Shown: positions 1-57,168 of the stretch, piece after piece | Numbering within the stretch: the first letter of the stretch is position 1 | Layout of the letters: each line of letters opens with the position of its first letter | IMG/VR virus record: IMGVR_UViG_2537561944_000042 | Length of the DNA stretch: 57,168 nucleotides | Reading direction: 5' to 3' (one strand) | Source: a virus | Taxonomy: Duplodnaviria; Heunggongvirae; Uroviricota; Caudoviricetes | Made by a program: the position numbers and the translations under genes | Notes under the pieces: generated by a model | Database searches by the model: none | Seen by the model: only the letters and a program-made list of their open reading frames with translations | What the model was told of the DNA's origin: nothing

Positions 1-101
1 CGTATTGCGCTGATCTTTGAATGACTTCAGGTAAGCATTATAGTCCGTGCGCAGCCCCAGCTTTTTAAGCTCAACGCGGGTCTGGCCTAATGTCAGCCTC
101 T

Positions 102-308
102 CTAATTTTTCTTCATCAAGGTTGTATCCCGGAAAAGAAACAAGAATTTTTTTAGGCCAAACTCTAGCAACTGTGCCTTGCCCATAAACAGACCGAACCG
201 TTCGATGAAGGGTTTACCCTCGTATATTTTGAGCCCAGCAAAAATCTTATCCCGAAGTTCCTGGCCACCCAGCGTATCAATATCCATGCGCGTTTCCTTT
301 TTAGACAT
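102..308 (-). CDS. hypothetical protein fragment; reading frame changes toward window start, probably disrupted or partial
   Basis: 68-aa ORF in track; positions 1..100 stay open in a different minus-strand frame; no recognisable motif. Confidence 0.2.
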   Translation of the reverse strand: MSKKETRMDIDTLGGQELRDKIFAGLKIYEGKPFIERFGLFMGKAQLLEFGLKKFLFLFRDTTLMKKN

Positions 309-404
309 TATTGGTAATGAAGTAACTTATTGAAGTTAGATGCACACATTATGTAAAGCTATTGGTAGTTGTGGACAGAAAACTCTTCTGTCCAGGTACA
401 GGGA

Positions 405-891
405 TTAATATGTAGTGAGGGGGGAACCGTACTCATCTATCACCCAGGAGGCCACAACAAGGACTGATTGATCGTCGTCGTCAACAAAAATGAACCCATG
501 CTTTTCATCTGCGCCATTCGTGAAGACTCGGGGATCATTTTTAAGTGAAACCCAGGAGGCGGTGTCTGGATCATGCCCTTTGTTACGGATGTTTCGAAGT
601 GCCGTTCTGGCAGATTCCCACTGTCTCATGATGTGTTGATTTGATTCCACCTCATGCAACAAATACTGCTTCAAACGAGAAATGGAAAGGAGCTGATTTG
701 GAGGTCTTCTGTAGACGTACATCATGTTCCCGTATCTCTTTGTTATCTGGCAAAGGTGCCAGTTTCGATATTGGGAAGGACCGGAAGGTTTTCAATAGCC
801 GATAGACATAAATTGCAGAACTTCCAGGCGGAACGTGAACGGAGCGGGTAATCAATGCCCGCTCCGTACCAGGAGCGTAAGTTGCTAACAA
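405..891 (-). pseudogene. hypothetical gene split over two overlapping frames (652..891 and 405..725), probable frameshift
   Basis: Two minus-strand ORFs overlap at ~705..725 and read as one protein if a 1-nt shift is allowed; no family recognised. Confidence 0.25.
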
Positions 892-1067
892 CAGTCTGAG
901 TTGATCAGCGGGGAGCAGGTCACTGGATTAGTTGAAAACTGGAACCTATTAGTTCCAGCCATTAATTAATAGCTTTCGAATTATTCTTGAAAAACAATCA
1001 AAAATAGTTGCCAAAACCAAATCAATTAGGACATATTAAACCCATGGTTTTTATTTGGAATTAGAGA

Positions 1068-1886
1068 ATGGAAATTCATGTTCCCATGGAAATGGTAGTA
1101 AGTGATGGAGAAGAAAGATTCACAGAGCTTGATTTTTACTATGGGTCAAAAGCACTTGAAGGCACGTCAGAGATAGTTACAGTCCTCACTAATACGATTC
1201 TAAATCGCGAAGTAGTTACTAAAATCCCATCAATCGAAGGCATAACCGCATCTTTTCGTACCAGTTATGAAGGGTCGTTTAGACAACGTTTCATGCTCAA
1301 GATCACAGGTGAGGAACAACGTAGAAACTATGGCGCAATCGGAGAGGGGGCATTTCTAGATGTTATGTCTTATTATCTTACAAGACCATTATTAACACCT
1401 TATAATTTCACATATAAAAGGGCTGCTAGAATTGTTAAAGAACTTGAGTCAGATTATAGTTCATTAATGAAGAGGCTTTATGGCCCACTATTGAAGCTTC
1501 ATAAGCCCATAGAAGAACAAAATTATACTGTTGAGCTGAAACGGAGAAGGACAAATCTTGCTCGGTATGATCACACGACCCTTGAAAATCTAATTGTTGA
1601 ACGTGCCGATGATGAAAGGATCATTATTGAAGCTTCTATTACAAGATTTAATCGGCTAACGGGGACGGGAAGGCTCATTCTTGAGGAAGATTCTGAGTCT
1701 GTAAGTTTTGAACCTTCATATCTTTGGAGAGATTTTCCAGCAGATCAAAAACGCTGGCTATCTAGAAACTTAGACGTCAACACAGATAATGGTGATTTTA
1801 CTCGTGTACGGCTAGAGGTGACATCAATCAGAAACTTTCTTGGTGTCATTAAAAAATATAGTCTTCACCGAGTTATAACGGATTGA
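1068..1886 (+). CDS. hypothetical soluble protein, first gene of AT-rich two-gene cassette (candidate defence/abortive-infection module)
   Basis: 272-aa ORF; AT-rich codon usage unlike flanking DNA; stop is 1 nt before the start of the next ORF; no motif recognised. Confidence 0.6.
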   Translation: MEIHVPMEMVVSDGEERFTELDFYYGSKALEGTSEIVTVLTNTILNREVVTKIPSIEGITASFRTSYEGSFRQRFMLKITGEEQRRNYGAIGEGAFLDVMSYYLTRPLLTPYNFTYKRAARIVKELESDYSSLMKRLYGPLLKLHKPIEEQNYTVELKRRRTNLARYDHTTLENLIVERADDERIIIEASITRFNRLTGTGRLILEEDSESVSFEPSYLWRDFPADQKRWLSRNLDVNTDNGDFTRVRLEVTSIRNFLGVIKKYSLHRVITD

Positions 1887-1887
1887 T

Positions 1888-2622
1888 ATGATAAAGTATG
1901 TTGCCTTTTTAGTTATATCAGTTACATGGTTGATTTATTTCTTCAATTTCGATCCGTTAAATGGTTTTCCAATTGATAAGTCTGAATGGGGAACATTTGG
2001 TGATTTCGTTGGCGGCGTAACCAACCCCATTTTGACATTTTTTACAATGATTATGTTAATTAAATCAATAAACTTACAAAAAGAGGCTAACATCAGCATT
2101 ATTAAACAAAATTTGCACATGCATGAGGTTTCAGAAAGACAAAAAGAAATTGATGACTTGCGCTCTTTTGAATCATCGTTTTATAGCCTCGCTGAAGTAT
2201 CTAGAAGAGAGTTTGATGCCCTCAGAATAACTGGTAGAAATAAAAAAAACTACTCAGCCTCAGATGCGGTAACCTATTTAGAGAGTTACATGATAAACTC
2301 ATGTAAGTCAAAAAATGCAGAAGAATTATGCAAACAATTTTCTATTTTTGATAATGAATCCTCTATGGCTCTCTTTTCTGCGGTTCGTAGTTTTTATATT
2401 CTATTTAAATTCACAAATGAATCTTGCCCAGAAAACCACAAAGAAAGATATTACGAAATAGCAAATTATACTATGCCTGTGAAATTTCTTCATTTGGTAT
2501 GTTTGGCATACGTATTTAGTGATTGGAAAATAATAAAAGACTTTGAAAGTTTCGGTTTTTTCAATCGCAAAGGATTAGATAAATACATCATGGATTTTAT
2601 GGATGTAAAGAACTTTTATTAG
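1888..2622 (+). CDS. predicted membrane protein with two N-terminal TM helices and WGxFGDFxGG motif; resembles putative phage abortive-infection membrane proteins
   Basis: 244-aa ORF; hydrophobic stretches FLVISVTWLIYFF and ILTFFTMIMLI; tightly coupled to upstream ORF; AT-rich. Confidence 0.6.
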   Translation: MIKYVAFLVISVTWLIYFFNFDPLNGFPIDKSEWGTFGDFVGGVTNPILTFFTMIMLIKSINLQKEANISIIKQNLHMHEVSERQKEIDDLRSFESSFYSLAEVSRREFDALRITGRNKKNYSASDAVTYLESYMINSCKSKNAEELCKQFSIFDNESSMALFSAVRSFYILFKFTNESCPENHKERYYEIANYTMPVKFLHLVCLAYVFSDWKIIKDFESFGFFNRKGLDKYIMDFMDVKNFY

Positions 2623-3025
2623 TTATCAAGATAATTTGACCCTTTGCTAGCCGTTCCCCTATCATCATGATAGTAAGCCGTATGTTTAGATGGTTTATGT
2701 CTGAGATTTTGAGTATCAAATCTTTGGGTCTCGTAAAAAGGTTTGAATCGCTAAGGATAATCTGGACGTCTCCAGGGTCGTTAATTAGACTGACCCCACC
2801 CCGATAGACGATCACTCCCCTATAGTAATAAGCACCATTTCGGACTTCCGCTTCTCGCTCACAACGGACCTTCAGCTCAGCCGCTCCGGCCGCTTCATGC
2901 AATGAATGTACGCAGCCAGTCAGAATATTAAGGTGCGGATTTCAGTTCACTTGTCAGCCCTGTGATGCAACAAGTTGCGGCTCCGGTTCGTGGGAGAGAT
3001 GAAACGACGGTAGCTGAAGTTACTG

Positions 3026-4164
3026 GTAAGCGTGCAGCAAGAACCGTATTGACGGGGATGTGTTATTCAGTCGGCAGTGCTACGCGCCAGGGGAGCAGTT
3101 CGCCGACCCGGTTTATCGGCCAGTCGGCTATGACGTCAAGGACATAGCGGAGGTAGCTTTCTGGCTCCACTCCGTTCAGTTTGCACGTCCCGATCAGGCT
3201 GTACAGCAGCGCTCCCCGCTCTCCTCCATGATCCGAACCGAAGAACAGGTAGTTTTTGCGGCCCAGACTGACCATCCGCAACGCATTTTCAGCGATGTTA
3301 TTGTCCGCCTCAGCCCAGCCATCATCTGCATAGTACGTCAGCGCCGGCCACTGGTTCAGGGCGTATGCGAACGCTTTCGCCAGTTCTGAGTGTCGCGACA
3401 GGGTTTTCATCTTTTCACGCAGCCAGCTTTCCAGGGATTTCAGCAGCGGTTTCGTTTTCAACTGACGTTCGGCAAGGCGCTGCTCCGCCGTCATTCCCCT
3501 TATCTCTGCCTCGATGGCGTACAGTTCGCCGATCCGTTTCAGCGCTTCCTCCGTCAGGGCTGACGGGGTGCGAACGTGCACATCGTGGATTTTACGGCGG
3601 GCGTGAGCCCAACAGGCGGCTTCCGTTATCCGGCCATCCCGGTACAGCTCGTTGAACCCGGCGTATGCATCCGCCTGCAGTACACCACTGAACCCCGCAA
3701 GATGGGTCTGCGGATGGATGCCTTTTCTGTCCGGGCTGTAAGCGAACAACACCGCCGGCGCCAGCGTTGACCCGGCGTTACGGTCGTCACGAACGTAGGT
3801 CCATAACCGCCCGGTCTTCGTTTTCTTATTGCCTGGCAACAGCACCGGGACAGGCGTGTCATCAGCATGGAGCTTACCGTCAGTCAGCACATAGTCCTGA
3901 AGCGCTTCTTCCAGCGGTGACAGTAGCCGGCAGCATGCATCCACCCAGCCCGACAGCAGTGAACGACTCAGCTCCACGCCCTGGCGGCCGTACATTTCAG
4001 ACTGGCGGTACAGCGGGGTGTGCTCTGCATACTTTGAGATCAGCACGCGGGCCAGCAGCCCCGGTCCTGCGATACCCCGCTCGATGGGCCGTGAAGGCGC
4101 GGGGGCCTGCACGATGGCATCGCACTGAGTACAGGCATGCTTTTCACGTACAGTCCGGATAACC
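3026..4164 (-). mobile_element. 5'-truncated IS66-family element remnant (3' part of tnpC plus right terminus), cut by the adjacent IS66 copy
   Basis: Terminus GTAAGCGTGCAGCAAGAACCGTATTGA at 3026 matches the terminus of the full copy at 4165; protein homology to TnpC runs up to ~4160. Confidence 0.6.
3063..4112 (-). pseudogene. IS66-family transposase TnpC, N-terminally truncated (C-terminal ~2/3 only)
   Basis: 349-aa ORF aligns to residues ~175-523 of the neighbouring full-length TnpC ([26 protein letters not shown] blocks); track start is GTG. Confidence 0.75.
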
Positions 4165-4194
4165 GTAAGCGACTCGTCAGAACCGTATTGATAT

Positions 4195-5766
4195 TTACTG
4201 AGAGCTCAGATCAACTTTCCAGGGCAACAGATCGCGTACCCGGTTTGCCGGCCAGTCCTGGATATGTTCAATGACGTAACGCAGCCACTTTTCTGGCTCC
4301 ACATTGTTCAGACGGCATGTGCCGATCAGCGAGTACAACACCGCCGCATGTTCACCACCGCTGTCGGAACCCGCGAACATCCAGTTTTTCCGGCCTACGG
4401 CCACTCCCCGTAAGGCGTTCTCTGCGATGTTGTTGTCGATTTCCACCCAGCCATTACTGCAGTACACGTTCAGTGCATCCCACTGTTTCAGCAGGTATGC
4501 GAACGCTTTTGCCGTATCTGAGTGACGCGACAGTGTTTTCATCTGTTGCTGTATCCAGTCATACAGTGACTGCATCAGTGGCGCGGCTCTGGCTTTTCTT
4601 GCCGCCAGACGCTGTTCTGCTGAACAGCCCCGGACCTCTGCCTCGATGGCATACAGTTCACCGATACGCTGCAGGGCTTCCGTGGTGATGTAGGTGGGCG
4701 CTCTTGCATGCACATCGTGGATTTTTCTCCGGGCATGAGCCATACACGCGGCTTCCGTTATTCTGCCGGATTCGTATAACGCCCGGTAACCACCGTAAGC
4801 ATCGGCCTGAAGCACACCGCTGTAACCGGCCAGGTGATTTTGTGGATGGATACCTTTCCGGTCCGGACTGTACGCGAACCAGACCGCCGGGGGCATCTGT
4901 GAACCGGCGTTACGGTCATCACGGACGTAGACCCACAGCCGGGCTGTCCGGGTTTTACCGCTGCCCGGCTCCTGGACCGGGACGGGGATATCATCAGCAT
5001 GGACTTTACCGGGCATCAGCACATACTGGCGCAGGACGTCATACAGCGGCTCCAGCAGTTCAGCAACAGCACCTGTCCAGCGCCCCAGTGTGGCACGGCT
5101 CAGCTCCACTCCCTGACGACGGTATATTTCTGACTGGCGGTATAACGGCAGATGGTCTGCATATTTCCCGGTGACAACATGGGCCAGAAGCCCCGCTCCG
5201 GCATAACTGCGTGCAATGGGTTTTGAAGGTACTGGTGCCTGCACGATATGGTCGCACCGGCAACAGGCCTGTTTCGGACGTTGTGTTTCGATAACCTTAA
5301 AGGCGCTGCTGATAAGCTCCAGTTGCTCTGACACATCACATCCCAGAGAACTGAGTTCACCACCACAGGCAGGACAGCATTCCTCTTCCGGCCGGATAAC
5401 CCGGGTTTCACGGGGAAGTGAGGCCGGTAACGGTTTACGGGCTGAAGACTGGCGCAGGGCGGATGGCAGTACCGGGTCATATTGCTCACCCAGCGTTTCC
5501 GCCATTTCTTCCTGAAGTGCGCTGATTCGCTCCTGTGCTTCCTGTATCTGCCGTTCGGTTTTTGCACGAAGTTTTTCTGAGCTTTTACCGAACTGCATAC
5601 GTTGCAGTTTCGCAACCAGCGCCTTCAGCCGGTTGATTTCGGAAGCATAAGCCGCCACCCGCTGTGAGAGCAGGCGGTTGTATTCAGCCATCTGGCGGAT
5701 GGTGTCCTGTTGCGTCTGCAACAGTGCCCGCAGGCGGGCGTTCTCATGAGCAAGTGAGGTGTCCAT
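4195..5766 (-). CDS. tnpC: IS66-family transposase TnpC (orf3)
   Basis: 523-aa ORF with N-terminal coiled coil, Cys-rich zinc-ribbon (CPACGG...CRCDH) and conserved IS66 transposase core. Confidence 0.9.
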
Positions 5767-5785
5767 ATCCTCACTTTACAACGGG

Positions 5786-6133
5786 TTATATGCGGATTCC
5801 AGCGCGTTCCGTTCGTTTCGGGTGCTTCCAGTTGATACCTTCAAGAAGCATGGATAACTGAGCCGGAGTAAGGTGCACCTTGCCGTCACGGGTGACTGGC
5901 CAGACGAAGCGGCCCCGCTCCAGGCGTTTGGTGAAGAGGCACAGTCCGTCACTGTCAGCCCACAACACTTTTATCTGGTCACCCCGGCGTCCGCGGAAGA
6001 TGAACAGGTGTCCGGAGAACGGGTCATCCTTCAGGACGTTCTGAACTTTTGATGCCAGGCCGTTAAAGCCATTTCGCATATCGGTGATACCTGCAACCAG
6101 CCAGATACGCGAACCTGCAGGGAGAGATATCAT
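5786..6133 (-). CDS. tnpB: IS66-family accessory protein TnpB (orf2)
   Basis: 115-aa ORF directly upstream of tnpC; sequence typical of IS66 Orf2 (recalled from memory). Confidence 0.85.
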   Translation of the reverse strand: MISLPAGSRIWLVAGITDMRNGFNGLASKVQNVLKDDPFSGHLFIFRGRRGDQIKVLWADSDGLCLFTKRLERGRFVWPVTRDGKVHLTPAQLSMLLEGINWKHPKRTERAGIRI

Positions 6134-6468
6134 CAGTGGCTGCTCCCTTTTATTTCGCGGATAAGTGTCTGTAATAACGCCGGCGTCAGTTTACCTTTAA
6201 GCCTGAGAGTTCCGGCCGGCAGAACCAGCTCACAACACAGACTGTCGGACGGTGTATTTATCTGCTCTGGTTCCTGTGCGGGGGCCGGGATTTTATTATC
6301 CGGCTCCGGCGTTAACGTCACGGGAAGCAGTGCCGGCATATTTTTTCCGGAAGGCAGCAGGCCACCTTTCCGGTATTGATGGCGCCAGTTGAAGAGCAGG
6401 TTATCGTTGATTCCGTTTTCCCGGGCGATCTGCGCCACACAGGCTCCGGGCTGCAGTGACTGCTCCAC
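6133..6468 (-). CDS. tnpA: IS66-family accessory protein TnpA (orf1)
   Basis: 111-aa ORF overlapping tnpB start, typical IS66 orf1 position; HTH-like N-terminus. Confidence 0.8.
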   Translation of the reverse strand: MEQSLQPGACVAQIARENGINDNLLFNWRHQYRKGGLLPSGKNMPALLPVTLTPEPDNKIPAPAQEPEQINTPSDSLCCELVLPAGTLRLKGKLTPALLQTLIREIKGSSH

Positions 6469-6560
6469 TAAGGCGATTTTAAACTCATAAGGGAAGTTGG
6501 GCCGCCGGGGACGTTTTTTACCACGGGGGCTTCGGATATAACGGTGCTTTCAGGACGTAC

Positions 6561-6809
6561 GACTGGTACCGTGGAAAATTGTCCGTAAAGGCAGGCATCA
6601 AGTTCCTGCTCCGACATGCCTGCGGGCAAAGGCCACGAAAGGCCAGCTCTCCGAAAGCGCACGAACATACTACAAACTGTTGATTTTGGTACACCCAGGC
6701 GACGCCCGGCCACAACCCGGGGTAAATGTTCTTCAAAGTGAAGACGTAAAGCTTCAGTGATCCAGGTCCGGTGTTTCATACGATAGTGTCCATTAAAAAT
6801 GATGGACAT
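6561..6809 (-). pseudogene. N-terminal helix-turn-helix fragment of an unrelated transposase, truncated by the IS66 insertion
   Basis: Track ORF 6468..6809 (113 aa) starts outside IS66 and runs into its end; HTH-like RRLGVPKSTVCSMFVRFRRAG; no catalytic domain. Confidence 0.4.
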
Positions 6810-7281
6810 TATTTTTGTAGAGCCGGAGGAAACAGACCAGACGGTTTAAATGAGCCGGTTACGACTTACTTGGCTTTAGTCCCGGAGTGTTGCCAGGAGT
6901 ATCTTTATTATCTCGTCGGCGTTGATCTGGTTTTCCTGTCGATTTAGCAATTGGTTTTGGACCAGGTTTAAGACCCATGATAGTTATCCTTTTGAGATGT
7001 AAGAGGGAAGCCCTCAACATTGGTATATTGGATACTGAGAAATTTTTCAATGGGAGTGATAAACGGCCGAATGATTAACTCGATATTGTGATCAACGTCT
7101 GTTTTTTGCACACTGTAGACTGACTCTTGGAGCAGAAGGTTGCTCTGAGCGAGGAATGGACAGTTACACTCATCACCAACGCCAATAGCCTCATTACGCG
7201 TATAAAGCTGTATTAATCATTGGGGAGCAGTTTAATGCGGGATTTTCGACTTATGGACTTGATTCAGGTGTCAAAATTAAA

Positions 7282-8298
7282 ATGAGCAGTGTAAGGACAG
7301 ACAAGTTCATTAGGTATGGTTTTGCGGTTGTGGCGATAGTTGCCATACTCATTACTACTATCACAACCCCCAATCCCACACCTTATCAATATATAGTTTA
7401 CCGAATAGTTCTGGTTCTGGCTGCCGGATGTATTGGTGCAGTTCTGCCTGGTTTCCTTGAAGTAAAATTTAATGGGTGGTTAAGAGCATCTGGCGCAGTG
7501 GCGATCTTCGCTATAGTGTTTTTCATAAGCCCAGATTTGCTTCAACAAAATCCTGAATCTGCAAGTAAACCTGTACCGCCTACTGTGATTGATGCATATG
7601 CCGTTAATAGTTCCAATCGCGACAGATACCTCGAATTATTTCGAACAGGACAGTTCGGTCAGCGGGACAAGCTGCGCATCGGTTGTGTTGAGTGGAGTGA
7701 ATCATCGTGCGTGGCTGCTGGTAATTTTTTGCGATTGTTAAGCGAAGCTGGCTGGGAAATCGATTCTGACGCTGTATTCAGAATGCAACCATCCGTGCCA
7801 GTTGAGGGGGTATCGATTGTAAGCCGTGGCGATGATCTGGTCGGTTTGCCAAAAGTACCACCCCACATGGGCCGTTGGAGTCGATCAGACATTAGTTATG
7901 AAATTTTGACAGCGGCATTTAAATTGATGGGAGTTCCGGTTTATTTTTCCAGTGACCCGACATTACAACCAGGTACTACCGGAGTGTACTTTGGACCGAA
8001 ACCGAAACTGGATGCACCAGTCATGCAAAAAGATGAGAATGTGCGACGTGAGCTTCTCCGCTACGTCGGTTTGGGAATGACTATTCAGCGAGCCTGCTCT
8101 CAGCAGCCCGTCGAACTTTGTGGGGGTGAAATCTTTTCCTGGGAAACGTCGGTATCTTCGTTCCTAAGGCAGCAGAGATTCAACTCCGATGCCGTAAACA
8201 GATGGCTTGCCTTGCCGCAGGTTAATGCGGCTTCGGCAACTGCAGACATGAAAATAAAGCTAGATTTGTTAATGTCATTTGTTCTGGGCATCGAGTAA
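7282..8298 (+). CDS. hypothetical membrane protein (three N-terminal TM helices, ~240-aa soluble C-terminal domain)
   Basis: 338-aa ORF; hydrophobic segments at residues ~13-30, ~35-60, ~68-85; no catalytic motif recognised. Confidence 0.55.
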   Translation: MSSVRTDKFIRYGFAVVAIVAILITTITTPNPTPYQYIVYRIVLVLAAGCIGAVLPGFLEVKFNGWLRASGAVAIFAIVFFISPDLLQQNPESASKPVPPTVIDAYAVNSSNRDRYLELFRTGQFGQRDKLRIGCVEWSESSCVAAGNFLRLLSEAGWEIDSDAVFRMQPSVPVEGVSIVSRGDDLVGLPKVPPHMGRWSRSDISYEILTAAFKLMGVPVYFSSDPTLQPGTTGVYFGPKPKLDAPVMQKDENVRRELLRYVGLGMTIQRACSQQPVELCGGEIFSWETSVSSFLRQQRFNSDAVNRWLALPQVNAASATADMKIKLDLLMSFVLGIE

Positions 8299-8446
8299 CT
8301 ATACCTCTTGCGAGGATGATTGAGCGTCTAATGGACCAGCTTAGCCGTTAGCGCTATTTGTTTACGTAAGCCTGTGGAATCCAACTAGTGCTTCTACGAT
8401 GCGTTGTTTGGTGAAAAAAAAGTGTTGAAGCACTGGTTTTAGACAA

Positions 8447-8727
8447 CTAAAGCCACGATTTGCTCATGCGTCGAAAATGTAGTCGTCTACTGTGTAGCAC
8501 GGAGGCGATATTCGTACGCTTACACTTGCCGATAGGCCACTGGGGAGTGTTCTTGGCACTAAGCTGCCAGGCCCGAAGGTCTGCTATGAGCGAGGGGCTG
8601 ACATTCCTATTGGCATTCGGTGTGAGTTATCGGGGGCGGTCATGCGGCATACTTCCGATACAGGCGTTTCCAGCTCTGCCTGTTTCAGGGTTATATTAAT
8701 CTGCTTTAGAATTAATCGTGGCTTTAG
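8447..8727. repeat. perfect 14-bp inverted repeat pair (CTAAAGCCACGATT / AATCGTGGCTTTAG) flanking a ~250-bp GC-rich segment
   Basis: Exact reverse-complement 14-mers at 8447..8460 and 8714..8727. Confidence 0.55.
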
Positions 8728-8941
8728 CATCTGCACATCGTGCTGGAGAAACCTGAGTGAACTAAATCATATTCCCTTTCTTCAGCTAATCAATTGATAG
8801 TTATGCGGAAAAAGTTACTTTGCTTGTCAATAATCCATTTCACATCCGTTAATCCAATGCTATGCGTCTTCGCATTAATCTGGAAAGGTAGTAAGTGAAA
8901 TAAAAACTTAGCCAATGACTAATATCTGAGGATACTTTGTC

Positions 8942-18438: not shown

Positions 18439-18535
18439 TATTAGCTCCTTCTGATGCCATTCTATTTCAGGAAGGAGTGTCCGTTAAACTCAGGCTACCT
18501 CACCTCAGCATAAAGAGGCTTTTTTGTAGAAATGG

Positions 18536-19153
18536 TCATCGTAAAACATCCTCCGCACTTACCAGTCCGTTTCGCAAAAGATAATCCATCGCCCTATCAG
18601 GTAATTTGCAATCAGGTTTTGCTTTTTTCAGTTGGCTGACCAATTGTTTAACCAGCATTGTTAATTCGATCACCTGGTAGCGCGGCAATGGTGAATTATC
18701 GGATTTGCCCTGACTGTCATCACTGCATGAATGCCCTTCCAGCCAGGCCAATGCTTGTCGCATGAAATACGCAATATGTTTGCCGTGGTAATCGTCTTCA
18801 TCGATGTGAAAAGCGATACTGCGGATGTATTCTATTGCATTTTCAATGGCCTCCAACGCTATCGGCGCTGGCGGTGCGGTATAAAACTTCGTCCCCAGCG
18901 GCAACAACTTCATCGCTTTTTCTCCCTTAATGATGCGATAAGTTGATTTCCCGCCAAGGTCTACCGTTCCATCCATAACAAGGCCGAGTCGCTTCTCTGA
19001 AACCTCACCAATAGGCTCTGCTTCCAGCGATGCCAGAGCAATTCGTGCCAGTTCTTCCGCTTCTTCTGCTGGCAGTACAACGTTGCTACCAGGTCCGTAT
19101 GTTTCGCGCCACTGCTTGATTGTCAGTAGTCGCTCTTTGGTAATAGTGGTCAT
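18536..19153 (-). CDS. hypothetical phage early protein
   Basis: 205-aa ORF in early-left operon. Confidence 0.5.
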   Translation of the reverse strand: MTTITKERLLTIKQWRETYGPGSNVVLPAEEAEELARIALASLEAEPIGEVSEKRLGLVMDGTVDLGGKSTYRIIKGEKAMKLLPLGTKFYTAPPAPIALEAIENAIEYIRSIAFHIDEDDYHGKHIAYFMRQALAWLEGHSCSDDSQGKSDNSPLPRYQVIELTMLVKQLVSQLKKAKPDCKLPDRAMDYLLRNGLVSAEDVLR

Positions 19154-19346
19154 GGGTTATCCTCTTAGCGCCACAACGCGCACTTCTGGGTCAAAAGATG
19201 GTGCATTCTCATCTGTAACATCAGCAACATGACCTACAAAGTCGTTATACTCACCCTCTGATTGGTCATAGCCCTGCCAGACCACGACAGCCTCAGGAGG
19301 CATTTTTCTGAGCTTGCTGATTAACTGCCTAACCGTCAGCGACATC

Positions 19347-20048
19347 TCACTCTCCTTTGATGCGAATGCCAGTAGCGCGGATAGATTTCCATTGTTTCCA
19401 CATTCGGTTGAAGTCTGTGCCTGATAAGGTTGCGTTACGGTATCCAGTTTCGGTACGCAATCCTTCAAGCGTCGATTTGGAGATACAAATTGAATGCATT
19501 ACCCATGATTCAAACAAATCACGCTCCCGGGCTTCGCAACTTTGCTTACTCATCTCTTCGATACGTTCAGCCATCGCAGCACACTCTTCAAAGTTGCTTA
19601 ATGCTTTTCGCTCCCATTCGGCGCATTGTTTTCCAAGCTCTGCAATCAGCTTGTCTTTGCCTTCCAGCTCAACACGCAGTTTCCCTACCGTTAGCGCAAT
19701 ATCCTCGTTCTCCTGATCGCGGCGTTTGATGTATTGCTGGTTTCTTTCCAGTTCATCCAGTAATGCCAGCACAGTAGCCGGATTGGCTGCGGCGATGAAT
19801 TCAGCATTGGCCTGCTGTTCCATTTGGAAATCTTCATCGAAACCGCTTTCTGGATGTGCTCCTTCAATTCTGCAAATGGGAAGATATCCAACAACTTCAC
19901 GATGAATTAACGCATCATCACAATCAAATCGGCTCTCTCCATATTCGAGCGACCATACACCACACGTTGCTTTTTCTGCCTTGGCACGCAGTGCCTGATA
20001 GTCAATCAGGCTCACTGGTTGCCTCCTTTGCGAATCTGTTCCGCCCAT
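19347..20048 (-). CDS. hypothetical phage early protein (coiled-coil rich); start uncertain
   Basis: 233-aa ORF; overlaps a 103-aa ORF (19157..19468) in another frame. Confidence 0.4.
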   Translation of the reverse strand: MGGTDSQRRQPVSLIDYQALRAKAEKATCGVWSLEYGESRFDCDDALIHREVVGYLPICRIEGAHPESGFDEDFQMEQQANAEFIAAANPATVLALLDELERNQQYIKRRDQENEDIALTVGKLRVELEGKDKLIAELGKQCAEWERKALSNFEECAAMAERIEEMSKQSCEARERDLFESWVMHSICISKSTLEGLRTETGYRNATLSGTDFNRMWKQWKSIRATGIRIKGE

Positions 20049-20617
20049 TCTTCAAGGGATTTCTCCGCATATTCACCAGACAGGCCATCAATCGGATGCG
20101 GTTCATTAGCCAACTCTTCTTTCGCTGACAGAATCATGCGCGTAACATCGAAAACTTCACGTAAAGACTTATTGATAAATCCGTGGTTGAAAGCAGCAGC
20201 AAGACGGCTTGCGGCATAGTTAATACCCTCGTTGCGTGCTTCCGCACGTACTTCAGCCAGGAAAGCATCGGTGGCTGGGGTTTTGATTTCGTTAAGCGCA
20301 TCACTGAATAAACCACGCTCCATACCTAGCTCTGCTTCGTAATCGGCATCGAATGCAGCGTCTTTGCAGAACTTCTTCATCCCCGCACTCTCCGCTGCCA
20401 GCGCCGCGCACTTGGCCTCAAGGTTATCAATCGTGATTCCAGCAGAACGACACTCCCGCAACGCCGTTTCCAGTTTTGATTCAAGTTCACCGAACTTACG
20501 GACAAGATATTCAGCGTTTGTTTCGTTAACCTTTAGATCTCGTGGGATGCATTTACCTTTCAGAAAACCATCCATCTCAATTAGTGACATTTGTTTCATT
20601 TTTTCCCACTCCGCCAC
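20012..20617 (-). CDS. hypothetical phage early protein
   Basis: 201-aa ORF. Confidence 0.5.
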   Translation of the reverse strand: MAEWEKMKQMSLIEMDGFLKGKCIPRDLKVNETNAEYLVRKFGELESKLETALRECRSAGITIDNLEAKCAALAAESAGMKKFCKDAAFDADYEAELGMERGLFSDALNEIKTPATDAFLAEVRAEARNEGINYAASRLAAAFNHGFINKSLREVFDVTRMILSAKEELANEPHPIDGLSGEYAEKSLEEWAEQIRKGGNQ

Positions 20618-20770
20618 ATAGCATTCAGATATTTGTTGTCATTAACAGAACCGAAACTCTTTCTCTTAAGCAATTACTCTCTCGATGGCATTGGCTTTAC
20701 GCGTTGGCGAATAATCATTTCTGCCGGAAGAATGCCGGGATTGTATGCAAGTCCTCTCATGGTAAATTCC

Positions 20771-21064
20771 TCAGTCATTACTGATAGCGCCATAGCGTGA
20801 GCGGTAATTACGCAGGCGCGGGTCAATTTCAGGGAAGTGGGTATATGTGGCTTTGCGGAATGGTCGGATTGATGTCTGGTAAATTCGCTCGCGTTCTTCT
20901 TTCTCTGCAAGCCATATACAATGGCGAAATTCCTTTTCCTCTTTCGTTTCCTGCGGTAGCGACATTATCCGATCGTAGTTTTTTCTGAATTTATCCAGCA
21001 CCTCCGATACGGAATTGCCGGAACAGCGGCGTGGGTCATCCGCACCATACAGAGGCGCTGGCAT
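20771..21064 (-). CDS. hypothetical phage early protein (start set at internal ATG)
   Basis: Track ORF 20771..21184 overlaps the upstream gene; internal Met gives ~97 aa. Confidence 0.35.
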
Positions 21065-21086
21065 AATTAAATCCTTATTTTCTAAA

Positions 21087-21470
21087 TCAGAATGGGATGG
21101 AATCGTCGTATACAGGAGTGTTCTGCTGGTTACTACTTTGCTGCTGCGGGCCATTTCCTGAAGCTGCAAATCCAATCTTTGCATTCAGTAATTCAAGAGT
21201 GATTGATTGACCATTTTGCCCCTGATAAACATCAACCCTGATGTTTTCTCCGGTAATTTCCACAATGCCACCTTCAACAAGAACACTACGGTAGTAATCC
21301 GCTTGCGCTCCCGGCTTGGCAAATACAACGGCGCTGTAGTTTGTCCATTCTTTCTTTTTTGTCTGGCGATCGTAATACTGAACGCCAGCACGGATGTTGA
21401 ATCCGATATTTTCCCCGGCCTGAAACTCTCTTGCGGGCTTGTTTAGTCTTACAGTAATCGAATGTGCCAT
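21087..21470 (-). CDS. putative ssDNA-binding protein with acidic C-terminal DDSIPF tail
   Basis: ATG at 21470 overlaps the erf stop (TAATG); C-terminal ...PVYDDSIPF resembles the SSB tail. Confidence 0.5.
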   Translation of the reverse strand: MAHSITVRLNKPAREFQAGENIGFNIRAGVQYYDRQTKKKEWTNYSAVVFAKPGAQADYYRSVLVEGGIVEITGENIRVDVYQGQNGQSITLELLNAKIGFAASGNGPQQQSSNQQNTPVYDDSIPF

Positions 21471-22075
21471 TAAGCAGCAGCTCCTTCTAATTCGTCTCGT
21501 CTGATGTTGTAAACGTCCTGCGCTTTGTGCTGCTCCGGTGTGCCTTCGAGCATCTTCCACGCTTTGGCGAACGCCTGTTTAAGCTCTTCCACGGTGTTTT
21601 TCTGCAATGCTGCGTCAGTGAATGCTTTTAGAACCTGTTCAGGTGTAGGTGATGGTTTTGACTGCTTTGCTGCTGCGTTCTGCTGATGTTTATGCTCGTC
21701 GGTATCTGCATCTTTCGCATCATCAATGCCGAACAAACCATTGAGGCAATACTTGCGTGCATAAGAGCTTGTAGCTCCCGTAACTTGTGCAGAATCCATT
21801 CCTTTCTTGCTTTCTTCCTCTCGTGCAAGAGCGGTTGCCGTATGACTGTTTTCGCCATCGGTAATAGTTGCCGTGGCTTTCACATAATACCGATCACCAA
21901 TCAACACAACTTCATCGCTGATTGATAAAAACAGGCCATTCAGTAACGGCTTAACGCCTTCAAGAATGTCTTCGCAGCTTCTGTATTTATATTTACCGAA
22001 TGAGTTGTACTGATTCTTTGGCGCGTTCAAGTTCTCCTGAATAGCTGCCAGTCTTGCGTAAAAGTCTTTGCTCAT
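21470..22075 (-). CDS. erf: Erf-family single-strand annealing recombinase (P22 Erf-like)
   Basis: MSKDFYARLAAIQENLNAPKNQYNSFGKYKYRSCEDILEG... closely matches P22 Erf N-terminus as recalled; ATG at 22075. Confidence 0.85.
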   Translation of the reverse strand: MSKDFYARLAAIQENLNAPKNQYNSFGKYKYRSCEDILEGVKPLLNGLFLSISDEVVLIGDRYYVKATATITDGENSHTATALAREEESKKGMDSAQVTGATSSYARKYCLNGLFGIDDAKDADTDEHKHQQNAAAKQSKPSPTPEQVLKAFTDAALQKNTVEELKQAFAKAWKMLEGTPEQHKAQDVYNIRRDELEGAAA

Positions 22076-22164
22076 ATGTTTGTTCTCAGAATGGGCATGG
22101 CCCAAGGAAATAACGCTGATTTAATACTTCAGTCTTTGCCGCATTTAAAAATACGCGAACACCT

Positions 22165-22350
22165 TCACGATCTCCCTTCTGGCGATACATTAACGCCTGC
22201 TGCGTGTACATGCGTCTCTGTAACTTGCTCTCCTTCACTGTGGTTGCAAGTGACATGAATATCTCCTTCGTTACCGATTAATTCTTTCATCTGACGAATG
22301 AATTCTTCGTCTGACCAGTTATCTGTGAAACTCATTTCCTGCGATACCAC
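22165..22350 (-). CDS. hypothetical small early protein
   Basis: 61-aa ORF. Confidence 0.3.
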   Translation of the reverse strand: MVSQEMSFTDNWSDEEFIRQMKELIGNEGDIHVTCNHSEGEQVTETHVHAAGVNVSPEGRS

Positions 22351-22484
22351 GGAAGGTTGATAGCTGATTTCATCGCTTTATTTGCTTCAAGCCACATTTT
22401 TGAATCACCAATAAATCTGGCTATTACTGCTTTGTTTTGTGCCGCACGAAGCATCTGGTGATTAATGGCTATTTCATTGCGCAT
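22335..22484 (-). CDS. small early protein with FIGD motif (possible Kil-like); below the ORF-track size cutoff
   Basis: Hand-translated 49-aa ORF MRNEIAINHQMLRAAQNKAVIARFIGDSKMW...; assignment is weak. Confidence 0.25.
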
Positions 22485-22678
22485 AACGCCTCCAGTTGTT
22501 TCTTTGCTGCTCTAATTAATTGTTTAACTCGGCGTGATAATTCAGATTCGTGCGGGTAGAAAGCGGACATGACGCCGCTACCCGCGAGCTGAAAGTGCAT
22601 CATGGGTAACTCCTTATATTTGATTGCATAACGAAAACGCCTCGAGTGAAGCGTTATTGGTATGCGGTAAAGCCGCGC

Positions 22679-23044
22679 TTAGGCGGCTGATGTTTCTTCT
22701 TTCAGGCTTTCGAGATATTTACGTGGGTCGTCGTAACATTGGCATTCGCTGTACCAATCCACCCAGCGATCAGTAAGCCCCACCTCTGATAAATCTTCAT
22801 CGGTAAGGCTCTCATCCCACATCTCAAGGCCGTTAGCATTGCAGTAATCAGGCTTGATGTTGTTGTCATACTGAAAGGCGTCATAATCAGCCAGTGCGCC
22901 CATCAGGCGAACACCCTCTTCAACACTTGCCACTTCTGCAATGAACGGTTTCATAGGTACTTGCGGGATATGCCAGACACGTAATTTCATATTTCCTCCG
23001 TCAAAAAAATCGCCCTCACATTGGAGGGCAAAGAAGATTTCCAA
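22679..23044 (-). CDS. hypothetical phage early protein
   Basis: 121-aa ORF; likely start at internal MKLRVWHIPQ. Confidence 0.4.
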   Translation of the reverse strand: MEIFFALQCEGDFFDGGNMKLRVWHIPQVPMKPFIAEVASVEEGVRLMGALADYDAFQYDNNIKPDYCNANGLEMWDESLTDEDLSEVGLTDRWVDWYSECQCYDDPRKYLESLKEETSAA

Positions 23045-23133
23045 TAATCAGAACAAGTCGGCTCCTGTTTAGTTACGAGCGACATTGCTCCGTGTATTCA
23101 CTCGTTGGAATGAATACACAGTGCTTATTCGTA

Positions 23134-23604
23134 CTAATAAAATACCCAATTTTCTGTTTCTTGGTTGTGTCCAAAGTTATATTCAATATCTGGTGTTGAT
23201 GTATCAATATTTTTCATCCCATCAACAAGAGTTGATACAACAGCCAAATCTTGTTTTATTCTCATTAAATGGTATTTCTTCCGGCGCAATAAACTTTCAA
23301 TAGCAAGTTTCTTCGTTGGGAATGCAAAAGATCTTTCTGCATTTTTTGCTACTTTCTTAATTGCATATCTATTTCTCTTTTGTTTCCATTCCTGTAACCA
23401 CTGATTTGGTGCTGGTTTAAAATTAACAATCCAATGCGCAGGAACCAACCATGCATAATGCTCTGTCTGATGAAAAGCTATATATTGAAGTGCGAATATT
23501 TTGATTCCATCTTCTTCAACTGTCGCCTGGAATCTCCAGAAAACAGGCATTCCATCATGTTCAGTTTCTGATTCAGGAAAAGGTACGCTCCATGATTTTG
23601 TCAT
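23134..23604 (-). CDS. hypothetical protein (AT-rich moron-like gene)
   Basis: 156-aa ORF; AT-rich relative to neighbours. Confidence 0.45.
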   Translation of the reverse strand: MTKSWSVPFPESETEHDGMPVFWRFQATVEEDGIKIFALQYIAFHQTEHYAWLVPAHWIVNFKPAPNQWLQEWKQKRNRYAIKKVAKNAERSFAFPTKKLAIESLLRRKKYHLMRIKQDLAVVSTLVDGMKNIDTSTPDIEYNFGHNQETENWVFY

Positions 23605-23804
23605 ATCTCACCTCAAATAAGTGGTTTGCTGTCTAATTTCATTTTCTGGCGACCAACACAAGTCACACCCATTTCACTGCGTGGCTTGCGGTAGTAAAGA
23701 TTGTGCCTGTCTTTTAACCACATCAGGCTCGGTGGTTCTCGTGTACCCCTACAGCGAGAAAAATAGTAAAATCCTCTTACCCCTACAGTAAGAGAGTAAT
23801 TTAT

Positions 23805-24299
23805 ATGGATGTGTTATCTGGTATAACTGCCGCGAAACAGGCTTATGATCTGCTGAAGACAATAAAAGAAACCAGAGACGATGCTGTTATCGCTAAAGCT
23901 ATTGGTGATCTACACCAAAGAATAACTGACTTACAGATGCTTAATGCGGAGCTCTCTGGCCTTTATCAGGCCGAGAAGGAGATCGCAATGAAGCTTCGAG
24001 ATGAAAATAGAAAAATCAAGATGTTTGTTGTGCAAGCTGAGAATTATGAACTTCATACAACTGAAGGTGGTTCTGTCGTGTATCGACCTAAGAGTCATTC
24101 CGATCCTTCTATTCAGCAGCATAACCTTTGTGCACATTGCTTCGGCGAACATAAAATATCGATACTTCAACCAAGCACGGTTACTATAAAATCTAATGGG
24201 TTCTTTGTGCATTCATGTCCTCGCTGTAAGAATGAATACCGGATGTATAGAGCGCCAGACCCTAAGCCTGTATATGTACCGCCGCTGACAAATTATTAA
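23805..24299 (+). CDS. hypothetical protein with C-terminal zinc-ribbon-like CxxC...CxxC, encoded antisense to the early-left operon
   Basis: 164-aa ORF on the opposite strand; CAHCFGEH and CPRCKNE motifs; AT-rich. Confidence 0.5.
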   Translation: MDVLSGITAAKQAYDLLKTIKETRDDAVIAKAIGDLHQRITDLQMLNAELSGLYQAEKEIAMKLRDENRKIKMFVVQAENYELHTTEGGSVVYRPKSHSDPSIQQHNLCAHCFGEHKISILQPSTVTIKSNGFFVHSCPRCKNEYRMYRAPDPKPVYVPPLTNY

Positions 24300-24329
24300 T
24301 TTTATTCCTGAAATGGCCTCTTCACCCCC

Positions 24330-24776
24330 TTACTTTGTCAGGGGGATATCTCCTTCAGTTTTGACCATTCGCCTTAATACTTTCCTTAAGTCGATGTAAA
24401 GTTGAAGGTCTCCATTTGCTGCGGCATCAGCCATTTTTTGCCTGACAAGCAGTAATGTTTCATACGGCTCAATAAGAATATCGTCATGAGTAATTAGGTG
24501 AAGCGTTGCCGCATCAACTATTCCTAGAGCTGCGCCAAGTATCAAAAATTCCCTGCTATTTTTGTCGCATGAGGAGATAAGCGTATTTAGCGCATACCTA
24601 ATATTCTTTATAGCTGTTGTTAATGCTGCAATTTCTTCTATGGCGTCTTCTCCAATGAGCTTTTTAAGCTCATATTTTTCTTCCTGACCCATAATTACCT
24701 CGCCGTCAGTTGTTTTGATTTCCGGTAGCCTGCCGCGTAAATGGCTACGTTTGGCAGGCAAATACTTCCACTGCAT
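24330..24776 (-). CDS. hypothetical phage early protein
   Basis: 148-aa ORF. Confidence 0.45.
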   Translation of the reverse strand: MQWKYLPAKRSHLRGRLPEIKTTDGEVIMGQEEKYELKKLIGEDAIEEIAALTTAIKNIRYALNTLISSCDKNSREFLILGAALGIVDAATLHLITHDDILIEPYETLLLVRQKMADAAANGDLQLYIDLRKVLRRMVKTEGDIPLTK

Positions 24777-24967
24777 TCATCTGCCTTCTTGCAGCGAAGG
24801 CTTCCGAGTGATGCTGCTTTATCTGCTCTGACGCAACCAGAGAGCTTTAGCGCAATTTTTCGTGCCAATCGCTGTTCTTGCATTGCCTGTTCACGTTGAG
24901 CCTGTCTGCGTGCTCTGCGGCGATTTCTGGCGTTATCGTCAGCCAGATATGTAATGACTACTGTCAT
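24695..24967 (-). CDS. putative N-like antitermination protein (arginine-rich motif)
   Basis: 90-aa ORF beginning MTVVITYLADDNARNRRRARRQAQREQAM...; first gene leftward of the immunity region. Confidence 0.4.
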   Translation of the reverse strand: MTVVITYLADDNARNRRRARRQAQREQAMQEQRLARKIALKLSGCVRADKAASLGSLRCKKADECSGSICLPNVAIYAAGYRKSKQLTAR

Positions 24968-25400
24968 GTTGACCTCCGATGATTGACTTTGGCGGTGACG
25001 CGCCGCGTGCTTATCTTCCGGTTGCCGTCTTGCAGCTGCACTTCACGTCACCCCAAAGCCAACTACTCTTTGGTTCCCGCATTTCGGCGGGACAATCCCA
25101 TCAATGTTAAAGAGCCTGCCAATCTGTTCCGTTTGGCTTCCAGCGTCCTGCTGATGGCTTAAAGATAACTTAGGTTATAGGTGTGGTCAATAACCTAATT
25201 TATATTTTATGGTGAATAGGTTATAAGTGATGGATAACAAAGGTATTTTATTTTTGTAAATGTTGCTGATTGATTGGTGTTTGAGGGCTTGCGTGCGGGG
25301 TGAAGGTGTTACCTTTGGCTTGATGCTTGTCTATGATGAGGATGGTTGATTGGGTGGTGAACGGCAGGAAAAGAAAACCCGGCGCTGAGGCCGGGTGTTT

Positions 25401-25697
25401 TTAGTCTTTTCTTTTGCTTAGCATTTCGTCGATTTCTAAGTCAATACGATATTGATCTATTGCTTTTCTCTCGTTTGGGGTTGGTATTTTATACTGTTCA
25501 ATTAGATCTGTTGTGTATTTTATTTCATCTAATGTGATTTTTATATCAGAGAGAATCTCTTTTATATCAATTATATGCTCTTCTTCTTTTGCACGATTAG
25601 AGCTATGTTCAATCATTTGAGATAGCTTTTTACTAATGCTTAGCAAAACAAAAAGAATGATGACCAAAACAACAACAAAAACTATCAGAAATTCCAT
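25401..25697 (-). CDS. small single-pass membrane protein in the rex/sieB position between N and repressor
   Basis: 98-aa ORF; N-terminal TM helix FLIVFVVVLVIILFVLLSI; very AT-rich. Confidence 0.5.
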   Translation of the reverse strand: MEFLIVFVVVLVIILFVLLSISKKLSQMIEHSSNRAKEEEHIIDIKEILSDIKITLDEIKYTTDLIEQYKIPTPNERKAIDQYRIDLEIDEMLSKRKD

Positions 25698-25737
25698 TAT
25701 CCCTCCGCACTTCCGTAAGTCTTCTTCTGATTATCGG

Positions 25738-26445
25738 TTACCAACTATGAGACGACCAGAATACTCTGCCAATAATCCTTACGGTTTCATGAAATTCATC
25801 TCTATCCATTACTTCATCCGGGTACTCTTCGCGATTTATTGATCTGATTATCACCGATGTAGGGGTGGCGATTAATGTTTTTACTCGTAACAAATCAGAC
25901 TGGCAAATAGCGTAGGTTTTACCATCTCTGATTGTGGTATCTTGCGTGTTAACACCAACAACATCGCCATCGTGAAGCGTTGGTTCCATGCTTTGCCCTA
26001 CAACCCTAACTAGCTTGGCTGATCTTTCAGATACTCCCATCTTTTTCAGATAGTGCTTTCTGAAAACCAAAGAGAACTCCGATGATTCCTCTAGCTCGCA
26101 GCTACCGCTTCCAGCTGAAAGCGAAACGTTAAGAAGAGGCAACGCAACAAACTCGTCATCGTTTCTTTTAATGTCTTCCCATACCACAGCTTTTAAAGAT
26201 GAATCACGGACATTGGATGGTTCTTCATGTGCACCATCCCTCATTTCACCAATACCAGAACTAAGCCATTCAGGGCGCACTTTTAAAGCATTGGCTAATT
26301 CAACCATCTTGCGAGATCCGTTTGTTTTACCGGACGACATCTTCTGTATGGCTGGCTGAGATATTCCAACCATGTCAGCAAGCTGTGATTGTGATACCCC
26401 TGCTGAGCTCATGGCTGCATTTAGTCTTTCTGCGAATGTTTTCAT
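25738..26445 (-). CDS. CI-like phage repressor (HTH_XRE plus LexA/S24 peptidase domain)
   Basis: HTH LADMVGISQPAIQKM; S24 motif GQSMEPTLHDGDVV; ATG at 26445 (track start at 26475 is TTG); divergent to cro. Confidence 0.85.
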   Translation of the reverse strand: MKTFAERLNAAMSSAGVSQSQLADMVGISQPAIQKMSSGKTNGSRKMVELANALKVRPEWLSSGIGEMRDGAHEEPSNVRDSSLKAVVWEDIKRNDDEFVALPLLNVSLSAGSGSCELEESSEFSLVFRKHYLKKMGVSERSAKLVRVVGQSMEPTLHDGDVVGVNTQDTTIRDGKTYAICQSDLLRVKTLIATPTSVIIRSINREEYPDEVMDRDEFHETVRIIGRVFWSSHSW

Positions 26446-26556
26446 ACCCACAAATCTATAACTACGGTTATCCAAAGTAAAATAACAAAGGTTATTGCTA
26501 TTTTTTATAACTTGAGTTATCTTTGGTTATAAGTAATGACCACAAGAGGTATGCTC
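26446..26556. promoter_or_regulatory. repressor-cro intergenic operator/promoter region (OR-like)
   Basis: Divergent cI and cro starts; repeated TTAT(N)CCAAAG / CTTTGGTTAT half-site-like motifs. Confidence 0.4.
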
Positions 26557-26781
26557 ATGAATTTAGTAATTCAACGAGCCTTGAAAATTGTCGGTAGCCA
26601 AAAGCGCCTTGCCGACAAGTGTGGTGTAACGCAGCCAGCAGTACACAAATGGCTGAAAGGCGGGTTGGTCTCTCCAGAGAAAGTTACCGCCATCGTTAAC
26701 GCCACTGGAGGGCAGATCAAGGCTTACGAAATTCGCCCCGATTTGCCACACCTGTTTCCAAAACCGAATCAGGCAGCATAA
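26557..26781 (+). CDS. Cro-like HTH regulator
   Basis: 74 aa from ATG at 26557 (AAGAGG RBS 6 nt upstream); HTH KRLADKCGVTQPAVHKW. Confidence 0.7.
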   Translation: MNLVIQRALKIVGSQKRLADKCGVTQPAVHKWLKGGLVSPEKVTAIVNATGGQIKAYEIRPDLPHLFPKPNQAA

Positions 26782-26890
26782 GTAACACCGCTCTTTAACA
26801 GTCATGGTCCTCATTCCCGCCGAAATGCGGGAATACAACGCGCATAAGTTGATGCGCATAACTTCTTATTTGTTAAGGAAATACTTACAT

Positions 26891-27169
26891 ATGGAACTTA
26901 CAAGTACTCGCAAGAAAGCGAATGCAATTACAAGCAACATCCTGAATCGAATTGCTGTACGTGGTCAGCGAAAGGTTGCTGATGCATTAGGGATCAATGA
27001 ATCGCAAATTTCGCGATGGAAAGACAGCTTTATCCCAAAGATGGCCATGCTTCTGGCTGTGCTGGAGTGGGGTGTTGAAGACGAGGAATTAGCGGAGCTG
27101 GCAAAGAAAGTAGCCATGGTGCTGACAAAAGAAAAGCCTCAAGACTGCGGCAACAGTTTTGAGGCCTGA
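26891..27169 (+). CDS. cII: CII-like transcriptional activator
   Basis: 92 aa from ATG at 26891; ...GINESQISRWKDSFIPKMAMLLAVLEWGVEDEE... closely parallels lambda CII as recalled. Confidence 0.8.
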   Translation: MELTSTRKKANAITSNILNRIAVRGQRKVADALGINESQISRWKDSFIPKMAMLLAVLEWGVEDEELAELAKKVAMVLTKEKPQDCGNSFEA

Positions 27170-27352
27170 TTGTAGAAAGACTGTATCAATCCACAGGAGT
27201 AATTATGACAAAACGTCGTAAGAAATACCAGGAAAAAGAAGAGATTCGACACCCTGATTCACCTGAGGGATTAGTGGTAGCCGCAGCAAATAACAGGGCG
27301 TTCGCAGAGCGCCTTGTTGGTGTTTACAGACTAGCCAAAGCAGGAGTGAAAC

Positions 27353-28174
27353 ATGGGCGTCGTTAAGTTAGCTGATTACAGGCCTCAACTGGAGGTCGTG
27401 GAGCATCGCGTGGCAGATACCGAAGATGGTTTCATGCGCGTTGCTAACGAGATTATCGACAGTCTGCTGATGGCTGATTTAACCGTCCGGCAGATGAAGG
27501 TGATGCTCGCTATCATGCGCAAGACATACGGATTCAATAAGCCGATGGATCGACTCACAAACACGCAGATAGCAGCCATGACAGGTATTCATCACACTCA
27601 TGTTTGCGCTGCCAAGCGCCAGCTTATTGAGCGTAAATTCCTCATTGCTGATGGCGTGAAAATCGGAGTGAACAAGGTGGTTTCTCAGTGGATTAGCCAG
27701 GACAGCTTAACATTAGCTAAAACAGCTAATAAAACATTAGCCGAGTCGGCTAATGGGTATAAGCCAAGTCAGCTAAACACAAAAGACAATATACAAAAGA
27801 CAATAAATACAAATACCCCCTTACCCCCTAACGGGGGCGGCGATGGGCAGGTTAAACCTGAACGTCGCAAGGCAGAACGAATCGACTACGAATCCTTCCT
27901 GAACGCCTACAACACCGAAGTCGGTGACAGACTTCCACACGCTGTTGCGGTCAACGAGAAACGAAAACGCCGCCTGAAGAAAATCATCCCGCAACTGAAA
28001 ACGCCAAACGTGGACGGTTTCAGAGCGTATGTCAGGGCGTTTGTGCATCAGGCCAAGCCGTTTTACTTCGGAGACAACGACACGGGCTGGACGGCAGATT
28101 TTGATTACCTGCTGAGGGAAGACTCGTTAACGGGAGTTCGGGAAGGGAAGTTTGCAGACAGGGGGATTGCATGA
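27353..28174 (+). CDS. replication initiator, lambda O-like N-terminal domain
   Basis: 273-aa [35 protein letters not shown] resembles the lambda O N-terminal domain; iterons inside the gene. Confidence 0.8.
27691..27815. repeat. candidate replication origin: iteron-like TTAGC/AGCTAA repeats followed by an AT-rich tract, inside the O-like gene
   Basis: At least five ATTAGC[CT]/CAGCTAA-type repeats 27691..27780, then AAAAGACAATATACAAAAGACAATAAATACAAAT. Confidence 0.5.
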
Positions 28175-29547
28175 GACAGGATATCGAAGCGAGCGTTATC
28201 GGTGGCTTGCTGATTGGTGGATTAACACCAACCGCCAGCGACGTTCTGGCAACGCTGGAGCCGGAAGCGTTTTCAATTCCGCTCTACCGGAAAGCCTTCG
28301 AAGTTATCCGTAAGCAGGCGAGAAACAGAAACCTAATCGACGCGCTGATGGTTGCCGAGGCGTGCGGAGAGGAGCATTTCACGTCAATCCTGATGACCAG
28401 CAAAAACTGCCCGAGTGCCGCAAACCTGAAGGGATATGCCGGAATGGTCGCGGATAACTATCACCGCCGTCTGGTGCTGGAAATCATGGACGAAATGCGT
28501 GAACCAATTCAGAGCGGAACCATCGATACATCGAGTCAGGCGATGGACGAGCTTGTAAAGCGTCTCTCAGCCATCAGAAAGCCCCGTGACGAGGTTAAAC
28601 CTGTACGGTTAGGGGAAATCATCACTGACTACACTGACACGCTTGACAGGCGTCTGAGGAACGGAGAAGAGTCAGATACCCTGAAGACCGGAATCGAAGA
28701 ACTTGACGCCATCACCGGAGGGATGAACGCGGAAGACCTGGTGATTATCGCCGCTCGTCCTGGTATGGGGAAAACCGAACTGGCGCTGAAGATTGCCGAA
28801 GGTGTTGCAAGCCGCGTTATTCCTGGTTCTGACGTCCGGCGCGGAGTGTTGATTTTCTCGATGGAAATGAGCGCATTGCAGATTGCAGAGCGGAGCATTG
28901 CCAACGCCGGGAGGATGTCGGTTAGCGTACTGCGAAATCCTGCATCGATGGATGACGAAGGCTGGGCGCGTGTTGCTAACGGCATGAGTCAGCTTGCAGA
29001 TTTGGATGTATGGGTAGTCGATGCCTCGCGGTTATCGGTAGAAGAAATTCGCTCAATCGCAGAGCGGAACAAACAGGAAAATCCAAACCTGTCACTCATC
29101 ATGGCGGATTATCTTGGCCTGATTGAGAAGCCGAAAGCAGACCGCAACGACCTCGCAATTGCTCACATCTCAGGAAGCCTGAAGGCGATGGCGAAAGACC
29201 TGAAAACGCCTGTTATCTCCCTAAGTCAGCTTTCGCGCGATGTTGAGAAGCGACCAAACAAACGCCCGACAAACGCAGATTTGCGTGATTCAGGAAGCAT
29301 TGAGCAGGACGCAGACTCAATCATCATGCTCTATCGGGAAGCGGTATATGACGAGAACAGTAGCGCCGCACCATTTGCTGAAATCATTGTGACGAAAAAC
29401 CGGTTTGGCCCACTTGGTACGGTTTACCAGCGGTTCTGTAACGGACACTTTGTTGCATGTGACCAGGATGAAGCCAGACAGATTTGCACAGCATCAAATG
29501 CACCTGCTTCGCGTGGCAGACGATATGCACAAGGGGCTGACGTATGA
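28171..29547 (+). CDS. DnaB-family replicative helicase (phage-encoded)
   Basis: 458-aa ORF; Walker A GMGKTE; C-terminal ...[15 protein letters not shown]...[18 protein letters not shown] typical of DnaB. Confidence 0.9.
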
Positions 29548-29572
29548 CCATCTACATCACTGAGCTAATAAC

Positions 29573-29602
29573 AGGCCTGCTGGTAATCGCAGGCCTTTTT
29601 AT
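29573..29602 (+). terminator. candidate rho-independent terminator after the helicase gene
   Basis: AGGCCTGC...GCAGGCCT stem followed by TTTTTATTT. Confidence 0.5.
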
Positions 29603-29633
29603 TTGGGGGAGAGGGAATTGGAGGCTTTAAGAA

Positions 29634-29849
29634 ATGAGTACGATAGCTGAGCTTGTCAGGGCTAATTTTCGTGAAGAGTTGGTGCGTTGGTATCGGTATC
29701 GTTCATCGTCCAGTTTGCCGATTGATGAGTTGTATGAGCATTCACCTGCTGCACGACGCTATCCGCGTGACCGTGTCCTTCGACGGTTGTTCAAACTCAA
29801 CAATGAGTTTCAGCGCAACAGAATAATCCGGAGTCTGGATTTAAAGTGA
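29634..29849 (+). CDS. hypothetical nin-region protein
   Basis: 71-aa ORF. Confidence 0.35.
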   Translation: MSTIAELVRANFREELVRWYRYRSSSSLPIDELYEHSPAARRYPRDRVLRRLFKLNNEFQRNRIIRSLDLK

Positions 29850-29853
29850 AGGA

Positions 29854-30045
29854 GTGAGCATGAGTCGAAGAAGTAGCTTTTTGGGGTTTGTAATATTCCT
29901 GTCCTGCACTGGTTACATCGTAATCTGGTCAATTTCGAACATTGACCGTGGCGGGGAATATCTCATTGTAATGTTCTTTCCTTTGTTTCTTGGGTGGTAC
30001 GCCGCAAGGTTGCTGGAAGAATGGGGTTACAGGCATAAAAAATAA
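29854..30045 (+). CDS. hypothetical small membrane protein
   Basis: 63-aa ORF with two hydrophobic segments. Confidence 0.35.
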   Translation: MSMSRRSSFLGFVIFLSCTGYIVIWSISNIDRGGEYLIVMFFPLFLGWYAARLLEEWGYRHKK

Positions 30046-30104
30046 AGGAGTGTTCAGTGAAGCAAACCCTTTTTTATTGGATTAAGAGCGAGGGGTAAGT
30101 ACCG

Positions 30105-30287
30105 ATGGTAAATGCATTTATTTGTAGTTTATTTCTTGTCGCGATTTTTCATGGATTCCTTCTGATGATGAGTTTTGTTCTCTGGAATAATGGATATCGC
30201 ATATTGGGAGTAGGTTTTGTTTTACGGTTTTCAGTTGTCTGCGCGTTGCTACCGATAATTATGGCGACTATCAAATATTATTGGTAA
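30105..30287 (+). CDS. hypothetical small membrane protein
   Basis: 60-aa ORF, hydrophobic. Confidence 0.3.
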   Translation: MVNAFICSLFLVAIFHGFLLMMSFVLWNNGYRILGVGFVLRFSVVCALLPIIMATIKYYW

Positions 30288-30302
30288 CCCAAAAAATCAT
30301 CG

Positions 30303-30671
30303 ATGGAGAGTGATATGGACGAATCAAGAAAGCAGTTTGAGGAATACGTTGCCAAAAAATTGAGATTACCATTCGAGATGATAACCGAGGCAAGAAATGG
30401 TGATAGGTACTTCGCATTTTCAAGCATGGATATTCGTCACTCCTTAAATGAGTGGTGGACTTTATGGCAGGCATCGCGAGCAGCTATTGAACTGGATATC
30501 GACTGGCCAGAATCGAATGACGACTTTTGGAAAGATGGTGAAGAAGGTGCTTATGCGATGGGTTATGAGGATGGGCGTGACAAAACGGTAATTGCAGTAA
30601 TGAAAGCTATCAGAGCCGCTGGAATTAAAGAGAAGAATTTCGATGAAGCAAACAATATTCCTCCGAACTAA
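30303..30671 (+). CDS. hypothetical nin-region protein
   Basis: 122-aa ORF. Confidence 0.4.
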   Translation: MESDMDESRKQFEEYVAKKLRLPFEMITEARNGDRYFAFSSMDIRHSLNEWWTLWQASRAAIELDIDWPESNDDFWKDGEEGAYAMGYEDGRDKTVIAVMKAIRAAGIKEKNFDEANNIPPN

Positions 30672-31053
30672 GCAACAACAGCAAGCCGCAATCAACGCCA
30701 TCCTCGCAACACCACTCGATAAAGACAAGCCAGTCACCATCCGCATTACTGACTACAAGCGCAACCTTGACCAGAACGCAAAATTTCACGCGATGCTGGC
30801 GGATATCGCACGTCAGGTTCAATGGTGCGATAAGTGGTTAAAACCAGAACAATGGAAGGTTTTGTTGATTAGCGGTCATGCAGTGGCAACAAAGCAGGAA
30901 GCTGATGTTTTGCCCGGCCTTGAAGGCGAATACGTCAACATTCGCGAAAGTAGCGCGCAGATGAGTGTGAAGCGTATGGCAAGTCTGATTGAGTACACGA
31001 CAGCATGGGCTATTGGTCAGGGCGTCAGATTTACCGACAGGAGGTACGAATGA
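30643..31053 (+). CDS. ninB: NinB recombination protein (lambda NinB-like)
   Basis: 136-aa ORF; ...[26 protein letters not shown]... parallels lambda NinB as recalled. Confidence 0.75.
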
Positions 31054-31226
31054 GACGACAGCGACGAAGTATCACCGACATAATCTGTGAAAACTGCAAA
31101 TACCTTCCAACGAAACGCTCCAGAAATAAACGCAAGCCAATCCCAAAAGAATCTGACGTAAAAACCTTCAACTACACGGCTCACCTGTGGGATATCCGGT
31201 GGCTAAGACATCGTGCGAGGAAATGA
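31050..31226 (+). CDS. ninE: NinE-like protein
   Basis: [52 protein letters not shown]... matches lambda NinE as recalled; ATG at 31050. Confidence 0.6.
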
Positions 31227-31630
31227 CAATGCTTTTAATTCAACCTGGATTTGGACTTAGCATCAAAAAAGGCCACATGTTTGGTGAGAAAGAGTCACAA
31301 CGAAAAATGGTGTCTATCCGGTTGCCATTTATCAGTATTTATTGGCTAAACAGGGAGGCAACAAATTATTGGTATACATGCGCCAGAGCAGCATTTAACG
31401 ACCCTGACTGGTTTGTGAAAAACCACCACGCAGTTCGTCAGGCAAAGAGAAAGGCCAATATGACATACATGAAGGCGTATCAAAAAGCATGGAAAGAACA
31501 CCGCGATCGATACCAACAAGACATGGAAAAGCTTGAATCAGAAAACATGGAATTAAGACGAAAGCTCGGTGAAGCAAAACGAGACATTGATGCTTACAAG
31601 CGACTTTTTAATGGTGAAAGCCATGCTTAG
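31187..31630 (+). CDS. hypothetical nin-region protein
   Basis: 147-aa ORF between ninE and ninF. Confidence 0.4.
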
Positions 31631-31799
31631 CCCATCCCAATCCCTTCAATACCAGAAAGAAAGCGTCGAGCGAGCTTTAACGTGCGCTAACTGCGGTCAG
31701 AAGCTGCATGTGCTGGAAGTTCACGTGTGTGAGCACTGCTGTGCAGAACTGATGAGCGATCCGAATAGCTCAATGTACGAGGAAGAATACGATGGCTAA
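31623..31799 (+). CDS. ninF: NinF-like zinc-ribbon protein
   Basis: [43 protein letters not shown]... matches lambda NinF as recalled. Confidence 0.6.
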
Positions 31800-32397
31800 A
31801 CCAGCGAGAAGGAAATGCAAAATATGCAAGGAATGGTTTCACCCGGCATTCTCAAATCAGTGGTGGTGCTGCCCGGAACACGGAACTCAATTAGCACTCG
31901 AACGACGAAGTAAAGAACGCGAAAAAGCGGAAAAAGCAGCAGAGAAGAAACGACGACGAGAGGAGCAGAAACAGAAAGATAAACTTAAGATTCGAAAACT
32001 CGCCTTAAAGCCCCGCAGTTACTGGATTAAACAAGCCCAACAAGCTGTAAACGCCTTCATCAGAGAAAGAGACCGCGACTTACCATGTATCTCGTGCGGA
32101 ACGCTCACGTCTGCTCAGTGGGATGCCGGACATTACCGGACAACTGCTGCGGCACCTCAACTCCGATTTGATGAACGCAATATTCACAAGCAATGCGTGG
32201 TGTGCAACCAGCACAAAAGCGGAAATCTCGTTCCGTATCGCGTCGAACTGATTAACCGCATAGGGCAGGAAGCAGTAGACGAAATCGAATCAAACCATAG
32301 CCGCCATCGCTGGACTATCGAAGAGTGCAAGGCGATCAAGGCAGAGTACCAACAGAAACTCAAAGACCTGCGAAATAGCAGAAGTGAGGCCGCATGA
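31792..32397 (+). CDS. ninG: NinG / Rap recombination protein
   Basis: 201-aa ORF nearly co-linear with lambda NinG (…[56 protein letters not shown]…). Confidence 0.85.
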
Positions 32398-32600
32398 CGT
32401 TCTCAGTAAAAACCATTCCAGACATGCTCGTTGAAGCATACGGAAACCAGACAGAAGTAGCACGCAGACTGAAATGTAGTCGCGGCACGGTAAGAAAATA
32501 CGTTGATGATAAAGACGGGAAAATGCACGCCATCGTCAACGACGTTCTTATGGTTCATCGCGGATGGAGTGAAAGAGATGCGCTATTACGAAAGAATTGA
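32394..32600 (+). CDS. ninH: NinH
   Basis: 68-aa [40 protein letters not shown]... matches lambda NinH as recalled. Confidence 0.75.
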
Positions 32601-33243
32601 TGGCAGCAAATACCGAAATATTTGGGTAGTTGGCGATCTGCACGGATGCTACACGAACCTGATGAAAAAACTGGAGACGATAGGATTCGACACCAAAAAA
32701 GACCTGCTTATCTCGGTTGGCGATTTGGTCGATCGCGGTACAGAGAACGTCGAATGTCTGGAATTAATCACATTCCCCTGGTTCAGAGCTGTACGTGGAA
32801 ACCATGAGCAAATGATGATTGATGGCTTATCAGAGCGTGGAAACGTCAATCACTGGCTGCTTAATGGCGGTGGCTGGTTCTTTAATCTCGATTACGACAA
32901 AGAAATTCTGGCTAAAGCTCTTGCCCATAAAGCAGGTGAACTTCCGTTAATCATCGAACTGGTGAGCAAAGATAAAAAATATGTCATCTGCCACGCCGAT
33001 TATCCTTGTGACGAATACGAGTTTGGAAAGCCAGTTGATCATCAGCAGTTAATTTGGAACCGCGAACGAATCAGCAACTCACAAGACGGGATCGTGAAAG
33101 AAATCAAAGGAGCGGACATGTTCATCTTTGGTCATACGCCAGCAGTGAAACCACTCAAGTTTGCCAACCAGATGTATATCGATACCGGCGCAGTGTTCTG
33201 CGGAAACCTCACATTGATTCATGTACAGGGAGAAGGCGCATGA
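32578..33243 (+). CDS. ninI: Ser/Thr protein phosphatase (lambda NinI / PP-lambda-like metallophosphatase)
   Basis: 221 aa from ATG at 32578; metallophosphoesterase motifs GDLHG, GDLVDRG, GNHE. Confidence 0.85.
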
Positions 33244-33863
33244 GACTCGAAAGCGTAGCTAAATTTCATTCGCCAAAAAGCCCGATGATGAGCGACTCAC
33301 CACGGGCTACGGCTTCTGACTCTCTTTCCGGTACTGATGTGATGGCTGCTATGGGGATGGCGCAATCACAAGCCGGATTCGGAATGGCTGCATTCTGCGG
33401 TAAGCATGAACTCAGCCAGAACGACAAACAAAAGGCTATCAACTATCTGATGCAATTTGCACACAAGGTATCGGGGAAATACCGTGGCGTGGCAAAGCTT
33501 GAAGGAAATACTAAGGCAAAGGTACTGCAAGTGCTCGCAACATTCGCTTATGCGGATTATTGCCGTAGTGCCGCGACGCCGGGCGCAAGATGCAGAGATT
33601 GTCACGGTACAGGCCGTGCGGTTGATATAGCAAAAACAGAGCAGTGGGGGAGAGTTGTTGAGAAAGAGTGCGGAAGATGCAAAGGCGTCGGCTATTCAAG
33701 GATGCCAGCAAGTGCCGCATATCGCGCTGTAACGATGCTAATCCCAAACCTTACTCAACCCACCTGGTCACGCACTGTTAAGCCGCTGTATGACGCTCTG
33801 GTGGTGCAATGCCACAAGGAAGAGTCAATCGCAGACAACATTTTGAACGCGGTCACACGTTAG
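33240..33863 (+). CDS. Q: late-gene antiterminator Q (lambda Q-like)
   Basis: 207 aa from ATG at 33240; [28 protein letters not shown]... and C-terminal zinc-binding CRDCHGTGR...CGRCKG match lambda Q as recalled. Confidence 0.9.
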
Positions 33864-33899
33864 CAGCATGATTGCCACGGATGGCAACATATTAACGGC

Positions 33900-33941
33900 A
33901 TGATATTGACTTATTGAATAAAGTTGGGTAAATTTGACCCA
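33900..33941 (+). promoter_or_regulatory. late promoter pR'-like with overlapping qut site
   Basis: TTGACT (33906..33911) then 17 bp then TAAATT (33929..33934); sequence parallels lambda pR' as recalled. Confidence 0.6.
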
Positions 33942-34134
33942 ACGATGGGTTAATTCGCTCGTTGTGGTATTGAGATAAAAAGAGGCGGCGCTTACTACCG
34001 ATTCCGCCCAGTTGGTCACTTCGACGTATCGTCTGGAACTCCAACCATCGCAGGCTGAGAGGTCTGCAAAATGCAATCCCGAAACAGTTCGCAGGTAATA
34101 GTTAGAGCCTGCATAACGGTTTCGGGATTTTTTA
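33941..34134 (+). ncRNA. 6S-like short late leader transcript (pR' to tR')
   Basis: ~194 nt between the inferred pR' start and the tR' hairpin, as in lambda. Confidence 0.45.
34078..34134 (+). terminator. tR'-like rho-independent terminator
   Basis: CCCGAAAC ... GCAGG/CCTGC ... GGTTTCGGG stem followed by ATTTTTTAT. Confidence 0.7.
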
Positions 34135-34143
34135 TATCTGTGT

Positions 34144-34499
34144 AACAGGTAAGAGCATTCTCCCTTATGGGGCTTGGCTTAAATGCACCGAGTGCTCTTA
34201 TCGTTGTGGCAGCACAACGATAGTTTTCGTCAGAGTTGGCGACTTTGCGGTTTTTTAGAAACTGACCACAAAGATAAATGCAAACGATGATGTTGTTCTG
34301 ATGGCGGCGTAATAGCCTGTAAGTCAGCAAGGTCTTCCGACTCCTTGTAAACAAATTCGGCGCACTGGCCCGGTGTGATTAATAATGGGCACACAACAGG
34401 TAAGAGCATTAAAGAACTGGCAAAGAGCTTAACGGTCTGCGAAAGCATTTCTTAGTGGCACAACTGGCCGGTACAACTGAGTGCTCTTTCCGGTGTGGT
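34144..34499. repeat. imperfect direct repeat in the Q-S leader: AACAGGTAAGAGCATT ... GAGTGCTCTT(A/T)(T/C)CG(T/G)TGTGG at 34144..34209 and 34395..34499
   Basis: Both 16-mer and 20-mer blocks occur twice, ~250 bp apart. Confidence 0.4.
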
Positions 34500-34935
34500 G
34501 AATGCGCAGGCTGATGCGCGCAGGAGAGCTTCGGAAGAACAAGGTGCCTGTATACAAGCCGGAGATCAGCGCCGGCCACCACAGCCAAATCCACCCAGAG
34601 CAAAACCGTTGTTCATCCTTACCATTCACTCAGTATTTTGGGCTACACCATCAGCCCATTTTTTAAAGCGTACTTCCACCAAGAACCAGACCTAACCAAC
34701 TCATTGCTGACACTCTGTGGATACGGTTGTCTAGTACGCTTTAAAAAAGAAAACCCAGCATCAATGGCTGGGCTTCGTGATATGAGCGGCATGTATTGTT
34801 GGCGCAATCCACGCCTGATTTGCTCATGAATGCGGTCACGAACAAACCCGTTACAAATCAACCGTAACCCGGATTTGTTCAAGCGACCATATCCATAATT
34901 CCTAATTTGAACAGATCCCCTTCTGGGGGTAAGAC

Positions 34936-35259
34936 ATGAAGATGCCAGAAAAACATGACCTGTTAGCCGCTATTCTCGCGGCAAAGGAACAAGGCATCGG
35001 GGCAATCCTTGCGTTTGCAATGGCGTACCTTCGCGGCAGATATAATGGCGGTGCGTTTACAAAAACAGTAATCGACGCAACGATGTGTGCCATTATCGCC
35101 TGGTTCATTCGTGACCTTCTCGACTTCGCCGGACTAAGTAGCAATCTCGCTTATATAACGAGCGTGTTCATCGGCTACATCGGTACTGACTCGATTGGTT
35201 CGCTTATCAAACGCTTCGCTGCTAAAAAAGCCGGAGTAGAAGATGGTGGAAATCAATAA
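34936..35259 (+). CDS. S: holin S (class I, dual-start MKM)
   Basis: 107-aa ORF essentially identical to lambda S as recalled; three TM segments. Confidence 0.9.
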
Positions 35260-35719
35260 TCAACGCAAGGCGTTCCTCGATATGCTGGCGTGGTCAGAGG
35301 GAACAGATAATGGACGGCAGAAAACCAGAAATCATGGTTATGACGTCATTGTTGGCGGAGAGCTATTCACTGATTACTCCGATCATCCTCGCAAACTTGT
35401 CACGCTAAACCCAAAACTCAAATCAACAGCCGCCGGACGTTACCAGCTTCTTTCCCGTTGGTGGGATGCCTATCGTAAGCAGCTTGGCCTGAAAGACTTC
35501 TCTCCCAAAAGCCAGGACGCTGTTGCGCTGCAGCAGATTAAAGAGCGTGGCGCTTTGCCGATGATTGATCGCGGTGATATTCGTCAGGCAATCGACCGTT
35601 GCAGCAATATCTGGGCTTCACTGCCGGGCGCTGGTTATGGTCAGTTCGAGCATAAGGCTGACAGCCTGATTGCAAAATTCAAAGAAGCGGGCGGAACGGT
35701 CAGAGAGATTGAGGTATGA
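35243..35719 (+). CDS. R: endolysin R (lytic transglycosylase)
   Basis: 158-aa ORF near-identical to lambda R as recalled ([26 protein letters not shown]...). Confidence 0.9.
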
Positions 35720-36153
35720 GCAGAGTCACCGCGATTATCTCCGCTCTGGTTATCTGCATCATCGTCTGCCTGTCATGGGCTGTTAATCATTACCGTGATA
35801 ACGCCATGACCTACAAAGAGCAGCGCGATAAAGCCACATCCATCATCGCTGATATGCAGAAGCGTCAACGTGATGTAGCAGAACTCGACGCCAGATACAC
35901 AAAGGAGCTTGCTGATGCTAACGCTACTATCGAAAGCCTTCGTGCTGATGTTTCTGCTGGTCGTAAGCGCCTGCAAGTCGCCGCCACCTGTGCAAAGTCA
36001 ACGACCGGAGCCAGCAGCATGGGCGATGGAGAAAGCCCAAGACTTACAGCAGATGCTGAACTCAATTATTACCGTCTCCGAAGTGGAATCGACAGGATAA
36101 CCGCGCAGGTTAACTACCTGCAGGAGTACATCAGGACTCAGTGCCTGAAATAA
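35716..36153 (+). CDS. Rz: spanin inner-membrane subunit Rz
   Basis: 145-aa ORF; N-terminal TM plus coiled coil; lambda Rz-like ends, divergent middle. Confidence 0.8.
35909..36100 (+). CDS. Rz1: spanin outer-membrane lipoprotein Rz1, embedded in the +1 frame of Rz
   Basis: Embedded ORF with lipobox-like LVVSAC and proline-rich [13 protein letters not shown]. Confidence 0.6.
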
Positions 36154-36358
36154 TTTTTTTGCAAATCACAAAGTCCATTTAATGAGCCTCGCGATGCGGG
36201 GCTTTTTTTACATCTGAATTTCACAGCGCATCTCACGCGCATATTACATCACCCGAGCCTTTCAGAAAGTTGAGCCTGAGAACTGCCGTATATGGTGGCG
36301 ACCATCTCGGGGCGGCTTTTCTGTGAGACAGGCTCACTTTCTAAAAGGTAAAGACGCT

Positions 36359-36877
36359 ATGAATCATCAATTGGCTAATCTCGATTTCCGGGACATGGTG
36401 GTTGTTTCTGGTGATCGCGTGATCACAACCTCCCGCAAGGTAGCAGCTTACTTCGACAAGCAGCATCACCACATCATTCAGAAAATCGAAAAGCTAGACT
36501 GTTCGGATGAATTTCTAACCAGCAACTTTTCGCGGGTTACCTATGAACACAAGGGTAATCAGTATGTTGAATATGAAATTTCCAAAGACGGTGCGATGTA
36601 CATCATCATGTCGTTTACCGGCAAAAAAGCTGCCGCCATCAAAGAGGCGTTTATCAAAGCATTTAATTGGATGCGTGACAGGCTGATGGAGATGGCTCAC
36701 TCATACCAAAGAGAGCACAACGAGTTAATGCTGGAGTTCATGAAGGAAAAGGATGTTGCCAGTATGTCAGGACGCTTGCTGAACCGCTGGGGCAGGATCA
36801 AAAAACCGCAACTCATAGCAAGAATCAAAAGGCTTGAGCAGCAGGCGCAAATATCGATCCCCGGACTGCCAAAGTGA
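36359..36877 (+). CDS. Rha-family phage regulatory protein
   Basis: ...KVAAYFDKQHHHIIQKIEKLDCSDEF...KDGAMYIIMSFTGKKAAAIKEAFIKAFNWM matches the Rha family pattern; ATG at 36359. Confidence 0.7.
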   Translation: MNHQLANLDFRDMVVVSGDRVITTSRKVAAYFDKQHHHIIQKIEKLDCSDEFLTSNFSRVTYEHKGNQYVEYEISKDGAMYIIMSFTGKKAAAIKEAFIKAFNWMRDRLMEMAHSYQREHNELMLEFMKEKDVASMSGRLLNRWGRIKKPQLIARIKRLEQQAQISIPGLPK

Positions 36878-37160
36878 CCATTCCAAAGCCCATCTACGGG
36901 TGGGCTTGATAATGAAACCGTGATTTACATCCCCACAATCCGGGTATGTAAAAGATAGTTCAGGCGAGAACAGATTTAACTAAATCTGTGCACCACCAGT
37001 TACGGCAGTACCGCGAAACAACCCAAGCCAGTAAGTGGGGAAATAACACTGGCAGCCACTGAAAGATGAACCTCCAGCCTTATGGCAAAAAAGATTCTTT
37101 GTGGTGGCGAACTGATGGAAAGACATCCTAATCAAGCAACCACTCTACAGGGTCATAATT

Positions 37161-37532
37161 ATGAACGACCAGCAAATCGAAAAAGAAATCGTTGAGAAAG
37201 GCAAAACGGCACCGCGAGTTACGCCAGACCATATCGAAGGAATTATTGCTCAGGAGGCATATTTCACAGCAGAGGATGGTGCCTTTGGCAAAGCCATAAA
37301 AGCGAAACATACTGGCGGAGAGGTAAACTACCAGTCGCACGAATCACTTTCTCTGCTGACGTTCTGCGTCCTGGTGCTGCGCAACGGCTTCACCGTCACC
37401 GGAGAGAGTGCCTGTGCAAGTCAGGAAAATTTTGATGCAGAAATTGGTCGGAAGATTGCCCGGCAGAATGCTGTAAACAAAATCTGGATGCTCGAAGGTT
37501 ACTTGCTGAAGCAGAAGCTAAGCGAACAGTAG
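37161..37532 (+). CDS. hypothetical phage protein
   Basis: 123-aa ORF upstream of terminase genes. Confidence 0.45.
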   Translation: MNDQQIEKEIVEKGKTAPRVTPDHIEGIIAQEAYFTAEDGAFGKAIKAKHTGGEVNYQSHESLSLLTFCVLVLRNGFTVTGESACASQENFDAEIGRKIARQNAVNKIWMLEGYLLKQKLSEQ

Positions 37533-37635
37533 TTATTACAAAAGCCATTCCTTACTGAGTGGCTTTGATAATGGCTTATACCCTACACGGGATAACTTAA
37601 CTGATATCCCTTTTAACGGATAAACGGAGCCAACA

Positions 37636-37878
37636 ATGGCAGAGATTATTCCCATGACTGAAGAACAGAAATTCCAGTTAGAGATTTACAAACTGGTCAT
37701 GAACCAGAACGCAGCCGCGGAGGAAGCATTTCAGTTCATTGGCACTGACGAGCTGAAGCTTGAGCTATTCAAAATTCACTTCCAGTCAGGTGGCGCTAAT
37801 TCAGATATCACGACCCGCACAATCGAAGCGGTGCGTAAATCGAAGGAAGCGTTAGACCTGTTCACTACCGGAGCGTAA
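37636..37878 (+). CDS. hypothetical phage protein
   Basis: 80-aa ORF. Confidence 0.4.
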   Translation: MAEIIPMTEEQKFQLEIYKLVMNQNAAAEEAFQFIGTDELKLELFKIHFQSGGANSDITTRTIEAVRKSKEALDLFTTGA

Positions 37879-37957
37879 ACATGGCAACTCAAGGTTTCGA
37901 CAACCCATCCAAATTCCGCGATGAATGGGATAAGCAAGCAGAAGGGAAATAATCAAT

Positions 37958-38383
37958 ATGGCGACTGAGAAAAAGAAAGGTGGTCGCCCCTCTGATTATA
38001 TGCCGGAGGTGGCTAATGACATTTGCGCATTGCTTTCCTCCGGTGAGAGTCTGCGCAAAGTTTGCGAACGCCCAGGAATGCCGAGCAAAACATCAGTTTT
38101 TCGCTGGCTGGCTGAACATCAGGAGTTTCGTGACCAGTACGCGAAGGCAACAGAGACTCGGGCCGACTCTATTTTCGAAGAGATATTCGAAATTGCTGAC
38201 GACGTAATCCCTGATGCCGCCGAGGTGGCAAAGGCAAGACTTCGCGTTGATACCCGCAAATGGGCGCTGGCCCGAATGAATCCCCGTAAGTATGGCGACA
38301 AGGTAACTAACGAGCTTGTCGGCAAAGACGGCGGCGCAATCCAGATTGAAACATCACCGATGAGCACTCTATTCGGAAAATGA
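37958..38383 (+). CDS. terminase small subunit (Sf6 gp1-like)
   Basis: 141-aa ORF MATEKKKGGRPSDYMPEVANDICALLSSGESLRKVCERPGMPSKTSVFRWL...; HTH; directly upstream of TerL. Confidence 0.8.
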   Translation: MATEKKKGGRPSDYMPEVANDICALLSSGESLRKVCERPGMPSKTSVFRWLAEHQEFRDQYAKATETRADSIFEEIFEIADDVIPDAAEVAKARLRVDTRKWALARMNPRKYGDKVTNELVGKDGGAIQIETSPMSTLFGK

Positions 38384-49628: not shown

Positions 49629-51472
49629 TGAAAGTAACTGCAAACGGTAAGACATTTACCTTTCCTGATGGTACGAGCACCGAAGATATTGGCACCGCCA
49701 TTGATGAGTATTTTGCTGGTCAGGCTGTTCAGCAACAAACAGTTAATCAGGCCAATAATGCACCAACACGGGACGAACCATCATTGATGCAACAAGCTGG
49801 CGATTGGCTCACTGGTGGTCAAAGTGCAGGGCAAATTGCAGAACAGGCTGGTCGTGGTCTGGTAAACATACCATTTGACGTATTGCAGGGTGGCGCAAGT
49901 CTGATTAATGCAATCAGTCAGGGGCTTGGTGGGCCAAAAGTTTTGGATGATGTTTATCGTCCAGTAGACAAACCGACAGACCCATACGCACAAGCCGGTG
50001 AAACAATTGGTGGGTATTTAGTTCCAGGAGTTGGAACGGCAGGAAGCATGGCTATTGGATCGCTGGCAGAGGCCGCAAATCAGAAAGGCGATTTCGCACA
50101 AAATGCAGCTAAAAATGCCGGAGTTAACCTTGCCGCTCAGGGTGTTCTTTCCGCAGCAGCAAAGGGAATAGGGCGTGGAATAACGGCTATAAAAGGTGAT
50201 ATTGCGCCAGAAGTGGCGAAGAAAATTGCCACATCAGAATCGATGGGCGTGACACCAATGACATCTGATGTTATCCCGCCGAAAAATGCTTTCACTCGCG
50301 GCCTTACTCAGGATGCCGAGGGGGCTTTGCTCGGGACGGGCTCAAAGCGAGCAGAGCAATATGCAACGCGTAGTAAGCTGGTAAGCAATTATTTTGACCG
50401 TTTTGGTGAGTACAACCCTGATGATGTGGTGAAATCTCTGACCACCACGTTAAGGGGGCGGAAGGATGCTGCTGGCGCTGTTATCAATGACGTCACCAAT
50501 AAAATGGGTAATGCCGCAGTTGATACTACAAATACCATGAATGCTCTGAATACAGCGATCGCAAGACAGGAACGGCTTGGGACTTCAGCCAATCAAAGCC
50601 TGCTTACATCCTTGCGTAACCTGCGTGAAGAATTAGCAAACCCTGCAACTGATTTGGATGTTACGTTTGATCTCTTGCGTCAGCACAGAACAGCATTTAG
50701 ATCTAATGTTCAGGGAGATGCTATGGTCTTCCCCAACCAGGCAAAAGCAGCTACCAATATGGTAGAGAATGCAATGTCAAAAGACCTTCGTAACGCAGTT
50801 GCAAAAAACCTCGGTGCGTCAGACGCAGCAAAATACCTTAAAGCAAATTCCGATTATGCAAACGTTTATAATAAGGTGCTTAATAAAAACATTGCTAACA
50901 AGCTCAACAAGGCAAGCAGTGAAGCCAGTCCTGAACTTATAAATACTGTTGTATTAAGCAGAAAACCATCTGACGTGAAACGAATCTGGAGCGCATTGGA
51001 TGATAAAGGGAAAGATGCTATGCGTGCAGCTTACGTCAGCAAAATAGCGGAAAAGGCCGGTGACTCTCCAGCCAAGTTCATCACTGAAGTTAATAAGCTG
51101 AAATCTCAGTCAGGTGGTGAAATTTACAACACTATTTTTTCTGGAAAGCACATGAAAGAGCTTGATTCTCTTCATGAAGTTCTACAGAAAACAGCAAGGT
51201 CAGACACCGCAAATGTAGTAACTCAGACTGGGCAATCGCAAGCCAACAGGATAAGGACGATTGGCGCAACTGCGACTCTTGGCGTATCAATGGGGCTTGA
51301 GGCTGGTTTCGGTGCAATGATGCGCTTGTATGAGTCCAAAGCAGCAAGGAATGCTCTCTTACGTTTGGCAAACACCAAAGCAGGAACACCAGCCTATGAA
51401 AGAGCGCTAAATAATGCTGCAAATGCGATACGCCCTATACTCTCAAGCCAAATTACAGCAGAACAGCAATAA
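49625..51472 (+). CDS. ejection protein (P22 gp16-like)
   Basis: 615-aa ORF, same size and position as P22 gp16. Confidence 0.6.
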
Positions 51473-51486
51473 AAGATAAGATGTAA

Positions 51487-51972
51487 CTACCTGATATTAC
51501 TGCTACTGTTGCATGTTACCGTGTTTCCAAATCCTGAATTGCAGTTTGTATATGTGTCAACGCGTGTTGGGTAAGGTTGAGTTATAACAGGCTGGCGCGC
51601 TTTTTGCTCGATCGCTTGCATTGTGTTTACAGCCTGATAATTCAATAAAGCCTGCTGGAATGCTTGGCTTTGTGCTATTTGTTGGGCTTGTTCTTGGCTT
51701 TGTAATTGAACATAAAGATTCTGAAGCTCAAGTCTTGCCTGTGCGTCACTTATCTTGCCTTCATCGACACCTTTCCCGAGCATCTTTGCAGCAAGGACAT
51801 ACAGCTTAGGTGTTGGTGCTGATGCCATGCGTGAGTCGTTCTTCACACTGGCATCAAGGCAATTAGCCATATCGCTAAGCTTTTGATAGCGTTGTTCGCA
51901 ACTTGCTTGATAGTCACTTACTTTTGCGCATCCAACCAGCAGAAACGGGATAATTAACAGTGATTTTTTCAT
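51487..51972 (-). CDS. lipoprotein encoded antisense to the late operon (moron; candidate superinfection-exclusion or surface-modification factor)
   Basis: Signal peptide with lipobox MKKSLLIIPFLLVGC; Q-rich C-terminal region; ATG at 51972. Confidence 0.6.
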   Translation of the reverse strand: MKKSLLIIPFLLVGCAKVSDYQASCEQRYQKLSDMANCLDASVKNDSRMASAPTPKLYVLAAKMLGKGVDEGKISDAQARLELQNLYVQLQSQEQAQQIAQSQAFQQALLNYQAVNTMQAIEQKARQPVITQPYPTRVDTYTNCNSGFGNTVTCNSSSNIR

Positions 51973-52042
51973 ATGGTTAACTCTCCTTAGTTTTTCACAG
52001 GATATCATGAAGGCAATGCCATTTTAGCCGGAAACTAGATTT

Positions 52043-52342
52043 CTATGTTTCCTTTTTATTATTGCTATACATGGTCTTAAGCGTTTCAAAAACCATTTTC
52101 TTAACCATATCAGATTGTTGTTCTGCCATACGCTCTGCATCATCAATGTAAACGGATGCAGAGCTTTGTTTAGCCAACGATTCTTCAATCGCTGCAATTA
52201 TCTCTGAGTTCAGCGACCTGTTATTCATCTTCGCGCGCTGTTTAATTTTCGCGTGGAGTTCATGCGGAAGTCTCAAGTGAAACTGCGCCTCGTCGTATTT
52301 GCTGTACATCCTTGATGCCTCACCAGTTGGGTGGAATGGCAT
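52043..52342 (-). CDS. mnt: Mnt-like ribbon-helix-helix repressor (Arc/MetJ family)
   Basis: ...FHLRLPHELHAKIKQRAKMNNRSLNSEIIAAIEES...AERMAEQQSDMVKKMVFETLK parallels P22 Mnt as recalled. Confidence 0.75.
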   Translation of the reverse strand: MPFHPTGEASRMYSKYDEAQFHLRLPHELHAKIKQRAKMNNRSLNSEIIAAIEESLAKQSSASVYIDDAERMAEQQSDMVKKMVFETLKTMYSNNKKET

Positions 52343-52430
52343 CGTAACCTACTGGATAAATACTCAATAGTACCATTTCGGTATGCAATCACATCATGGT
52401 TGCATCATATCATTCTTCTGGAGCAATGAA

Positions 52431-54554
52431 ATGTCAGATATCACCGCAAATGTTGTGGTCAGCATGCCTTCGCAACTCTTCACTATGTCTCGCTCTTTTA
52501 AAGCCGTAGCCAATGGAAAAATTTATATCGGTAAAATTGACACTGACCCGGTAAATCCAGAAAACCAGATTCAGGTTTATGTGGAAAACGAAGACGGTTC
52601 TCACGTTCCTGTTTCGCAACCAATCATCATTAACGCTGCTGGTTACCCTGTATATAACGGACAGATTGCCAAGTTCGTAACTGTGCAAGGCCATTCTATG
52701 GCTGTTTATGATGCATACGGTGCGCAGCAGTTCTATTTTCCGAATGTGCTAAAGTATGATCCAGATCAGTTTAAGGGCAATCTCCTGAGCGAAGATCACT
52801 CACTTGGCGACTCTCTAGTCATGCATAACCCACAGTTTGTCGATAGCACATCGACCATTCTCTCAAAAAAGCTAACTATCGACCTGAGGACGCTTACAGA
52901 CTACGGGTTTGCTGAGGGAAACACCGGTGCTCAGAACAAAGCTGCATTTCAGAAGGCTATTGATGATGCTACGTTGCCAACTGAGATTGTTATACCAGAG
53001 GGGGCGTTCATTGTTGACCCTGGTATTACGATTAAGAATACTGTCACCATGATACGAGGTGCTGGCGCATATCAGTCCAGAATTTTCTCTACGGGTACAG
53101 CGGCACCGATAATCACGCAACAAGATGGGGTAATTACGTTCTGCGAGTTCAGGGACTTTGGTCTTGACGGAAATGGCTACGCAGCTAACGGCATCAGTCT
53201 TACTGAAGCCAACCACATTAAAATAGAAAATATTGACGTGGTTAATACTAATAACAACGCAATATTAGTTAACGGTTACTCCATTGACATCATTGGGTGC
53301 CGGTTGTTTCAAAACGCCGGTAACGGTATTAATGTTGGTGGTTACTGCAATAATATTAATATAATCAACAGCCGTATCTATGGTAACGGAGCCGGTGGAG
53401 TTTTACTTACGCCAGCTTACGCTGAGGGCGGTATGAGCGTCAGAGTTAATGGCAACAATATAGAGCAAAATAAGTTCTACGGACTTTTGGCTTACGGGGT
53501 TAAAGGCCTTAACCTTGATGCTAACTATTGGGAACGCAACGGTGAGATTGGTTACCCGTATAGTGTACCTGAGTCTATTACAGTACGTGCGGATATCCAC
53601 CTTATCGCGAACAATTTTACATTAATTCCTGACCTTTCAAAAATTAATGATACCGTATCTATTCGCGGGAATCAGCAGACCGCGATTGGCTACGCCAGCG
53701 CGCTACCTAACCAAGACGGATTTATTTTCACGAACTATGCGAAAAACCTGACGATTGAAAATAATCAGTTATTAGACGCATCGAAAGTGAATAATTTATT
53801 AGCAATGTACCACAATAATCTTTCGTCCAAAGTTACTGACAGGCTATATCTTGCCAACAACACAGTGAACTCCATCGGATACGTTGGTAGTTATGACCCG
53901 GCGACACAAAACCCTGACACTGCGCATTTAATAGATATTGCGAACAGAGAGTTAACTGCTAACTATCTTGATCGAAATATGTTGCTCTGGACTGCGGCAT
54001 CTGGAACTACAGGAACATTGATAAAAACTCAAAACATCTATGCTGGTAATTATTCATTCTTAGTTACGACAGGAGATAGAGTTTGGGGACGAACGATAGA
54101 CCTCAACAAATCACCAGAACTAAAAGGGAAATTTGTATGGTTTGGTGCGTGGGTCAATGACCAGGGATCAGCGTCAAAACTTATGTTTATAATTAATGGT
54201 GCAGGACAAACAGACTCTACAGCACCTTTAGCTGGTAATGGGAAATGGAGCTATGTTAGTTGTGGTGTGTATATATACGAAACTGATACAGCTATAAATG
54301 TTGGTATAAGAAATTATGGTTCAGGAAATGTACTCATAAACTCACCTTCTCTATGTGCATATGGAATGCCATCAAACGCGTTGCAAGTTGAAAAAACAAC
54401 ATTTTATCTTTCGTCAGTACCTACATCCGGTTTCTGGGATATAGGTGAGCGTGTTATCAATAGCGCACCTGCTTCAGGACAACCAAAGGCATGGACATGC
54501 AATATTCCAGGTGGGCCAGGAACCTATTCTTTCTTATCAGAGGGAAACTTTTAA
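52431..54554 (+). CDS. tailspike protein (P22 gp9-like N-terminal head-binding domain plus divergent beta-helix receptor-binding domain)
   Basis: [13 protein letters not shown]...[40 protein letters not shown]... matches the P22 tailspike N-terminus as recalled; ATG at 52431 with GGAG RBS. Confidence 0.85.
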
Positions 54555-54590
54555 AAGACCTATGTATTGAAATGATTACTTTGATCTGGT

Positions 54591-55766
54591 ATGTTTAAAA
54601 AAATCAGTAAAACACATTTTGATATGGAAAGAAAAACAAATAAGTTAGACTCTATTCAAGTCCTTAGAGGGATCGCGGTACTTCTAGTCATTGCGTTTCA
54701 CTTTAGAGTATATTTAAATGGAGTGTATGCCCAAAAGGACTTGGGCGACATTCTTTTTGGTATAGGTGAGGTTGGTGTTGATATATTCTTTGTTATAAGT
54801 GGATTTATCATTACTTATTCTTCAATGAATAAGGCAAAAAACCGGCCAATGGTGTTTGCTGCTAAGCGTTTTTTTAGGTTGTACCCTGTTTACTTTATAA
54901 TCCTTACTCTGGCTATATACCTCAACTATGAGGCAATATATACATCATCACAAATAATAAAGAGCTACTTGCTCATACCAATTGACTATAATTTTATAGG
55001 GCCATGGTCAGGTTATAGTATAATAATACCTGCATGGACACTAACGTATGAAATTTGGTTCTATGTGGTTTTCTTTTTTTCATTATGCATCAGCCATAAA
55101 TATAGAACTGCGATCGCATCATTTCTTCTCATCATTATTTGCGTTCTTGGTCAACTGTACTTTCACGGAGATGTTTTTCTAAATCCTATCGCGCAACCGC
55201 CATCTGGTGATGGAATTATTCGTAATCTGGTATTTGTATCAAATCCAATAATATATGACTTTATTTTGGGGATGATTATTGCAGAGGCCTACATTAGGCT
55301 ACCTTCTAGACTTATAAATAAAATGCCTGTTGTTCAATTTCTTAATATTACATTAGCGATTGCCTTGCTTTTTTTATGTCTAGGGTTAAGGAATGGACCT
55401 GGAATTGTAGCATGGGGGGCTTATTCATTTATGATTATAGCCCCAATAGTCCTTATTTCTAAGTGTAGGGATGTATATAGAAATAAAATTCTAACGTATG
55501 TTGGTGAAATATCCTATTCACTTTACATTAATCATATGGTTGTATACAGTCTTGCTGTTTTATATCTCAAACCGTACGGGGTATTGGATAGTAAAGGATT
55601 TGGTGTTTTTCTAGCTATGATTTGCGCTACTTTTATTATATCAATCATATCTTATAACTTTATTGAAAAACCATCAGTATCCATAGGGCATGCCATCGCT
55701 CGTAGAATGCAAAAAAAATCAGATGTATCTTCAATTAAAACTGAATCCGTTAGAGAAGCACCTTGA
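54591..55766 (+). CDS. acyltransferase-3 family membrane protein (O-antigen acetyltransferase-like lysogenic conversion gene); start may be the second ATG at 54624
   Basis: 391-aa polytopic membrane ORF; N-terminal ...VLRGIAVLLVIAFHF... typical of acyltransferase 3; AT-rich. Confidence 0.8.
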   Translation: MFKKISKTHFDMERKTNKLDSIQVLRGIAVLLVIAFHFRVYLNGVYAQKDLGDILFGIGEVGVDIFFVISGFIITYSSMNKAKNRPMVFAAKRFFRLYPVYFIILTLAIYLNYEAIYTSSQIIKSYLLIPIDYNFIGPWSGYSIIIPAWTLTYEIWFYVVFFFSLCISHKYRTAIASFLLIIICVLGQLYFHGDVFLNPIAQPPSGDGIIRNLVFVSNPIIYDFILGMIIAEAYIRLPSRLINKMPVVQFLNITLAIALLFLCLGLRNGPGIVAWGAYSFMIIAPIVLISKCRDVYRNKILTYVGEISYSLYINHMVVYSLAVLYLKPYGVLDSKGFGVFLAMICATFIISIISYNFIEKPSVSIGHAIARRMQKKSDVSSIKTESVREAP

Positions 55767-56010
55767 TAAATAGAGCAATAGCCAGATAGCACCTAACCGA
55801 TTTCGTACTCATAGGGTTGTCACTTTACCAAACTGAGAGGAAATACACTGATAACAGTTGGTTATGAAGTACTGGGTGAGGTGGATGTGAATGGTATTTT
55901 GATGCATTTCATTAACCTGTACGCCTAAGAAAGCAACCCTGAAATCTAAGACACACAAGCTTTGCACTGGATTGCAAGGCTTTGTGCACTTCGATAGTGG
56001 TTAAGGTGGT

Positions 56011-57168
56011 TCACTCCACCTTTTCATCAAGCCAGTCCGCCCACCATTGCATCATTTCTCTGCGCTTATCGAGATACTGAGCATGGTTGTAAATACCGCG
56101 CACAGATCCGCCGTTGGCATGTGCCAGTTGCACTTCAATAGCGTCAGCAGGCCATTCGTGCTCGTTCATAATCGTGCTGAATTCATGCCTGAATCCGTGA
56201 CCGCTTTCCAGACCCTCATAGCCGATTTGTTTGATCACAAGTAGCACCGCGTTCTCGCAGATTGGCTTCTTCTTATCGTTGCGCCCGGCAAAAACAAATT
56301 CTGATACTGGTTTGGTGATGGAGCTTAACGTAGTGAGAAGTTCAACCACCTGGTCCGACATCGGGACAACATGAATTTTGCGTCCCTTCATCACATTGGC
56401 GTCAATGGTGATAATCCTGTTTTCAAAATCGACGTTCTTCCATTGCATGGAACGAAGCTCTTTTGTTCTTAGGGCTGTGTAGCGTAAAACCTTGGTGGCA
56501 ATGAGCGATACGATACTTCCTGAAAATGTTGCCAGTGCTTTATTGAATGCCGGGATCTGGTCTGCAGGAAGAAACGGGAAGTTCTTCTTGCGGTATCCCC
56601 TCATGGCGTCAGCAAGGTCAGGTGCCGGGTTATATTTAGCCCTGCCGGTGACAATAGCGTAACGGAAAACCTCGCCGCATCTTCTGCGGGCTTTATTTGC
56701 TCGCTCCATTGCACCGCGATCTTCAAATCTGCGGATTACTTCCAGCAGTTGCATCGGCTCAATATCCTGAATTTCAAGGCCGCCGATGATAGGCAAAATG
56801 TCGTCATCAAACATTTTTGCAAGTTCAGTCGCATACCCTACTGACCATACTTGCTTCTTGTGCTCGTACCATTCCTTGTAAATCGCACTAAAGGAATTGT
56901 TGTTAGACGAAGCCTTTTTCGCCTTTACCGGATCGATGCCAACCGAGATGTCTTTCCTCGCAGTCCATGCCTTATCCCTTGCCTCCTGCAAAGTCATTAG
57001 CGGATATTTTCCGACGGTCAGGATTTTCTCCTTACCGTCAATCTTGTAGCGAAGCTGCCATACCTTTTTCCCGGATACAGGAACATAAAGGTACAGGCCA
57101 TTACCATCGAGAAGGCGGTATGGTTTTTCTTTCGGCTTTGCTGCTTCAATCTGCTTAACGGTGAGCAT
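56011..57168 (-). CDS. intS: P4-type tyrosine integrase, apparently intact (IntS-like); ATG sits exactly at the window edge
   Basis: 385-aa ORF; N-terminal MLTVKQIEAAKPKEKPYRLLDGNGLYLYV...; C-terminal catalytic region with HGFRHEF and YNHAQY; symbol from memory of E. coli CPS-53 IntS. Confidence 0.8.
   Translation of the reverse strand: MLTVKQIEAAKPKEKPYRLLDGNGLYLYVPVSGKKVWQLRYKIDGKEKILTVGKYPLMTLQEARDKAWTARKDISVGIDPVKAKKASSNNNSFSAIYKEWYEHKKQVWSVGYATELAKMFDDDILPIIGGLEIQDIEPMQLLEVIRRFEDRGAMERANKARRRCGEVFRYAIVTGRAKYNPAPDLADAMRGYRKKNFPFLPADQIPAFNKALATFSGSIVSLIATKVLRYTALRTKELRSMQWKNVDFENRIITIDANVMKGRKIHVVPMSDQVVELLTTLSSITKPVSEFVFAGRNDKKKPICENAVLLVIKQIGYEGLESGHGFRHEFSTIMNEHEWPADAIEVQLAHANGGSVRGIYNHAQYLDKRREMMQWWADWLDEKVE

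What the first reader, a model, noticed from the sequence alone, without database searches (positions are those of the whole stretch)
1068..2622. AT-rich two-gene cassette: 272-aa soluble protein tightly coupled to a 2-TM membrane protein (possible abortive-infection module)
The two ORFs are separated by a single nucleotide, and their base composition is distinctly AT-rich compared with the flanking IS DNA. The second protein has two N-terminal TM helices and a WGTFGDFVGG motif that I associate with putative phage abortive-infection membrane proteins; this is memory, not a search result. The first protein has no recognisable domain. A soluble sensor plus small membrane effector is a common defence architecture.
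Basis: partly seen in the sequence, partly recalled or inferred. Interest (0 to 1): 0.7.

Follow-up and report, generated by a model that had tools for sequence, protein, structure and literature searches.

The report
AbiC-like membrane protein with OB-fold partner

Summary
Two intact ORFs (A 1068-1886, 272 aa; B 1888-2622, 244 aa) lie 1 nt apart in a 35% GC block of an E. coli O26:H11 genomic island.

B has two N-terminal TM helices and an invariant WGxFGD[FY]xGG motif. It falls below Pfam's detection, but a profile built from B's own family recovers about 4000 relatives, and 28 of 87 sampled are PF16872 (putAbiC). B is therefore a divergent, short branch of the AbiC superfamily.

A does have recognisable domains. 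It is a divergent DUF7946 + DUF7947 protein, and its C-terminal domain is an OB-fold.

The pair is strictly co-inherited in every evaluable locus: 33 genome loci, 29 viral contigs and 6 others. The two proteins co-diverge (r = 0.89). Longer putAbiC relatives lack A.

The pair sits at the cargo edges of prophages and satellites. Most often it lies between gpA and portal gpQ of P2-like phages, the old/tin hotspot. It is already listed, unnamed and apparently untested, in Rousset et al. 2022 as P2-hotspot system #77 and P4-hotspot system #31.

Best reading: a two-component abortive-infection-type module, with A as sensor or regulator and B as membrane effector. This is a new variant of a known kind. 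No phenotype has been shown.

The parts
900..2750 (.). AT-rich block (35% GC) that carries the cassette. It is bounded downstream by GC-rich DNA and by the IS66-family terminus at 3026.
   Evidence: composition; the IS66 end matches from 3026; sequence.
1008..1037 (+). Weak sigma-70-like promoter candidate upstream of A (TTGCCA, 18 nt spacer, CATATT; 9 of 12 matches). This is a consensus match only.
   Evidence: The number of such sites in the region is not above the shuffle expectation, so it is only a candidate.
1068..1886 (+). Gene A: a 272-aa soluble cytoplasmic protein (WP_000426255.1 from M7), phrog_13337, a divergent DUF7946 + DUF7947 protein.
   Evidence: No hydrophobic segment (maximum KD19 0.77).
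1068..1607 (+). A N-terminal alpha/beta domain (aa 1-180, the DUF7946 region). Family-invariant residues are S70 and H145. No match to any solved fold.
1608..1883 (+). A C-terminal OB-fold (aa 181-272, the DUF7947 region) with the signature T-R-F-N-x-x-T-G-[TN]-G-R. Invariant residues are G201, R202, F214 and L235.
1884..1890 (+). TGA-T-ATG junction, a 1-nt spacer between the stop of A and the start of B. Translational coupling is inferred.
   Evidence: The equivalent overlaps or short gaps occur in all homologous loci.
1888..2622 (+). Gene B: a 244-aa inner-membrane protein (WP_000599124.1), phrog_8999, a divergent short branch of the putAbiC (PF16872) superfamily.
1891..1950 (+). B TM helix 1 (aa 2-21).
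1987..2061 (+). B TM helix 2 (aa 34-58). It opens with the invariant WGxFGDFxGGxxNP motif at aa 34-47 (1987-2028).
   Evidence: The motif is the most conserved element of the whole superfamily and served as the search pattern.
2062..2619 (+). B stalk helix (to aa 110, with the superfamily-conserved F94-E95) followed by a helical globular domain (aa 124-243). Predicted cytoplasmic.
   Evidence: model; F94 and E95 near-invariant; positive-inside charge distribution; no informative PDB fold match.

Best explanation
A and B form an autonomous, horizontally mobile two-gene anti-phage module of the abortive-infection type.

B is an inner-membrane protein of the AbiC (putAbiC) superfamily. It has a short N-terminus inside the cell, a TM hairpin whose periplasm-facing turn and second helix carry the invariant WGxFGD[FY]xGGxxNP motif, a long cytoplasmic stalk and a helical cytoplasmic domain.

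A is a cytoplasmic protein made in fixed proportion to B by translational coupling. It has a novel N-terminal domain and a C-terminal OB-fold.

The proposed mechanism is inferred, not shown. In uninfected cells A holds B inactive, or is itself idle. During infection, A's OB-fold or N-domain recognises a phage-derived cue, such as ssDNA or RNA replication intermediates or a phage protein. A then acts on B's cytoplasmic domain, and B's TM hairpins oligomerise or open to perturb the membrane. This stops phage development and host growth.

Shown here: the homology, the architecture, the strict co-inheritance and the hotspot location.

Inferred: the defence function, the topology, which protein senses, and the membrane-perturbing effect.
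For: (1) B belongs to the AbiC superfamily. A profile of B's family built without any PF16872 member finds 3964 relatives at E<=1e-3, and 28 of 87 sampled are PF16872 while no other family recurs. The bridging protein P0040 scores E 2.7e-10 against B and 2.4e-18 against PF16872. B also hits 'putative phage abortive infection protein' genes by tblastn.

(2) The most conserved element of the whole superfamily lies in the membrane hairpin: W34, G38, G42, G43 and P47, plus Q64 and F94-E95. The cytoplasmic domain varies. That pattern fits an effector role for the hairpin better than a passive anchor.

(3) Pairing is obligate. All 33 short-B genome loci carry A directly upstream, and none of the 280-420-aa putAbiC relatives does. 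29 of 29 evaluable viral contigs carry B directly downstream of A. Distant A relatives at 26-37% identity still carry B. A-A and B-B identities correlate at r = 0.893, with 0 of 2000 Mantel permutations reaching that value. No conserved third gene exists.

(4) Context. Neighbours vary while the pair stays constant. The pair sits at the cargo end of a capsid-encoding satellite-like island in Pseudomonas, next to int/xis of an icd-integrated prophage near a Shedu-type gene in Kosakonia, and after the cII-O-P genes of a lambdoid Klebsiella phage. Most often it lies between gpA and portal gpQ of P2-like phages. That locus, like the P4 hotspot, was shown experimentally to hold anti-phage systems (PMC9122126).

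(5) The pair appears in that paper's tables as P2 system #77 (50 occurrences) and P4 system #31 (49 occurrences). Homology to the window proteins is E 3e-42 for B and 3e-30 and 6e-24 for A.

(6) A ends in an OB-fold that is basic in most of the family, with a median pI of 9.35. The related single-protein system AbiP needs both a TM domain and a nucleic-acid-binding domain (review PMC13064643).

(7) The charge distribution fits an N-in, loop-out, C-in topology, which places B's globular domain in the same compartment as A.
Against: No experimental phenotype exists for this pair or for any close relative. PADLOC 2.0.0, NCBIfam and Pfam give no significant hit for either window protein.

A 38%-identical 'AbiC-like' lactococcal gene showed no protection in a recent screen (PMC11381338), so family membership does not guarantee activity.

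P2 hotspots also carry non-defence cargo, such as partition systems and the cdt toxin.

The window's own OB domain is acidic (pI 5.4), which weakens the idea of nucleic-acid sensing for this particular copy.

The sensor/effector assignment could be the reverse, as discussed under the rival explanations. B's fold matches no known pore or channel. A direct sequence link to the founding lactococcal AbiC was not obtained.
Confidence: 0.55

Rival explanations
1. Kiwa-like polarity. B is the membrane-anchored sensor or scaffold that detects an envelope or injection event. A is the effector, which uses its OB-fold to bind phage ssDNA or RNA and block replication or late gene expression without killing the cell.
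For: A carries the only domain with a recognisable biochemical activity class, the OB-fold. That domain is basic in most family members. A also has invariant S70 and H145 in its N-domain, which could be catalytic. Lactococcal AbiC reduces capsid protein production rather than being shown to lyse or depolarise cells, and AbiP binds RNA and ssDNA. B's periplasm-facing motif could act as a sensor.
Against: The solo long putAbiC proteins work without A, if they work at all. Lactococcal AbiC is a single-gene system, so the membrane protein is sufficient for the phenotype in that branch. Superfamily-wide conservation is concentrated in the TM hairpin. The window's own OB domain is acidic. No nuclease or other effector fold was detected in A.
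Confidence: 0.2
2. A toxin-antitoxin style addiction module, with B as a membrane toxin and A as its antitoxin. Its main role would be to stabilise the mobile elements that carry it, with no dedicated anti-phage function.
For: The two genes are tightly coupled with the soluble partner first. They are strictly co-inherited and co-diverge. They are always found on mobile elements.
Against: The pair sits in the exchangeable cargo hotspots of P2 and P4, where tested cassettes are mostly anti-phage, not in maintenance modules. A is large (272 aa, two domains) and carries an OB-fold, which is unlike typical small labile antitoxins. TA behaviour and defence are also not mutually exclusive.
Confidence: 0.12
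3. A superinfection-exclusion or other lysogenic-conversion function at the envelope, for example blocking DNA injection or altering a surface property, rather than intracellular sensing.
For: The pair is prophage-borne. B is an inner-membrane protein with a conserved periplasm-facing turn. The P2-EC45 Z-region relative is annotated as a 'putative lysogenic conversion protein'.
Against: Known Sie proteins are single small membrane proteins with no cytoplasmic OB-fold partner. Most of B (185 of 244 aa) and all of A are predicted to be cytoplasmic. The cassette also occurs in non-prophage islands such as the O26 locus.
Confidence: 0.08

Closest known systems
AbiC / putAbiC (Pfam PF16872), grouped as AbiC/P in the 2026 review PMC13064643
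   Same: An N-terminal two-TM hairpin with the WGxFGD[FY]xGG motif, followed by a helical extramembrane domain. Homology is at profile level. The genes are carried on mobile elements. The fold has no solved counterpart, as reported for AbiC itself.
   Different: B is shorter (243-261 aa against 280-420 aa) and falls below Pfam's and PADLOC's detection. It always has an OB-fold partner gene, whereas AbiC is a single-gene system and the long relatives lack the partner. It occurs in Proteobacteria rather than Lactococcus.
Unnamed cassettes #77 (P2 gpA-gpQ hotspot) and #31 (P4 hotspot) in Tables S5B and S1B of Rousset et al. 2022 (PMC9122126)
   Same: The same two protein families in the same adjacency. 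B is 35% identical (E 3e-42) and A is 27-28% identical (E 3e-30 and 6e-24).
   Different: Those copies sit in P2-like prophages and P4-like satellites. The window's copy is a divergent clade in a CP4-type chromosomal island flanked by IS66 elements. The published tables give no Pfam, name or assay for the cassettes.
RexAB of phage lambda
   Same: It works similarly on paper: a prophage-borne pair with a ~270-aa soluble, DNA-binding-type partner encoded upstream of a membrane protein, thought to cause abortive infection by membrane depolarisation. The architecture comes from established knowledge, and RexAB is described in the paper read.
AbiP (Lactococcus)
   Same: A membrane anchor combined with a nucleic-acid-binding function, both essential, and structurally related to AbiC.
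   Different: AbiP is one polypeptide with a single TM helix. Here the putative nucleic-acid-binding OB-fold is on a separate protein.
Kiwa (KwaA membrane protein + KwaB DUF4868)
   Same: A two-gene module pairing a membrane protein with a soluble partner. It is also found in P4 hotspots.
   Different: No homology was found (PADLOC gave no hit). KwaA has 4 TM helices, and KwaB has a different fold from A.

Membership tests
putAbiC (Pfam PF16872) / AbiC | The protein scores above the Pfam model's gathering threshold. | tested here: not met
   No PF16872 hit for the window's B even at E<=1. None of the 26 close family members hits it either; only the bridge protein P0040 does.
putAbiC (Pfam PF16872) / AbiC | Homology to bona fide PF16872 members that is detectable at profile level. 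| tested here: met
   A profile built only from B's family finds 3964 proteins, and 28 of 87 sampled are PF16872 with a best E of 2.1e-26. P0040 scores E 2.7e-10 against B. tblastn hits PGAP-named 'putative phage abortive infection protein' genes at E 1e-6 to 3e-9.
putAbiC (Pfam PF16872) / AbiC | An N-terminal two-TM hairpin followed by an extramembrane helical domain. | tested here: met
   Hydropathy and the AF2 model at pLDDT 93.8. The review describes AbiC as having two TM helices.
putAbiC (Pfam PF16872) / AbiC | Acts as a single-gene system. | tested here: not met
   B's subfamily is always preceded by gene A. This was tested by co-occurrence only, not by genetics.
putAbiC (Pfam PF16872) / AbiC | Direct sequence similarity to the experimentally validated lactococcal AbiC (pTN20). 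| not tested
tblastn of B and of P0040 against plasmids reached no Lactococcus record. That PF16872 represents lactococcal AbiC rests on my own knowledge of the family name.
putAbiC (Pfam PF16872) / AbiC | Abortive-infection phenotype (phage resistance, reduced major capsid protein production). | not testable with these tools
   This needs phage challenge experiments.
DUF7946 + DUF7947 proteins (PF25678 and PF25679) | Both domains present in N-to-C order and above the gathering thresholds. | tested here: inconclusive
   The window's A scores 14 and 15 bits against a cut-off of 27. However, 28/28 and 23/28 family members hit the two models collinearly, with best E-values of 5.9e-5 and 1e-6. Several relatives carry precomputed PF25678 or PF25679 annotations.
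OB-fold superfamily | A five-stranded beta-barrel with a helix between strands 3 and 4. | tested here: met
OB-fold superfamily | Binding of nucleic acid or oligosaccharide. | not testable with these tools
   Only indirect evidence is available. The family median pI of the domain is 9.35, but the window's copy is 5.4.
RexAB | Homology of the soluble partner to RexA and of the membrane partner to the 4-TM RexB. | tested here: not met
P2/P4 hotspot cassette (Rousset 2022, #77 and #31) | The same two protein families, adjacent to each other. | tested here: met
   BLASTP E-values are 3e-42 for B and 3e-30 and 6e-24 for A. The P2 gpA and gpQ flanks were verified on L098, L106 and L114.
Known defence systems in PADLOC-DB 2.0.0 | Any component HMM hit. 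| tested here: not met
   No hit at E<=1 for A or B.

The most novel reading that the evidence does not exclude
The A-B pair is a two-component form of the AbiC/P class. An OB-fold protein with a previously unseen N-terminal domain senses a phage replication intermediate or a phage protein, and gates a new type of membrane-perturbing hairpin built around the WGxFGDxxGGxxNP motif. Because sensing and killing lie on separate polypeptides in an E. coli-native system, it would give the first tractable route to the mechanism of AbiC-type proteins. That mechanism has been unknown since 1992, and the superfamily has about 4000 representative clusters.
Probability: 0.3. Interest if true: 0.72.

Novelty: new variant of a known kind. 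Interest (0 to 1): 0.55.

Why it matters
AbiC was one of the first abortive-infection genes described, and a 2026 review still lists its mechanism and fold as unassigned. This cassette shows three things about the AbiC membrane module. It has a large proteobacterial radiation that current detectors miss (Pfam, PADLOC 2.0.0 and NCBIfam). One branch has acquired an obligate OB-fold partner. That branch circulates through the P2, P4, lambdoid and satellite hotspots of enterobacteria and pseudomonads, including EHEC O26.

If the pair is active, it adds a system to defence catalogues and explains two unnamed hotspot cassettes of about 50 occurrences each in E. coli. It also offers a genetically separable sensor/effector pair in a model host for working out how AbiC-type proteins stop phages. 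If it is inactive, it still marks DUF7946, DUF7947, phrog_13337 and phrog_8999 as partners of AbiC-like proteins.

Tried and rejected
- Direct library scans of both window proteins gave nothing usable: PADLOC and NCBIfam had no hits, and Pfam had only sub-threshold hits. The 'Vasohibin' hit on A (E 0.027) occurred in 1 of 28 members and was rejected as chance.
- Profiles of both families found no sequence relatives in the PDB.
- The AFDB fold library was unavailable.
I replaced them with the narrower alignment A5 and a hand-made degenerate DNA pattern.
- A possible alternative partner, the recurrent 163-aa ORF upstream of long putAbiC genes, is a PurE-type housekeeping gene that is 100% identical in four MAG contigs. 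It was rejected.
- A possible third gene, the ~590-aa ORFs after B in L017 and L027, was rejected because the two are not homologous to each other.
- The flanks of the O26 copy show no phage or satellite remnants. The only match is the IS66 terminus.
- The window contains no tRNA and no Rfam family.
- Literature searches for DUF7946, DUF7947, PF16872, putAbiC and the WP accessions returned nothing.
- The pair is not among the systems tested in Rousset 2022 Table S2.
- It is not among the six systems named in the NAR 2026 paper, whose supplements are not held.
- The motifs do not occur in the DefensePredictor supplements.
- Two other 2025-26 discovery papers do not mention it.
- A lactococcal AbiC link by tblastn was not reached.
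Full report
**1. Observation**

The window is chromosomal DNA of E. coli O26:H11. The 1.9-kb query is ≥99% identical in 82 of 5426 complete E. coli genomes, always on the chromosome.

The junction reads GAT-TGA-T-ATG.

The cassette is 35.1% GC, against 46.4% for the window and 56.7% for the adjacent IS66 block. That places it in the lowest 2% of same-size windows.

RefSeq annotates both genes as hypothetical proteins. They lie in a CP4-type island (YeeU, antirestriction, DUF932, Ag43, GTPase), next to a DUF4365 gene, an HsdR-N-like gene and nested IS66 and IS3 elements.

PGAP starts A at 1086. The residues before M7 are conserved across genera, and the model places them in the first β-strand, so 1068 is the better start.

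**2. Protein B**

B gave no hit in Pfam, PADLOC 2.0.0 or NCBIfam. It has 39 close homologues (45-100% identity) in Enterobacterales and Pseudomonas. It also has one remote homologue, P0040, which is a PF16872 (putAbiC) protein.

To avoid circularity I built a profile from B's family without P0040 and searched 1.84 billion representative proteins. It found 3964 hits at E ≤ 1e-3 and 301 at E ≤ 1e-10. Of 87 sampled hits, 28 are PF16872, with a best E-value of 2.1e-26, and no other family recurs.

B also hits PGAP-named "putative phage abortive infection protein" genes on Vibrio, Leptospira and Cupriavidus plasmids. B is a divergent, short member of the AbiC superfamily that the curated models miss.

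The AF2 model (pLDDT 93.8) shows:
- TM1 at residues 2-21;
- a very long helix at 31-110, comprising TM2 and a stalk;
- a helical domain at 124-243.

Across the whole superfamily the near-invariant positions are Y17, F21, W34, G38, G42, G43, P47, L57, Q64, F94 and E95. These lie in the membrane hairpin and the start of the stalk. The charge distribution is a basic N-terminus, an acidic inter-TM loop and a mildly basic post-TM2 segment. It fits an N-in, loop-out, C-in topology.

**3. Protein A**

A is soluble. The single sequence gives only sub-threshold, collinear hits to DUF7946 and DUF7947. All 28 family members hit DUF7946 and 23 of 28 hit DUF7947. More distant relatives carry the precomputed annotation.

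The AF2 model (pLDDT 87.9, pTM 0.80) has two parts:
- an α/β N-domain (1-180) with no solved counterpart;
- a C-terminal β1-β2-β3-α-β4-β5 barrel that matches OB-folds.

In a broad alignment reaching down to 22% identity, the invariant residues are S70 and H145 in the N-domain and G201, R202, F214 and L235 in the OB domain. The OB residues fall within the signature TRFNxxTG[TN]GR.

The OB domain is basic in most of the family (median pI 9.35) but acidic (5.4) in the window's own copy.

**4. The pair is a unit**

| Test | Result |
|---|---|
| 80 genome loci retrieved through B's motif | All 33 loci with a short B (243-261 aa, strong full-length match) carry an A gene ending at B's start, with gaps of −50 to +8 nt. 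None of the 280-420-aa putAbiC relatives does. |
| IMG/VR searched with a pattern for A's OB signature | 32 loci, all true A. 29 of 29 evaluable loci have B directly downstream. |
| A relatives at 26-37% identity | They still carry a B-family gene (E 1e-40 to 1e-59). |
| Correlation of A-A and B-B identities over 53 pairs | r = 0.893, with 0 of 2000 Mantel permutations reaching this value. |

Two apparent extra partners proved spurious.

**5. Context**

Neighbours vary: integrases, resolvases, PD-Lambda-5, HerA, methyltransferases, a Panacea antitoxin, terminase and Q. The pair sits in these positions:
- at the cargo end of a capsid-encoding satellite-like island in Pseudomonas;
- between icd and the int/xis genes of a prophage in Kosakonia, near a Shedu-type gene;
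- after the cII-O-P genes of a lambdoid Klebsiella phage;
- in most viral contigs, between the P2 replication gene A and the portal and terminase genes Q and P, verified gene by gene on three loci.

Rousset et al. 2022 identified this gpA-gpQ locus, home of old and tin, and the P4 hotspot as reservoirs of anti-phage systems, and they validated several cassettes from them.

Searching their supplementary tables for the signature motifs shows the pair is already listed. It has no Pfam, no name and no assay there. It appears as P2 system #77 (50 occurrences) and P4 system #31 (49 occurrences). The window proteins are homologous to these entries at E 3e-42 for B, and at 3e-30 and 6e-24 for A.

The motifs are absent from the table of tested systems. 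A 2026 follow-up found that 6 of 8 randomly chosen unknown P4 loci were protective, but none of the six named systems resembles this pair. I found no other mention of it.

**6. Mechanism**

The best-supported reading is a two-component abortive-infection-type module.

Shown:
- B belongs to the AbiC superfamily.
- Conservation is concentrated in B's TM hairpin.
- A has an OB-fold.
- The pairing is obligate, and the two genes are tightly coupled.
- The pair sits in validated defence hotspots.

Inferred:
- A senses a phage cue and acts on B's cytoplasmic domain.
- B perturbs the membrane.

The single-gene nature of lactococcal AbiC and of the long relatives argues that the membrane protein is the effector. 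So does the fact that conservation peaks in the hairpin. AbiP, a relative of AbiC, needs both a TM segment and a nucleic-acid-binding domain. That makes a separate OB-fold partner a plausible split version of the same logic.

The main rival reverses the roles, as in Kiwa. Lesser rivals are a pure addiction module and an envelope-level exclusion function.

Weaknesses of the best reading:
- No phenotype has been shown.
- One lactococcal AbiC-like gene was inactive in a screen.
- P2 hotspots also carry non-defence cargo.
- The OB domain of this particular copy is acidic.

**7. Comparison and novelty**

B passes the homology and architecture tests for the AbiC superfamily. It fails the Pfam threshold and the single-gene criterion. 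I therefore file the pair as a new variant of the AbiC kind, not as an AbiC.

It resembles RexAB only in layout, with no homology.

The cassette is not unknown. It has PHROG families, DUF models and two rows in a supplementary table. Its AbiC affiliation, the OB-fold partner, the strict pairing and its breadth appear undescribed in the literature I could search. That breadth covers Gamma- and Betaproteobacteria, one acidobacterial MAG, and P2, P4, lambdoid and satellite carriers.

**8. Verdict**

This is a credible, testable candidate defence system of moderate interest. Its main value is as a tractable entry point to the unsolved AbiC mechanism.

Noticed in passing
window 8942-11302 (+): An intact 786-aa ORF. 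In strain 11368 the same gene is interrupted by an IS3 and is annotated as an 'HsdR N-terminal domain protein' plus a 569-aa hypothetical. It has no sequence relative in the PDB. It may be another defence-island gene.
   Followed up: partly
window 7282-8298 (+): A 338-aa hypothetical protein between the IS66 block and the 786-aa ORF. It has no PDB sequence relative.
   Followed up: partly
window ~11950-13500: A second strongly AT-rich block, with GC down to 0.305, which includes ORF 11923-12618 (231 aa). It is probably another horizontally acquired gene.
   Followed up: no
window 3026-6800: Nested IS66-family elements. A truncated ISEc22-type transposase (3063-4112, minus strand) abuts a complete ISCro1-type copy with tnpA, tnpB and tnpC. 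The IS terminus at 3026 is the only part of the cassette's flanks that matches phage records.
   Followed up: partly
L001 17760-18614 (strain 11368, about 2 kb upstream of the cassette and just outside the window): A DUF4365-domain gene neighbours the cassette. 'DUF4365/PDDEXK_5' is itself listed as P4-hotspot system #15 (82 occurrences) in Rousset 2022 Table S1B. This suggests the O26 island is a patchwork of hotspot cargo.
   Followed up: no
plasmid hits H40-H53 (e.g. NZ_CP049104.1 5009-5557; AP026500.1 19568-20128): A B-like subfamily (the match spans B residues 5-204, 28-30% identity) recurs on plasmids of E. coli, E. albertii, Klebsiella and Salmonella. Most of these plasmids are 38-52 kb and two are 4.6-6.1 kb. 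I did not check whether it has a partner gene.
   Followed up: no
L094 (AJ512679.1) 259-771: ORF1 of the phage P2-EC45 Z-region, annotated as a 'putative lysogenic conversion protein', is a short remote relative of B (29% identity over residues 8-131). AbiC-like hairpins therefore also occupy the second P2 variable region.
   Followed up: partly
Rousset 2022 Table S5B, system #86: [quoted passage not shown] This is a different multi-gene context for the same membrane module.
   Followed up: no
window 405-725 (-) and 2597-2902 (-): Two unannotated ORFs of 106 and 101 aa flank the cassette on the opposite strand. There is no evidence that they are genes. The second overlaps the 3' end of B by 26 nt.
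   Followed up: no

Follow-up and report, generated by a model that had tools for sequence, protein, structure and literature searches.

A probable Rip1-family abortive-infection gene in the sieB slot of an Stx1a-converting lambdoid phage

What is a gene on the plus strand doing inside the leftward early operon of a lambdoid phage? The question is raised by an ORF in a 57,168-nucleotide stretch of viral DNA (the window, by which we mean the whole stretch analysed). The window represents a lambdoid Stx1a-converting phage and is 100% identical to LC744178 over the tested stretch. The locus lies in the leftward pL operon, with both antiterminator N and cI (25738-26475) on the minus strand, and the order of genes leftward from N is a 120-aa gene, the plus-strand ORF, a 156-aa gene and a homologue of the superinfection-exclusion protein gp17 (PF17420). 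The original prediction, made from the sequence alone, had grouped the first three of these into a moron-like cluster, and all three ORFs are found at the coordinates it gave; in particular, the 164-aa ORF is indeed on the plus strand, antisense to the leftward operon (Table 1). Its protein is 99.4% identical to HK620 hkaP (AAK28864), and we treat the two as the same gene with no difference of substance. The HK620 record (2001) labels hkaP 'unknown; putative superinfection exclusion protein', a positional label without mechanism. We propose that hkaP is a Rip1-family abortive-infection gene that occupies the lambdoid sieB slot in convergent orientation to N and is read from a sieB-type promoter, and we put the probability of this reading at roughly 0.8. 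Its basis is observed homology to Rip1, a fold match, a shared locus and a shared promoter, while the pore mechanism is taken from the literature.

Table 1. Positions of genes and candidate regulatory elements around hkaP (window coordinates)
Feature	Position	Strand	Basis and remarks
L0079-like gene (as in 933W), 156 aa	23134..23604	-	35.0% GC; on pL-operon strand; separate mosaic module missing in HK620
Portable sieB-type promoter cassette	23704..23804	+	Homology to HK446, lambda and P22 upstream regions
Upstream hairpin AACCAC/GTGGTT	23716-23737		Cassette element
Predicted -35, TGTACC	23742-23747	+	Transferred from P22 by alignment
Direct repeat 1, ACCCCTACAG	23745-23754		Overlaps -35
Predicted -10, TAAAAT	23767-23772	+	Transferred from P22 by alignment
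Terminator-like hairpin, 9-bp stem then ATTTTACTATTTTT	23773..23795	-	Consensus scan only; overlaps repeat 2 and hkaP leader
Predicted +1	A23779	+	Transferred from P22 sieB RNA start
Direct repeat 2, ACCCCTACAG	23779-23788		Begins at +1
Purine-rich SD	around 23789-23796	+	26-nt leader predicted for hkaP
hkaP-type gene, near-certain Rip1-family member, 164 aa plus stop	23805..24299	+	Homologues, fold, dN/dS
Two short hairpins, CCCCCT/AGGGGG and AGGGGGA/TCTCCT	24325..24354		30-nt gap between convergent hkaP and hkaQ; read from sequence, one scan match
hkaQ-like gene, 120 aa	24330..24692	-	HK620 annotation; phrog_7374; first gene after N in pL operon
Antiterminator N	24695-24967	-	Pfam PF25694 N_peptide, E 1.1e-15; HK620 annotation; convergent with hkaP

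Conservation of hkaP and the mosaic nature of its surroundings

The antisense position of hkaP, together with the tL1 terminator that the authors of the HK620 genome predicted inside it, would fit a spurious ORF. A search of 5.8 billion proteins nevertheless returned 34 homologues at 48-99% identity, all unnamed, in prophages of the Enterobacterales genera Salmonella, Serratia, Yersinia, Pantoea, Hafnia, Edwardsiella, Sodalis and Enterobacter. Pairwise comparison gives a dN/dS of 0.18-0.29 at saturated dS, and an alignment of 24 homologues contains 26 invariant columns, C109, C112, C138 and C141 among them. Since homologues extend to 48% identity, dN/dS is low and the invariant columns include all four cysteines, we consider hkaP a real gene; with the confident fold and the homology to a solved protein described below, a spurious ORF is refuted, and its probability is next to nil. 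The absence of homologues had been named in advance as an outcome that would speak against the gene, and the search gave the opposite. The two CxxC pairs noted near the C-terminus are confirmed as CAHC at residue 109 and CPRC at residue 138 and do not vary among homologues. Homologues also keep an antisense 93-aa ORF at 23931-24212 open, but without a conserved start codon, and we judged it a frame artefact of hkaP. This allele of hkaP is present in 66 of 5426 complete E. coli genomes.

Annotation resources offered little guidance. None of the three ORFs had a significant match in Pfam, NCBIfam or PADLOC, and each falls in a PHROGs family of unknown function; PADLOC (2023) has no model for the Rip1 family and returned only noise, and Pfam contains no family for Rip1 proteins either. 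No RNA family was found by Rfam in 22900-25450. Our literature search on 'hkaP' and 'L0079' found nothing relevant and no experiment on an HkaP-type allele.

The idea of a three-gene cluster did not survive comparison with related phages. Compared with HK620, the window contains an inserted segment, 23134-23703, that carries the L0079-like gene; compared with 933W, which lacks hkaP at the corresponding site, the inserted segment is 23667-24696, with hkaP and hkaQ as one block. Because these mosaic junctions are separate, the three genes do not form one unit. Both flanking ORFs are read from the operon strand. They come from different mosaic modules, and neither is consistently found beside hkaP elsewhere; there is no sign that either is a moron or acts with hkaP. 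Both are nonetheless real conserved genes without an assigned function, much as had been supposed, except that the right-hand one was drawn too long. The ORF 24330..24776 is the longest reading and overlaps N, whereas a 65%-identical hkaQ homologue begins at the position of Met28 and the HK620 annotation gives the gene 363 nt; the true start is therefore almost certainly 24692. For hkaQ, we found only five homologue clusters, of which the divergent one begins at Met28, no PDB or Pfam match, and presence in 95 of 5426 E. coli genomes. We also considered hkaQ as a conserved partner of hkaP and rejected it, as Hafnia and HK446 lack it and Serratia has another ORF in its place. The L0079-like gene is far more common (593 of 5426 E. 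coli genomes; 32 homologues with 49 invariant columns) and yielded no usable structure or match. It is also the real compositional outlier of the locus, at the 5th percentile of GC content. The AT-richness ascribed to hkaP holds only weakly, at 41.4% GC against 46.4% for the window (14th percentile among 495-nt windows).

Membership of HkaP in the Rip1 family

When the HkaP family profile was searched against the PDB, the only match was Rip1 in 9OOX (9oox_L, E 8.4e-18, query residues 16-148 against chain residues 28-158), and the single HkaP sequence likewise matched 9OOX only (E 1.8e-10). This entry is titled as phage HK446 Rip1 complexed with T6 small terminase. Its Rip1 chain is HK446_037 itself (E 2e-106; 12 chains in the entry), and the chain A set (11 chains) matches a T-even gp16 sequence. 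The window's own small terminase was considered as a partner of the 9OOX type and rejected, being of the Sf6 gp1 type instead. Direct BLASTP comparison of HkaP gave 28% identity to HK446_037 (E 4e-14) and 27% to Pseudomonas JBD30_030 (E 1e-16). The aligned HkaP and Rip1 sequences share the motifs NYE-H, VVYR-K, H-LCA-CY, SILQ and C-RC and all four cysteines, and the CxxC...CxxC arrangement of HkaP, a putative metal site, aligns with the cysteine pairs of both HK446 and JBD30 Rip1.

Structure prediction, which the original prediction had proposed as a check, leads to the same family. The alignment-based AF2 model of HkaP (pLDDT 84.6) places helices at residues 3-22 and 26-78 ahead of a small beta / zinc-ribbon domain (about 80-150). 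In other words, HkaP is predicted to have the long N-terminal helices and small C-terminal beta domain expected of Rip1. In a Foldseek search with this model, the only matches at E<=1e-3 were the Rip1 chains 9oox_M and 9oox_L (E 6e-7, probability 1.00, TM 0.69). Amphipathicity of the N-terminal helices is moderate (hydrophobic moment up to 0.42-0.46, mean hydrophobicity near 0), a value compatible with a pore-forming helix though not discriminating, and HkaP has no hydrophobic segment. Taken together, the sequence comparisons make it nearly certain that the plus-strand protein is a homologue of Rip1.

Within this family, HkaP occupies a small corner. A HMMER search of 1.84 billion representatives found 2135 representative clusters of the Rip1 superfamily at E<=1e-3, nearly all of 145-175 aa, and just nine belong to the HkaP subfamily at E<=1e-30. 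HkaP is also shifted in register relative to HK446 Rip1, which has about 11 extra N-terminal residues, whereas HkaP has about 15 extra residues in a Pro-rich C-terminal tail (APDPKPVYVPPLTNY) absent from HK446 Rip1. We class hkaP as a new and divergent Rip1-family gene, at 28% identity, rather than as a new type of system.

A portable sieB-type promoter cassette

The region upstream of hkaP suggests how the gene could be expressed in the lysogen. This cassette aligns with the DNA that precedes sieB in phage lambda, in P22 and in a large number of E. coli prophages. Among 5426 complete E. coli genomes, 988 contain it, and its left edge coincides with the mosaic junction seen against both HK620 and HK446. 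In the curated record of P22, the sieB promoter and the sieB RNA start lie on bases homologous to window positions 23742-23779, and it was solely through this homology that the hkaP promoter was located. A consensus promoter scan missed it owing to its poor -35 hexamer; the sites that the scan returned were overall no more numerous than in shuffled sequence. Most likely, hkaP is expressed from the prophage via this sieB-type promoter. Thus, the central guess of the original prediction, an independently expressed opposite-strand anti-phage gene with a zinc-ribbon C-terminus, has gained Rip1 homology in both sequence and fold as well as an upstream promoter annotated in P22, although nothing points to the lysogenic conversion that it also mentioned, or to virulence. 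With its predicted own promoter, its insertion relative to related phages and its opposite-strand orientation, hkaP has the marks of a moron.

The closest parallel is rip1 of HK446, which occupies the same slot, on the opposite strand and convergent with N, although HK446 lacks the further gene, hkaQ, that separates hkaP from N in the window. The 104 nt upstream of HK446 rip1 (window 23704-23807) are 99% identical to those of hkaP, even though the two proteins share only 28%. A second parallel is with the JBD30_030-type Rip1 of P. aeruginosa Mu-like prophages, which like HkaP is a prophage-encoded protein of 164 aa read from the strand opposite to its neighbours. However, JBD30 is a different type of phage, its rip1 lies in the late operon between terminase genes rather than in a pL operon, and no sieB-type cassette was found upstream of it.

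The third parallel is SieB itself. SieB, a membrane protein, comes with an in-frame product that confers self-immunity (Esc) and with an antisense RNA (sas). The sieB genes of lambda and P22 share the slot, orientation and promoter of hkaP and have a prophage-expressed abortive-infection function. Given this common placement, repeated in many E. coli prophages, and the HK620 note, hkaP might be read as a member of the SieB family or as a mechanistic copy of SieB. Yet HkaP shows no similarity to P22 SieB (BLASTP E 1.5), has no match to PF14163, to which P22 SieB scores 4.3e-29, and lacks a hydrophobic segment. Family membership is thereby refuted, and we regard the SieB reading as a whole as very improbable; on the sequence comparison, HkaP is a positional analogue that shares slot and promoter with SieB, not a protein homologue. 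Nor does HkaP have a supported counterpart of the internal start of lambda/P22 Esc. A candidate at Met73 was rejected, as HK446 and JBD30 Rip1 have Trp there.

A further feature of the cassette is a pair of exact 10-nt direct repeats, 34 bp apart, that are the only exact copies of ACCCCTACAG in the window. Both are invariant in lambda, P22, HK446, HK620, Serratia, Hafnia, Yersinia and vB_EcoM-689R2, in contrast to the saturated synonymous sites of the adjacent gene. In PhiR29_2 and Klebsiella Kp4884-1, which have other Rip1 alleles, both repeats are replaced by TCCCCAACAACAA with a 33-bp spacing. This concerted change between alleles indicates that the two copies are functionally coupled. No alternative sigma-factor consensus fitted the repeats in a by-eye comparison.

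Such matched repeats at -35 and +1 raise the question of whether HkaP could be a zinc-ribbon nucleic-acid-binding regulator of the DksA/TraR kind, or an autoregulator acting on the ACCCCTACAG repeats of its own promoter. DksA is built of a coiled coil and a C4 finger, and a coiled coil with four cysteines in about 160 aa recalls it; there is also a weak Pfam match to Zn_ribbon_SprT (E 0.014), below the cut-off. On the other hand, no Pfam match to DksA/TraR (zf-dskA_traR, E<=0.1) or to any DNA-binding family was found, DksA is not among the fold matches, and the only significant matches in sequence and fold are to Rip1. Moreover, lambda and P22 have these repeats in front of sieB, a gene unrelated to hkaP, which makes the cargo protein an unlikely ligand. 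We consider a regulatory role for HkaP highly unlikely.

Based on the concerted replacement of both repeats, it is tempting to speculate that the cassette is a portable regulated expression module for interchangeable defence cargo, namely SieB, at least three Rip1 allele types and possibly other small ORFs. The repeats would then be putative sites for a factor that, together with antisense transcription from pL or pR', would silence the cargo when the resident prophage turns lytic. This idea is tentative, and we would give it about one chance in four. The classical lambdoid sieB slot is a site of cassette exchange, at which unrelated or highly diverged defence genes sit under one promoter, and ORFs 3' of the cassette offer a mining route to new prophage defence genes.

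Other possible signals around hkaP are less conserved. A terminator-like hairpin read on the minus strand across repeat 2 could stop unmodified leftward transcripts after they have crossed hkaP, but it is not kept in register in Serratia, Hafnia or lambda. At the other end of the gene, the two short hairpins between hkaP and hkaQ may be transcript-end structures; they are not conserved in homologous loci, among which comparison revealed no conserved terminator downstream of hkaP, and no dedicated terminator was found. By contrast, the hairpin at the upstream end of the cassette retains its pairing via covarying changes. This hairpin alone also occurs in SfV and in a Klebsiella phage, where it precedes other small plus-strand ORFs.

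Proposed action of HkaP and its genomic settings

Rip1 (ring-interacting pore 1) was described by Patel et al. (Nature 2026, 651:1060), whose work is considered here as summarised in a review (PMC13434031). In that summary, Rip1 is a single prophage-encoded protein, non-toxic alone, with homologues common across proteobacterial prophages. Phages that escape Rip1 carry mutations mapping to the portal (Pseudomonas phages) or the small terminase (E. coli phages), and in the complex an 11-mer terminase ring is encircled by 12 Rip1 monomers. The pore is attributed to an N-terminal amphipathic helix and the ring contact to the C-terminal half; liposomes exposed to the complex leak dye and cells are perforated, with premature lysis of the infected cell as the result. 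The review also places the P. aeruginosa Rip1 gene between the small and large terminase genes (PMC13434031), in agreement with the position of the JBD30 gene. As far as their accounts of Rip1 go, a meeting report and a later paper agree with the review.

By analogy with Rip1, HkaP quite probably acts as a ring-triggered, pore-forming abortive-infection protein, at odds similar to or slightly below those of the overall reading. In a lysogen, the promoter near A23779 would transcribe hkaP rightward independently of the cI-repressed pL. HkaP would accumulate as a soluble and harmless protein made up of N-terminal amphipathic helices and a C-terminal four-Cys zinc-ribbon domain. Upon infection, the latter domain would bind late ring oligomers of the incoming phage, presumably small terminase or portal. 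About a dozen copies of HkaP would gather round the ring, their N-terminal helices would open a pore in the inner membrane, and the cell would die before the completion of progeny. Both the trigger specificity and the pore activity are extrapolated to HkaP from characterised Rip1 proteins at 27-28% identity.

That low identity may also be taken to mean that HkaP is a diverged homologue that no longer provides pore-forming defence and serves the phage instead, by binding its own or host ring oligomers to modulate packaging or by countering a competitor's defence. The tail APDPKPVYVPPLTNY, missing in HK446 Rip1, and the viability of hkaP-carrying phages such as HK620 would be compatible with such a role. 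However, HkaP has kept its full length, both domains and the conserved motifs under purifying selection, and its gene shares slot and promoter with HK446 rip1 and sieB, both of which are exclusion genes. Furthermore, an antisense placement in lytic operons suits a gene expressed in the lysogen rather than a lytic helper. A phage-serving role thus appears unlikely to us, and we continue to favour abortive infection.

If abortive infection is indeed the role of HkaP, a gene that has been 'hypothetical' since the sequencing of HK620 in 2001 acquires a probable function, and an Stx1a prophage would carry an abortive-infection gene of the Rip1 type. Since Rip1 in the one solved case recognises the small terminase of a T-even phage, such prophage genes could blunt T4-like phages used in STEC biocontrol.

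How would the resident phage itself escape? N-modified pL transcription would read antisense through hkaP. Upon induction of its own prophage, this N-antiterminated transcription would probably turn hkaP down. More generally, read-through from pL, pR' or late promoters might damp Rip1-type genes during lytic growth of the resident phage. In all of the contexts examined (at least ten), hkaP or rip1 is antisense to its neighbours. All Rip1-gene contexts examined are prophages or phages; the neighbours vary, and no partner gene is conserved alongside. In Hafnia, the hkaP homologue directly abuts N, while in Serratia a different ORF lies in between. In Yersinia pseudotuberculosis and Enterobacter, the homologue is located between the Q antiterminator and the holin, and the Yersinia homologue at this site retains the cassette. 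The Rip1-family genes of PhiR29_2 and vB_EcoM-689R2 are found near the repressor gene, and that of a Pelagibaca phage lies among early genes of the opposite strand.

Promoter repeats and the hairpin beside them

The sieB-type promoter upstream of hkaP, the Rip1-family homologue, carries ACCCCTACAG twice, at the -35 and at +1, with a spacing of 34 bp, and this pair is unchanged in the compared loci of lambda, P22, HK446, HK620, Serratia, Hafnia and Yersinia. PhiR29_2 and Klebsiella Kp4884-1 instead have TCCCCAACAACAA at both places, a concerted replacement with a spacing of 33 bp. The cassette formed by this promoter stretch is bordered by a conserved hairpin, the stems of which covary in Serratia and Yersinia. 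SfV and the Klebsiella phage ST974-OXA48phi18.2 have the hairpin without the promoter repeats, and downstream of it other small plus-strand ORFs are found, encoding 81 aa and 76 aa, the latter with two CxxC pairs. The hairpin may represent a recombination "boundary sequence" of the HK620 kind. Such elements have reportedly been described in HK620.

Features discussed in this part (window positions unless a compared locus is named)
Feature	Position	Strand	Remark
gp17 homologue (superinfection exclusion)	22679-23044	-	PF17420, E 3e-53
Strong terminator-like hairpin	23031-23010	-	counterpart of HK620 tL2A
933W L0079-like gene	23134-23604	-	
Hairpin AACCAC-N10-GTGGTT	23716-23737		left edge of cassette; conserved
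Hairpin without promoter repeats	about 801-835		loci L022, L023
ACCCCTACAG pair	23745-23754, 23779-23788		
TCCCCAACAACAA-type pairs	2432/2465; about 843/876		loci L017; L021
93-aa ORF	23931-24212	-	antisense to hkaP
hkaQ, 148-aa long form	24330-24776	-	
Strong bidirectional terminator-like hairpin	25377-25396		after 98-aa ORF
98-aa ORF	25401-25697	-	directly 3' of cI; rexB/HK620 hkaS position
Small terminase, Sf6 gp1 type	37958-38383	+	PDB 4DZJ, E 1e-80

Genes and reading frames around hkaP

Of 5426 complete E. coli genomes, 593 carry the L0079-like gene, and a single genome can contain as many as four copies. Its product has an N-terminal half rich in Trp and other aromatics and an invariant RRKKYHL motif; a search for its function, fold and literature found none. 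As for hkaQ, the minus-strand gene next to N, its long form is labeled "antitermination N domain protein" by NCBI. The 28 extra residues of this form arise where the 3' end of N is read in a different frame, and they are absent from a homologue with 65% identity; the label is apparently an artefact of annotation. No stop codon interrupts the 93-aa ORF antisense to hkaP in any of the five homologous loci, yet its start codon is not kept across them. Most likely it is a by-product of the codon-aligned antisense frame and not a gene.

Other prophage genes

With 29% GC, the 98-aa ORF is the strongest compositional outlier of the region. It belongs to the PHROGs family phrog_18389, to which no function is assigned, has no match in Pfam, NCBIfam or PADLOC, and its N-terminal segment is hydrophobic. 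We regard its product as a candidate membrane protein expressed from the prophage. Since the Pfam match of the gp17 homologue begins only at residue 19, the ATG at 22990, just downstream of the tL2A counterpart, is probably its true start codon. Finally, the phage's own small terminase is of a different type from the ring that the characterised HK446 Rip1 binds, which is formed by T-even gp16; this difference bears on the possible triggering of a Rip1-like protein by its own prophage.

What the first reader, a model, noticed from the sequence alone, without database searches (positions are those of the whole stretch)
25401..25697. Small AT-rich single-TM protein in the rex/sieB slot between N and the repressor
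This slot in lambdoid immunity regions typically holds lysogen-expressed exclusion or abortive-infection genes. Here it holds a 98-aa protein with one N-terminal TM helix and a charged coiled-coil tail, unlike RexA/RexB or SieB in architecture as I recall them.
Basis: partly seen in the sequence, partly recalled or inferred. Interest (0 to 1): 0.5.

Follow-up and report, generated by a model that had tools for sequence, protein, structure and literature searches.

The report
Unknown small membrane gene behind prophage repressor
A real, conserved 98-residue membrane-anchored protein of unknown function is encoded directly behind the repressor gene of this Shiga-toxin prophage, which makes it a reasonable but unproven candidate for a protein that keeps other phages out.

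Summary
Window 25401-25697 (-) is a genuine gene with a Shine-Dalgarno site, a strong terminator right after the stop and dN/dS about 0.15. It encodes one very hydrophobic N-terminal helix and a charged helical tail. It lies 40 nt downstream of a cI-type repressor and upstream of OL/PL and N, which is the rexAB position. The window matches an E. coli O26-type Stx1a prophage.

The family is tiny: 14 representatives among 1.8 billion proteins. It has no Pfam, NCBIfam, PADLOC or structural match (PHROG 18389, unknown function). It is unrelated to RexA, RexB or SieB.

In 41 of 41 enterobacterial loci it sits 1-97 nt (1-44 nt in the 40 intact copies) behind a repressor, across at least 7 repressor types that it does not co-vary with. 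It moves as a promoterless cassette of ribosome-binding site, ORF and terminator. Sister prophages with the same repressor carry other cargo in this slot, including the PADLOC candidate PDC-S43.

Charge asymmetry in 17 of 17 members predicts N-out/C-in, so the conserved hairpin is cytoplasmic. Lysogen co-expression with cI is well supported by the layout. An exclusion function is only inferred from position. Verdict: a new member of a known kind, of moderate interest.

The parts
25401..25697 (-). 98-aa ORF. Residues 3-21 form a transmembrane anchor, 23-43 a variable linker, and 44-98 a conserved helix-YK(I/L)P-helix hairpin.
   Evidence: ORF list; hydropathy; AlphaFold2 helices; full-length match to PHROG 18389, E = 6e-62; dN/dS 0.15.
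25701..25706 (-). Shine-Dalgarno site GGAGGG. DNA homology with the Citrobacter cassettes begins here.
   Evidence: Sequence; alignment A3, where homology starts at CGGAG.
25698..25737 (-). 40-nt spacer between the cI stop and the ORF start. It contains no terminator.
   Evidence: Terminator scan found none here. The equivalent gap is 1-44 nt in the other intact loci and 97 nt in the truncated copy L038.
25368..25396 (-). Intrinsic terminator that ends the repressor operon (7-bp GC-rich stem plus U-tract). It also looks like a terminator on the + strand.
   Evidence: Scan; fold at -19.8 kcal/mol, z = -3.9; conserved in 34 loci; homology with the Citrobacter loci ends just after it.
25738..26445 (-). 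cI-type repressor (HTH_3 plus Peptidase_S24), the presumed promoter-proximal gene of the operon.
   Evidence: Pfam and PHROG. PGAP places the start at the ATG equivalent to 26445, giving 235 aa.
25165..25203 (.). OL operators (ATAAC-N4-GTTAT, two copies), marking the left edge of the slot.
   Evidence: Pattern search found 6 matches against 1.7 expected, five of them clustered at OL and OR.
26458..26520 (.). OR operators (three copies) between cI and cro.
   Evidence: the cro-like gene at 26536..26781 is identified.
24695..24967 (-). N-type antiterminator, the first gene of the PL operon.
   Evidence: Pfam N_peptide, E = 1e-15; phrog_271.

Best explanation
The gene is a promoterless cargo cassette (ribosome-binding site, ORF, terminator) lodged in the repressor operon. 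It is therefore made together with cI from the maintenance promoter in lysogens; this is inferred from the layout.

The product is a single-pass inner-membrane protein with its N-terminus outside and its C-terminus inside. The hydrophobic helix is only an anchor. A flexible linker of variable length holds a conserved, probably self-associating helix-turn-helix hairpin (IKY[TV]TD-IEKYKLP-ER-ID-IRID-EI) at the cytoplasmic face of the membrane.

I propose that the hairpin binds a conserved partner there. The partner would be either a host inner-membrane or membrane-proximal protein, or a conserved component of incoming phages. The proposed payoff is exclusion of heteroimmune phages at DNA entry or an early intracellular step, acting as a one-gene occupant of the rexAB slot.

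The operon context, the topology and the domain layout come from the sequence. The partner and the exclusion phenotype are inference.
For: - Position: all 41 enterobacterial loci have the gene 1-97 nt (1-44 nt in the 40 intact copies) downstream of a 219-244 aa cI-type repressor and before N.
- Independence from the repressor: at least 7 repressor types are involved. Family identity does not track repressor identity; window versus L003 is 78% against 25%.
- Cassette limits: DNA homology runs from the Shine-Dalgarno site to the terminator and no further. No promoter was found above chance.
- Hotspot: the same cI (99%), OL and terminator occur with other cargo in L049. A 93.5%-identical cI is followed by a DUF3024 protein that matches the PADLOC candidate PDC-S43. 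HK97 has gp48/gp49 in this slot.
- Literature: this slot holds rexAB, bstA and hex, all expressed with the repressor.
- Topology: 17 of 17 family members have no K/R before the transmembrane segment and 1-4 K/R in the 15 residues after it.
- Composition and selection: 29% GC, typical of acquired cargo, and purifying selection.
Against: - No homology to any defence or exclusion family in PADLOC, PHROGs, Pfam or NCBIfam, and no informative structural neighbour.
- The cytoplasmic domain is very conserved (dN 0.078), unlike many phage-sensing proteins.
- The transmembrane helix has no polar residues, so a Rex-like pore is unlikely.
- Members at 29-33% identity lie in non-prophage contexts, for example a Pelagicoccus contig, or next to a sigma-54 activator.
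- No expression or phenotype data exist. Only 1 of 50,697 phage records carries the family, and no paper mentions the protein accession.
Confidence: 0.4

Rival explanations
1. A lysogenic-conversion or host-physiology factor with no role against phages. The membrane-tethered hairpin would bind a conserved host protein and change an envelope, transport or stress function that benefits the lysogen.
For: The C-terminal domain is strongly conserved across E. coli, Citrobacter and metagenomic prophages, which suggests a conserved host partner. Distant homologues occur outside prophages. Weak architecture-level matches are only to families of unknown function with a transmembrane segment plus coiled coil, DUF4446 and DUF948.
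Against: The strict linkage to the repressor operon across at least 7 immunity types has its best-studied precedents in exclusion genes. The family is rare and patchy, present in 98 of 5426 E. coli genomes.
Confidence: 0.22
2. A modulator of the lysis-lysogeny switch, analogous to Hex of phage 434. It would stabilise lysogeny or tune induction, for example by acting on RecA-mediated repressor cleavage or on a membrane protease such as FtsH.
For: It has the same operon position as hex, which both excludes P22 and blocks RecA-stimulated cleavage of the 434 repressor. Membrane tethering would suit an interaction with FtsH/HflKC; this last point rests on my own knowledge and was not tested.
Against: The family does not co-vary with the repressor. 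Proteins 78-96% identical sit behind repressors with unrelated N- and C-terminal domains (19-31% identity). By contrast, sHex did not inhibit cleavage of a 434 repressor carrying a hypercleavable linker, of lambda repressor, or of LexA. The phage also has its own CIII-like ORF at 22469..22603, which I identified by eye only.
Confidence: 0.13
3. A small membrane toxin or selfish passenger. It could be an addiction-type or abortive pore-former that depolarises the membrane when over-produced, or a near-neutral hitch-hiker that persists because it brings the operon terminator.
For: It is a small, hydrophobic, AT-rich gene that moves as a compact cassette with its own terminator.
Against: The transmembrane helix lacks the polar or charged residues usual in pore-forming peptides. 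Selection acts mainly on the soluble hairpin: C-terminal dN is 0.078, against 0.33 in the linker. No antisense RNA or antitoxin partner was detected. The terminator also occurs with other cargo.
Confidence: 0.1

Closest known systems
Lambda RexA/RexB
   Same: Same slot between the cI stop and OL/PL. It is said to be transcribed with the repressor. One component is membrane-embedded.
   Different: Rex has two genes, RexA (279 aa) and RexB (144 aa). From my own knowledge, not tested here, RexA is soluble and RexB spans the membrane several times. Here there is one 98-aa single-pass protein. There is no sequence relationship: hhalign probability is 1.5% and 0.5%.
BstA of Salmonella prophage BTP1
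   Same: A single gene directly downstream of cI, presumed to share its promoter, followed by its own Rho-independent terminator, and found behind diverse repressors (PMC8585504).
   Different: BstA localises to sites of phage DNA replication and carries a self-immunity DNA element called aba. From my own knowledge, not tested here, BstA is a larger soluble protein. The present protein gave no significant PADLOC match (best hit a ZorB/MotB model, E = 0.017). I did not confirm that PADLOC 2.0 contains a BstA model. No aba-like element was looked for.
Hex of phage 434
   Same: PRM-cI-hex operon. Hex is a lysogen-expressed accessory protein behind the repressor with an exclusion phenotype against P22 (PMC3564112).
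   Different: Hex is a 158-aa protein that was purified as a soluble fusion and acts on the 434 repressor specifically. The present family is membrane-anchored and independent of repressor type. No direct sequence comparison was made.
Small membrane superinfection-exclusion proteins (T4 Imm/Sp, HK97 gp15, lactococcal Sie2009, P22 SieA)
   Same: Small, prophage- or phage-encoded inner-membrane proteins that block entry of other phages. Sie2009 also sits next to the repressor. These statements rest on my own knowledge.
   Different: There is no HMM-level similarity to any annotated exclusion PHROG. The predicted C-in topology leaves only about 2 residues in the periplasm, so periplasmic or receptor-level blocking is excluded here.

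Membership tests
RexAB abortive-infection system | Sequence homology to RexA or RexB | tested here: not met
   hhalign of family profile A4 against lambda RexB gave 1.5% probability and against RexA 0.5%.
RexAB abortive-infection system | Two-gene system: a RexA-type gene plus a separate RexB-type membrane gene | tested here: not met
   There is a single 98-aa ORF with one transmembrane segment between cI and the terminator. It is a single gene in all related loci, although some have an unrelated convergent phrog_3975 gene.
RexAB abortive-infection system | Located downstream of cI within the repressor transcription unit | tested here: met
   40 nt after the cI stop, no intervening terminator, and a terminator after the ORF. 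Transcription itself was not measured.
SieB | Sequence homology to lambda/P22 SieB, and a position to the left of N on the opposite strand | tested here: not met
   hhalign probability is 0.3%. Lambda sieB lies at 34482-35036, to the left of N, whereas this gene lies to the right of N on the cI strand.
BstA | Homology to BstA defence models | tested here: inconclusive
   The PADLOC scan returned only an insignificant ZorB/MotB match (E = 0.017). I did not confirm that PADLOC 2.0 contains a BstA model.
Hex (phage 434) | Accessory protein specific to its cognate repressor | tested here: not met
   Family identity is uncoupled from repressor identity, for example 78% against 25%. Sequence homology to Hex was not tested because no Hex sequence was at hand.
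Moron (Hendrix-type autonomous cargo unit) | Own promoter and own terminator, with composition different from the flanks | tested here: inconclusive
   The terminator and the deviant GC content (29% against 43-46%) are present. No promoter belongs to the cassette: homology starts at the Shine-Dalgarno site, and the only promoter-like hit lies inside cI at chance level.
Type I toxin or holin-like small membrane toxins | Short peptide (usually under 60 aa) with a polar or charged transmembrane segment and an antisense RNA or dual-start regulation | tested here: not met
   The protein is 98 aa. Selection falls on the soluble domain. The transmembrane segment has no charged residues. No RNA family or antisense promoter was found.
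PHROG 18389 | Full-length HMM match | tested here: met
   E = 6.4e-62, covering residues 1-98 of 98. The family is annotated 'unknown function'.

The most novel reading that the evidence does not exclude
The family is a one-polypeptide equivalent of Rex. In this reading it is a repressor-operon-specific abortive-infection or entry-block protein. Its membrane-tethered cytoplasmic hairpin recognises a conserved feature of incoming lambdoid or other phages, or the host channel they use for DNA entry. It would be a new defence family carried by clinically important Stx1 prophages.
Probability: 0.2. Interest if true: 0.6.

Novelty: new member of a known kind. Interest (0 to 1): 0.36.

Why it matters
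If it excludes phages, it would add a minimal single-gene system to the cargo of the cI-N hotspot. It would also be a factor shaping which phages can superinfect O26 and other Shiga-toxin-producing E. coli lysogens, and so affect how Stx phages spread and compete. The strict synteny with at least seven unrelated repressors makes it an easy, well-defined candidate for a defence screen. If it instead modulates host physiology or induction, it could influence Stx1 prophage stability. In either case it is currently annotated only as a hypothetical protein.

Tried and rejected
- A genome-contig scan with the family alignment confirmed no locus. The wider alignment A4 was too diverse for the search for related loci.
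- Plasmid searches found only a 1.4-Mb record labelled as a plasmid.
- Searches of the phage collection with three distant members found only the same single Stx1a phage record.
- I considered an RNA element rather than a protein and rejected it. There is no Rfam hit above noise, and dN/dS is 0.15 with a conserved Shine-Dalgarno site.
- I checked two papers and set them aside as unrelated. The svsR sRNA lies inside the 3' end of cI in a different prophage. The 'bully phage' effect is due to Cro.
- A search for the protein accession in the literature found nothing.

Full report
**What is there**

It begins at the first possible start codon, 3 nt after a GGAGGG Shine-Dalgarno site at 25701-25706. 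It ends 4 nt before a strong intrinsic terminator, whose stem-loop is at 25377-25396 and is followed by a U-tract. The terminator folds at -19.8 kcal/mol with z = -3.9 against shuffles.

The gene is 29% GC, against 46% for the window and 43% for the adjacent repressor gene. Residues 3-21 form a single very hydrophobic segment with a mean Kyte-Doolittle score of 3.67, and there is no second one. The remaining 76 residues include 14 K/R and 18 D/E. AlphaFold2 predicts helices 2-38, 45-68 and 74-96, at mean pLDDT 81 and pTM 0.29.

**Surroundings**

Forty nucleotides upstream on the same strand is a cI-type repressor with HTH_3 and Peptidase_S24 domains (25738..26445). Beyond it lie cro-, cII-, O- and DnaB-like genes. 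Downstream of the terminator lie two ATAAC-N4-GTTAT operators (OL, 25165-25203) and an N-type antiterminator (24695..24967). Three more operators (OR, 26458-26520) sit between cI and cro.

The gene therefore occupies the position of rexAB in lambda. Lambda sieB lies on the other side of N, so 'rex/sieB slot' is slightly inaccurate.

The window matches an E. coli O26-type Stx1a prophage. It is 99.8% identical to the Stx1a-converting phage record LC744178 and 100% identical over the tested stretch to strain RM10386. In RM10386 the gene is annotated 'hypothetical protein' WP_000394868.1. The 611-bp stretch that contains the gene is present in 98 of 5426 complete E. coli genomes.

**It is a real gene in a very small family**

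The protein matches PHROG 18389 (unknown function) over its full length. It matches nothing meaningful in Pfam, NCBIfam or PADLOC.

A word-indexed search of 5.8 billion proteins found 11 clusters, from E. coli and Citrobacter. An exhaustive profile search of 1.84 billion representatives found only 14 with E at or below 0.001.

Against the Citrobacter homologues (72-78% protein identity), dN/dS is 0.15-0.17. The C-terminal 56 residues are the most constrained (dN 0.078) and the linker the least (dN 0.33).

Across 17 members down to 24% identity, the shared features are:
- an N-terminal hydrophobic helix;
- a linker of variable length;
- the motif IKY[TV]TD-IE-KYKLP-x3-ER-x2-ID-x2-RID-EI, with Y69, P72, D81 and E88 invariant.

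**A mobile cassette that stays behind repressors**

In every enterobacterial locus recovered (41 of 41), the gene lies downstream of a 219-244 aa cI-type repressor and upstream of an N gene. The gap is 1-44 nt in the 40 intact copies and 97 nt in one truncated copy.

These repressors fall into at least seven sequence types. Family identity is uncoupled from repressor identity: window versus L003 is 78% against 25%, and L003 versus L005 is 96% with repressor N-terminal domains only 19% identical.

At the DNA level, similarity between the window and the Citrobacter loci begins at the Shine-Dalgarno site and stops just after the terminator. The unit is therefore about 340 bp comprising ribosome-binding site, ORF and terminator, without a promoter. 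The only promoter-like hit nearby lies inside cI and is at chance frequency. Together with the absence of a terminator between cI and the ORF, this argues that the gene is transcribed with the repressor. This is inferred, not measured.

**The slot is a cargo hotspot**

- Prophages with a 99%-identical cI, the same OL and the same terminator carry two unrelated small genes instead (L049).
- A 93.5%-identical cI is followed by a DUF3024 protein that matches the PADLOC defence candidate PDC-S43 at E = 7e-42 (L044).
- HK97 has gp48/gp49 in this position.
- Owen et al. describe the cI-N region as a hotspot of mosaic diversity. They note that it holds rexAB in lambda and bstA in BTP1, presumably sharing the repressor promoter (PMC8585504).
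- Phage 434 has hex in a PRM-cI-hex operon (PMC3564112).

**Topology and what it excludes**

All 17 family members have no K or R before the hydrophobic segment and 1-4 K/R in the 15 residues after it. By the positive-inside rule (established knowledge), the protein is N-out/C-in, which leaves about two residues in the periplasm.

Any activity must therefore take place within the inner membrane or at its cytoplasmic face. Receptor masking and periplasmic mechanisms of the T4 Sp or Cor type are excluded. The helix has no polar or charged residues, and only its hydrophobicity is conserved across the family. It therefore looks like an anchor rather than a channel.

**Comparison with known systems**

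The closest analogies are functional and positional, not evolutionary:
- RexAB, for slot and operon;
- BstA, as a single gene with its own terminator behind diverse repressors;
- Hex, as an accessory protein of the repressor operon.

**Most likely mechanism, and doubts**

I favour, at about 0.4, a lysogen-expressed, membrane-tethered protein whose cytoplasmic hairpin binds a conserved partner at the inner membrane. The selective payoff would be exclusion of other phages at DNA entry or an early intracellular step.

Several points count against this:
- there is no homology to any defence protein;
- the hairpin is under strong purifying selection, which fits a conserved host partner better than an arms race with phage proteins;
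- the most distant members (29-33% identity) are found in non-prophage contexts, namely a Pelagicoccus contig, beside a sigma-54 activator, and beside a SHOCT protein and an IS200 transposase.

The rivals are:
- a phage-unrelated lysogenic-conversion factor (0.22);
- a Hex-like modulator of the switch (0.13), disfavoured because the family is independent of repressor type;
- a small toxin or selfish passenger (0.10).

No paper mentions the protein accession. Only one of 50,697 phage records carries any family member, so nothing experimental is known.

**Verdict**

This is an uncharacterised cargo family in a known hotspot: a new member of a known kind, a good and cheap candidate for a defence screen, but not surprising to a specialist. 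Interest is 0.36.

Noticed in passing
window 23805-24299 (+): A 164-aa ORF (phrog_1244, unknown function) with a coiled-coil-like N-terminal half and two CxxC pairs near the C-terminus. It is transcribed against the surrounding PL operon, as lambda sieB is. It could be a second lysogen-expressed cargo gene. It has no significant Pfam or PADLOC hit and no NCBIfam hit.
   Followed up: partly
window 22679-23044 (-): This ORF matches phrog_1510, annotated 'superinfection exclusion' (E = 8e-56). PGAP calls the equivalent gene in RM10386 'superinfection exclusion protein'. The prophage therefore already carries a nominal exclusion gene in the PL operon.
   Followed up: partly
window 25247-25376: A spacer of about 130 bp between the terminator and OL is strongly G/T-rich on the + strand (GC skew +0.34 to +0.56). 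On the repressor-operon strand it is therefore C/A-rich and G-poor, which resembles a Rho-utilisation tract. It travels with OL and the terminator in L049, where the cargo is different.
   Followed up: no
L003 6324-6530, L005 6324-6548, L048 4733-4960 (all -): In the Citrobacter-type loci a 68-75 aa gene (phrog_3975, unknown function) lies convergent to the family gene, immediately after the shared terminator. It is absent from the window.
   Followed up: partly
L044 2122-2463 (-); L049 2767-3272 (-): The same or a near-identical repressor is followed by other cargo. L044 has a DUF3024 protein matching the PADLOC candidate PDC-S43. L049 has a 120-aa phrog_13858 protein plus a 42-aa ORF.
   Followed up: partly
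window 25377-25396: The operon terminator scores as a terminator on both strands. It appears to be the recombination joint: it is shared both with cassettes behind other repressors and with other cargo in front of the same OL.
   Followed up: partly
window 26445-26475: The mechanical ORF call for cI starts at a TTG at 26475, which overlaps the operator at 26458-26471. The PGAP start, the ATG equivalent to 26445 giving 235 aa, is more likely.
   Followed up: partly
L001 1974-3130 compared with window ~22100-22330: Strain RM10386 has an IS600 insertion in the PL operon between the erf-side genes and kil. The window lacks it, as shown by a coordinate offset of about 1.27 kb.
   Followed up: no
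L045 (Pelagicoccus sp., Verrucomicrobiota) 5001-5351; L046; L047: Family members at 29-33% identity keep the KYKLP-ER-D motif but sit in non-prophage neighbourhoods: next to an acetyltransferase, a SHOCT protein with an IS200 transposase, and a sigma-54 activator. The C-terminal hairpin may therefore be an older domain of general use.
   Followed up: partly

Follow-up and report, generated by a model that had tools for sequence, protein, structure and literature searches.

A tmRNA-like RNA core among structured elements in the late leader of a lambda-type phage genome: a candidate mobile RNA cassette

Some lambdoid hybrids, and Mu, have long been observed to require host tmRNA. This molecule (SsrA, RF00023), about 360 nt long, combines a tRNA-like domain (TLD) with a message part encoding a tag, ANDENYALAA in E. 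coli. Phages may carry versions of their own: two-piece tmRNA genes (RF04321/RF01850) are permuted, as in phage Melnitz (PMC9004378), while the tmRNA of mycobacteriophage DS6A consists of the TLD only (PMC4131195, PMC11915505). Two further precedents concern the lambdoid late transcript. [quoted passage not shown] (1988, Virology 167:568), as this work is cited in PMC7547250.

We analysed the late leader of a lambda-type phage sequence of 57,168 nucleotides (IMG/VR record IMGVR_UViG_2537561944_000042). This whole stretch is called the window; all features given below lie on its plus strand.

The late leader and its hairpins

The leader comprises 1072 nt between the end of Q (33863) and the start of S (34936), compared with 676 nt in lambda (L002 1501-2176); the excess of 396 nt agrees with the original prediction, made from the sequence alone, that it is about 400 bp longer. 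The block pR'-qut-6S-tR' was also rightly recognised as lambda-like, being co-linear with lambda 44510-44805 and 97% identical over 296 nt. It includes a late promoter pR' of lambda type (33906..33934; TTGACT-17-TAAATT) and a likewise co-linear hairpin with a U-run (34075..34135; arms 34075-34089 / 34115-34129, then TTTTTT), which we take to be tR', the end of the lambda 6S-type RNA. In the pairwise alignment which had been proposed as a check, co-linearity with lambda stops inside the 5' arm of a hairpin (HP1), after which the sequences diverge. A single hairpin of this family is present in lambda (44785-44865), and about 185 nt between the two hairpins of the window and about 100 nt after them are unique sequence not found in lambda. 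From the RNA core described below through to S, the window aligns almost identically with HK620. The insert lies, as anticipated, in the 'moron/tRNA slot' 3' of tR', and its non-coding nature was borne out as well: ARAGORN detected neither tRNA nor tmRNA in the whole window, a PHROG search with seven leader ORFs returned no family match, and homologues of the leader region differ by 1-nt indels throughout.

The original prediction also held that one segment occurs twice as an imperfect internal duplication. The repetition is real for the arms: AACAGGTAAGAGCATT at 34144-34159 recurs at 34395-34410 (16/16 matches; by our own estimate, the chance expectation of an exact 16-mer repeat inside 1.2 kb is about 2e-4), and the 3' arms ACCGAGTGCTCTTATCGTTGTGG (34187-34209) and ACTGAGTGCTCTTTCCGGTGTGG (34476-34498) are 83% alike. 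It does not extend to the interiors (27 nt and 65 nt), which are unrelated. Since every 5' arm matches its own 3' arm as inverted complement, there are, instead of a duplication, two hairpins of one family, HP1 (34138..34212) and HP2 (34391..34499). Structure prediction of these units gave -29.5 kcal/mol for HP1 (z -3.65; -17.9 on the minus strand) and -33.6 kcal/mol for HP2 (-22.7 on the minus strand). As for the suggestion of a remnant of a former insert, the region is the insert itself and is intact, with covarying structures and up to 100% identity in other prophages. An effect on Q-dependent readthrough, which had been suggested too, is conceivable.

The stem of this hairpin family (HP) has about 20 bp, built of a lower stem of 6-7 bp, GG/CC and another 9-10 bp; a mismatch and a bulge interrupt it. 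Compensatory changes were found in 14 of 20 pairs, in a set picked for paired arms and therefore biased, and they include the lower stem, which was not used in choosing the set. On the transcribed strand, the predicted stems amount to roughly two turns of mostly double-stranded RNA, as would be expected of an RNase III site. At the third position from the stem top, 44 of 54 arm sets keep a U.G wobble, even where the remaining stem is fully compensated; in a wider scan, which also counted reverse-strand copies of the same hairpins, U.G was found at this position in 134 of 256 detections, against 31 with C-G and 29 with U-A. The interior of HP1 occurs also in P1-like plasmids and Mooglevirus. 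Many HPs (e.g. L007, L179) are preceded by a 5-bp hairpin, 7 nt and a single A, a geometry which by eye is tRNA-like. Pairing over a longer range, between the 5' arm of HP1 and the 3' arm of HP2, was considered and rejected: the hairpins of L060 have different, internally matched arms, from which it follows that the hairpins are local. On inspection, the sequence pattern fits none of integron attC, MITE, CRISPR repeat or self-cleaving ribozyme core.

Further structured elements accompany the hairpins. HP1 is linked to the core by a perfect 11-bp hairpin (34198..34223; UAUCGUUGUGG CAGC..; -14.2 kcal/mol, z -6.9), which with UUUUCG on its 3' side looks terminator-like. Module B (34491..34587; -39.1 kcal/mol, z -2.4) is a predicted cloverleaf-like RNA ending in CACCACA-G-CCA. 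It is closed by the stem GGUGUGGUG / CACCACA and contains two hairpins, GCGC-AGGCUGAU-GCGC and GCCGG-AGAUCAGCG-CCGGC, with a variable middle between them. The two hairpin loops are complementary (kissing), and compensatory changes were found in both hairpins as well as in the loop-loop pairing. Searches of module B and the HPs against tRNA models yielded no tRNA match even at E up to 10. Directly 3' of these elements, an intrinsic-terminator-like hairpin with T6 (34639..34664) maps by alignment to the site annotated as 'late transcription terminator tQ' in HK620. A further leader hairpin (34659..34748) has a perfect 16-bp stem, UUUUUUAAAGCGUACU / AGUACGCUUUAAAAAA; its counterparts in other lambdoid leaders (L020, L060) have, by eye, different yet complementary arms.

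The tmRNA-like core

Between HP1 and HP2 lies a core of 172 nt (34219..34390), identified by Rfam tmRNA models, tag conservation, covariation and colinearity with nt 54-155 of E. coli ssrA. It carries an invariant 5' motif, GAUAGUUUUCG, and a resume codon GCA at 34280 which opens a tag frame of ten codons (34280-34309; GCA AAC GAT GAT GTT GTT CTG ATG GCG GCG, encoding ANDDVVLMAA), followed by the stop codons UAA UAG (34310-34315). An in-frame TAG stands eight codons upstream of GCA, with no ATG or GTG between. The frame therefore combines the properties of a tmRNA tag, namely a resume codon, about ten codons, a hydrophobic end with AA, a stop and no start codon. Also as in tmRNA, the stop lies within a helix resembling helix 5 (34298-34301 / 34324-34327; 4/4 pairs compensated), and a pseudoknot comes next. 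This is of the H-type, with stem 1 at 34328-34332 / 34343-34347 (3/5 pairs compensated) and stem 2 at 34337-34340 / 34357-34360 (2/4 pairs compensated); 99% of cells were paired. A hairpin Hx (34368-34371 / 34387-34390) has the invariant loop GGUGUGAUUAAUAAU. The second stem of E. coli PK1 aligns with CUUUGCGG / CCACAAAG, which may be a remnant of PK1; one C.A mismatch is fixed in this pairing, and covariation was not seen. For the core as a whole, 15 of 29 pairs showed compensatory changes, and 89.9% of cells were paired compared with 31-47% when the partner was slid, a value reached by 0 of 500 shuffles.

The tag was widely conserved. Among 123 matches of a first scan, 121 had a 10-residue A-N-[DE]-...-A tag, 120 of these in cores without a TLD; the remaining tag-bearing matches were the genuine two-piece tmRNAs L021 (10 residues) and L006 (14 residues; acceptor piece present, 101.9 bits with RF04321), and one match was incomplete at the end of its locus. 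All 32 distinct nucleotide versions retained ten codons and a stop, with synonymous turnover at Ala10 (four codons), Leu7 (CTG/TTG), Ala1 (GCA/GCT) and the stop (TAA/TAG/TGA). The tag reads ANDDLMMVAA in P1 and ANEEMYLAVA in HK620. A genome-wide scan with the 18-mer of the resume motif, used as a control and not as a source of homologues, yielded mostly chance matches in coding regions; about 40 chance matches in bacterial genomes had frames that were random read-throughs. Judging from this pattern of substitution, the tag frame is under selection at the protein level.

Rfam tmRNA models match the same spot with E 0.0098 (in 3 kb; 26.3 bits) in the window and E of about 1e-3 in L177 (34.9 bits) and L194, and the core of the Felixounavirus Alf5 matches positions 56-295 of RF00023 (E 2e-4, 15.4 bits); every tmRNA model score for the core is below the Rfam gathering threshold (47). 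On the strength of these comparisons of sequence, the core is a message part derived from tmRNA, which has kept the tag, the H5-like helix, the pseudoknot, the hairpin and possibly PK1, and has no TLD. The pattern of selection indicates that it is functional. As tmRNA finders key on the TLD, such cores would have been missed by them.

The core was present in 758 of 50,697 phage records and was unannotated in all of them. Its carriers are enterobacterial phages of lambdoid, P1, T1-like, N4-like, Felix O1-like and Vi01-like types, and its sites include the P1 ban operon leader and the HK620 late leader as well as loci in Vi01 and in relatives of Felix O1. The cassette formed by the core and its neighbours is up to 100% identical to other prophages and 72-93% identical to many unrelated phages. 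The core mostly adjoins tRNA genes. It often has a promoter of its own, unrelated promoters being located 5-8 nt 5' of the same 5' motif. In most loci, the core has an HP on its 3' side, at a distance that does not vary. Some cores (L020, L173, L177) have no such HP, and in Felixounavirus a plain perfect 16-bp hairpin takes its position. Module B is found without the core in P1-like plasmids.

A TLD for the core was sought in several ways. ARAGORN, applied to the whole window and 123 loci, gave no TLD for the core and one spurious call which borrowed a tRNA-Met. Rfam alignments of the core skip the whole TLD, and permissive Rfam scans of the whole 57-kb window and of divergent loci yielded none either; an acceptor stem or conserved CCA belonging to the core was absent from every locus searched. 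A scan for T-arms followed by 7 nt, a single base and CCA, for which a 5' strand had to match, recovered only the usual tRNAs located downstream and a tRNA-like element of 126 nt, the latter in contigs of Ackermannviridae size. The acceptor piece of two-piece genes (T-arm, 3' acceptor strand, ACCA) was absent 5' of the core, where a promoter or an HP is present instead; in siphovirus and Ounavirinae copies, it is a promoter that occupies the would-be position of this piece. No complement of the conserved 5' segments of the core was detected in the window, and the predicted duplex between core and E. coli tmRNA was no better than that of shuffled sequence.

Two candidate partners were rejected. 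In Alf5, a D-arm-less RNA with G3.U70, A73 and CCA came into question, but was discarded because in Mooglevirus this place is taken by a normal tRNA-Arg(UCU) whose anticodon arm is the same. Module B, ending in G-CCA in the window, was dismissed as a TLD: this CCA is not conserved in other copies of B, P1-like plasmids carry B but no core, and elsewhere the core is found without B. Without a TLD, the tag of the core cannot be decoded by the known mechanism. A literature search returned no description of a phage tmRNA lacking the TLD.

Proposed mechanism and alternatives

The region is most likely a mobile RNA cassette, transcribed from pR' upon antitermination by Q and excised at its hairpins, although we hold this reading with moderate confidence. 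According to the model, structured non-coding RNAs in the order HP1, tmRNA-derived core, HP2, RNA B and terminator form a cassette which is horizontally mobile and would have entered a lambda-type late leader by recombination at a hairpin present already in lambda. Its position 3' of tR' implies that it would be transcribed from pR' as part of the late RNA when Q has antiterminated; for virulent phages, the placement of the core's own sigma-70 promoter suggests that the RNA starts with (A)GUUUUCG. Since the HP stems are about 20 bp long, irregular, strand-specific and compensated, they are most likely double-strand processing or stabilising stems. They may be sites of RNase III type, and cleavage at them would release the RNAs between; one may even guess that the RNase III sites of the lambda late leader are HP itself. 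In the weakest step of the model, the released core might supply the template for trans-translation tagging during infection, or interfere with it, at a time when stalled ribosomes would be frequent, given the tRNA cargo of phages and the tRNA- or mRNA-cutting defences of hosts. Counted against the model are the absence of a TLD, the tmRNA model scores below gathering thresholds, the biased choice of the HP set, the terminators on both sides of the cassette, tR' on the 5' side and a second one on the 3' side, and the PK1-like pairing 5' of the resume codon, which never covaries.

How the tag could be used is a separate and more tentative matter. It is conceivable, if rather doubtful, that hundreds of enterobacterial phages carry a free-standing tag template, that is a tmRNA message domain decoded without a TLD of its own. 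Three routes might lead there: i) a new kind of split tmRNA, whose acceptor would be formed across a flanking hairpin or contributed by another RNA; ii) capture of ribosomes already engaged by host tmRNA-SmpB; or iii) initiator-independent, pseudoknot-driven entry, producing a free ssrA-like peptide as a decoy for ClpXP and SspB.

Alternatively, the core could be a decoy which mimics the message region of tmRNA and titrates S1, the SmpB tail or RNase R, thus blunting trans-translation or non-stop mRNA decay and mirroring the TLD-only RNA of DS6A. Such a role would naturally do without a TLD, a phage tmRNA consisting of the TLD only has been reported along with an inhibitory effect of a molecule of this kind (PMC4131195, PMC11915505), and the core keeps both the last tag codons and helix 5, where the elements required for RNase R engagement are located according to PMC4176180. 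However, the synonymous codon turnover, the fixed length of ten codons and the turnover of stops point to translation and not only to binding, and complementarity to host tmRNA is not above chance. We regard the decoy as unlikely.

Slightly less probable still is a true tmRNA of a new permutation, with HPs as split acceptor stems in the manner of circularly permuted (two-piece) tmRNA. The HP interior would then be excised as an intervening sequence, base pairing would connect the 3' end of the core to the 5' end of the following RNA, CCA addition would be post-transcriptional, and the G.U third from the stem top would confer alanine identity. The wobble is indeed kept at the frequencies given above, the core starts exactly where the D-loop analogue of a tmRNA would start and only the 5' acceptor strand is missing, the geometry 5' of many HPs (L007, L179) appears tRNA-like by eye, and a selected tag needs some acceptor. 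On the other hand, only 9 of 256 hairpins have CCA after their 5' arm, with no conserved discriminator base, and no T-loop lies next to the stem. The plain hairpin of Felixounavirus has no conserved top, L020, L173 and L177 have cores without a following HP, and the G.U may be simply inherited.

It is very improbable that the core is a decaying piece of host ssrA left by imprecise prophage excision. Prophages commonly use this gene for attachment, and PMC9004378 mentions fragments of it in prophages, but attP-type fragments comprise the 3' end of ssrA rather than the middle, similarity of the core to enterobacterial ssrA is no more than distant, and virulent phages carry the core with a promoter of its own. 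The frame is moreover intact in 32 variants, and the core covaries; taken together, these points largely refute this origin. A plain internal tandem duplication, or the inert residue of a moron since lost, as the repeated arms of 16-23 nt would suggest, is refuted by the unrelated interiors and between-arm sequence and by the presence of the whole block, with compensatory changes, in hundreds of phages, and has practically no probability left. Equally negligible is the encoding of small proteins on either strand: mechanical ORFs of 35-112 aa overlap the region and lambda has an annotated orf-64 nearby, but the seven ORFs without PHROG match, the 1-nt indels throughout homologues and a conservation pattern of RNA helices speak against it.

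Returning to the mobile cassette, a functional core would represent an overlooked RNA gene in well-studied phages, aimed at ribosome rescue or ssrA-type tagging. It would offer a direct experimental handle on the tmRNA dependence of lambdoid hybrids and Mu, and bear on how phages cope with ribosomes stalled by RNA-cutting defences. Should the free-standing template prove true, each of its routes would amount to a so far undescribed mode of tagging or trans-translation, with which phages could re-program protein quality control. The HP family and RNA B would be new families of structured RNA tied to phage tRNA arrays, and they mark the exact seams of late-leader module exchange between phages.

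Comparison with known systems

With tmRNA, the core shares the GCA resume codon and its A-rich upstream context, a 10-codon tag of the A-N-D-...-A-A type resembling that of E. coli ssrA, the double stop in a helix-5-like stem and the pseudoknot right after it. It differs in the absence of the acceptor stem (7 bp with G3.U70), T-arm and encoded CCA, in its size (172 versus about 360 nt), in having one pseudoknot after the tag, in its scores below gathering thresholds, and in being carried on phage genomes beside tRNA genes.

The two-piece tmRNA genes come closer, as the 18-nt resume motif of the core is identical in L006 and L021, its 5' motif resembles the D-loop analogue which follows the 5' acceptor strand, and the adjoining stem has a variable, 'intervening' interior. 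Such genes are permuted and have a canonical T-arm, a G3.U70 acceptor and ACCA 5' of the coding piece, whereas the cassette has none of these. DS6A offers a parallel in that a phage carries half a tmRNA, which suggests that partial molecules may manipulate trans-translation; the halves are opposite, DS6A keeping the TLD without a tag frame and the core keeping the tag frame without a TLD.

As for the hairpins, RNase III sites of the T7 early region and the lambda late leader are likewise irregular stems of about 20 bp, with mismatch and bulge, between units of a long transcript. A target for a host enzyme would explain why unrelated phages use HP. HP differs in its conserved top, GCAUU/AGUGC with the U.G, and in its many conserved interior types, neither of which is, to our knowledge, a feature of RNase III sites. 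Finally, the cassette resembles the lambdoid cargo in its location between the Q-controlled terminator and the lysis genes and as non-essential RNA expressed with the late transcript; it differs in its content, a tmRNA-like RNA together with other structured RNAs, neither tRNA nor toxin.

The enlarged Q–S leader and its insertion point

The leader between Q (end 33863) and the lambda-type holin gene S (start 34936) is 1072 nt long in the window, compared with 676 nt in lambda (record annotation and pairwise alignment with the window), and the excess length reported in the original prediction is therefore a real anomaly. In the pairwise alignment, the check proposed with that report, the window is ~97% identical to lambda from the Q stop codon through AACAGGTAAGAGCAT (34144-34158). 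Beyond this point co-linearity is lost, and the sequences are unrelated until ~30 nt before S.

The leader had further been described as containing an internal imperfect duplication, and this description proved wrong. Repeated ends do exist: AACAGGTAAGAGCATT was found by repeat search at both 34144 and 34395 (16/16 match), and a 3' element of 23 nt is present at 34187 and again at 34476, the copies being 83% identical. However, the sequences they enclose (27 and 65 nt) are mutually unrelated, so that no segment is duplicated. As only the ends recur, and within each copy the 3' element is complementary to the 5' element in inverted orientation, they represent two hairpins of one family, HP1 (34138-34212) and HP2 (34391-34499). 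Between them lies a tmRNA-like core (34219-34390), and HP2 is followed by module B (34491-34587) and a terminator. Lambda has exactly one such hairpin (44794-44856; L002 1785-1847), and the homology with lambda breaks off inside its 5' arm. The RNA cassette is an intact, widely shared insert at a pre-existing hairpin.

Some part of the query 34140-34600 was present in 473 of 5426 complete E. coli genomes, and at least 80% of it in 76; in strains E2865, H19, 97-3250 and 03-3013 the sequence agrees exactly with the window over the query. The core matched 758 of 50,697 phage records, which comprise lambdoid phages such as HK620 (where it lies in the late leader), P1, T1-like siphoviruses, N4-like Gamaleyavirus, Felix O1-like Ounavirinae, Vi01-like Ackermannviridae and Erwinia phages. 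The hosts of these phages are all Enterobacterales. Most matches, in the E. coli genomes and the phage records alike, carry no annotation, and a few lie under 'hypothetical protein' calls. In P1, the core (AF234172.1 ~68886-69146; L197 1800-2060; tag ANDDLMMVAA) with an HP alongside occupies the leader of the C1-repressed ban operon, between the 'dicF-like region' and tRNA-Asn/tRNA-Thr, where nothing is annotated.

Tag frame and structure of the core

Three Rfam tmRNA models matched 34258-34361 in a permissive scan. This stretch reads ..AAAGAUAAAU GCA AAC GAU GAU GUU GUU CUG AUG GCG GCG UAA UAG, i.e. a resume context of the tmRNA type and then a frame of 10 codons, ANDDVVLMAA (34280-34309); the E. 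coli tmRNA tag is ANDENYALAA. In the siphovirus swi2, the core block recurs at ~80% identity in an unannotated gap, with a good sigma-70 promoter in front and tRNA-Met behind.

An exact search of viral contigs with the 18-nt resume motif returned at least 120 stretches, giving 123 matches when HK620, swi2 and the window were added. Among the matches listed, 121 of the 123 encode a tag of 10 residues (A-N-[D/E]-x-x-[hydrophobic]-L-x-[A/V]-A), of which 120 sit in cores without a tRNA-like domain (TLD); one match ends at a locus edge, leaving its tag incomplete. Two loci, L006 (tag of 14 residues) and L021 (10 residues), hold true two-piece tmRNAs (called 'permuted' by ARAGORN; RF04321, 101.9 bits). 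Extra variants with changed codons came from a second search keyed on the conserved hairpin loop of the core. Ten codons and a stop are kept in all 32 distinct nucleotide versions of the frame, with Ala1 encoded by GCA or GCT, Asn2 by AAC or AAT, Leu7 by CTG or TTG, Ala10 by all four Ala codons, and the stop being TAA, TAG or TGA. At ~40 unrelated sites of the same 18-mer in 596 Gb of bacterial genomes, used as a control, the frames run on randomly. The tag-frame pattern thus bears the signature of a translated frame rather than of a decaying fragment.

The structure was read by us from an alignment of 66 non-redundant cores and then scored for pairing. A helix around the stop codon, like tmRNA helix 5, is compensated at 4 of 4 pairs (CUGG/CCAG, CUGA/UCAG, UGAU/AUCA, UGGC/GCCA). 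The next hairpin varies likewise (CAAGG/CCUUG, UGAGG/CCUCA, CGGGG/CCCCG, CAUGG/CCAUG) and its loop pairs with downstream sequence (CCGA/UCGG, CCAG/CUGG, CCAA/UUGG), the two stems forming an H-type pseudoknot. The last hairpin combines a fully changing stem (GCCC/GGGC, GCCCUGA/UCAGGGC, GGCGGGAG/CUCCCGCC) with an invariant loop, GUGUGAUUAAUAA. Paired cells make up 89.9% of the total, compared with 31-47% after the partner is shifted by 1-3 columns; double changes occur in 15 of 29 pairs, and none of 500 shuffles reached the observed values. A PK1-like pairing 5' of the resume codon never covaries in this alignment and is thus unsupported. By local alignment the core is colinear with E. coli ssrA nt 54-155 (second half of PK1, tag, helix 5 and start of PK2). 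Its invariant 5' end reads (A)GUUUUCG..GCGACUUUGCGG, and in cores with their own promoter (L003, L053, L088, Alf5/Moogle, Harbringer) promoters of unrelated sequence set the start of transcription 5-8 nt upstream of it. On sequence evidence, the core is tmRNA-derived, and both its tag frame and its helices are under selection.

Flanking hairpins, module B and downstream leader

Each hairpin is built from a CACAAC/GUUGUG lower stem, one bulged A, GG/CC, a U-U mismatch and an upper stem of 9-10 bp, AAGAGCAUU/AGUGCUCUU. Compensatory changes occur at 14 of 20 pairs among 54 distinct arm sets, the upper-arm statistics being inflated because the sets were selected for pairing; the lower stem, unused in this selection, is also compensated (e.g. 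CUAUC/GAUAG where the hairpin abuts the core). As the plus strand folds far better than the minus strand (-29.5 vs -17.9 kcal/mol for HP1, -33.6 vs -22.7 kcal/mol for HP2) and a U.G pair close to the top would turn into a C-A mismatch in the opposite strand, the structure belongs to the late-transcript sense. The interiors enclosed by the arms span 12-238 nt and many unrelated types, and single types are common to very different phages; that of HP1 also occurs in P1-like plasmids, immediately behind their tRNA genes, and in Mooglevirus, where it follows the core. The hairpins separate consecutive RNA modules and precede tRNA genes, and a plain perfect 16-bp hairpin takes their position in Felixounavirus. 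In the simplest reading, they would serve as a double-stranded processing or stabilising stem for a host enzyme. The RNase III processing sites reported for lambda late RNA (Daniels et al. 1988, cited in PMC7547250) may coincide with the lambda hairpin, which we regard as a lead and not a result.

For module B, the predicted fold is a cloverleaf with three arms (-39.1 kcal/mol, z -2.4). Both its hairpins contain compensatory changes (24 distinct copies), and their loops, AGGCUGAU and GAUCAGC, are mutually complementary; a single double change is seen there, in L048 (GUCGA/UCGAC). The length of its middle part ranges between 33 and 162 nt, and the terminal CACCACA-G-CCA of the window has a CCA that is not conserved in other copies. 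Judged by covariation, the structures of both the flanking hairpins and RNA B are conserved. B is found without the core in P1-like plasmids and the core without B elsewhere, which indicates that the two are independent modules.

The P1-like plasmid NZ_CP027575.1 contains ~800 nt without annotated genes after tRNA-Asn/Tyr/Thr (L124 2498-3330), comprising a hairpin with the interior of window HP1, a B copy with compensatory changes and a second hairpin, but no core. The HP1 part matches ~264 E. coli plasmids of around 95 kb.

Downstream of B, a terminator-like hairpin with T6 (34639-34664) corresponds to the annotated late terminator tQ of HK620, which is recorded downstream of the whole cassette (L001 2222-2248). 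A strong terminator-like hairpin, GCCCTGAGTTAATAGCTCGGGGC with T5, also lies upstream of the HK620 cassette, just after qut (L001 ~1600-1640); constitutive expression of the cassette in HK620 lysogens depends on which of the two stops pR' transcripts that have not been antiterminated. In the window, TTTTTTAAAGCGTACT / AGTACGCTTTAAAAAA form a perfect inverted repeat of 16 bp (34659-34748, 58-nt loop), which is followed by a hairpin reading as an intrinsic terminator on the minus strand (34750-34776). In two lambdoid leaders (L020, L060), the equivalent of the 34659-34748 hairpin has different, again complementary arms. Another recurrent structured module, 'C', absent from the window, occurs in L005, L008, L030 and L053 ~190-340 nt after the resume motif (..UUCGUGGGUAACAACGGGCAUGUCGCCUUAGUAAAUCCC....GCCGUUAGCUCCACGAAACG, closing stem UUCGUGG/CCACGAA), preceded by a variant hairpin, CACCCAC-C-AAUGAGAGCAUU / AGUGCUCUCAUU-C-GUGGGU.

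Search for a tRNA-like domain and possible function

ARAGORN called no tRNA and no tmRNA in the window, and among the compared loci only one tmRNA, in swi2 (L003 2649-3023). This call has a nonsense tag, AKAVRLRKCSFRCGECAG, and borrows the 3' half of the neighbouring tRNA-Met, while the genuine frame, 100 nt upstream, is missed; some of the 'tmRNA' reports in related siphovirus genome notes may stem from calls of this type. Rfam alignments of the core skip every TLD position, and a permissive Rfam scan found no TLD elsewhere in the 57-kb window. A search for T-arms followed by 7 nt, one base and CCA, with a 5' strand to match, recovered only ordinary tRNAs and a long tRNA-like element in Ackermannviridae-size contigs. 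The latter, a conserved 126 nt of Vi01-like phages not called by ARAGORN (GCCGUUA-UAUCUGA...UUGGGUUCGACUCCCUA-AAACGGC-U-CCA), has a T-arm and encoded CCA and lies directly or ~100 nt after the core in L054, L068, L083, L176, L181, L184, L199, L200 and L203. In L068, an Ackermannviridae-size contig, the same non-coding and tRNA region also contains an Rfam STnc100 sRNA match (1118-1331, minus strand; 48.7 bits, above the gathering score) ~1 kb downstream of the core.

In the Felixounavirus Alf5 (L198 1365-1447) and in BPS17W1 (L205), an unannotated, D-arm-less tRNA-like candidate combines alanine identity marks (acceptor stem CGGGGCG/CGCCUCG with G3.U70, A73 and CCA) with an Arg-type anticodon arm (loop CUUCUAA, anticodon UCU) and a long variable arm; its anticodon stem covaries between the two phages. 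Since the corresponding place in Mooglevirus is occupied by a normal tRNA-Arg(UCU) whose anticodon arm is the same, we read the candidate as an odd tRNA and not as the partner of the core. No complementary partner segment for the core was found in the window, and its predicted duplex with host tmRNA was no better than chance.

Because the cassette lies between tR' and S, it would be transcribed from pR' after Q antitermination, and its RNAs might then be freed by cleavage within the hairpin stems. The RNAs may act in trans-translation or ssrA-type tagging; this is the weakest step, as the known mechanism requires an alanyl-accepting tRNA-like domain attached to the tag template, and the searches found none. 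A split acceptor may form across the hairpin, the core may be a decoy for tmRNA-binding factors, or the tag may be decoded in an undescribed way. The identity and conservation of the element are well supported; its mechanism is not.

A TLD-less phage tmRNA-like element was not found described in the searchable literature. Surveys of tmRNAs covering viral genomes depend on ARAGORN and Rfam or BLAST searches, and report phage tmRNAs and one TLD-only case, none lacking a TLD. The element appears to be an undescribed, widespread phage RNA related to tmRNA. The core 5' end resembles the D-loop analogue and the following strand of tmRNAs, such as those of E. coli (GGAUUCGACGGGAUUUGCG) and L006 (AGGUUCGACUGCAG), and is without the 5' acceptor strand expected before it.

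What the first reader, a model, noticed from the sequence alone, without database searches (positions are those of the whole stretch)
51487..51972. Lipoprotein gene encoded antisense between the ejection proteins and mnt
A clear lipobox signal peptide (LLVGC) and the opposite orientation to the late operon mark it as independently expressed. Phage-encoded outer-membrane lipoproteins in this kind of position often block receptor or DNA entry (superinfection exclusion).
Basis: partly seen in the sequence, partly recalled or inferred. Interest (0 to 1): 0.45.

Follow-up and report, generated by a model that had tools for sequence, protein, structure and literature searches.

The report
Prophage lipoprotein gene replacing sieA
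A P22-like prophage of E. coli O26 carries a real, strongly conserved gene for an outer-membrane-anchored periplasmic lipoprotein of an uncharacterised family, sitting in the slot (and behind the same leader sequence) where phage P22 keeps its superinfection-exclusion gene sieA, so it is probably a lysogen-expressed envelope protection factor, although no function has been tested.

Summary
Window 51487-51972 (-) is a 161-aa ORF with an AAGGAG ribosome-binding site and a lipoprotein signal peptide (MKKSLLIIPFLLVG|C). It lies convergent with the gene-16 ejection-protein gene and downstream of mnt, in a P22-like prophage of E. coli O26.

It is a real gene. All 94 related copies are intact, median dN/dS is 0.05, and the lipobox cysteine and four further cysteines are conserved.

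No Pfam, NCBIfam, PADLOC or PDB match exists; only PHROG 6067 (unknown function) matches. A confident AlphaFold model (pLDDT 91) shows a small helical domain, a 50-residue helix and a C-terminal hairpin. It has no significant structural neighbour.

It is unrelated to SieA but fills the same slot. Among 60 P22-like loci, 16 carry it, about 20 carry sieA-like ORFs, 24 carry neither and none carries both. In some prophages it follows the P22 sieA upstream region exactly up to the Shine-Dalgarno, an ORF-for-ORF swap.

Published RNA-seq of a 96%-identical ortholog (prophage Gally, strain LF82) shows lysogen transcription well above the adjacent late gene, highest in macrophages.

Independent expression and lipoprotein nature are supported. 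Superinfection exclusion is the best but untested hypothesis.

The parts
51487..51972 (-). Coding sequence of the 161-aa lipoprotein precursor (stop codon at 51487-51489)
   Evidence: ORF list and sequence. Identical to RefSeq WP_000749284.1. PHROG 6067 at E 1.6e-110. Median dN/dS 0.05.
51928..51972 (-). Signal peptide (residues 1-14) and lipidated Cys15. The lipobox L12-V13-G14-C15 lies at 51928-51939. Ala at +2, never Asp in the family, predicts Lol sorting to the outer membrane.
   Evidence: Sequence. C15 is invariant in 26 homologues and the +2 residue is A/T/V. LVGC or LAGC occurs in 61 of 63 unique alleles. Outer-membrane sorting is inferred from the E. coli +2 rule (established knowledge).
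51673..51921 (-). Conserved N-terminal helical domain (about residues 18-100) with invariant C25 and C38 (probable disulfide) and the motifs YQxxCE, KLYxLxAK and DAxAR
   Evidence: Alignments A1, A2 and A7. This is the region shared with about 250 distant clusters. AlphaFold pLDDT 95-98.
51598..51747 (-). Long helix (residues 76-125). Its distal half is Gln-rich (15 Q in 44 residues) and variable in length across the family.
   Evidence: AlphaFold model m35230fa7893f, helix 76-125. Composition. Alignment gaps.
51493..51561 (-). C-terminal beta-hairpin (residues 138-160) with two conserved Cys (T-x-C-x3-G-N-x3-C-x-S) at or near the C-terminus
   Evidence: conservation; strands 138-146 and 152-160.
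51983..52010 (-). Conserved leader block TCATGATATCCTGTGAAAAACTAAGGAG. It holds an extended -10-like TGaTATCCT (51999-52007) and the Shine-Dalgarno AAGGAG (51983-51988). It is homologous to the leader of P22 sieA.
   Evidence: The block is shared with the P22 sieA upstream sequence and kept in most upstream contexts. A TGnTAnnCT-like element recurs in Tatumella and MAG homologues. Promoter function is inferred, not shown.
52043..52342 (-). mnt (Arc/Mnt ribbon-helix-helix repressor), immediately upstream on the same strand (RefSeq start at 52309). The 70-nt spacer has no intrinsic terminator, so co-transcription is likely.
   Evidence: Pfam Arc and Repressor_Mnt. No terminator-like site in 51200-52700. 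The spacer hairpin lacks a U-tract.
52409..52437 (-). Sigma-70-like promoter candidate upstream of mnt (CTGACA-17-AATGAT), in the position of Pmnt
   Evidence: Consensus scan. Position corresponds to the annotated P22 Pmnt arrangement. This is a consensus match only.
49625..51472 (+). Gene-16-type ejection protein gene, the convergent neighbour that defines one side of the slot
   Evidence: PHROG 770 at E 6e-279. 74% identical to P22 gp16.
52431..54554 (+). Tailspike gene, the other side of the slot
   Evidence: RefSeq annotation. The head-binding domain was used to retrieve 80 comparison loci.

Best explanation
The gene encodes a prophage-expressed accessory protein (a 'moron').

Proposed sequence of events:
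1. The precursor is exported, lipidated at Cys15 and cleaved by signal peptidase II.
2. Because residue +2 is Ala, Lol sends it to the inner leaflet of the outer membrane.
3. From there a compact disulfide-bonded helical domain, a roughly 50-residue helix and a disulfide-bonded C-terminal hairpin project into the periplasm.
4. It is transcribed in the lysogen independently of the late operon. Transcription comes from a sieA-type leader or promoter and, in this window, probably also by read-through from Pmnt.

It is an alternative cargo of the sieA slot of P22-like phages. It most likely protects the lysogen at the envelope by interfering in the periplasm with DNA delivery by superinfecting phages. 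It would thus be a functional analogue of SieA, acting from the outer-membrane side, and not a homologue.

Shown: the gene is real and constrained, it has a lipoprotein signal, it shares the slot and leader with sieA, and its ortholog is transcribed in a lysogen.

Inferred: outer-membrane location, promoter identity, exclusion activity and its target.
For: Gene reality and lipoprotein nature:
- ORF, ribosome-binding site and lipobox.
- Invariant Cys15, C25, C38 and C154, and a +2 residue that is never Asp.
- 94 of 94 copies intact, with dN/dS 0.05.
- Confident model, pLDDT 91.3.

Same slot as sieA:
- In P22, sieA lies 23 nt after gene 16 on the opposite strand. Here the gap is 14 nt.
- The position between gene 16 and the tailspike is kept in Yersinia, Morganella, Serratia and Proteus elements.
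- Among 60 P22-like IMG/VR loci with a complete slot, 16 carry the lipoprotein, 20 carry sieA-cluster ORFs of at least 109 aa, 24 carry neither and 0 carry both (Fisher one-sided p = 0.0004, nominal).

ORF swap:
- In L157 and L159 the 644 nt upstream of the lipoprotein gene are 98% identical to the P22 and L109 sieA upstream region, including orf59a and the annotated PsieA. Identity runs up to AAAACTAAGGAG, then diverges.
- About 15 of 94 copies have this arrangement.

Independent module:
- Alleles at least 95% identical sit next to gp16 proteins that are 97-100%, 41%, 34% or 31% identical to the window's gp16.
- An empty site and a filled site differ by a clean indel of about 620 bp.

Expression of the Gally ortholog LF82_138, 96% identical. 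Values are log2(fpkm+5):
- LB: 6.3/6.0.
- DMEM: 7.9-8.2.
- Macrophage 1 h: 10.3.
- Macrophage 6 h: 8.5-8.7.
- Adjacent gene 16: 3.6-4.2 in every condition.
- Macrophage 6 h versus LB: log2FC 2.55, q = 4.7e-27.
Source: PMC9928086 Tables S1 and S4.

Against: - No exclusion phenotype has been measured for any family member.
- There is no sequence or fold similarity to SieA (hhalign probability 0.1%) or to any known exclusion or defence protein.
- Near-identical alleles pair with very different gp16 types, so there is no sign of co-evolution with the presumed target. SieA is also broad, so this is weak evidence.
- The LF82 authors did not count the gene as a moron in LB (4.5-fold above median, below their 5-fold cutoff). 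Its macrophage induction is shared by the neighbouring mnt and tailspike genes, so it may reflect regional de-repression.
- Distant superfamily members occur in chromosomal, non-phage contexts.
- The window copy lacks the annotated PsieA -35/-10, and the promoter scan found no site in the mnt-lipoprotein spacer.
- The locus sample is not phylogenetically independent, so the Fisher p-value is only indicative.
Confidence: 0.45

Rival explanations
1. Host-fitness or virulence moron rather than phage exclusion. The outer-membrane lipoprotein would help the lysogen survive envelope or host-imposed stress (serum, macrophage vacuole, antimicrobials), in the manner of lambda Bor. Its position in the sieA slot would only reflect a convenient recombination hot spot for prophage-expressed cargo.
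For: - The ortholog is strongly up-regulated in DMEM and inside macrophages relative to LB (PMC9928086).
- Other unrelated cargo also sits in this region, for example a PEGA-like lipoprotein and a 134-aa HExxH ORF.
- Distant relatives lie next to a TolC/RND efflux operon in an environmental bacterium and have no phage neighbours.
- The gene stays intact in a prophage whose integrase is a pseudogene, and in a Serratia prophage remnant.
Against: - No similarity to Bor, TraT or other known virulence lipoproteins (no Pfam hit at E <= 0.1).
- The gene never co-occurs with sieA, and there is a precise ORF swap behind the sieA leader. This is more than mere proximity.
- Close family members are found only in P22-like elements, at one fixed position.
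- Deleting the neighbouring mnt did not change LF82 survival in macrophages, and the same paper's text states that Gally had no negative effect on that survival. The lipoprotein itself was not tested.
Confidence: 0.25
2. Receptor-masking exclusion of the Llp/Cor type. The lipoprotein would bind the periplasmic face of an outer-membrane protein used as a secondary receptor (such as OmpA or OmpC for Sf6-like phages, or a TonB-dependent transporter for unrelated phages). This would lock the receptor so that incoming phages cannot trigger ejection. The block would act at receptor level rather than on the ejection-protein conduit.
For: - Predicted outer-membrane anchoring and disulfide-bonded small domains resemble the general design of T5 Llp. 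That resemblance rests on recalled knowledge and was not tested here.
- The lack of linkage to any gp16 type fits a host-protein target better than a phage-protein target.
- The extreme C-terminal conserved hairpin could insert into a barrel lumen (speculative).
Against: - No sequence similarity to any PHROG annotated as Cor, Llp or exclusion.
- At 147 mature residues with a 50-residue helix, it is much larger than Llp or Cor (size of those recalled from memory).
- P22 SieA, whose slot it shares, does not affect adsorption (PMC10883804).
- No candidate receptor has been identified.
Confidence: 0.15
3. A component of the phage's own lytic cycle: a virion structural protein, a spanin-like lysis protein, or a factor that prevents re-adsorption of progeny to lysing cells.
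For: - The gene is adjacent to virion genes.
- sieA is reported to rise during induction, so slot genes can be expressed late as well.
Against: - It has a signal peptidase II signal and lies on the opposite strand to the late operon.
- It is absent from most P22-like phages: 5 of 50,697 phage records, and 16 of 60 sampled loci. It therefore cannot be essential.
- The prophage already has its own holin, endolysin and 'lysis protein' genes.
- The only hit to a structural family is insignificant (E 0.008, within the Gln-rich helix).
Confidence: 0.04

Closest known systems
P22 SieA (superinfection exclusion protein A; types A-C, Leavitt et al. 2024, PMC10883804)
   Same: - Same genomic slot: convergent just after gene 16 and before mnt or the tailspike.
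- Similar size (about 160 aa).
- Same leader and Shine-Dalgarno. In some prophages the upstream region is 98% identical, including the annotated putative PsieA.
- The two never co-occur in the sampled loci.
- Both are envelope proteins transcribed from the prophage.

   Different: - No homology (hhalign probability 0.1%).
- SieA is a three-pass inner-membrane protein without a signal peptide and has a cytoplasmic FxRYPxEAxxFNK motif. This protein is a soluble periplasmic domain tethered by a lipid, predicted to sit at the outer membrane.
- An exclusion function is demonstrated for SieA and not for this protein.
Phage lipoprotein exclusion factors: T5 Llp, phi80/N15/HK022 Cor (Gram-negative), TP-J34 Ltp (Gram-positive)
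   Same: They share the general design of a small phage-encoded lipoprotein, made in the infected cell or lysogen and facing the compartment that incoming phage DNA must cross. Ltp targets the incoming phage's own DNA-delivery protein (the tape measure), which is the closest mechanistic analogy to the proposal made here. These family properties come from the literature cited in PMC10883804 and from memory.
   Different: - No sequence similarity. Only PHROG 6067 matches, and there is no Pfam hit at all (my recollection is that Pfam holds a Lipoprotein_Ltp model).
- No structural match in PDB or BFVD.
- The host phage type differs (short-tailed P22-like), so the target would have to differ as well.
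Lambda Bor / plasmid TraT (prophage or plasmid outer-membrane lipoproteins conferring serum resistance or surface exclusion)
   Same: Prophage-borne, lysogen-expressed outer-membrane lipoprotein moron. In strain LF82 the Bor gene of another prophage is likewise induced in DMEM.
   Different: No Pfam match of any kind at E <= 0.1. The predicted architecture is different.
PHROG 6067 and RefSeq 'hypothetical protein' WP_000749284.1
   Same: This is the family the gene belongs to. The match is full-length at E 1.6e-110, and all 30 diverse members tested match it.
   Different: The family carries no annotation, so membership gives no functional information.

Membership tests
Bacterial lipoprotein (signal peptidase II substrate) | N-terminal positively charged region, hydrophobic stretch, and a lipobox [LVI][ASTVI][GAS]C with an invariant Cys | tested here: met
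   The N-terminus is MKKSLLIIPFLLVG|C. Cys15 is invariant and G14 at least 90% conserved in 26 homologues. A PROSITE-like lipobox pattern matched 59 of 63 unique alleles.
Bacterial lipoprotein (signal peptidase II substrate) | Actual lipidation, globomycin-sensitive cleavage, and outer-membrane versus inner-membrane localisation | not testable with these tools
   Only the +2 rule can be applied. The +2 residue is A/T/V and never Asp, which predicts outer-membrane sorting in Enterobacteriaceae.
SieA family (P22 superinfection exclusion A, types A-C) | Sequence homology to SieA, including the FxRYPxEAxxFNK motif | tested here: not met
   hhalign of profile A2 against P22 SieA gives probability 0.1%. 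The motif is absent from the sequence.
SieA family (P22 superinfection exclusion A, types A-C) | Polytopic inner-membrane protein with three or four transmembrane helices | tested here: not met
   No 19-residue hydropathy window reaches 1.6, whereas SieA has three such segments.
SieA family (P22 superinfection exclusion A, types A-C) | Located between genes 16 and 9 of a P22-like prophage, on the opposite strand, and expressed from the prophage | tested here: met
   (position). (shared leader). (ortholog RNA-seq).
SieA family (P22 superinfection exclusion A, types A-C) | Blocks DNA injection by P22-like phages | not testable with these tools
   This needs plating, potassium-efflux or DNA-entry assays.
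Known lipoprotein exclusion or serum-resistance families (Llp, Cor, Ltp, Bor, TraT) | Sequence membership in the corresponding Pfam or PHROG family | tested here: not met
   Pfam gave 0 families at E <= 0.1. PHROGs gave only 6067 (unknown function) plus two insignificant hits. PADLOC gave 0. NCBIfam gave only a spurious GspK hit, 18.8 bits against a cutoff of 130.
Known lipoprotein exclusion or serum-resistance families (Llp, Cor, Ltp, Bor, TraT) | Structural similarity to a solved member | tested here: not met
Moron (autonomously expressed prophage accessory gene) | A discrete insertion relative to related phages, not needed for the lytic cycle | tested here: met
   Empty and filled sites differ by about 620 bp. 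The gene is present in 16 of 60 sampled loci and 5 of 50,697 phage records. It pairs with four different gp16 types.
Moron (autonomously expressed prophage accessory gene) | Transcribed in the lysogen while flanking late genes are silent | tested here: met
   This is shown for the 96%-identical Gally ortholog, not for this strain. Its normalised LB count is 70, against 13.7 for gene 16 and a prophage median of 15.6. Expression is much higher in DMEM and macrophages (PMC9928086 Tables S1 and S4). The value falls just below that paper's 5-fold moron cutoff in LB.
Moron (autonomously expressed prophage accessory gene) | Own promoter and terminator | tested here: inconclusive
   A conserved TGnTAnnCT extended -10-like block lies about 27 nt upstream of the start codon. 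However, the consensus scan found no promoter in the spacer and no terminator. No transcription start site data are available.

The most novel reading that the evidence does not exclude
The protein founds a new class of anti-podovirus exclusion factor. It would be an outer-membrane-tethered, periplasm-spanning lipoprotein whose long helix and C-terminal disulfide hairpin intercept or cap the trans-envelope conduit built by the ejection proteins (gp7/gp20/gp16) of incoming P22-like phages. This would act from the outer-membrane side and complement SieA, which acts at the inner membrane. The roughly 250-cluster superfamily with the same N-domain and C-terminal Cys hairpin, found widely in metagenomes and partly in bacterial chromosomes, would then be a widespread, unrecognised envelope-level phage-defence family.
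Probability: 0.2. Interest if true: 0.65.

Novelty: new variant of a known kind. Interest (0 to 1): 0.45.

Why it matters
How short-tailed phages build a DNA conduit across the Gram-negative envelope, and how that step can be blocked, is still poorly understood. [quoted passage not shown]

The analysis here points to a second, unrelated protein that evolution has placed under the same expression signals in the same slot. That protein is predicted to work from the outer membrane or periplasm rather than the inner membrane.

If it excludes phages, escape mutants would identify which part of the ejection machinery is exposed in the periplasm. An unannotated family (PHROG 6067; 186 complete E. coli genomes, including O26 EHEC and AIEC strain LF82) would also gain a function.

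If it instead serves host fitness, its strong induction in macrophages would make it a candidate prophage-borne adaptation factor in pathogenic E. coli.

Either outcome can be reached with simple genetics.

Tried and rejected
- **Family searches.** Pfam, NCBIfam and PADLOC gave nothing useful for the protein itself, and Pfam, NCBIfam and a PDB-sequence profile gave nothing for 30 diverse relatives. The GspK hit, and one source's 'GspK' name for a Cronobacter homologue, is a low-complexity artefact of the Gln-rich helix.
- **Co-variation with the presumed target.** Rejected. Near-identical alleles sit beside gp16 proteins only 31-41% identical to each other.
- **Canonical promoter or terminator.** None was found in the mnt-lipoprotein spacer by consensus scan. 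The hairpin after the mnt stop codon has no U-tract. No Rfam family is present in the region.
- **Genomic context of the distant superfamily.**
  - Viral-contig scans with distant sub-alignments found nothing new.
  - The metagenome scan gave 16 loci, mostly too short. The informative ones were chromosomal.
  - Cluster look-up gave no names or taxa.
- **Literature.** No paper mentions WP_000749284 or describes a lipoprotein at this locus. The SieA paper notes that only 22 of 66 P22-like phages have sieA but does not discuss alternative occupants of the slot.
- **The longer 173-aa ORF** (start 52008) was rejected as the real start. It has no ribosome-binding site, it lies in the conserved leader, and RefSeq uses the 161-aa start.
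Full report
**1. Is the feature there?**

Yes. Window 51487-51972 (minus strand) is a 161-codon ORF. It starts at ATG 51972, with AAGGAG 10 nt upstream. The product begins MKKSLLIIPFLLVG|CAKV. That is a short basic region, a hydrophobic stretch, the lipobox L-V-G-C and Ala at +2.

The window matches an E. coli O26 chromosome at 100% identity across this gene. RefSeq calls the same 161-aa product 'hypothetical protein' WP_000749284.1 there.

The surrounding genes form the late-operon end of a P22-like (Lederbergvirus-type) prophage:
- gp7-, gp20- and gp16-type ejection proteins on the plus strand (Pfam Inj_translocase; PHROGs 917 and 770);
- this gene and an Arc/Mnt repressor gene on the minus strand;
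- the tailspike gene, an acyltransferase gene and the end of the element.

The stop codons of gene 16 and the lipoprotein gene are 14 nt apart.

**2. Is it a real gene?**

Yes.
- The DNA occurs in 186 of 5426 complete E. coli genomes and in five sequenced phages: Gally, vB_EcoP-720R6, VSe13, MS2 LVA and Proteus phage Brookers.
- A protein search found 94 relatives, and every one that carries an organism name is from Enterobacterales.
- In 94 copies collected with flanking DNA, every reading frame is intact, and 86 are exactly 161 codons long.
- Median pairwise dN/dS over 1375 comparisons is 0.05. The window and phage VSe13 differ by dS 0.58 but dN only 0.023.
- Cys15 of the lipobox, C25, C38 and C154 are invariant in 26 homologues. 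The +2 residue is never Asp.

**3. What kind of protein is it?**

No Pfam, NCBIfam or PADLOC family matches, and no PDB sequence does either. The only hit is PHROG 6067, which has unknown function.

An exhaustive profile search found about 250 clusters (at 50% identity) of small lipoproteins, typically about 105-190 aa, that share three features:
- the N-terminal domain of about 100 residues, with motifs Q-x2-C-E, a second Cys, KLYxLKA and DA[RK];
- a variable linker;
- usually a C-terminal T-x-C-x3-G-x4-C-x-[ST]-[YR] motif.

With a 124-sequence alignment, AlphaFold gives a confident model (mean pLDDT 91.3). It has helices at 18-28, 32-45, 47-51 and 53-70, one long helix at 76-125 whose distal half is Gln-rich, and a beta-hairpin at 138-160.

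There is no transmembrane segment beyond the signal peptide. By the E. coli +2 rule, the mature protein should be tethered to the inner leaflet of the outer membrane and face the periplasm. The two Cys pairs suggest two disulfides. These last points are inferences.

**4. Genomic logic: the sieA slot.**

In P22, sieA lies 23 nt after gene 16 on the opposite strand. It is followed upstream by its annotated (putative) promoter, then orf59a, mnt, arc, ant and gene 9. The lipoprotein gene occupies that same position here. It also does so in prophages of Yersinia ruckeri and Morganella, in phage Brookers of Proteus, and in a Serratia prophage remnant.

I sampled 80 IMG/VR contigs through the conserved tailspike head-binding domain. 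Sixty contained both the gene-16 end and the tailspike start:
- 16 carry the lipoprotein gene;
- 20 carry sieA-cluster ORFs of at least 109 aa, only 9 of which are 150 aa or longer;
- 24 carry neither, and most of these have a 508-bp slot holding only mnt;
- none carries both.

Fisher's one-sided test gives p = 0.0004, or p = 0.048 if only sieA ORFs of at least 150 aa are counted. Both values are nominal, because the loci are not phylogenetically independent.

The protein is not related to SieA. hhalign gives probability 0.1%. SieA is a three-pass inner-membrane protein (PMC10883804).

**5. The ORF-for-ORF swap.**

In L157 and L159 the 644 nt upstream of the lipoprotein start codon are 98% identical to the sieA upstream region of P22 and of a sieA-bearing prophage. 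This stretch includes mnt, orf59a and the annotated PsieA. Identity ends at the Shine-Dalgarno:
- lipoprotein copy: ...TTTTTTCATGGTATCCTGCGCAAAACTAAGGAG|AGTTAATTATATG;
- sieA copy: ...TTTTTTCATGGTATCCTGCACAAAACTAAGGAG|GTTGGTGTG.

About 15 of 94 copies have this arrangement. About 40 have the window's arrangement, with the mnt stop codon 70 nt upstream. About 11 have a Gally-type arrangement, and several others are unique.

Almost all keep the block CATGrTATCCTG...AAAACTAAGGAG. Tatumella and MAG homologues keep a TGnTAnnCT element at the equivalent place, and the Serratia and Morganella homologues carry better -10 hexamers there (TGtTAAAAT and TATAAT). This looks like an extended -10 promoter, which would explain how the gene stays expressed in many contexts. 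That reading is an inference.

The consensus scan found no canonical promoter in the spacer. The window copy lacks the -35/-10 that the P22 record annotates.

In the window, the absence of a terminator between mnt and the gene makes read-through from a Pmnt-like promoter (52437-52409) likely as well.

**6. Independent module.**

Alleles at least 95% identical lie next to gp16 proteins that are 97-100%, 41%, 34% or 31% identical to the window's gp16. An empty site and a filled site with the same gp16 type differ by a clean segment of about 620 bp. That segment comprises the gene, its leader and the 3' end of mnt. This is typical moron behaviour. It also means there is no detectable co-evolution with gp16.

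**7. Expression.**

Phage Gally of AIEC strain LF82 carries a 96%-identical ortholog, GALLYPH_13 / LF82_138. The published RNA-seq (PMC9928086, Tables S1 and S4) gives these values as log2(fpkm+5), two replicates each:

| Condition | Ortholog |
|---|---|
| LB stationary phase | 6.29 / 5.96 |
| DMEM | 7.87-8.22 |
| Macrophages, 1 h | 10.29 / 10.30 |
| Macrophages, 6 h | 8.70 / 8.54 |

- The convergent gene 16 stays at 3.6-4.15 in all conditions.
- Macrophage 6 h versus LB gives log2FC 2.55, q = 4.7e-27.
- In LB the normalised count is 70, against a prophage median of 15.6.
- That is just under the authors' 5-fold cutoff, which is why they reported Gally as having no morons.
- The neighbouring genes (a second lipoprotein, mnt, the tailspike and one more) are induced together with it. 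The induction may therefore be regional.

**8. Interpretation.**

Shown or strongly supported: this is a real, constrained lipoprotein gene. It is an accessory cassette of P22-like prophages, alternative to sieA, shares sieA's leader, and is transcribed in lysogens independently of the late operon.

Most likely function (confidence about 0.45): envelope-level protection of the lysogen against superinfection. It would act in the periplasm on the DNA-delivery step, as a functional analogue of SieA working from the outer-membrane side.

Rivals:
- a host-fitness lipoprotein of the Bor kind (about 0.25), supported by macrophage/DMEM induction and by chromosomal distant relatives next to an efflux operon;
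- receptor masking of the Llp/Cor kind (about 0.15);
- a role in the phage's own lytic cycle (about 0.04), which is unlikely because most P22-like phages lack the gene.

**9. Comparison and novelty.**

The gene belongs to PHROG 6067 and to no characterised family. It works, at the level of genome logic, like sieA, but it fails every structural membership criterion of SieA. It shares only the general concept with Llp, Cor, Ltp and Bor.

I found no paper that describes it.

I rate it a new variant of a known kind: a prophage-encoded envelope moron or exclusion candidate. It is of moderate interest because it is immediately testable and could expose the periplasmic stage of podovirus DNA delivery.

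Noticed in passing
window ~14034-15224 and ~21123-22279 (mapped from NZ_CP028126.1 3389834-3391024 and 3382779-3383935): The prophage looks defective. Its own integrase is annotated as a pseudogene with an internal stop, an IS600 copy sits in the early-left region next to kil, and a DUF2737 gene has an internal stop. The lipoprotein gene is nevertheless intact.
   Followed up: partly
window 22679-22990 (-): The same prophage carries a homologue of P22 gene 17 ('Superinfection exclusion gene product 17', Pfam PF17420, E 2e-53). The element therefore holds more than one exclusion-related gene.
   Followed up: partly
window 52043-52430: The immI region is reduced to mnt alone. There is no arc or ant, and mnt abuts the tailspike gene directly, which leaves open what Mnt represses here. 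Many sampled loci (the 508-bp slots) show the same minimal arrangement.
   Followed up: no
window 54625-55767 (+): An acyltransferase-family gene lies just after the tailspike gene and before the neighbouring intS and tRNA-Arg. It is a likely O-antigen-modifying lysogenic-conversion gene.
   Followed up: no
L002 4620-5039 (+) (phage Gally GALLYPH_14); same ORF in 7 of 60 sampled loci, e.g. L136 2980-3432: A second, unrelated lipoprotein (MKRIIGVVAGAILLSGC..., weak PEGA-domain hit at E 0.004) lies between the lipoprotein gene and mnt on the opposite strand. In the LF82 data it is the most strongly expressed gene of this region, with log2 values of 9.8-11 in DMEM and macrophages.
   Followed up: partly
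L177 2173-2577 (+) and six other loci: A 134-aa ORF containing an HExxH-like motif (HECAHM) occurs in 7 of 60 loci, always together with a sieA-cluster ORF. It has no Pfam match.
   Followed up: no
L112, L123, L136, L147, L148, L158, L160, L166, L169, L175, L179 (slot just after gene 16): Many sieA-cluster ORFs are only 109-129 aa, against 162-164 aa for P22 SieA. They may be truncated or decayed sieA alleles, or ORFs whose start was mis-called.
   Followed up: no
L187 / L190 7992-8378 (+): A distant superfamily member (about 50% identical to the environmental subfamily query used for the scan) sits in an environmental bacterial chromosome. It lies between two unannotated ORFs and a TolC-like/RND/MFP/TetR efflux operon, near ClpA-like and arginyltransferase-like ORFs (these gene identities were read by eye from ORF translations and not checked with a tool), with no phage genes nearby.
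   Followed up: partly
L009-L011 (Serratia marcescens): The lipoprotein gene survives in what looks like a prophage remnant (tailspike, Bro-N protein, lipoprotein, truncated gene 16) flanked by host genes. This is consistent with retention for host benefit.
   Followed up: no
window 52006-52008: An in-frame upstream ATG gives a 173-aa ORF. Similar upstream starts give 171-184-aa ORFs in related loci, and the Gally record annotates a 171-aa product. In the window this ATG lies inside the conserved promoter-like block and is probably not used.
   Followed up: yes

Follow-up and report, generated by a model that had tools for sequence, protein, structure and literature searches.

Organization of the locus

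The window, that is, the whole stretch of viral DNA analysed here (57,168 nucleotides), ends in the receptor-recognition and lysogenic-conversion part of a P22-like prophage, which is a familiar phage arrangement and not a new type of system. The prophage is apparently complete and belongs to the P22-like phages (Lederbergvirus); its integration site is argW, on the chromosome of an E. coli O26:H11 strain. Its tailspike/acyltransferase region is 100% identical, one base excepted, to that of the O26:H11 strains 11368, RM10386 and others, and the prophage of strain 11368 has the full gene set, collinear with the window. Homologues of gp4, gp10, the needle, gp7, gp20 and gp16 are located upstream, followed by mnt and then by the tailspike gene, which thus stands behind the genes of the ejection proteins and behind immI, its usual place in a P22-type virion module.

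The immI region encodes a Mnt/Arc-type repressor (52043..52342, minus strand; Pfam Arc E=1e-14, Repressor_Mnt E=4e-12), which is divergent from the tailspike gene and which RefSeq starts at 52309 and annotates as 'Arc family DNA-binding protein'. The tailspike reading frame (52431-54554, plus strand; 707 amino acids, beginning with MSDITANVV) is followed on the same strand by an intergenic spacer of 69 nt (54555..54623) and by the gene of a membrane O-acyltransferase of 380 amino acids (54624..55766). A second spacer (55767..56010), in which no terminator-like hairpin was found, separates the acyltransferase gene from the convergent gene of an IntS-type tyrosine integrase (56011..57168, minus strand; Pfam Arm-DNA-bind_3, Phage_int_M and Phage_integrase), named 'prophage integrase IntS' in RefSeq, whose start codon lies at the last base of the window. 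Beyond intS the reference genome continues with tRNA-Arg (argW) and yfdC. A scan of both strands detected no terminator after the tailspike or the acyltransferase gene, and no gtrA, gtrB or gtrC of a GtrABC glucosylation module is present between tailspike and int in the window. The layout of this prophage end, argW-intS-acyltransferase-tailspike, matches Sf6, and the two genes between the immI region and intS/argW are in the same place as oac in that phage.

The tailspike

The N-terminal head-binding (tail-hub anchor) domain comprises amino acids 1-113 (52431..52769, plus strand) and is matched by PF09008 Head_binding with E=2e-67 over the whole profile (1-113/113). It is approximately 90% identical to the anchors of Sf6, HK620 and CUS-3 and, judging from this homology, would attach the protein to a P22-type tail hub. 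The remaining amino acids 114-707 (52770..54554, plus strand, stop codon included) form the receptor-binding body, which consists of a linker, a right-handed parallel β-helix and a C-terminal β-sandwich. Similarity to the tailspikes of P22, Sf6, HK620, CUS-3 and epsilon34, both in DNA and in protein, ends at approximately amino acids 115-125, and the matches among PDB sequences (the P22 and Sf6 tailspikes) are confined to the anchor, except for a weak similarity to Sf6 that extends to amino acid 256. An Sf6-type endorhamnosidase was considered on account of the latter match and rejected, as the similarity is weak past amino acid ~117 and stops short of the Sf6 catalytic region. NCBIfam returned nothing meaningful for either the tailspike or the acyltransferase.

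The body gives a weak Pfam match to Beta_helix PF13229. The structure prediction that had been proposed for it yields a confident right-handed parallel β-helix (modelled as a monomer), the fold of which is matched by hydrolases, lyases and epimerases alike, so that a hydrolase, a lyase and a protein that merely binds the glycan are all compatible with it. The Head_binding match, the point where similarity stops and the fold model together bear out the original prediction that a P22-type head-binding N-terminus is combined here with a different β-helix body.

The acyltransferase and its putative expression signals

The downstream protein matches Acyl_transf_3 (PF01757) with E=1e-28 and 100.8 bits (cut-off 31) over 325 of the 326 profile positions, and this is its single Pfam domain, with no fused SGNH domain. 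It also matches PHROG 3333, 'O-acetyltransferase', with E=3e-103, and is identical to WP_000440209.1; the gene in strain 11368 is ECO26_RS17390. The GC content of the gene is 34.4% (28% at third codon positions), compared with 46.4% for the whole window. The expectation of an AT-rich membrane protein of the acyltransferase-3 (AT3) family downstream of the tailspike was therefore correct.

The motifs of the family, as defined by Pearson 2020, are R/K-X10-H in the first transmembrane helix (TMH1), which is essential in OafA, FFXISG in TMH2 and RXXR in TMH3. When the protein is aligned to Sf6 Oac and BTP1 GtrC, the motifs R15-X10-H26, FFVISG55-60, RFFR82-85 and WTLTYE138-143 as well as E348 prove invariant; in the FFXISG and RXXR motifs the invariant columns are F55, F56, S59, G60, R82 and R85. 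The AlphaFold2 model (pLDDT 89.9; hydropathy segments were also computed) is all-helical with about ten long membrane helices, and among PDB structures its fold comes closest to HGSNAT, a transmembrane acetyltransferase (probability 0.99, E=0.018), whereas a search against PDB sequences gave no match at E<=1. The identity to characterised O-antigen acetylases is 20-33%. The protein had been assigned to the kind that acetylates O-antigen in converting phages, and the assignment is upheld: it is an Oac-type, AT3-only protein with the catalytic motifs kept, encoded in the classical position of a conversion gene between tailspike and int. Its reading frame is intact, and the gene is not a pseudogene.

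The likely start codon is the ATG at 54624, as annotated in RefSeq. An alternative ATG at 54591, giving an open reading frame of 391 amino acids, is in frame in this window only, because the A-run at 54597-54603 has seven adenines here and eight in strain 11368. For 39 other genomes among the matches listed, the alignment over the region is 3537 bases long, versus 3536.

No obvious Shine-Dalgarno sequence precedes the acyltransferase gene. The 69-nt spacer contains, in addition to the A-run, a promoter-like element formed by TTGAAA at 54567-54572, a 17-nt spacer and TGgTATGTT at 54587-54595. In a scan against shuffled sequence the number of promoter-like sites in the region was not above chance, and the proposal of a promoter is based instead on the conservation of the layout: the same -35/-10 arrangement is located upstream of the homologous acyltransferases of three other loci (L004, L005 and L006). 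In one of these, L004, the tailspike gene directly upstream has been reduced to its final ~14 nt. A dedicated promoter within the spacer would thus probably drive the gene in lysogens. Phase variation through Dam and OxyR, as in gtr operons, was rejected on inspection, as the spacer has just one GATC (54583-54586), which is too few.

Distribution and linkage of the two genes

In a set of 5,426 complete E. coli genomes, the tailspike body and the acyltransferase are present in 105 of the 109 O26 genomes (96%) and in no others. The O26 wzx/wzy genes were found in 109 genomes, the body in 105 and the acyltransferase in 105, and the combined query for all of these matched 214 places in a union of 109 genomes; therefore all carriers are O26, and none of the 5,317 non-O26 genomes has the pair. 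Since the O26 genomes are for the most part members of a single clonal group, the 105/109 association largely reflects vertical inheritance and not 105 independent events. The natural O26 strain R32_14_1F lacks the two genes. The acyltransferase is intact in 103 of the 105 genomes and split in two in strains SJ2D and 13081.

The restriction of the body to O26 supports the different receptor that the divergent body had been taken to imply. Predicted O26 specificity is already known: in Virol J 20:174 (2023), Pas et al. present the tailspike of the RM10386 prophage as the receptor-binding protein of an O26 Lederbergvirus, predicted from the host serogroup, and note that the body has passed horizontally to an epsilon15-like (Uetakevirus) prophage in the O26 strain E2865. 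In our data, 37 extra copies of the body are distributed across the 105 carrier genomes, and the extra copy that was examined is located on a co-resident epsilon15-like prophage with a core that is 98% identical. A second prophage with the same body in carriers means that any exclusion is not absolute, or that the prophages arrived in a particular order.

The two genes also occur together in other lineages. A homologous body is directly followed by a homologous acyltransferase behind an epsilon15-type anchor both on a metagenome contig (64% and 87% identity, respectively) and in Limnobaculum (56% and 56%), and in Morganella a body and an acyltransferase of the family (99.4% and 100% identical between the copies) are located behind both P22-type and epsilon15-type anchors. 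The context statistics of the acyltransferase come from scans of IMG/VR, in which a co-directional tailspike is located directly upstream in seven of the eight closest loci analysed; a tailspike reading frame ends within 400 nt in at least 41 of 66 loci with acyltransferase homologues, and the neighbours across these 66 viral loci are overwhelmingly tailspikes. Among the matches listed, a profile search of genome contigs with the acyltransferase alignment found distant AT3 proteins (24-36% identity) of unrelated bacteria.

The acyltransferase is retained beside tailspike relics of 21 and 41 codons in decayed prophages of Cronobacter and cryptic Escherichia, as well as in the degraded FDN-24 prophage, and in Cronobacter it adjoins gtrABC. 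Relatives of the body are paired with gtrABC in other hosts (79% and 87% identical) or with an unrelated AT3 protein (59% identical), and those of phage N7 and of a lytic-type contig have no modification gene as partner. Homologues of the acyltransferase that are 50-87% identical keep their length and motifs across genera, which indicates purifying selection.

Functional interpretation

The published O26 repeat is GlcNAc-FucNAc-Rha, and the O26 rfb cluster has no acetyltransferase gene. The structural work of Manca et al. in 1996 is said to report no O-acetyl group, and our literature searches found neither O-acetylation of O26 nor work on this acyltransferase gene.

We consider it reasonably likely that the locus is a conversion end in which an O26-binding tailspike and an O26-modifying acyltransferase that limits superinfection form a mobile two-gene cassette, exchanged between P22-like and epsilon15-like phages by recombination where anchor and body join. 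The β-helix body would bind, and probably cleave, the O26 O-polysaccharide, as suggested by its fold and strict O26 restriction. The acyltransferase probably acetylates the O26 O-antigen. On the model of OafA and Oac, the acyl group would be taken from cytoplasmic acyl-CoA at Arg15/His26 of TMH1 and passed through the membrane, and a hydroxyl of the Rha-FucNAc-GlcNAc O-unit would be esterified at the periplasmic face. By analogy with Sf6/Oac and BTP1/GtrC, the modified O-antigen should be a poorer receptor for tailspikes with the O26 body, and the likely benefits would be less superinfection, less loss of progeny on lysogen debris and a changed surface antigenicity. A matching self-exclusion by the acyltransferase is therefore plausible by analogy. 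It gains indirect support from the joint occurrence of body and acyltransferase in several lineages; the other partners of related bodies, the extra copies of the body in carrier genomes and the lack of any report found on O26 O-acetylation speak against a strict match.

Three other explanations have to be weighed against this one. First, the acyltransferase could modify the O26 O-antigen for reasons other than excluding its own tailspike: it could protect against unrelated phages specific for O26 or change how the immune system recognises the cell, or the tailspike could tolerate or even need an acylated receptor. The extra copies of the same body on a second prophage, the near fixation of the acyltransferase in O26 and its retention after prophage decay, which suggests a host benefit independent of the phage, all point in this direction. 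However, the modifications by Sf6 Oac, P22 Gtr and BTP1 GtrC impair the tailspike of their own phage, and the close physical association of the two genes behind different anchors is most simply understood as a functional match; this explanation is accordingly regarded as rather unlikely, but it is the strongest of the three.

Second, the acylated glycan could be another one of the envelope (enterobacterial common antigen, colanic acid, LPS core, peptidoglycan or periplasmic glucans), and its place beside the tailspike would in that case be no more than the usual slot of accessory 'moron' genes. AT3 proteins acylate many substrates (review PMC9558356), acceptor specificity is not readable from sequence, and the identity to the characterised O-antigen acetylases is only 20-33%. 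Nevertheless, the annotation of the closest phage family reads O-acetyltransferase/O-antigen acetylase, related phages have oac or gtr modules in the slot taken here by the acyltransferase gene, its homologue stands beside gtrABC in Cronobacter, and the neighbours in the viral loci are tailspikes in the great majority, all of which makes this alternative improbable.

Third, that the acyltransferase is carried along, unexpressed or without function, through clonal inheritance of the prophage and leaves the LPS unchanged would agree with the reference O26 structure, reportedly without O-acetyl, with the weak ribosome-binding site, with promoter matches no better than chance, with the gene being split in two of 105 genomes and with the near-100% identity among carriers, which is a mark of clonality and not of selection, but it is hard to reconcile with a reading frame that keeps every catalytic motif in the other 103, with full-length homologues across genera, with retention of the gene while adjoining phage genes decay and with the conserved promoter-like element upstream, and we give it little credence.

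If the conversion cassette is the correct explanation, what does it mean for O26? Apart from O157, no Shiga-toxin-producing serogroup ranks higher, and serotyping sera, diagnostics and candidate glycoconjugate vaccines are all directed at the O26 O-antigen. It is a tentative possibility, which we would rate as somewhat doubtful, that nearly all EHEC/EPEC O26 strains (105/109 complete genomes) make an O-antigen that is O-acylated by a prophage and, jointly, that body and acyltransferase co-evolve as a cassette which P22-like and epsilon15-like phages exchange whole. If so, neither the reference O26 structure nor recombinant glycoconjugates built on the rfb cluster alone would include the O-acylation. 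If an acyltransferase present in 96% of complete O26 genomes and encoded outside the rfb cluster modifies the O-unit, the natural antigen differs from both the textbook and the recombinant one. Such a modification would also influence the range of phages and tailspike-based reagents able to bind to O26 strains. The body of the tailspike is itself a candidate O26-specific binding or depolymerase reagent, and the locus provides another example of genes for receptor recognition and receptor modification as one exchangeable phage unit.

Comparison with known systems

The Lederbergvirus prophage of RM10386 (NZ_CP028126.1) is a 100% match to the window over the tailspike/acyltransferase region. Of the sequenced phages, Escherichia phage N7 (MH717096) alone has a full-length relative of the tailspike; this tail protein has the same P22-type anchor, and its identity is 64.6% for the whole protein and 58.6% for the body; unlike the O26 prophage, N7 has no acyltransferase, and a small hypothetical gene is located between tailspike and int.

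BTP1 GtrC and Salmonella OafA and OafB share the AT3 domain with the R/K-X10-H, FFXISG and RXXR motifs, and the gtrC of BTP1 is likewise prophage-borne and adjoins the tailspike. However, these proteins are AT3-SGNH fusions of about 600-640 amino acids, whereas the O26-prophage protein is AT3-only with 380 amino acids and shows 28% identity over the AT3 domain.

Sf6 (gp14, Oac and Int at argW) is also a P22-like phage, with an anchor approximately 90% identical, and has an AT3-only acyltransferase with shared catalytic motifs between tailspike and IntS-type integrase. Its gene order is tailspike, oac, int, attP, xis; as attP is beyond int, tailspike, acyltransferase and int stay together beside argW in the prophage. 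On the other hand, the tailspike bodies are unrelated past amino acid ~117, oac is convergent to the tailspike gene whereas the O26-prophage acyltransferase is co-directional with it, and the host glycan is the S. flexneri Y backbone instead of O26. At only 20% identity and from a different AT3 subfamily (PHROG 3333), the O26-prophage acyltransferase is not an orthologue of Oac, whose function, unlike the predicted one of the O26-prophage protein, has been demonstrated.

Three Morganella/Enterobacter prophage cassettes (L023, L024 and L025) have acyltransferases of the same family (53-55% identical), located 36-69 nt downstream of the tailspike in the same direction and combined with both P22-type and epsilon15-type anchors. 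Their tailspike bodies come from a second, unrelated sequence family, and therefore the receptor glycan is presumably different.

Tailspike and acyltransferase genes

The explanation that we favour for the locus at positions 52431-55766, and which we consider rather probable, combines an O26-binding tailspike with an acyltransferase that modifies the O26 O-antigen, both carried by a P22-like (Lederbergvirus) prophage at argW. The region holds two genes with the same direction, and what these genes are is hardly in doubt. The first (52431-54554, plus strand) encodes a tailspike of 707 amino acids, in which residues 1-113 match the full profile of the Pfam family Head_binding (E=2e-67) and the rest gives a weak match to Beta_helix. 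In nucleotide and protein searches of sequenced phages, the likeness to the tailspikes of P22, Sf6, HK620, CUS-3 and epsilon34 stops at about residue 115-125, as expected from the original prediction of a P22-type head-binding N-terminus with a different body. Sequence matches in the PDB are confined to the head-binding domain, except that the Sf6 spike is weakly similar in its first coils as well.

The second gene (54624-55766, plus strand) follows after a spacer of 69 nt. It scores 100.8 bits against Pfam Acyl_transf_3 (gathering score 31) and has a GC content of 34.4% (GC3 28%; window 46.4%), so that the AT-rich acyltransferase-3 (AT3) gene predicted directly downstream is indeed present; the possibility that it is a pseudogene is answered by an intact gene of 380 amino acids with its catalytic motifs present. 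Its conserved start is ATG 54624, because the A-run at 54597-54603 differs between the window (A7) and strain 11368 (A8), the other 39 genomes among the matches listed align over one additional base, and the reading of 391 amino acids from ATG 54591 occurs in this window only. RefSeq annotation likewise places the start at ATG 54624. Either a sequencing error or slippage may account for the A7 run, which alters the leader and opens the longer in-frame ORF from 54591.

Prophage and genomic setting

The window is chromosome of Escherichia coli O26:H11; over the 3.5-kb region, strains 11368, RM10386, FORC_028 and many others agree with it at all but one base, in the A-run. The gene order in strain 11368 is ejection-protein genes, lipoprotein ORF, mnt-type repressor, tailspike, acyltransferase, intS, tRNA-Arg (argW) and yfdC. 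The P22-type set of the prophage is full: terminase, portal, scaffold, coat, gp4, gp10, needle and lysis genes are present, as are Q, the replication genes, the nin region, erf, abc, cI/cro/cII and xis. Sf6 has the same layout of tailspike, oac and int, followed by attP and xis, and therefore these three genes stay joined next to argW when the phage is integrated. The slot that the acyltransferase fills is thus the classical one for a conversion gene.

The degraded second integrase that follows the prophage in strain 11368 is part of a neighbouring element. This tyrosine integrase, which has an internal stop, lies just past the xis end (36044-37234 in the 11368 record, approximately 14035-15226 in the window), and IS elements and a restriction-enzyme fragment come after it; the arrangement suggests that the argW site is occupied in tandem by another, degraded element. 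The window is collinear with the 11368 record except for two differences, both of which involve insertion sequences. An IS3-family element (17239-18501), with orfA (HTH_Tnp_1, 18136-18438) and orfB (rve, 17282-18100) on the minus strand, is present in the window and absent from 11368, and splits a DUF551 gene in the early-left region of the prophage. The other is an insertion of about 1.3 kb in 11368 at window position ~9595, which the window does not have.

The sole base substitution relative to 11368 over the 12.7 kb compared (51945, A in the window and G in 11368) falls inside the gene of a predicted lipoprotein of 161 amino acids (51487-51972, minus strand; MKKSLLIIPFLLVGC signal), which has the gp16-like ejection gene on one side and mnt on the other. 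Pfam gave no match for the protein, which falls in PHROG 6067, a family of unknown function. P22 carries sieA at the corresponding position, and the protein is a candidate superinfection-exclusion lipoprotein. The immI region (52043-52430) is reduced to one Mnt/Arc-type repressor, with neither arc nor ant between it and the tailspike; it differs in this from phage N7 and from P22.

Receptor-binding body and its restriction to O26

The AlphaFold2 model of the body (residues 114-707), built from 22 homologues, is confident (mean pLDDT 87) and consists of a disordered linker, a short helical cap, a long right-handed beta-helix and a C-terminal beta-sandwich, in agreement with the beta-helix body originally predicted. 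A search of 5,426 complete E. coli genomes placed the body at 142 sites in 105 genomes, the acyltransferase in 105 genomes as a single copy in each, and O26 wzx/wzy in 109. A combined query of the acyltransferase 3' part with wzy/wzx returned 214 places in 109 genomes, and therefore all carriers are O26. The pair is present in 105 of the 109 O26 genomes and in none of the 5,317 others, an association that does not amount to 105 independent events because most O26 genomes are clonally related. In one carrier, the 4.8-Mb chicken isolate FDN-24, the prophage is otherwise degraded and mnt, tailspike, acyltransferase and intS are kept.

Taken together, the tailspike would recognise, and probably cleave, the O26 polysaccharide. 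The O26 assignment is already in print as a prediction: Pas et al. (2023) chose the tailspike of the RM10386 prophage, by the same host-serogroup logic, as their receptor-binding protein for O26 Lederbergvirus, and described its body as horizontally transferred to an epsilon15-like (Uetakevirus) prophage. In our comparison, a copy on an epsilon15-like prophage has 98% nucleotide identity over 52889-54520, with differences only in the linker and the last residues. In O26-type E. coli (loci L009 and L010, 6001-9121), an epsilon15-type tailspike of 873 amino acids bears the same receptor-binding core; gtrA comes next, alone and lacking both gtrB and gtrC, and after it the lysis genes. The presence of the same body on a second prophage, with 37 extra copies in the 105 carrier genomes, counts against the explanation that we favour.

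Acyltransferase fold and motifs

The acyltransferase consists of one AT3 domain. Its model (pLDDT 89.9) is entirely helical with approximately 10 long membrane helices, and among solved folds it resembles only that of HGSNAT, a transmembrane acetyl-CoA transferase (probability 0.99, E=0.018), which fits a published study that reportedly unified AT3 proteins with the HGSNAT-type fold. Bacterial AT3 carbohydrate acetyltransferases have three hallmarks, R/K-X10-H in TMH1, FFXISG in TMH2 and RXXR in TMH3 (Pearson et al. 2020), and all three are found here as R15/H26, FFVISG55-60 and RFFR82-85. Together with WTLTYE138-143 and E348, they align with Sf6 Oac and BTP1 GtrC. Among phage families it matches PHROG 3333 'O-acetyltransferase' best (E=3e-103). 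It shares little sequence with the characterised enzymes (20% identity with Oac, 28% with GtrC over its AT3 part); the protein is a family member and the orthologue of neither.

There is no acetyltransferase gene in the O26 rfb cluster. In two of the 105 O26 carriers, SJ2D (NZ_CP074730.1) and 13081 (NZ_CP074971.1), annotation divides the acyltransferase into two CDS and the match has one extra base, which indicates a frameshift; judging by sequence, these strains would have lost the function naturally and could serve for comparison.

Pairing of the body with acyltransferases

Acyltransferase homologues are spread across Enterobacterales, and their association with tailspikes is recurrent. One metagenome contig encodes a tailspike that joins a body with 64% identity to that of the window to an anchor of the epsilon15 type (Tail_spike_N), and 36 nt after this tailspike lies an acyltransferase that is 87% identical; the pair is found again in Limnobaculum (56% and 56%). 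In Morganella, an acyltransferase of the same family (55% identical to the window's) follows a second, unrelated body family, which also occurs in Enterobacter (body 75-78% identical, acyltransferase 72%). Between two Morganella morganii genomes (L023, 3898-7107; L024, 3967-7107) the body is 99.4% and the acyltransferase 100% identical, yet the anchor is of the P22 type in one genome and of the epsilon15 type in the other. Here a cassette of body and acyltransferase has clearly been exchanged in nature at the junction with the anchor. A co-directional tailspike lies directly upstream in seven of the eight closest acyltransferase loci analysed in IMG/VR; among 66 homologue loci there, 45 show an anchor of the P22 or epsilon15 type in the flanking sequence, and in at least 41 a tailspike ORF ends within 400 nt. 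Many distant relatives have a convergent tailspike, as in Sf6.

Relatives of the body are also found beside gtrABC (bodies 79% and 87% identical) and beside an unrelated AT3 (59%), and those of phage N7 and one lytic-type contig have no partner modification gene. Such variable partners count against the favoured explanation. We read this as a common slot beside the tailspike, filled by differing O-antigen-modifying genes, in which body and gene often travel together as one unit in the acyltransferase version.

Retention and expression

In a decayed prophage of Cronobacter turicensis (L021, 5899-7149), the acyltransferase adjoins gtrABC and only the last 21 codons of the upstream tailspike are left. 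Another decayed prophage, beside guaA in a cryptic Escherichia clade (L004, 4019-8140), has a 41-codon relic of the window's body family and keeps two different AT3 genes. The survival of the acyltransferase in prophages that are otherwise decaying suggests that the host gains from it.

Upstream of the acyltransferase, a promoter-like element (54567-54595; TTGAAA, 17 nt, TGnTATGTT-like) recurs in the three other loci of the subfamily, one of which has almost no tailspike sequence directly upstream; this is no more than suggestive of an acyltransferase promoter. The A7/A8 run is located directly past its putative -10. Taken as a whole, a consensus promoter scan of the region did not exceed chance expectation, and neither a clear ribosome-binding site nor a terminator was seen.

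Proposed function and known systems

We take as established the gene identities, intactness, motifs, prophage position, O26 restriction and recurrent body-acyltransferase linkage. The acyltransferase would be expressed in lysogens. At its TMH1 Arg/His site it would accept an acyl group donated by acyl-CoA, and at the periplasmic face it would esterify the Rha-FucNAc-GlcNAc unit; the modified antigen may be a poorer receptor for this body. Against the modification of O26 counts the lack of any documented O-acetyl on this antigen in the literature searched; a 1996 structure study reportedly found none. A 2025 paper gives the structure simply as GlcNAc, FucNAc and Rha. The original description of the two genes is accurate, at the positions stated. 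Receptor specificity with a matching self-exclusion, as originally proposed, is a reasonable reading, in which self-exclusion specifically is the more tentative part, slightly short of an even call.

Both genes are routinely annotated in RefSeq; the likely O26 role of the acyltransferase and the cassette-like co-transfer with the body appear not to be described in the literature searched. The locus belongs to the P22-like tailspike family and the AT3-only acyltransferase family. It would work like the tailspike/Oac/Int module of Sf6, with an acyltransferase that is not an orthologue of Oac, and like the tailspike/GtrC pair of BTP1.

What the first reader, a model, noticed from the sequence alone, without database searches (positions are those of the whole stretch)
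55767..57168. Second, intact P4-type integrase at the right edge, paralogous to the inactivated island integrase
The two integrases share conserved blocks (for example RRCGEVFRYAIVTGRA, FAGRND, HGFRH, MMQW) but are clearly diverged. The intact one starts exactly at the window edge and faces the acyltransferase gene across 244 bp. It is probably the prophage integrase with its tRNA target just beyond the window, which makes the defective copy the island's own.
Basis: inference. Interest (0 to 1): 0.4.

Follow-up and report, generated by a model that had tools for sequence, protein, structure and literature searches.

The report
Prophage IntS integrase beside tRNA-Arg argW

Summary
The finding is confirmed and already known. 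Window 56011-57168 (minus strand) is an intact 385-aa tyrosine recombinase, 99.2% identical to E. coli K-12 IntS and 98.4% to the phage HK620 integrase. The window matches E. coli O26:H11 chromosomes at 100%. In two of them, the tRNA-Arg gene argW lies 161 nt beyond the window edge, with its 3' end pointing at the integrase start, as in K-12.

In HK620 the attP core lies upstream of int. The integrase therefore stays next to the tailspike and acyltransferase genes in the prophage. The 15-nt argW core occurs once in the window (15401-15415). It sits between the prophage excisionase gene torI (15489-15689, 100% identical to K-12 TorI) and the start of the defective integrase (14035-15225). There is no copy in the 244-bp spacer.

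The defective integrase is 48.7% identical to IntS. One TAC-to-TAA change at codon 222 inactivates it, and it has its own repeat motifs in the arm regions. Its intact orthologue sits directly beside argW in strains that show no prophage between them. The locus is thus a tandem array: argW, a roughly 42-kb prophage, then the island.

The parts
56011..57168 (-). intS: intact 385-aa P4-type tyrosine integrase of the P22-like prophage. The start codon is the last three bases of the window.
   Evidence: ORF. Pfam Arm-DNA-bind_3 + Phage_int_M + Phage_integrase. 99.2% identical to K-12 IntS and 98.4% to HK620 Int. RefSeq names it 'prophage integrase IntS'. The NMR structure 2kj8 of the CPS-53 integrase core-binding domain matches residues 87-197.
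55767..56010. 244-bp spacer between the convergent acyltransferase and intS genes. The 55942-56010 part travels with the int module and folds into a terminator-like hairpin on the minus strand. The 55767-55941 part found no match in the phage collection. The spacer holds no att core.
   Evidence: Phage matches to the int module begin at window 55942-55963. HK620 annotates a terminator just downstream of int. Hairpin fold, z = -2.0. No core copy. No credible Rfam match. The simple terminator scan found nothing.
54591..55766 (+). Acyltransferase-3 family gene, at the position of the O-antigen modification cargo of P22-like phages. RefSeq starts it at 54624.
   Evidence: Pfam Acyl_transf_3, E 1e-28. 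RefSeq 'acyltransferase family protein'.
52383..54554 (+). P22-type tailspike gene, the last structural gene of the prophage.
   Evidence: Pfam Head_binding (E 2e-67) + Beta_helix. RefSeq 'phage tailspike protein'.
15401..15415 (+). The only copy in the window of the 15-nt argW 3'-end core TGGTGTCCCCTGCAG. It is the far junction of the prophage (called attR in KplE1) and at the same time the integrase-proximal junction of the island.
   Evidence: Single exact match in the window. Identical to the HK620 'attP core' and to the 3' end of argW.
15416..15733 (.). The phage-derived arm of the far junction (attR). It holds two GGGTAAAA repeats, presumed IntS arm-type sites (15475-15482 and 15487-15494, reverse orientation), torI, and the region that HK620 annotates as the cII-dependent integration promoter.
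   Evidence: 96% identical to HK620 attP and to K-12 attR over 300 nt. HK620 annotation.
15489..15689 (-). torI (= HK620 hkaC): the excisionase (recombination directionality factor) that partners IntS.
   Evidence: The 66-aa product is 100% identical to K-12 TorI and HK620 HkaC. RefSeq annotates torI in strain 11368.
14035..15225 (-). The island's own integrase, a pseudogene with TAA at codon 222 (14560-14562).
   Evidence: Translation and alignment. RefSeq 'tyrosine-type recombinase/integrase, internal stop'. The intact orthologue in CP020058.1 differs at 2 of 1381 nt; one of these is window 14560, T here against G there, which is TAC (Tyr) to TAA on the coding strand.
15226..15400 (.). The island arm between the core and the defective integrase start. 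It carries GGGGGCC repeats at 15228 and 15269 (inverted) in place of the IntS-type GGGTAAAA repeats.
   Evidence: Motif counts. Matching GGGCCCC repeats lie at the island's far junction in strain 11368.

Best explanation
The gene is intS, the integrase of a roughly 42-kb P22-like (HK620/Sf6-type) prophage inserted in the 3' end of the tRNA-Arg gene argW of E. coli O26:H11.

In this phage group the attachment site lies upstream of int. After integration the order is argW, attL, intS, acyltransferase, tailspike, late genes, early genes, torI, attR.

From published work on the near-identical K-12 module: IntS recombines the 15-nt core shared by argW and the phage. It needs the excisionase TorI, encoded at the other end of the prophage, to run the reaction toward excision. 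In the prophage it is transcribed from its own promoter inside attL, where IntS and TorI bind and repress it.

That promoter, attL and argW lie just outside the window. The window was evidently cut at the gene boundary.

The prophage lies between argW and an argW island whose own, 49%-identical integrase has been lost to a single nonsense mutation. That the island was there first is inferred.

Shown here: identity, geometry, att copies, the partner gene and the nature of the mutation. Taken from the literature or inferred: catalytic activity, autoregulation and the order of arrival.
For: - IntS identity: 99.2% to K-12 IntS and 98.4% to HK620 Int, with the full domain set.
- Source: the window's two ends match O26:H11 chromosomes at 100%.
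- tRNA: argW lies 161 nt beyond the int start in strains 11368 and 2014C-3057, followed by yfdC. K-12 has the same 161-nt spacing.
- attL: the 176 nt from the int start to the core are 97.2% identical to K-12 attL. They hold three GGGTAAAA repeats.
- attP geometry: the HK620 attP core is annotated upstream of int, with a 'prophage excision' promoter between them.
- Core copies: one copy in the window at 15401-15415 and none in the 244-bp spacer. Strain 11368 has three: in argW, between torI and the defective integrase, and at the island's far end next to the csc/dsdA genes.
- Partner gene: TorI is 100% identical to K-12 TorI.
- Prophage content: RefSeq annotates P22-type coat, gp4, gp10, tail needle, ejection proteins, tailspike, Erf, Kil and anti-RecBCD.
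- The island integrase is intact and directly beside argW in strains AR_0061 and ARS-C301.
- Literature: the KplE1/HK620/Sf6 argW recombination module, intS autoregulation at attL and the TorI requirement are described in PMC2951348 and PMC3509656.
Against: - Nothing in the sequence contradicts this reading.
- argW and attL are not in the window itself. They are inferred from chromosomes that are 100% identical over the adjoining 2.7 kb.
- Activity of this particular allele (3 residues different from K-12 IntS) and inducibility of this prophage were not tested. RefSeq marks a few early-region genes of the prophage in strain 11368 as pseudogenes, so the prophage may not be fully viable.
Confidence: 0.95

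Rival explanations
1. Lambda/P22-style layout. The P22-like prophage would own the defective integrase at its left end (downstream of the excisionase in the leftward early operon). The intact integrase at the right edge would belong to a separate remnant next to the tRNA, such as a KplE1-like stub.
For: The defective integrase lies about 260 nt from torI, on the same strand and downstream of it, as int follows xis in lambda or P22. K-12 does carry a degraded IntS element at argW.
Against: The argW core at 15401-15415 separates torI from the defective integrase. No core lies between the acyltransferase and intS. HK620 has int next to the tailspike end, with attP upstream of int. The region from the core through torI is 96% identical to HK620 attP, and that similarity stops at the core. 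The defective integrase has different repeats in its arms. Its intact orthologue sits beside argW in strains that show no prophage between them.
Confidence: 0.02
2. The window is a free or circularly permuted phage genome, or a mis-assembly, in which int and the acyltransferase are adjacent only because attP is intact.
For: The tailspike-acyltransferase-int order is the same as in packaged HK620/Sf6-type genomes. The window ends exactly at a gene boundary.
Against: The same 57-kb arrangement with chromosomal flanks occurs in complete O26:H11 chromosomes. 105 genomes cover the right end and 74 cover the left 16 kb. The left 15 kb is island and IS sequence, not phage. At 57 kb the window is too long for a P22-like genome of 38-42 kb.
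Confidence: 0.01
3. The intact ORF is a silent relic. It is correctly assigned to the prophage but no longer active, or the prophage can no longer excise.
For: K-12 shows that intS modules persist in degraded prophages. Some early genes of this prophage are annotated as pseudogenes in strain 11368.
Against: The ORF is full length and differs from K-12 IntS at only 3 residues. None of these lies in the HGFRH, LAH or GIYNH motifs. K-12 IntS is active in vivo and in vitro (PMC2951348). TorI, attL and attR are 96-100% conserved.
Confidence: 0.1

Closest known systems
IntS of the cryptic prophage KplE1 (CPS-53) of E. coli K-12, at argW
   Same: 99.2% identical protein. Same argW-161 nt-intS geometry. 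attL is 97% identical. TorI at the far end is 100% identical. Same 15-nt core.
   Different: K-12 carries a 10-kb remnant with gtrABC-like cargo and no lytic genes. Here the module belongs to a full-length (about 42 kb) P22-like prophage with an acyltransferase as cargo, followed by a second argW element.
Integrases of the P22-like phages HK620, Sf6, CUS-3, Sf101 and Kapi1
   Same: 95-97% nucleotide identity over int. int lies next to the tailspike/O-antigen modification end. In HK620 the attP core is annotated upstream of int. Integration at argW is reported for Kapi1, and for KplE1 and HK620 as a group.
   Different: The cargo gene beside int differs. This 380-391-aa acyltransferase and most of the spacer have no match in the phage collection.
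P4 / CP4-type integrases (Arm-DNA-bind_3 N-terminal domain, tRNA-associated, transcribed away from the tRNA)
   Same: Same three-domain architecture. The same-orientation tRNA-integrase arrangement is the one predicted to be autoregulated (PMC2951348).
   Different: The similarity is at family level only. The NCBIfam PRK09692 model scores 237 bits, below its 434-bit cut-off. The partner excisionase is TorI rather than P4 Vis.
The island integrase in the same window (14035-15225) and its intact orthologue WP_001131472.1
   Same: Same family and same argW core. The spacing from core to start codon is similar (about 175 nt against 161 nt).
   Different: Only 48.7% identical. Different repeats in the arms (GGGGGCC/GGGCCCC against GGGTAAAA). 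Inactivated here by a Tyr222 stop.

Membership tests
Tyrosine recombinase / phage integrase (Pfam PF00589) | Full-length catalytic domain above the curated threshold | tested here: met
   135.7 bits against a cut-off of 27.1, covering profile positions 2-170 of 172.
Tyrosine recombinase / phage integrase (Pfam PF00589) | Catalytic residues present (Arg, His-x-x-Arg, His, Tyr nucleophile) | tested here: inconclusive
   LRTKELR, HGFRH, LAH and GIYNH were located by eye in the sequence. No residue-by-residue alignment to a protein with solved catalytic residues was made. All four motifs are identical in K-12 IntS, which is experimentally active (PMC2951348).
P4-type integrase architecture | N-terminal Arm-DNA-bind_3 domain, then the central SAM-like domain, then the catalytic domain | tested here: met
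   PF13356 at residues 2-86, PF22022 at 93-188, PF00589 at 199-365. PDB 3ju0/3jtz (CP4-like integrase N-terminal domains) and 2kj8 match.
P4-type integrase architecture | Gene lies next to a tRNA gene and reads away from its 3' end, with the att core between them | tested here: met
   argW 3' end, then 161 nt, then the intS start, on the same strand, in two genomes 100% identical to the window's right end. This lies outside the window itself.
KplE1/HK620/Sf6 argW recombination module | IntS-type integrase | tested here: met
   99.2% identical to K-12 IntS and 98.4% to HK620 Int.
KplE1/HK620/Sf6 argW recombination module | TorI/HkaC excisionase encoded at the opposite end of the prophage, next to attR | tested here: met
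   Window 15489-15689 (minus strand) encodes a 66-aa protein 100% identical to TorI and HkaC. It lies 74 nt from the core.
KplE1/HK620/Sf6 argW recombination module | Core identical to the 3' end of argW at both junctions, with conserved arms | tested here: met
   The core is at 15401-15415 and inside argW. The attR side is 96% identical to K-12 and HK620, and the attL side 97% to K-12.
KplE1/HK620/Sf6 argW recombination module | Integrative and excisive recombination activity; negative autoregulation of intS at attL | not testable with these tools
   Known for the K-12 module (PMC2951348, PMC3509656). Inferred here from near-identity.
P22-like prophage (genus Lederbergvirus and relatives) | P22-type tailspike head-binding domain, coat, gp4/gp10/tail needle and ejection proteins in P22 order | tested here: met
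   Head_binding, E 2e-67. RefSeq product names in strain 11368. No independent protein searches were run for the other structural genes.

The most novel reading that the evidence does not exclude
The intact IntS shares its 15-nt core with the neighbouring island, whose own integrase is dead. IntS might therefore act in trans on the island junctions. It could excise the island alone, or the prophage and island together as one roughly 68-kb unit between argW and the far core, so that a phage integrase keeps a crippled island mobile.
Probability: 0.05. Interest if true: 0.35.

Novelty: already known. Interest (0 to 1): 0.08.

Why it matters
It matters little beyond correct annotation. The finding fixes the prophage boundaries: from the core at 15401 to argW, about 176 nt beyond the window edge. 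It also shows that the window was cut inside attL, at the integrase start codon.

It shows that the order 'integrase next to tailspike' is the normal integrated form for HK620/Sf6-type phages and is not a sign of an unintegrated genome. Automated prophage callers that cut at the integrase gene will lose attL, the intS promoter and the tRNA.

The tandem array is a tidy but unsurprising example of stacking of mobile elements at one tRNA gene. It holds two diverged integrases that use the same core but carry different repeats in their arms.

Tried and rejected
- I first expected a P22/lambda-style layout with attP downstream of int. That would have made the intact integrase foreign to the prophage and the defective one its own. 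The HK620 annotation (attP core upstream of int) and the position of the only core copy rejected this.
- ARAGORN found no tRNA gene in the window.
- A 25-nt argW 3' probe with up to 3 mismatches found nothing, because phage homology to argW ends after 15 nt. The 15-nt core probe then found one site.
- My first translation of the defective integrase used a start one base off and gave nonsense. This was corrected.
- The simple terminator scan of the spacer found nothing.
- Rfam gave only a chance snoRNA match in the spacer (E 0.8).
- The Ogura 2009 genome paper, wanted for the official prophage and island names, is not held. The O26 mobilome paper does not describe this prophage.

Full report
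**1. The observation.** Window 56011-57168 holds an uninterrupted 385-codon ORF on the minus strand. Its ATG is the last three bases of the window. Pfam finds the complete P4-type integrase architecture:
- Arm-DNA-bind_3, residues 2-86
- Phage_int_M, residues 93-188
- Phage_integrase, residues 199-365, at 135.7 bits against a cut-off of 27.1

The upstream neighbour on the plus strand is an Acyl_transf_3 protein that ends at 55766. Before it lies a P22-type tailspike (Head_binding, E 2e-67). The two genes converge across exactly 244 bp.

A second integrase exists at 14035-15225 (minus strand). It has 396 codons with one in-frame TAA at codon 222 (14560-14562). It is 48.7% identical to the intact one in protein and about 60% in DNA. 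Three of the four quoted blocks are shared exactly. The fourth differs at its first residue (QRCGEV... in the defective copy).

**2. Where the window comes from.** The last 2.7 kb and the first 16 kb of the window match complete E. coli O26:H11 chromosomes at 100% (strain 11368, 2014C-3057 and many others). 105 genomes cover the right end and 74 cover the left part. RefSeq names the gene 'prophage integrase IntS'. The protein is 99.2% identical to IntS of the K-12 cryptic prophage KplE1/CPS-53 and 98.4% to the integrase of phage HK620. At DNA level it is 95-97% identical to the int genes of HK620, Sf6, CUS-3, Sf101, Kapi1 and several Stx phages.

**3. The tRNA beyond the edge.** In strains 11368 and 2014C-3057 the sequence continues past the integrase start with 161 nt. 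It then reaches a 75-nt tRNA-Arg gene on the same strand, with its 3' end toward the integrase, and then yfdC and mlaA. K-12 has the same arrangement and spacing, argW-161 nt-intS. The 176 nt from the int start to the end of the core are 97.2% identical to K-12 attL. They carry three GGGTAAAA repeats.

**4. Why the integrase sits next to the acyltransferase.** I first suspected a lambda/P22-type layout, in which attP lies downstream of int. In that case int and the tailspike-side cargo would end up at opposite ends of the prophage, and the intact integrase would not belong to this prophage. The HK620 record settles this. Its annotated attP core (1368-1383) lies upstream of int (50-1207, complement), with a 'prophage excision' promoter between them. 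The excisionase gene hkaC and the cII-dependent 'phage integration' promoter lie on the far side of the core. Integration therefore leaves int attached to the tailspike end, reading away from the tRNA. It sends the excisionase to the other end. This is the arrangement in the window.

**5. The att copies.** The 15-nt core TGGTGTCCCCTGCAG (the 3' end of argW) occurs once in the window, at 15401-15415, and not in the 244-bp spacer.
- To the right of the core, the sequence is 96% identical to HK620 attP and K-12 attR over 300 nt. It includes two GGGTAAAA repeats and a 66-codon gene (15489-15689, minus strand) whose product is 100% identical to TorI/HkaC.
- To the left of the core, the HK620 similarity stops. 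175 nt further on is the start of the defective integrase.
- In strain 11368 the core occurs three times: inside argW, at this middle position, and at the far end of the island just before the csc/dsdA genes.

The locus is therefore a tandem array: argW, then a prophage of about 42 kb (from 15401 to about 176 nt beyond the window), then the core, then an island of about 27 kb, then the core, then the chromosome.

**6. The defective copy is the island's own.** Its flanks carry GGGGGCC/GGGCCCC repeats, both near its start (15228, 15269) and at the island's far junction. These take the place of the IntS-type GGGTAAAA repeats. Of the 5426 complete E. coli genomes, 341 hold this gene. In many rows of the sample listed, the match also overlaps an annotated tRNA-Arg gene. 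In strains AR_0061 and ARS-C301 it is an intact 396-aa gene lying directly beside argW and yfdC, with no prophage between. The AR_0061 copy differs from the window at 2 of 1381 nt. One of these is window 14560, which turns Tyr222 (TAC) into TAA. The likeliest history, which is inferred, is that the island was at argW first and the phage then inserted at the reconstituted tRNA end. The island integrase was lost by a recent point mutation.

**7. How it works.** The mechanism is taken from the K-12 work, which applies by near-identity. IntS is the tyrosine recombinase for both integration and excision at argW. TorI is required to direct the reaction toward excision. [quoted passage not shown] Integrase and excisionase expression are therefore uncoupled (PMC2951348; PMC3509656). 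That promoter and attL are outside the window, because the window ends at the start codon. Downstream of int, the 69 nt next to the stop codon travel with the int module in other phages. They fold into a terminator-like hairpin at the position where HK620 annotates a terminator. The other 175 nt of the spacer found no match in the phage collection.

**8. Comparison and novelty.** This is the known KplE1/HK620/Sf6 argW recombination module in a P22-like prophage of a sequenced, annotated pathogen lineage. Every membership feature that could be tested was met, except that the catalytic residues were located by eye only. Activity cannot be tested here. Nothing is new except strain-level details: the acyltransferase cargo and the tandem island with a Tyr222-stop integrase.

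The only less ordinary reading that the data leave open is that IntS might act on the island's junctions, because the core is shared. The different arm repeats make this unlikely (about 5%).

**9. Verdict.** The finding is already known and of low interest.

Noticed in passing
window 15709-15724 (also L002/HK620 1677-1692): GAATCGAACCTGCAA (15710-15724) is exactly the stretch of argW that follows the 15-nt core in the tRNA gene. Here it lies 294 nt away from the core copy at 15401-15415, with torI and the two GGGTAAAA repeats in between. The 16-mer probe that contains it is unique in the window and occurred in none of 100 shuffles. It looks as if the torI segment sits inside an older, longer block of tRNA homology. 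HK620 annotates this spot as the cII-dependent integration promoter.
   Followed up: partly
window 14560: The island integrase is inactivated by a single base change, TAC (Tyr222) to TAA on the coding strand. An orthologue differing at only 2 of 1381 nt is intact and directly beside argW in strain AR_0061 (CP020058.1).
   Followed up: yes
window 15226-15290; L006 (NC_013361.1) 1460-1500, reverse strand: The island has its own repeats in the arm regions: GGGGGCC near the integrase start and GGGCCCC twice at the far junction. They differ from the IntS-type GGGTAAAA repeats. At the far junction the identity to argW extends to 19 nt (TGGTGTCCCCTGCAGGAAT), against 15 nt for the prophage.
   Followed up: partly
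window right edge, 57168: The window ends on the first base of the integrase start codon. attL, the intS promoter and argW are therefore cut off. This looks like a boundary drawn at a gene call, not a biological end.
   Followed up: yes
between window 15225 and 56011, compared with NC_013361.1: Strain 11368 is about 1.26 kb shorter than the window somewhere between the two integrases, judging from the coordinate offset of the pseudogene. Strain 2014C-3057 is collinear to within 5 nt. The position and nature of the difference were not examined.
   Followed up: no
window 1-13000 (island part): The island segment is heavily colonised by insertion sequences: IS66-family elements including a direct 73-76% repeat at 3338-3876 and 4470-5008, and IS3-family copies. 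It also carries an HsdR N-terminal fragment and a PapB/FocB-like regulator. In strain 11368 it continues beyond the window's left edge to Ag43, antirestriction and YeeU genes.
   Followed up: no
window 54591-55941: The acyltransferase gene and the adjoining 175 nt of spacer have no match at megablast or blastn level in the 50,697-record phage collection. They are present in 105 complete E. coli genomes. This may be an O-antigen acetylation cargo specific to this prophage lineage.
   Followed up: no
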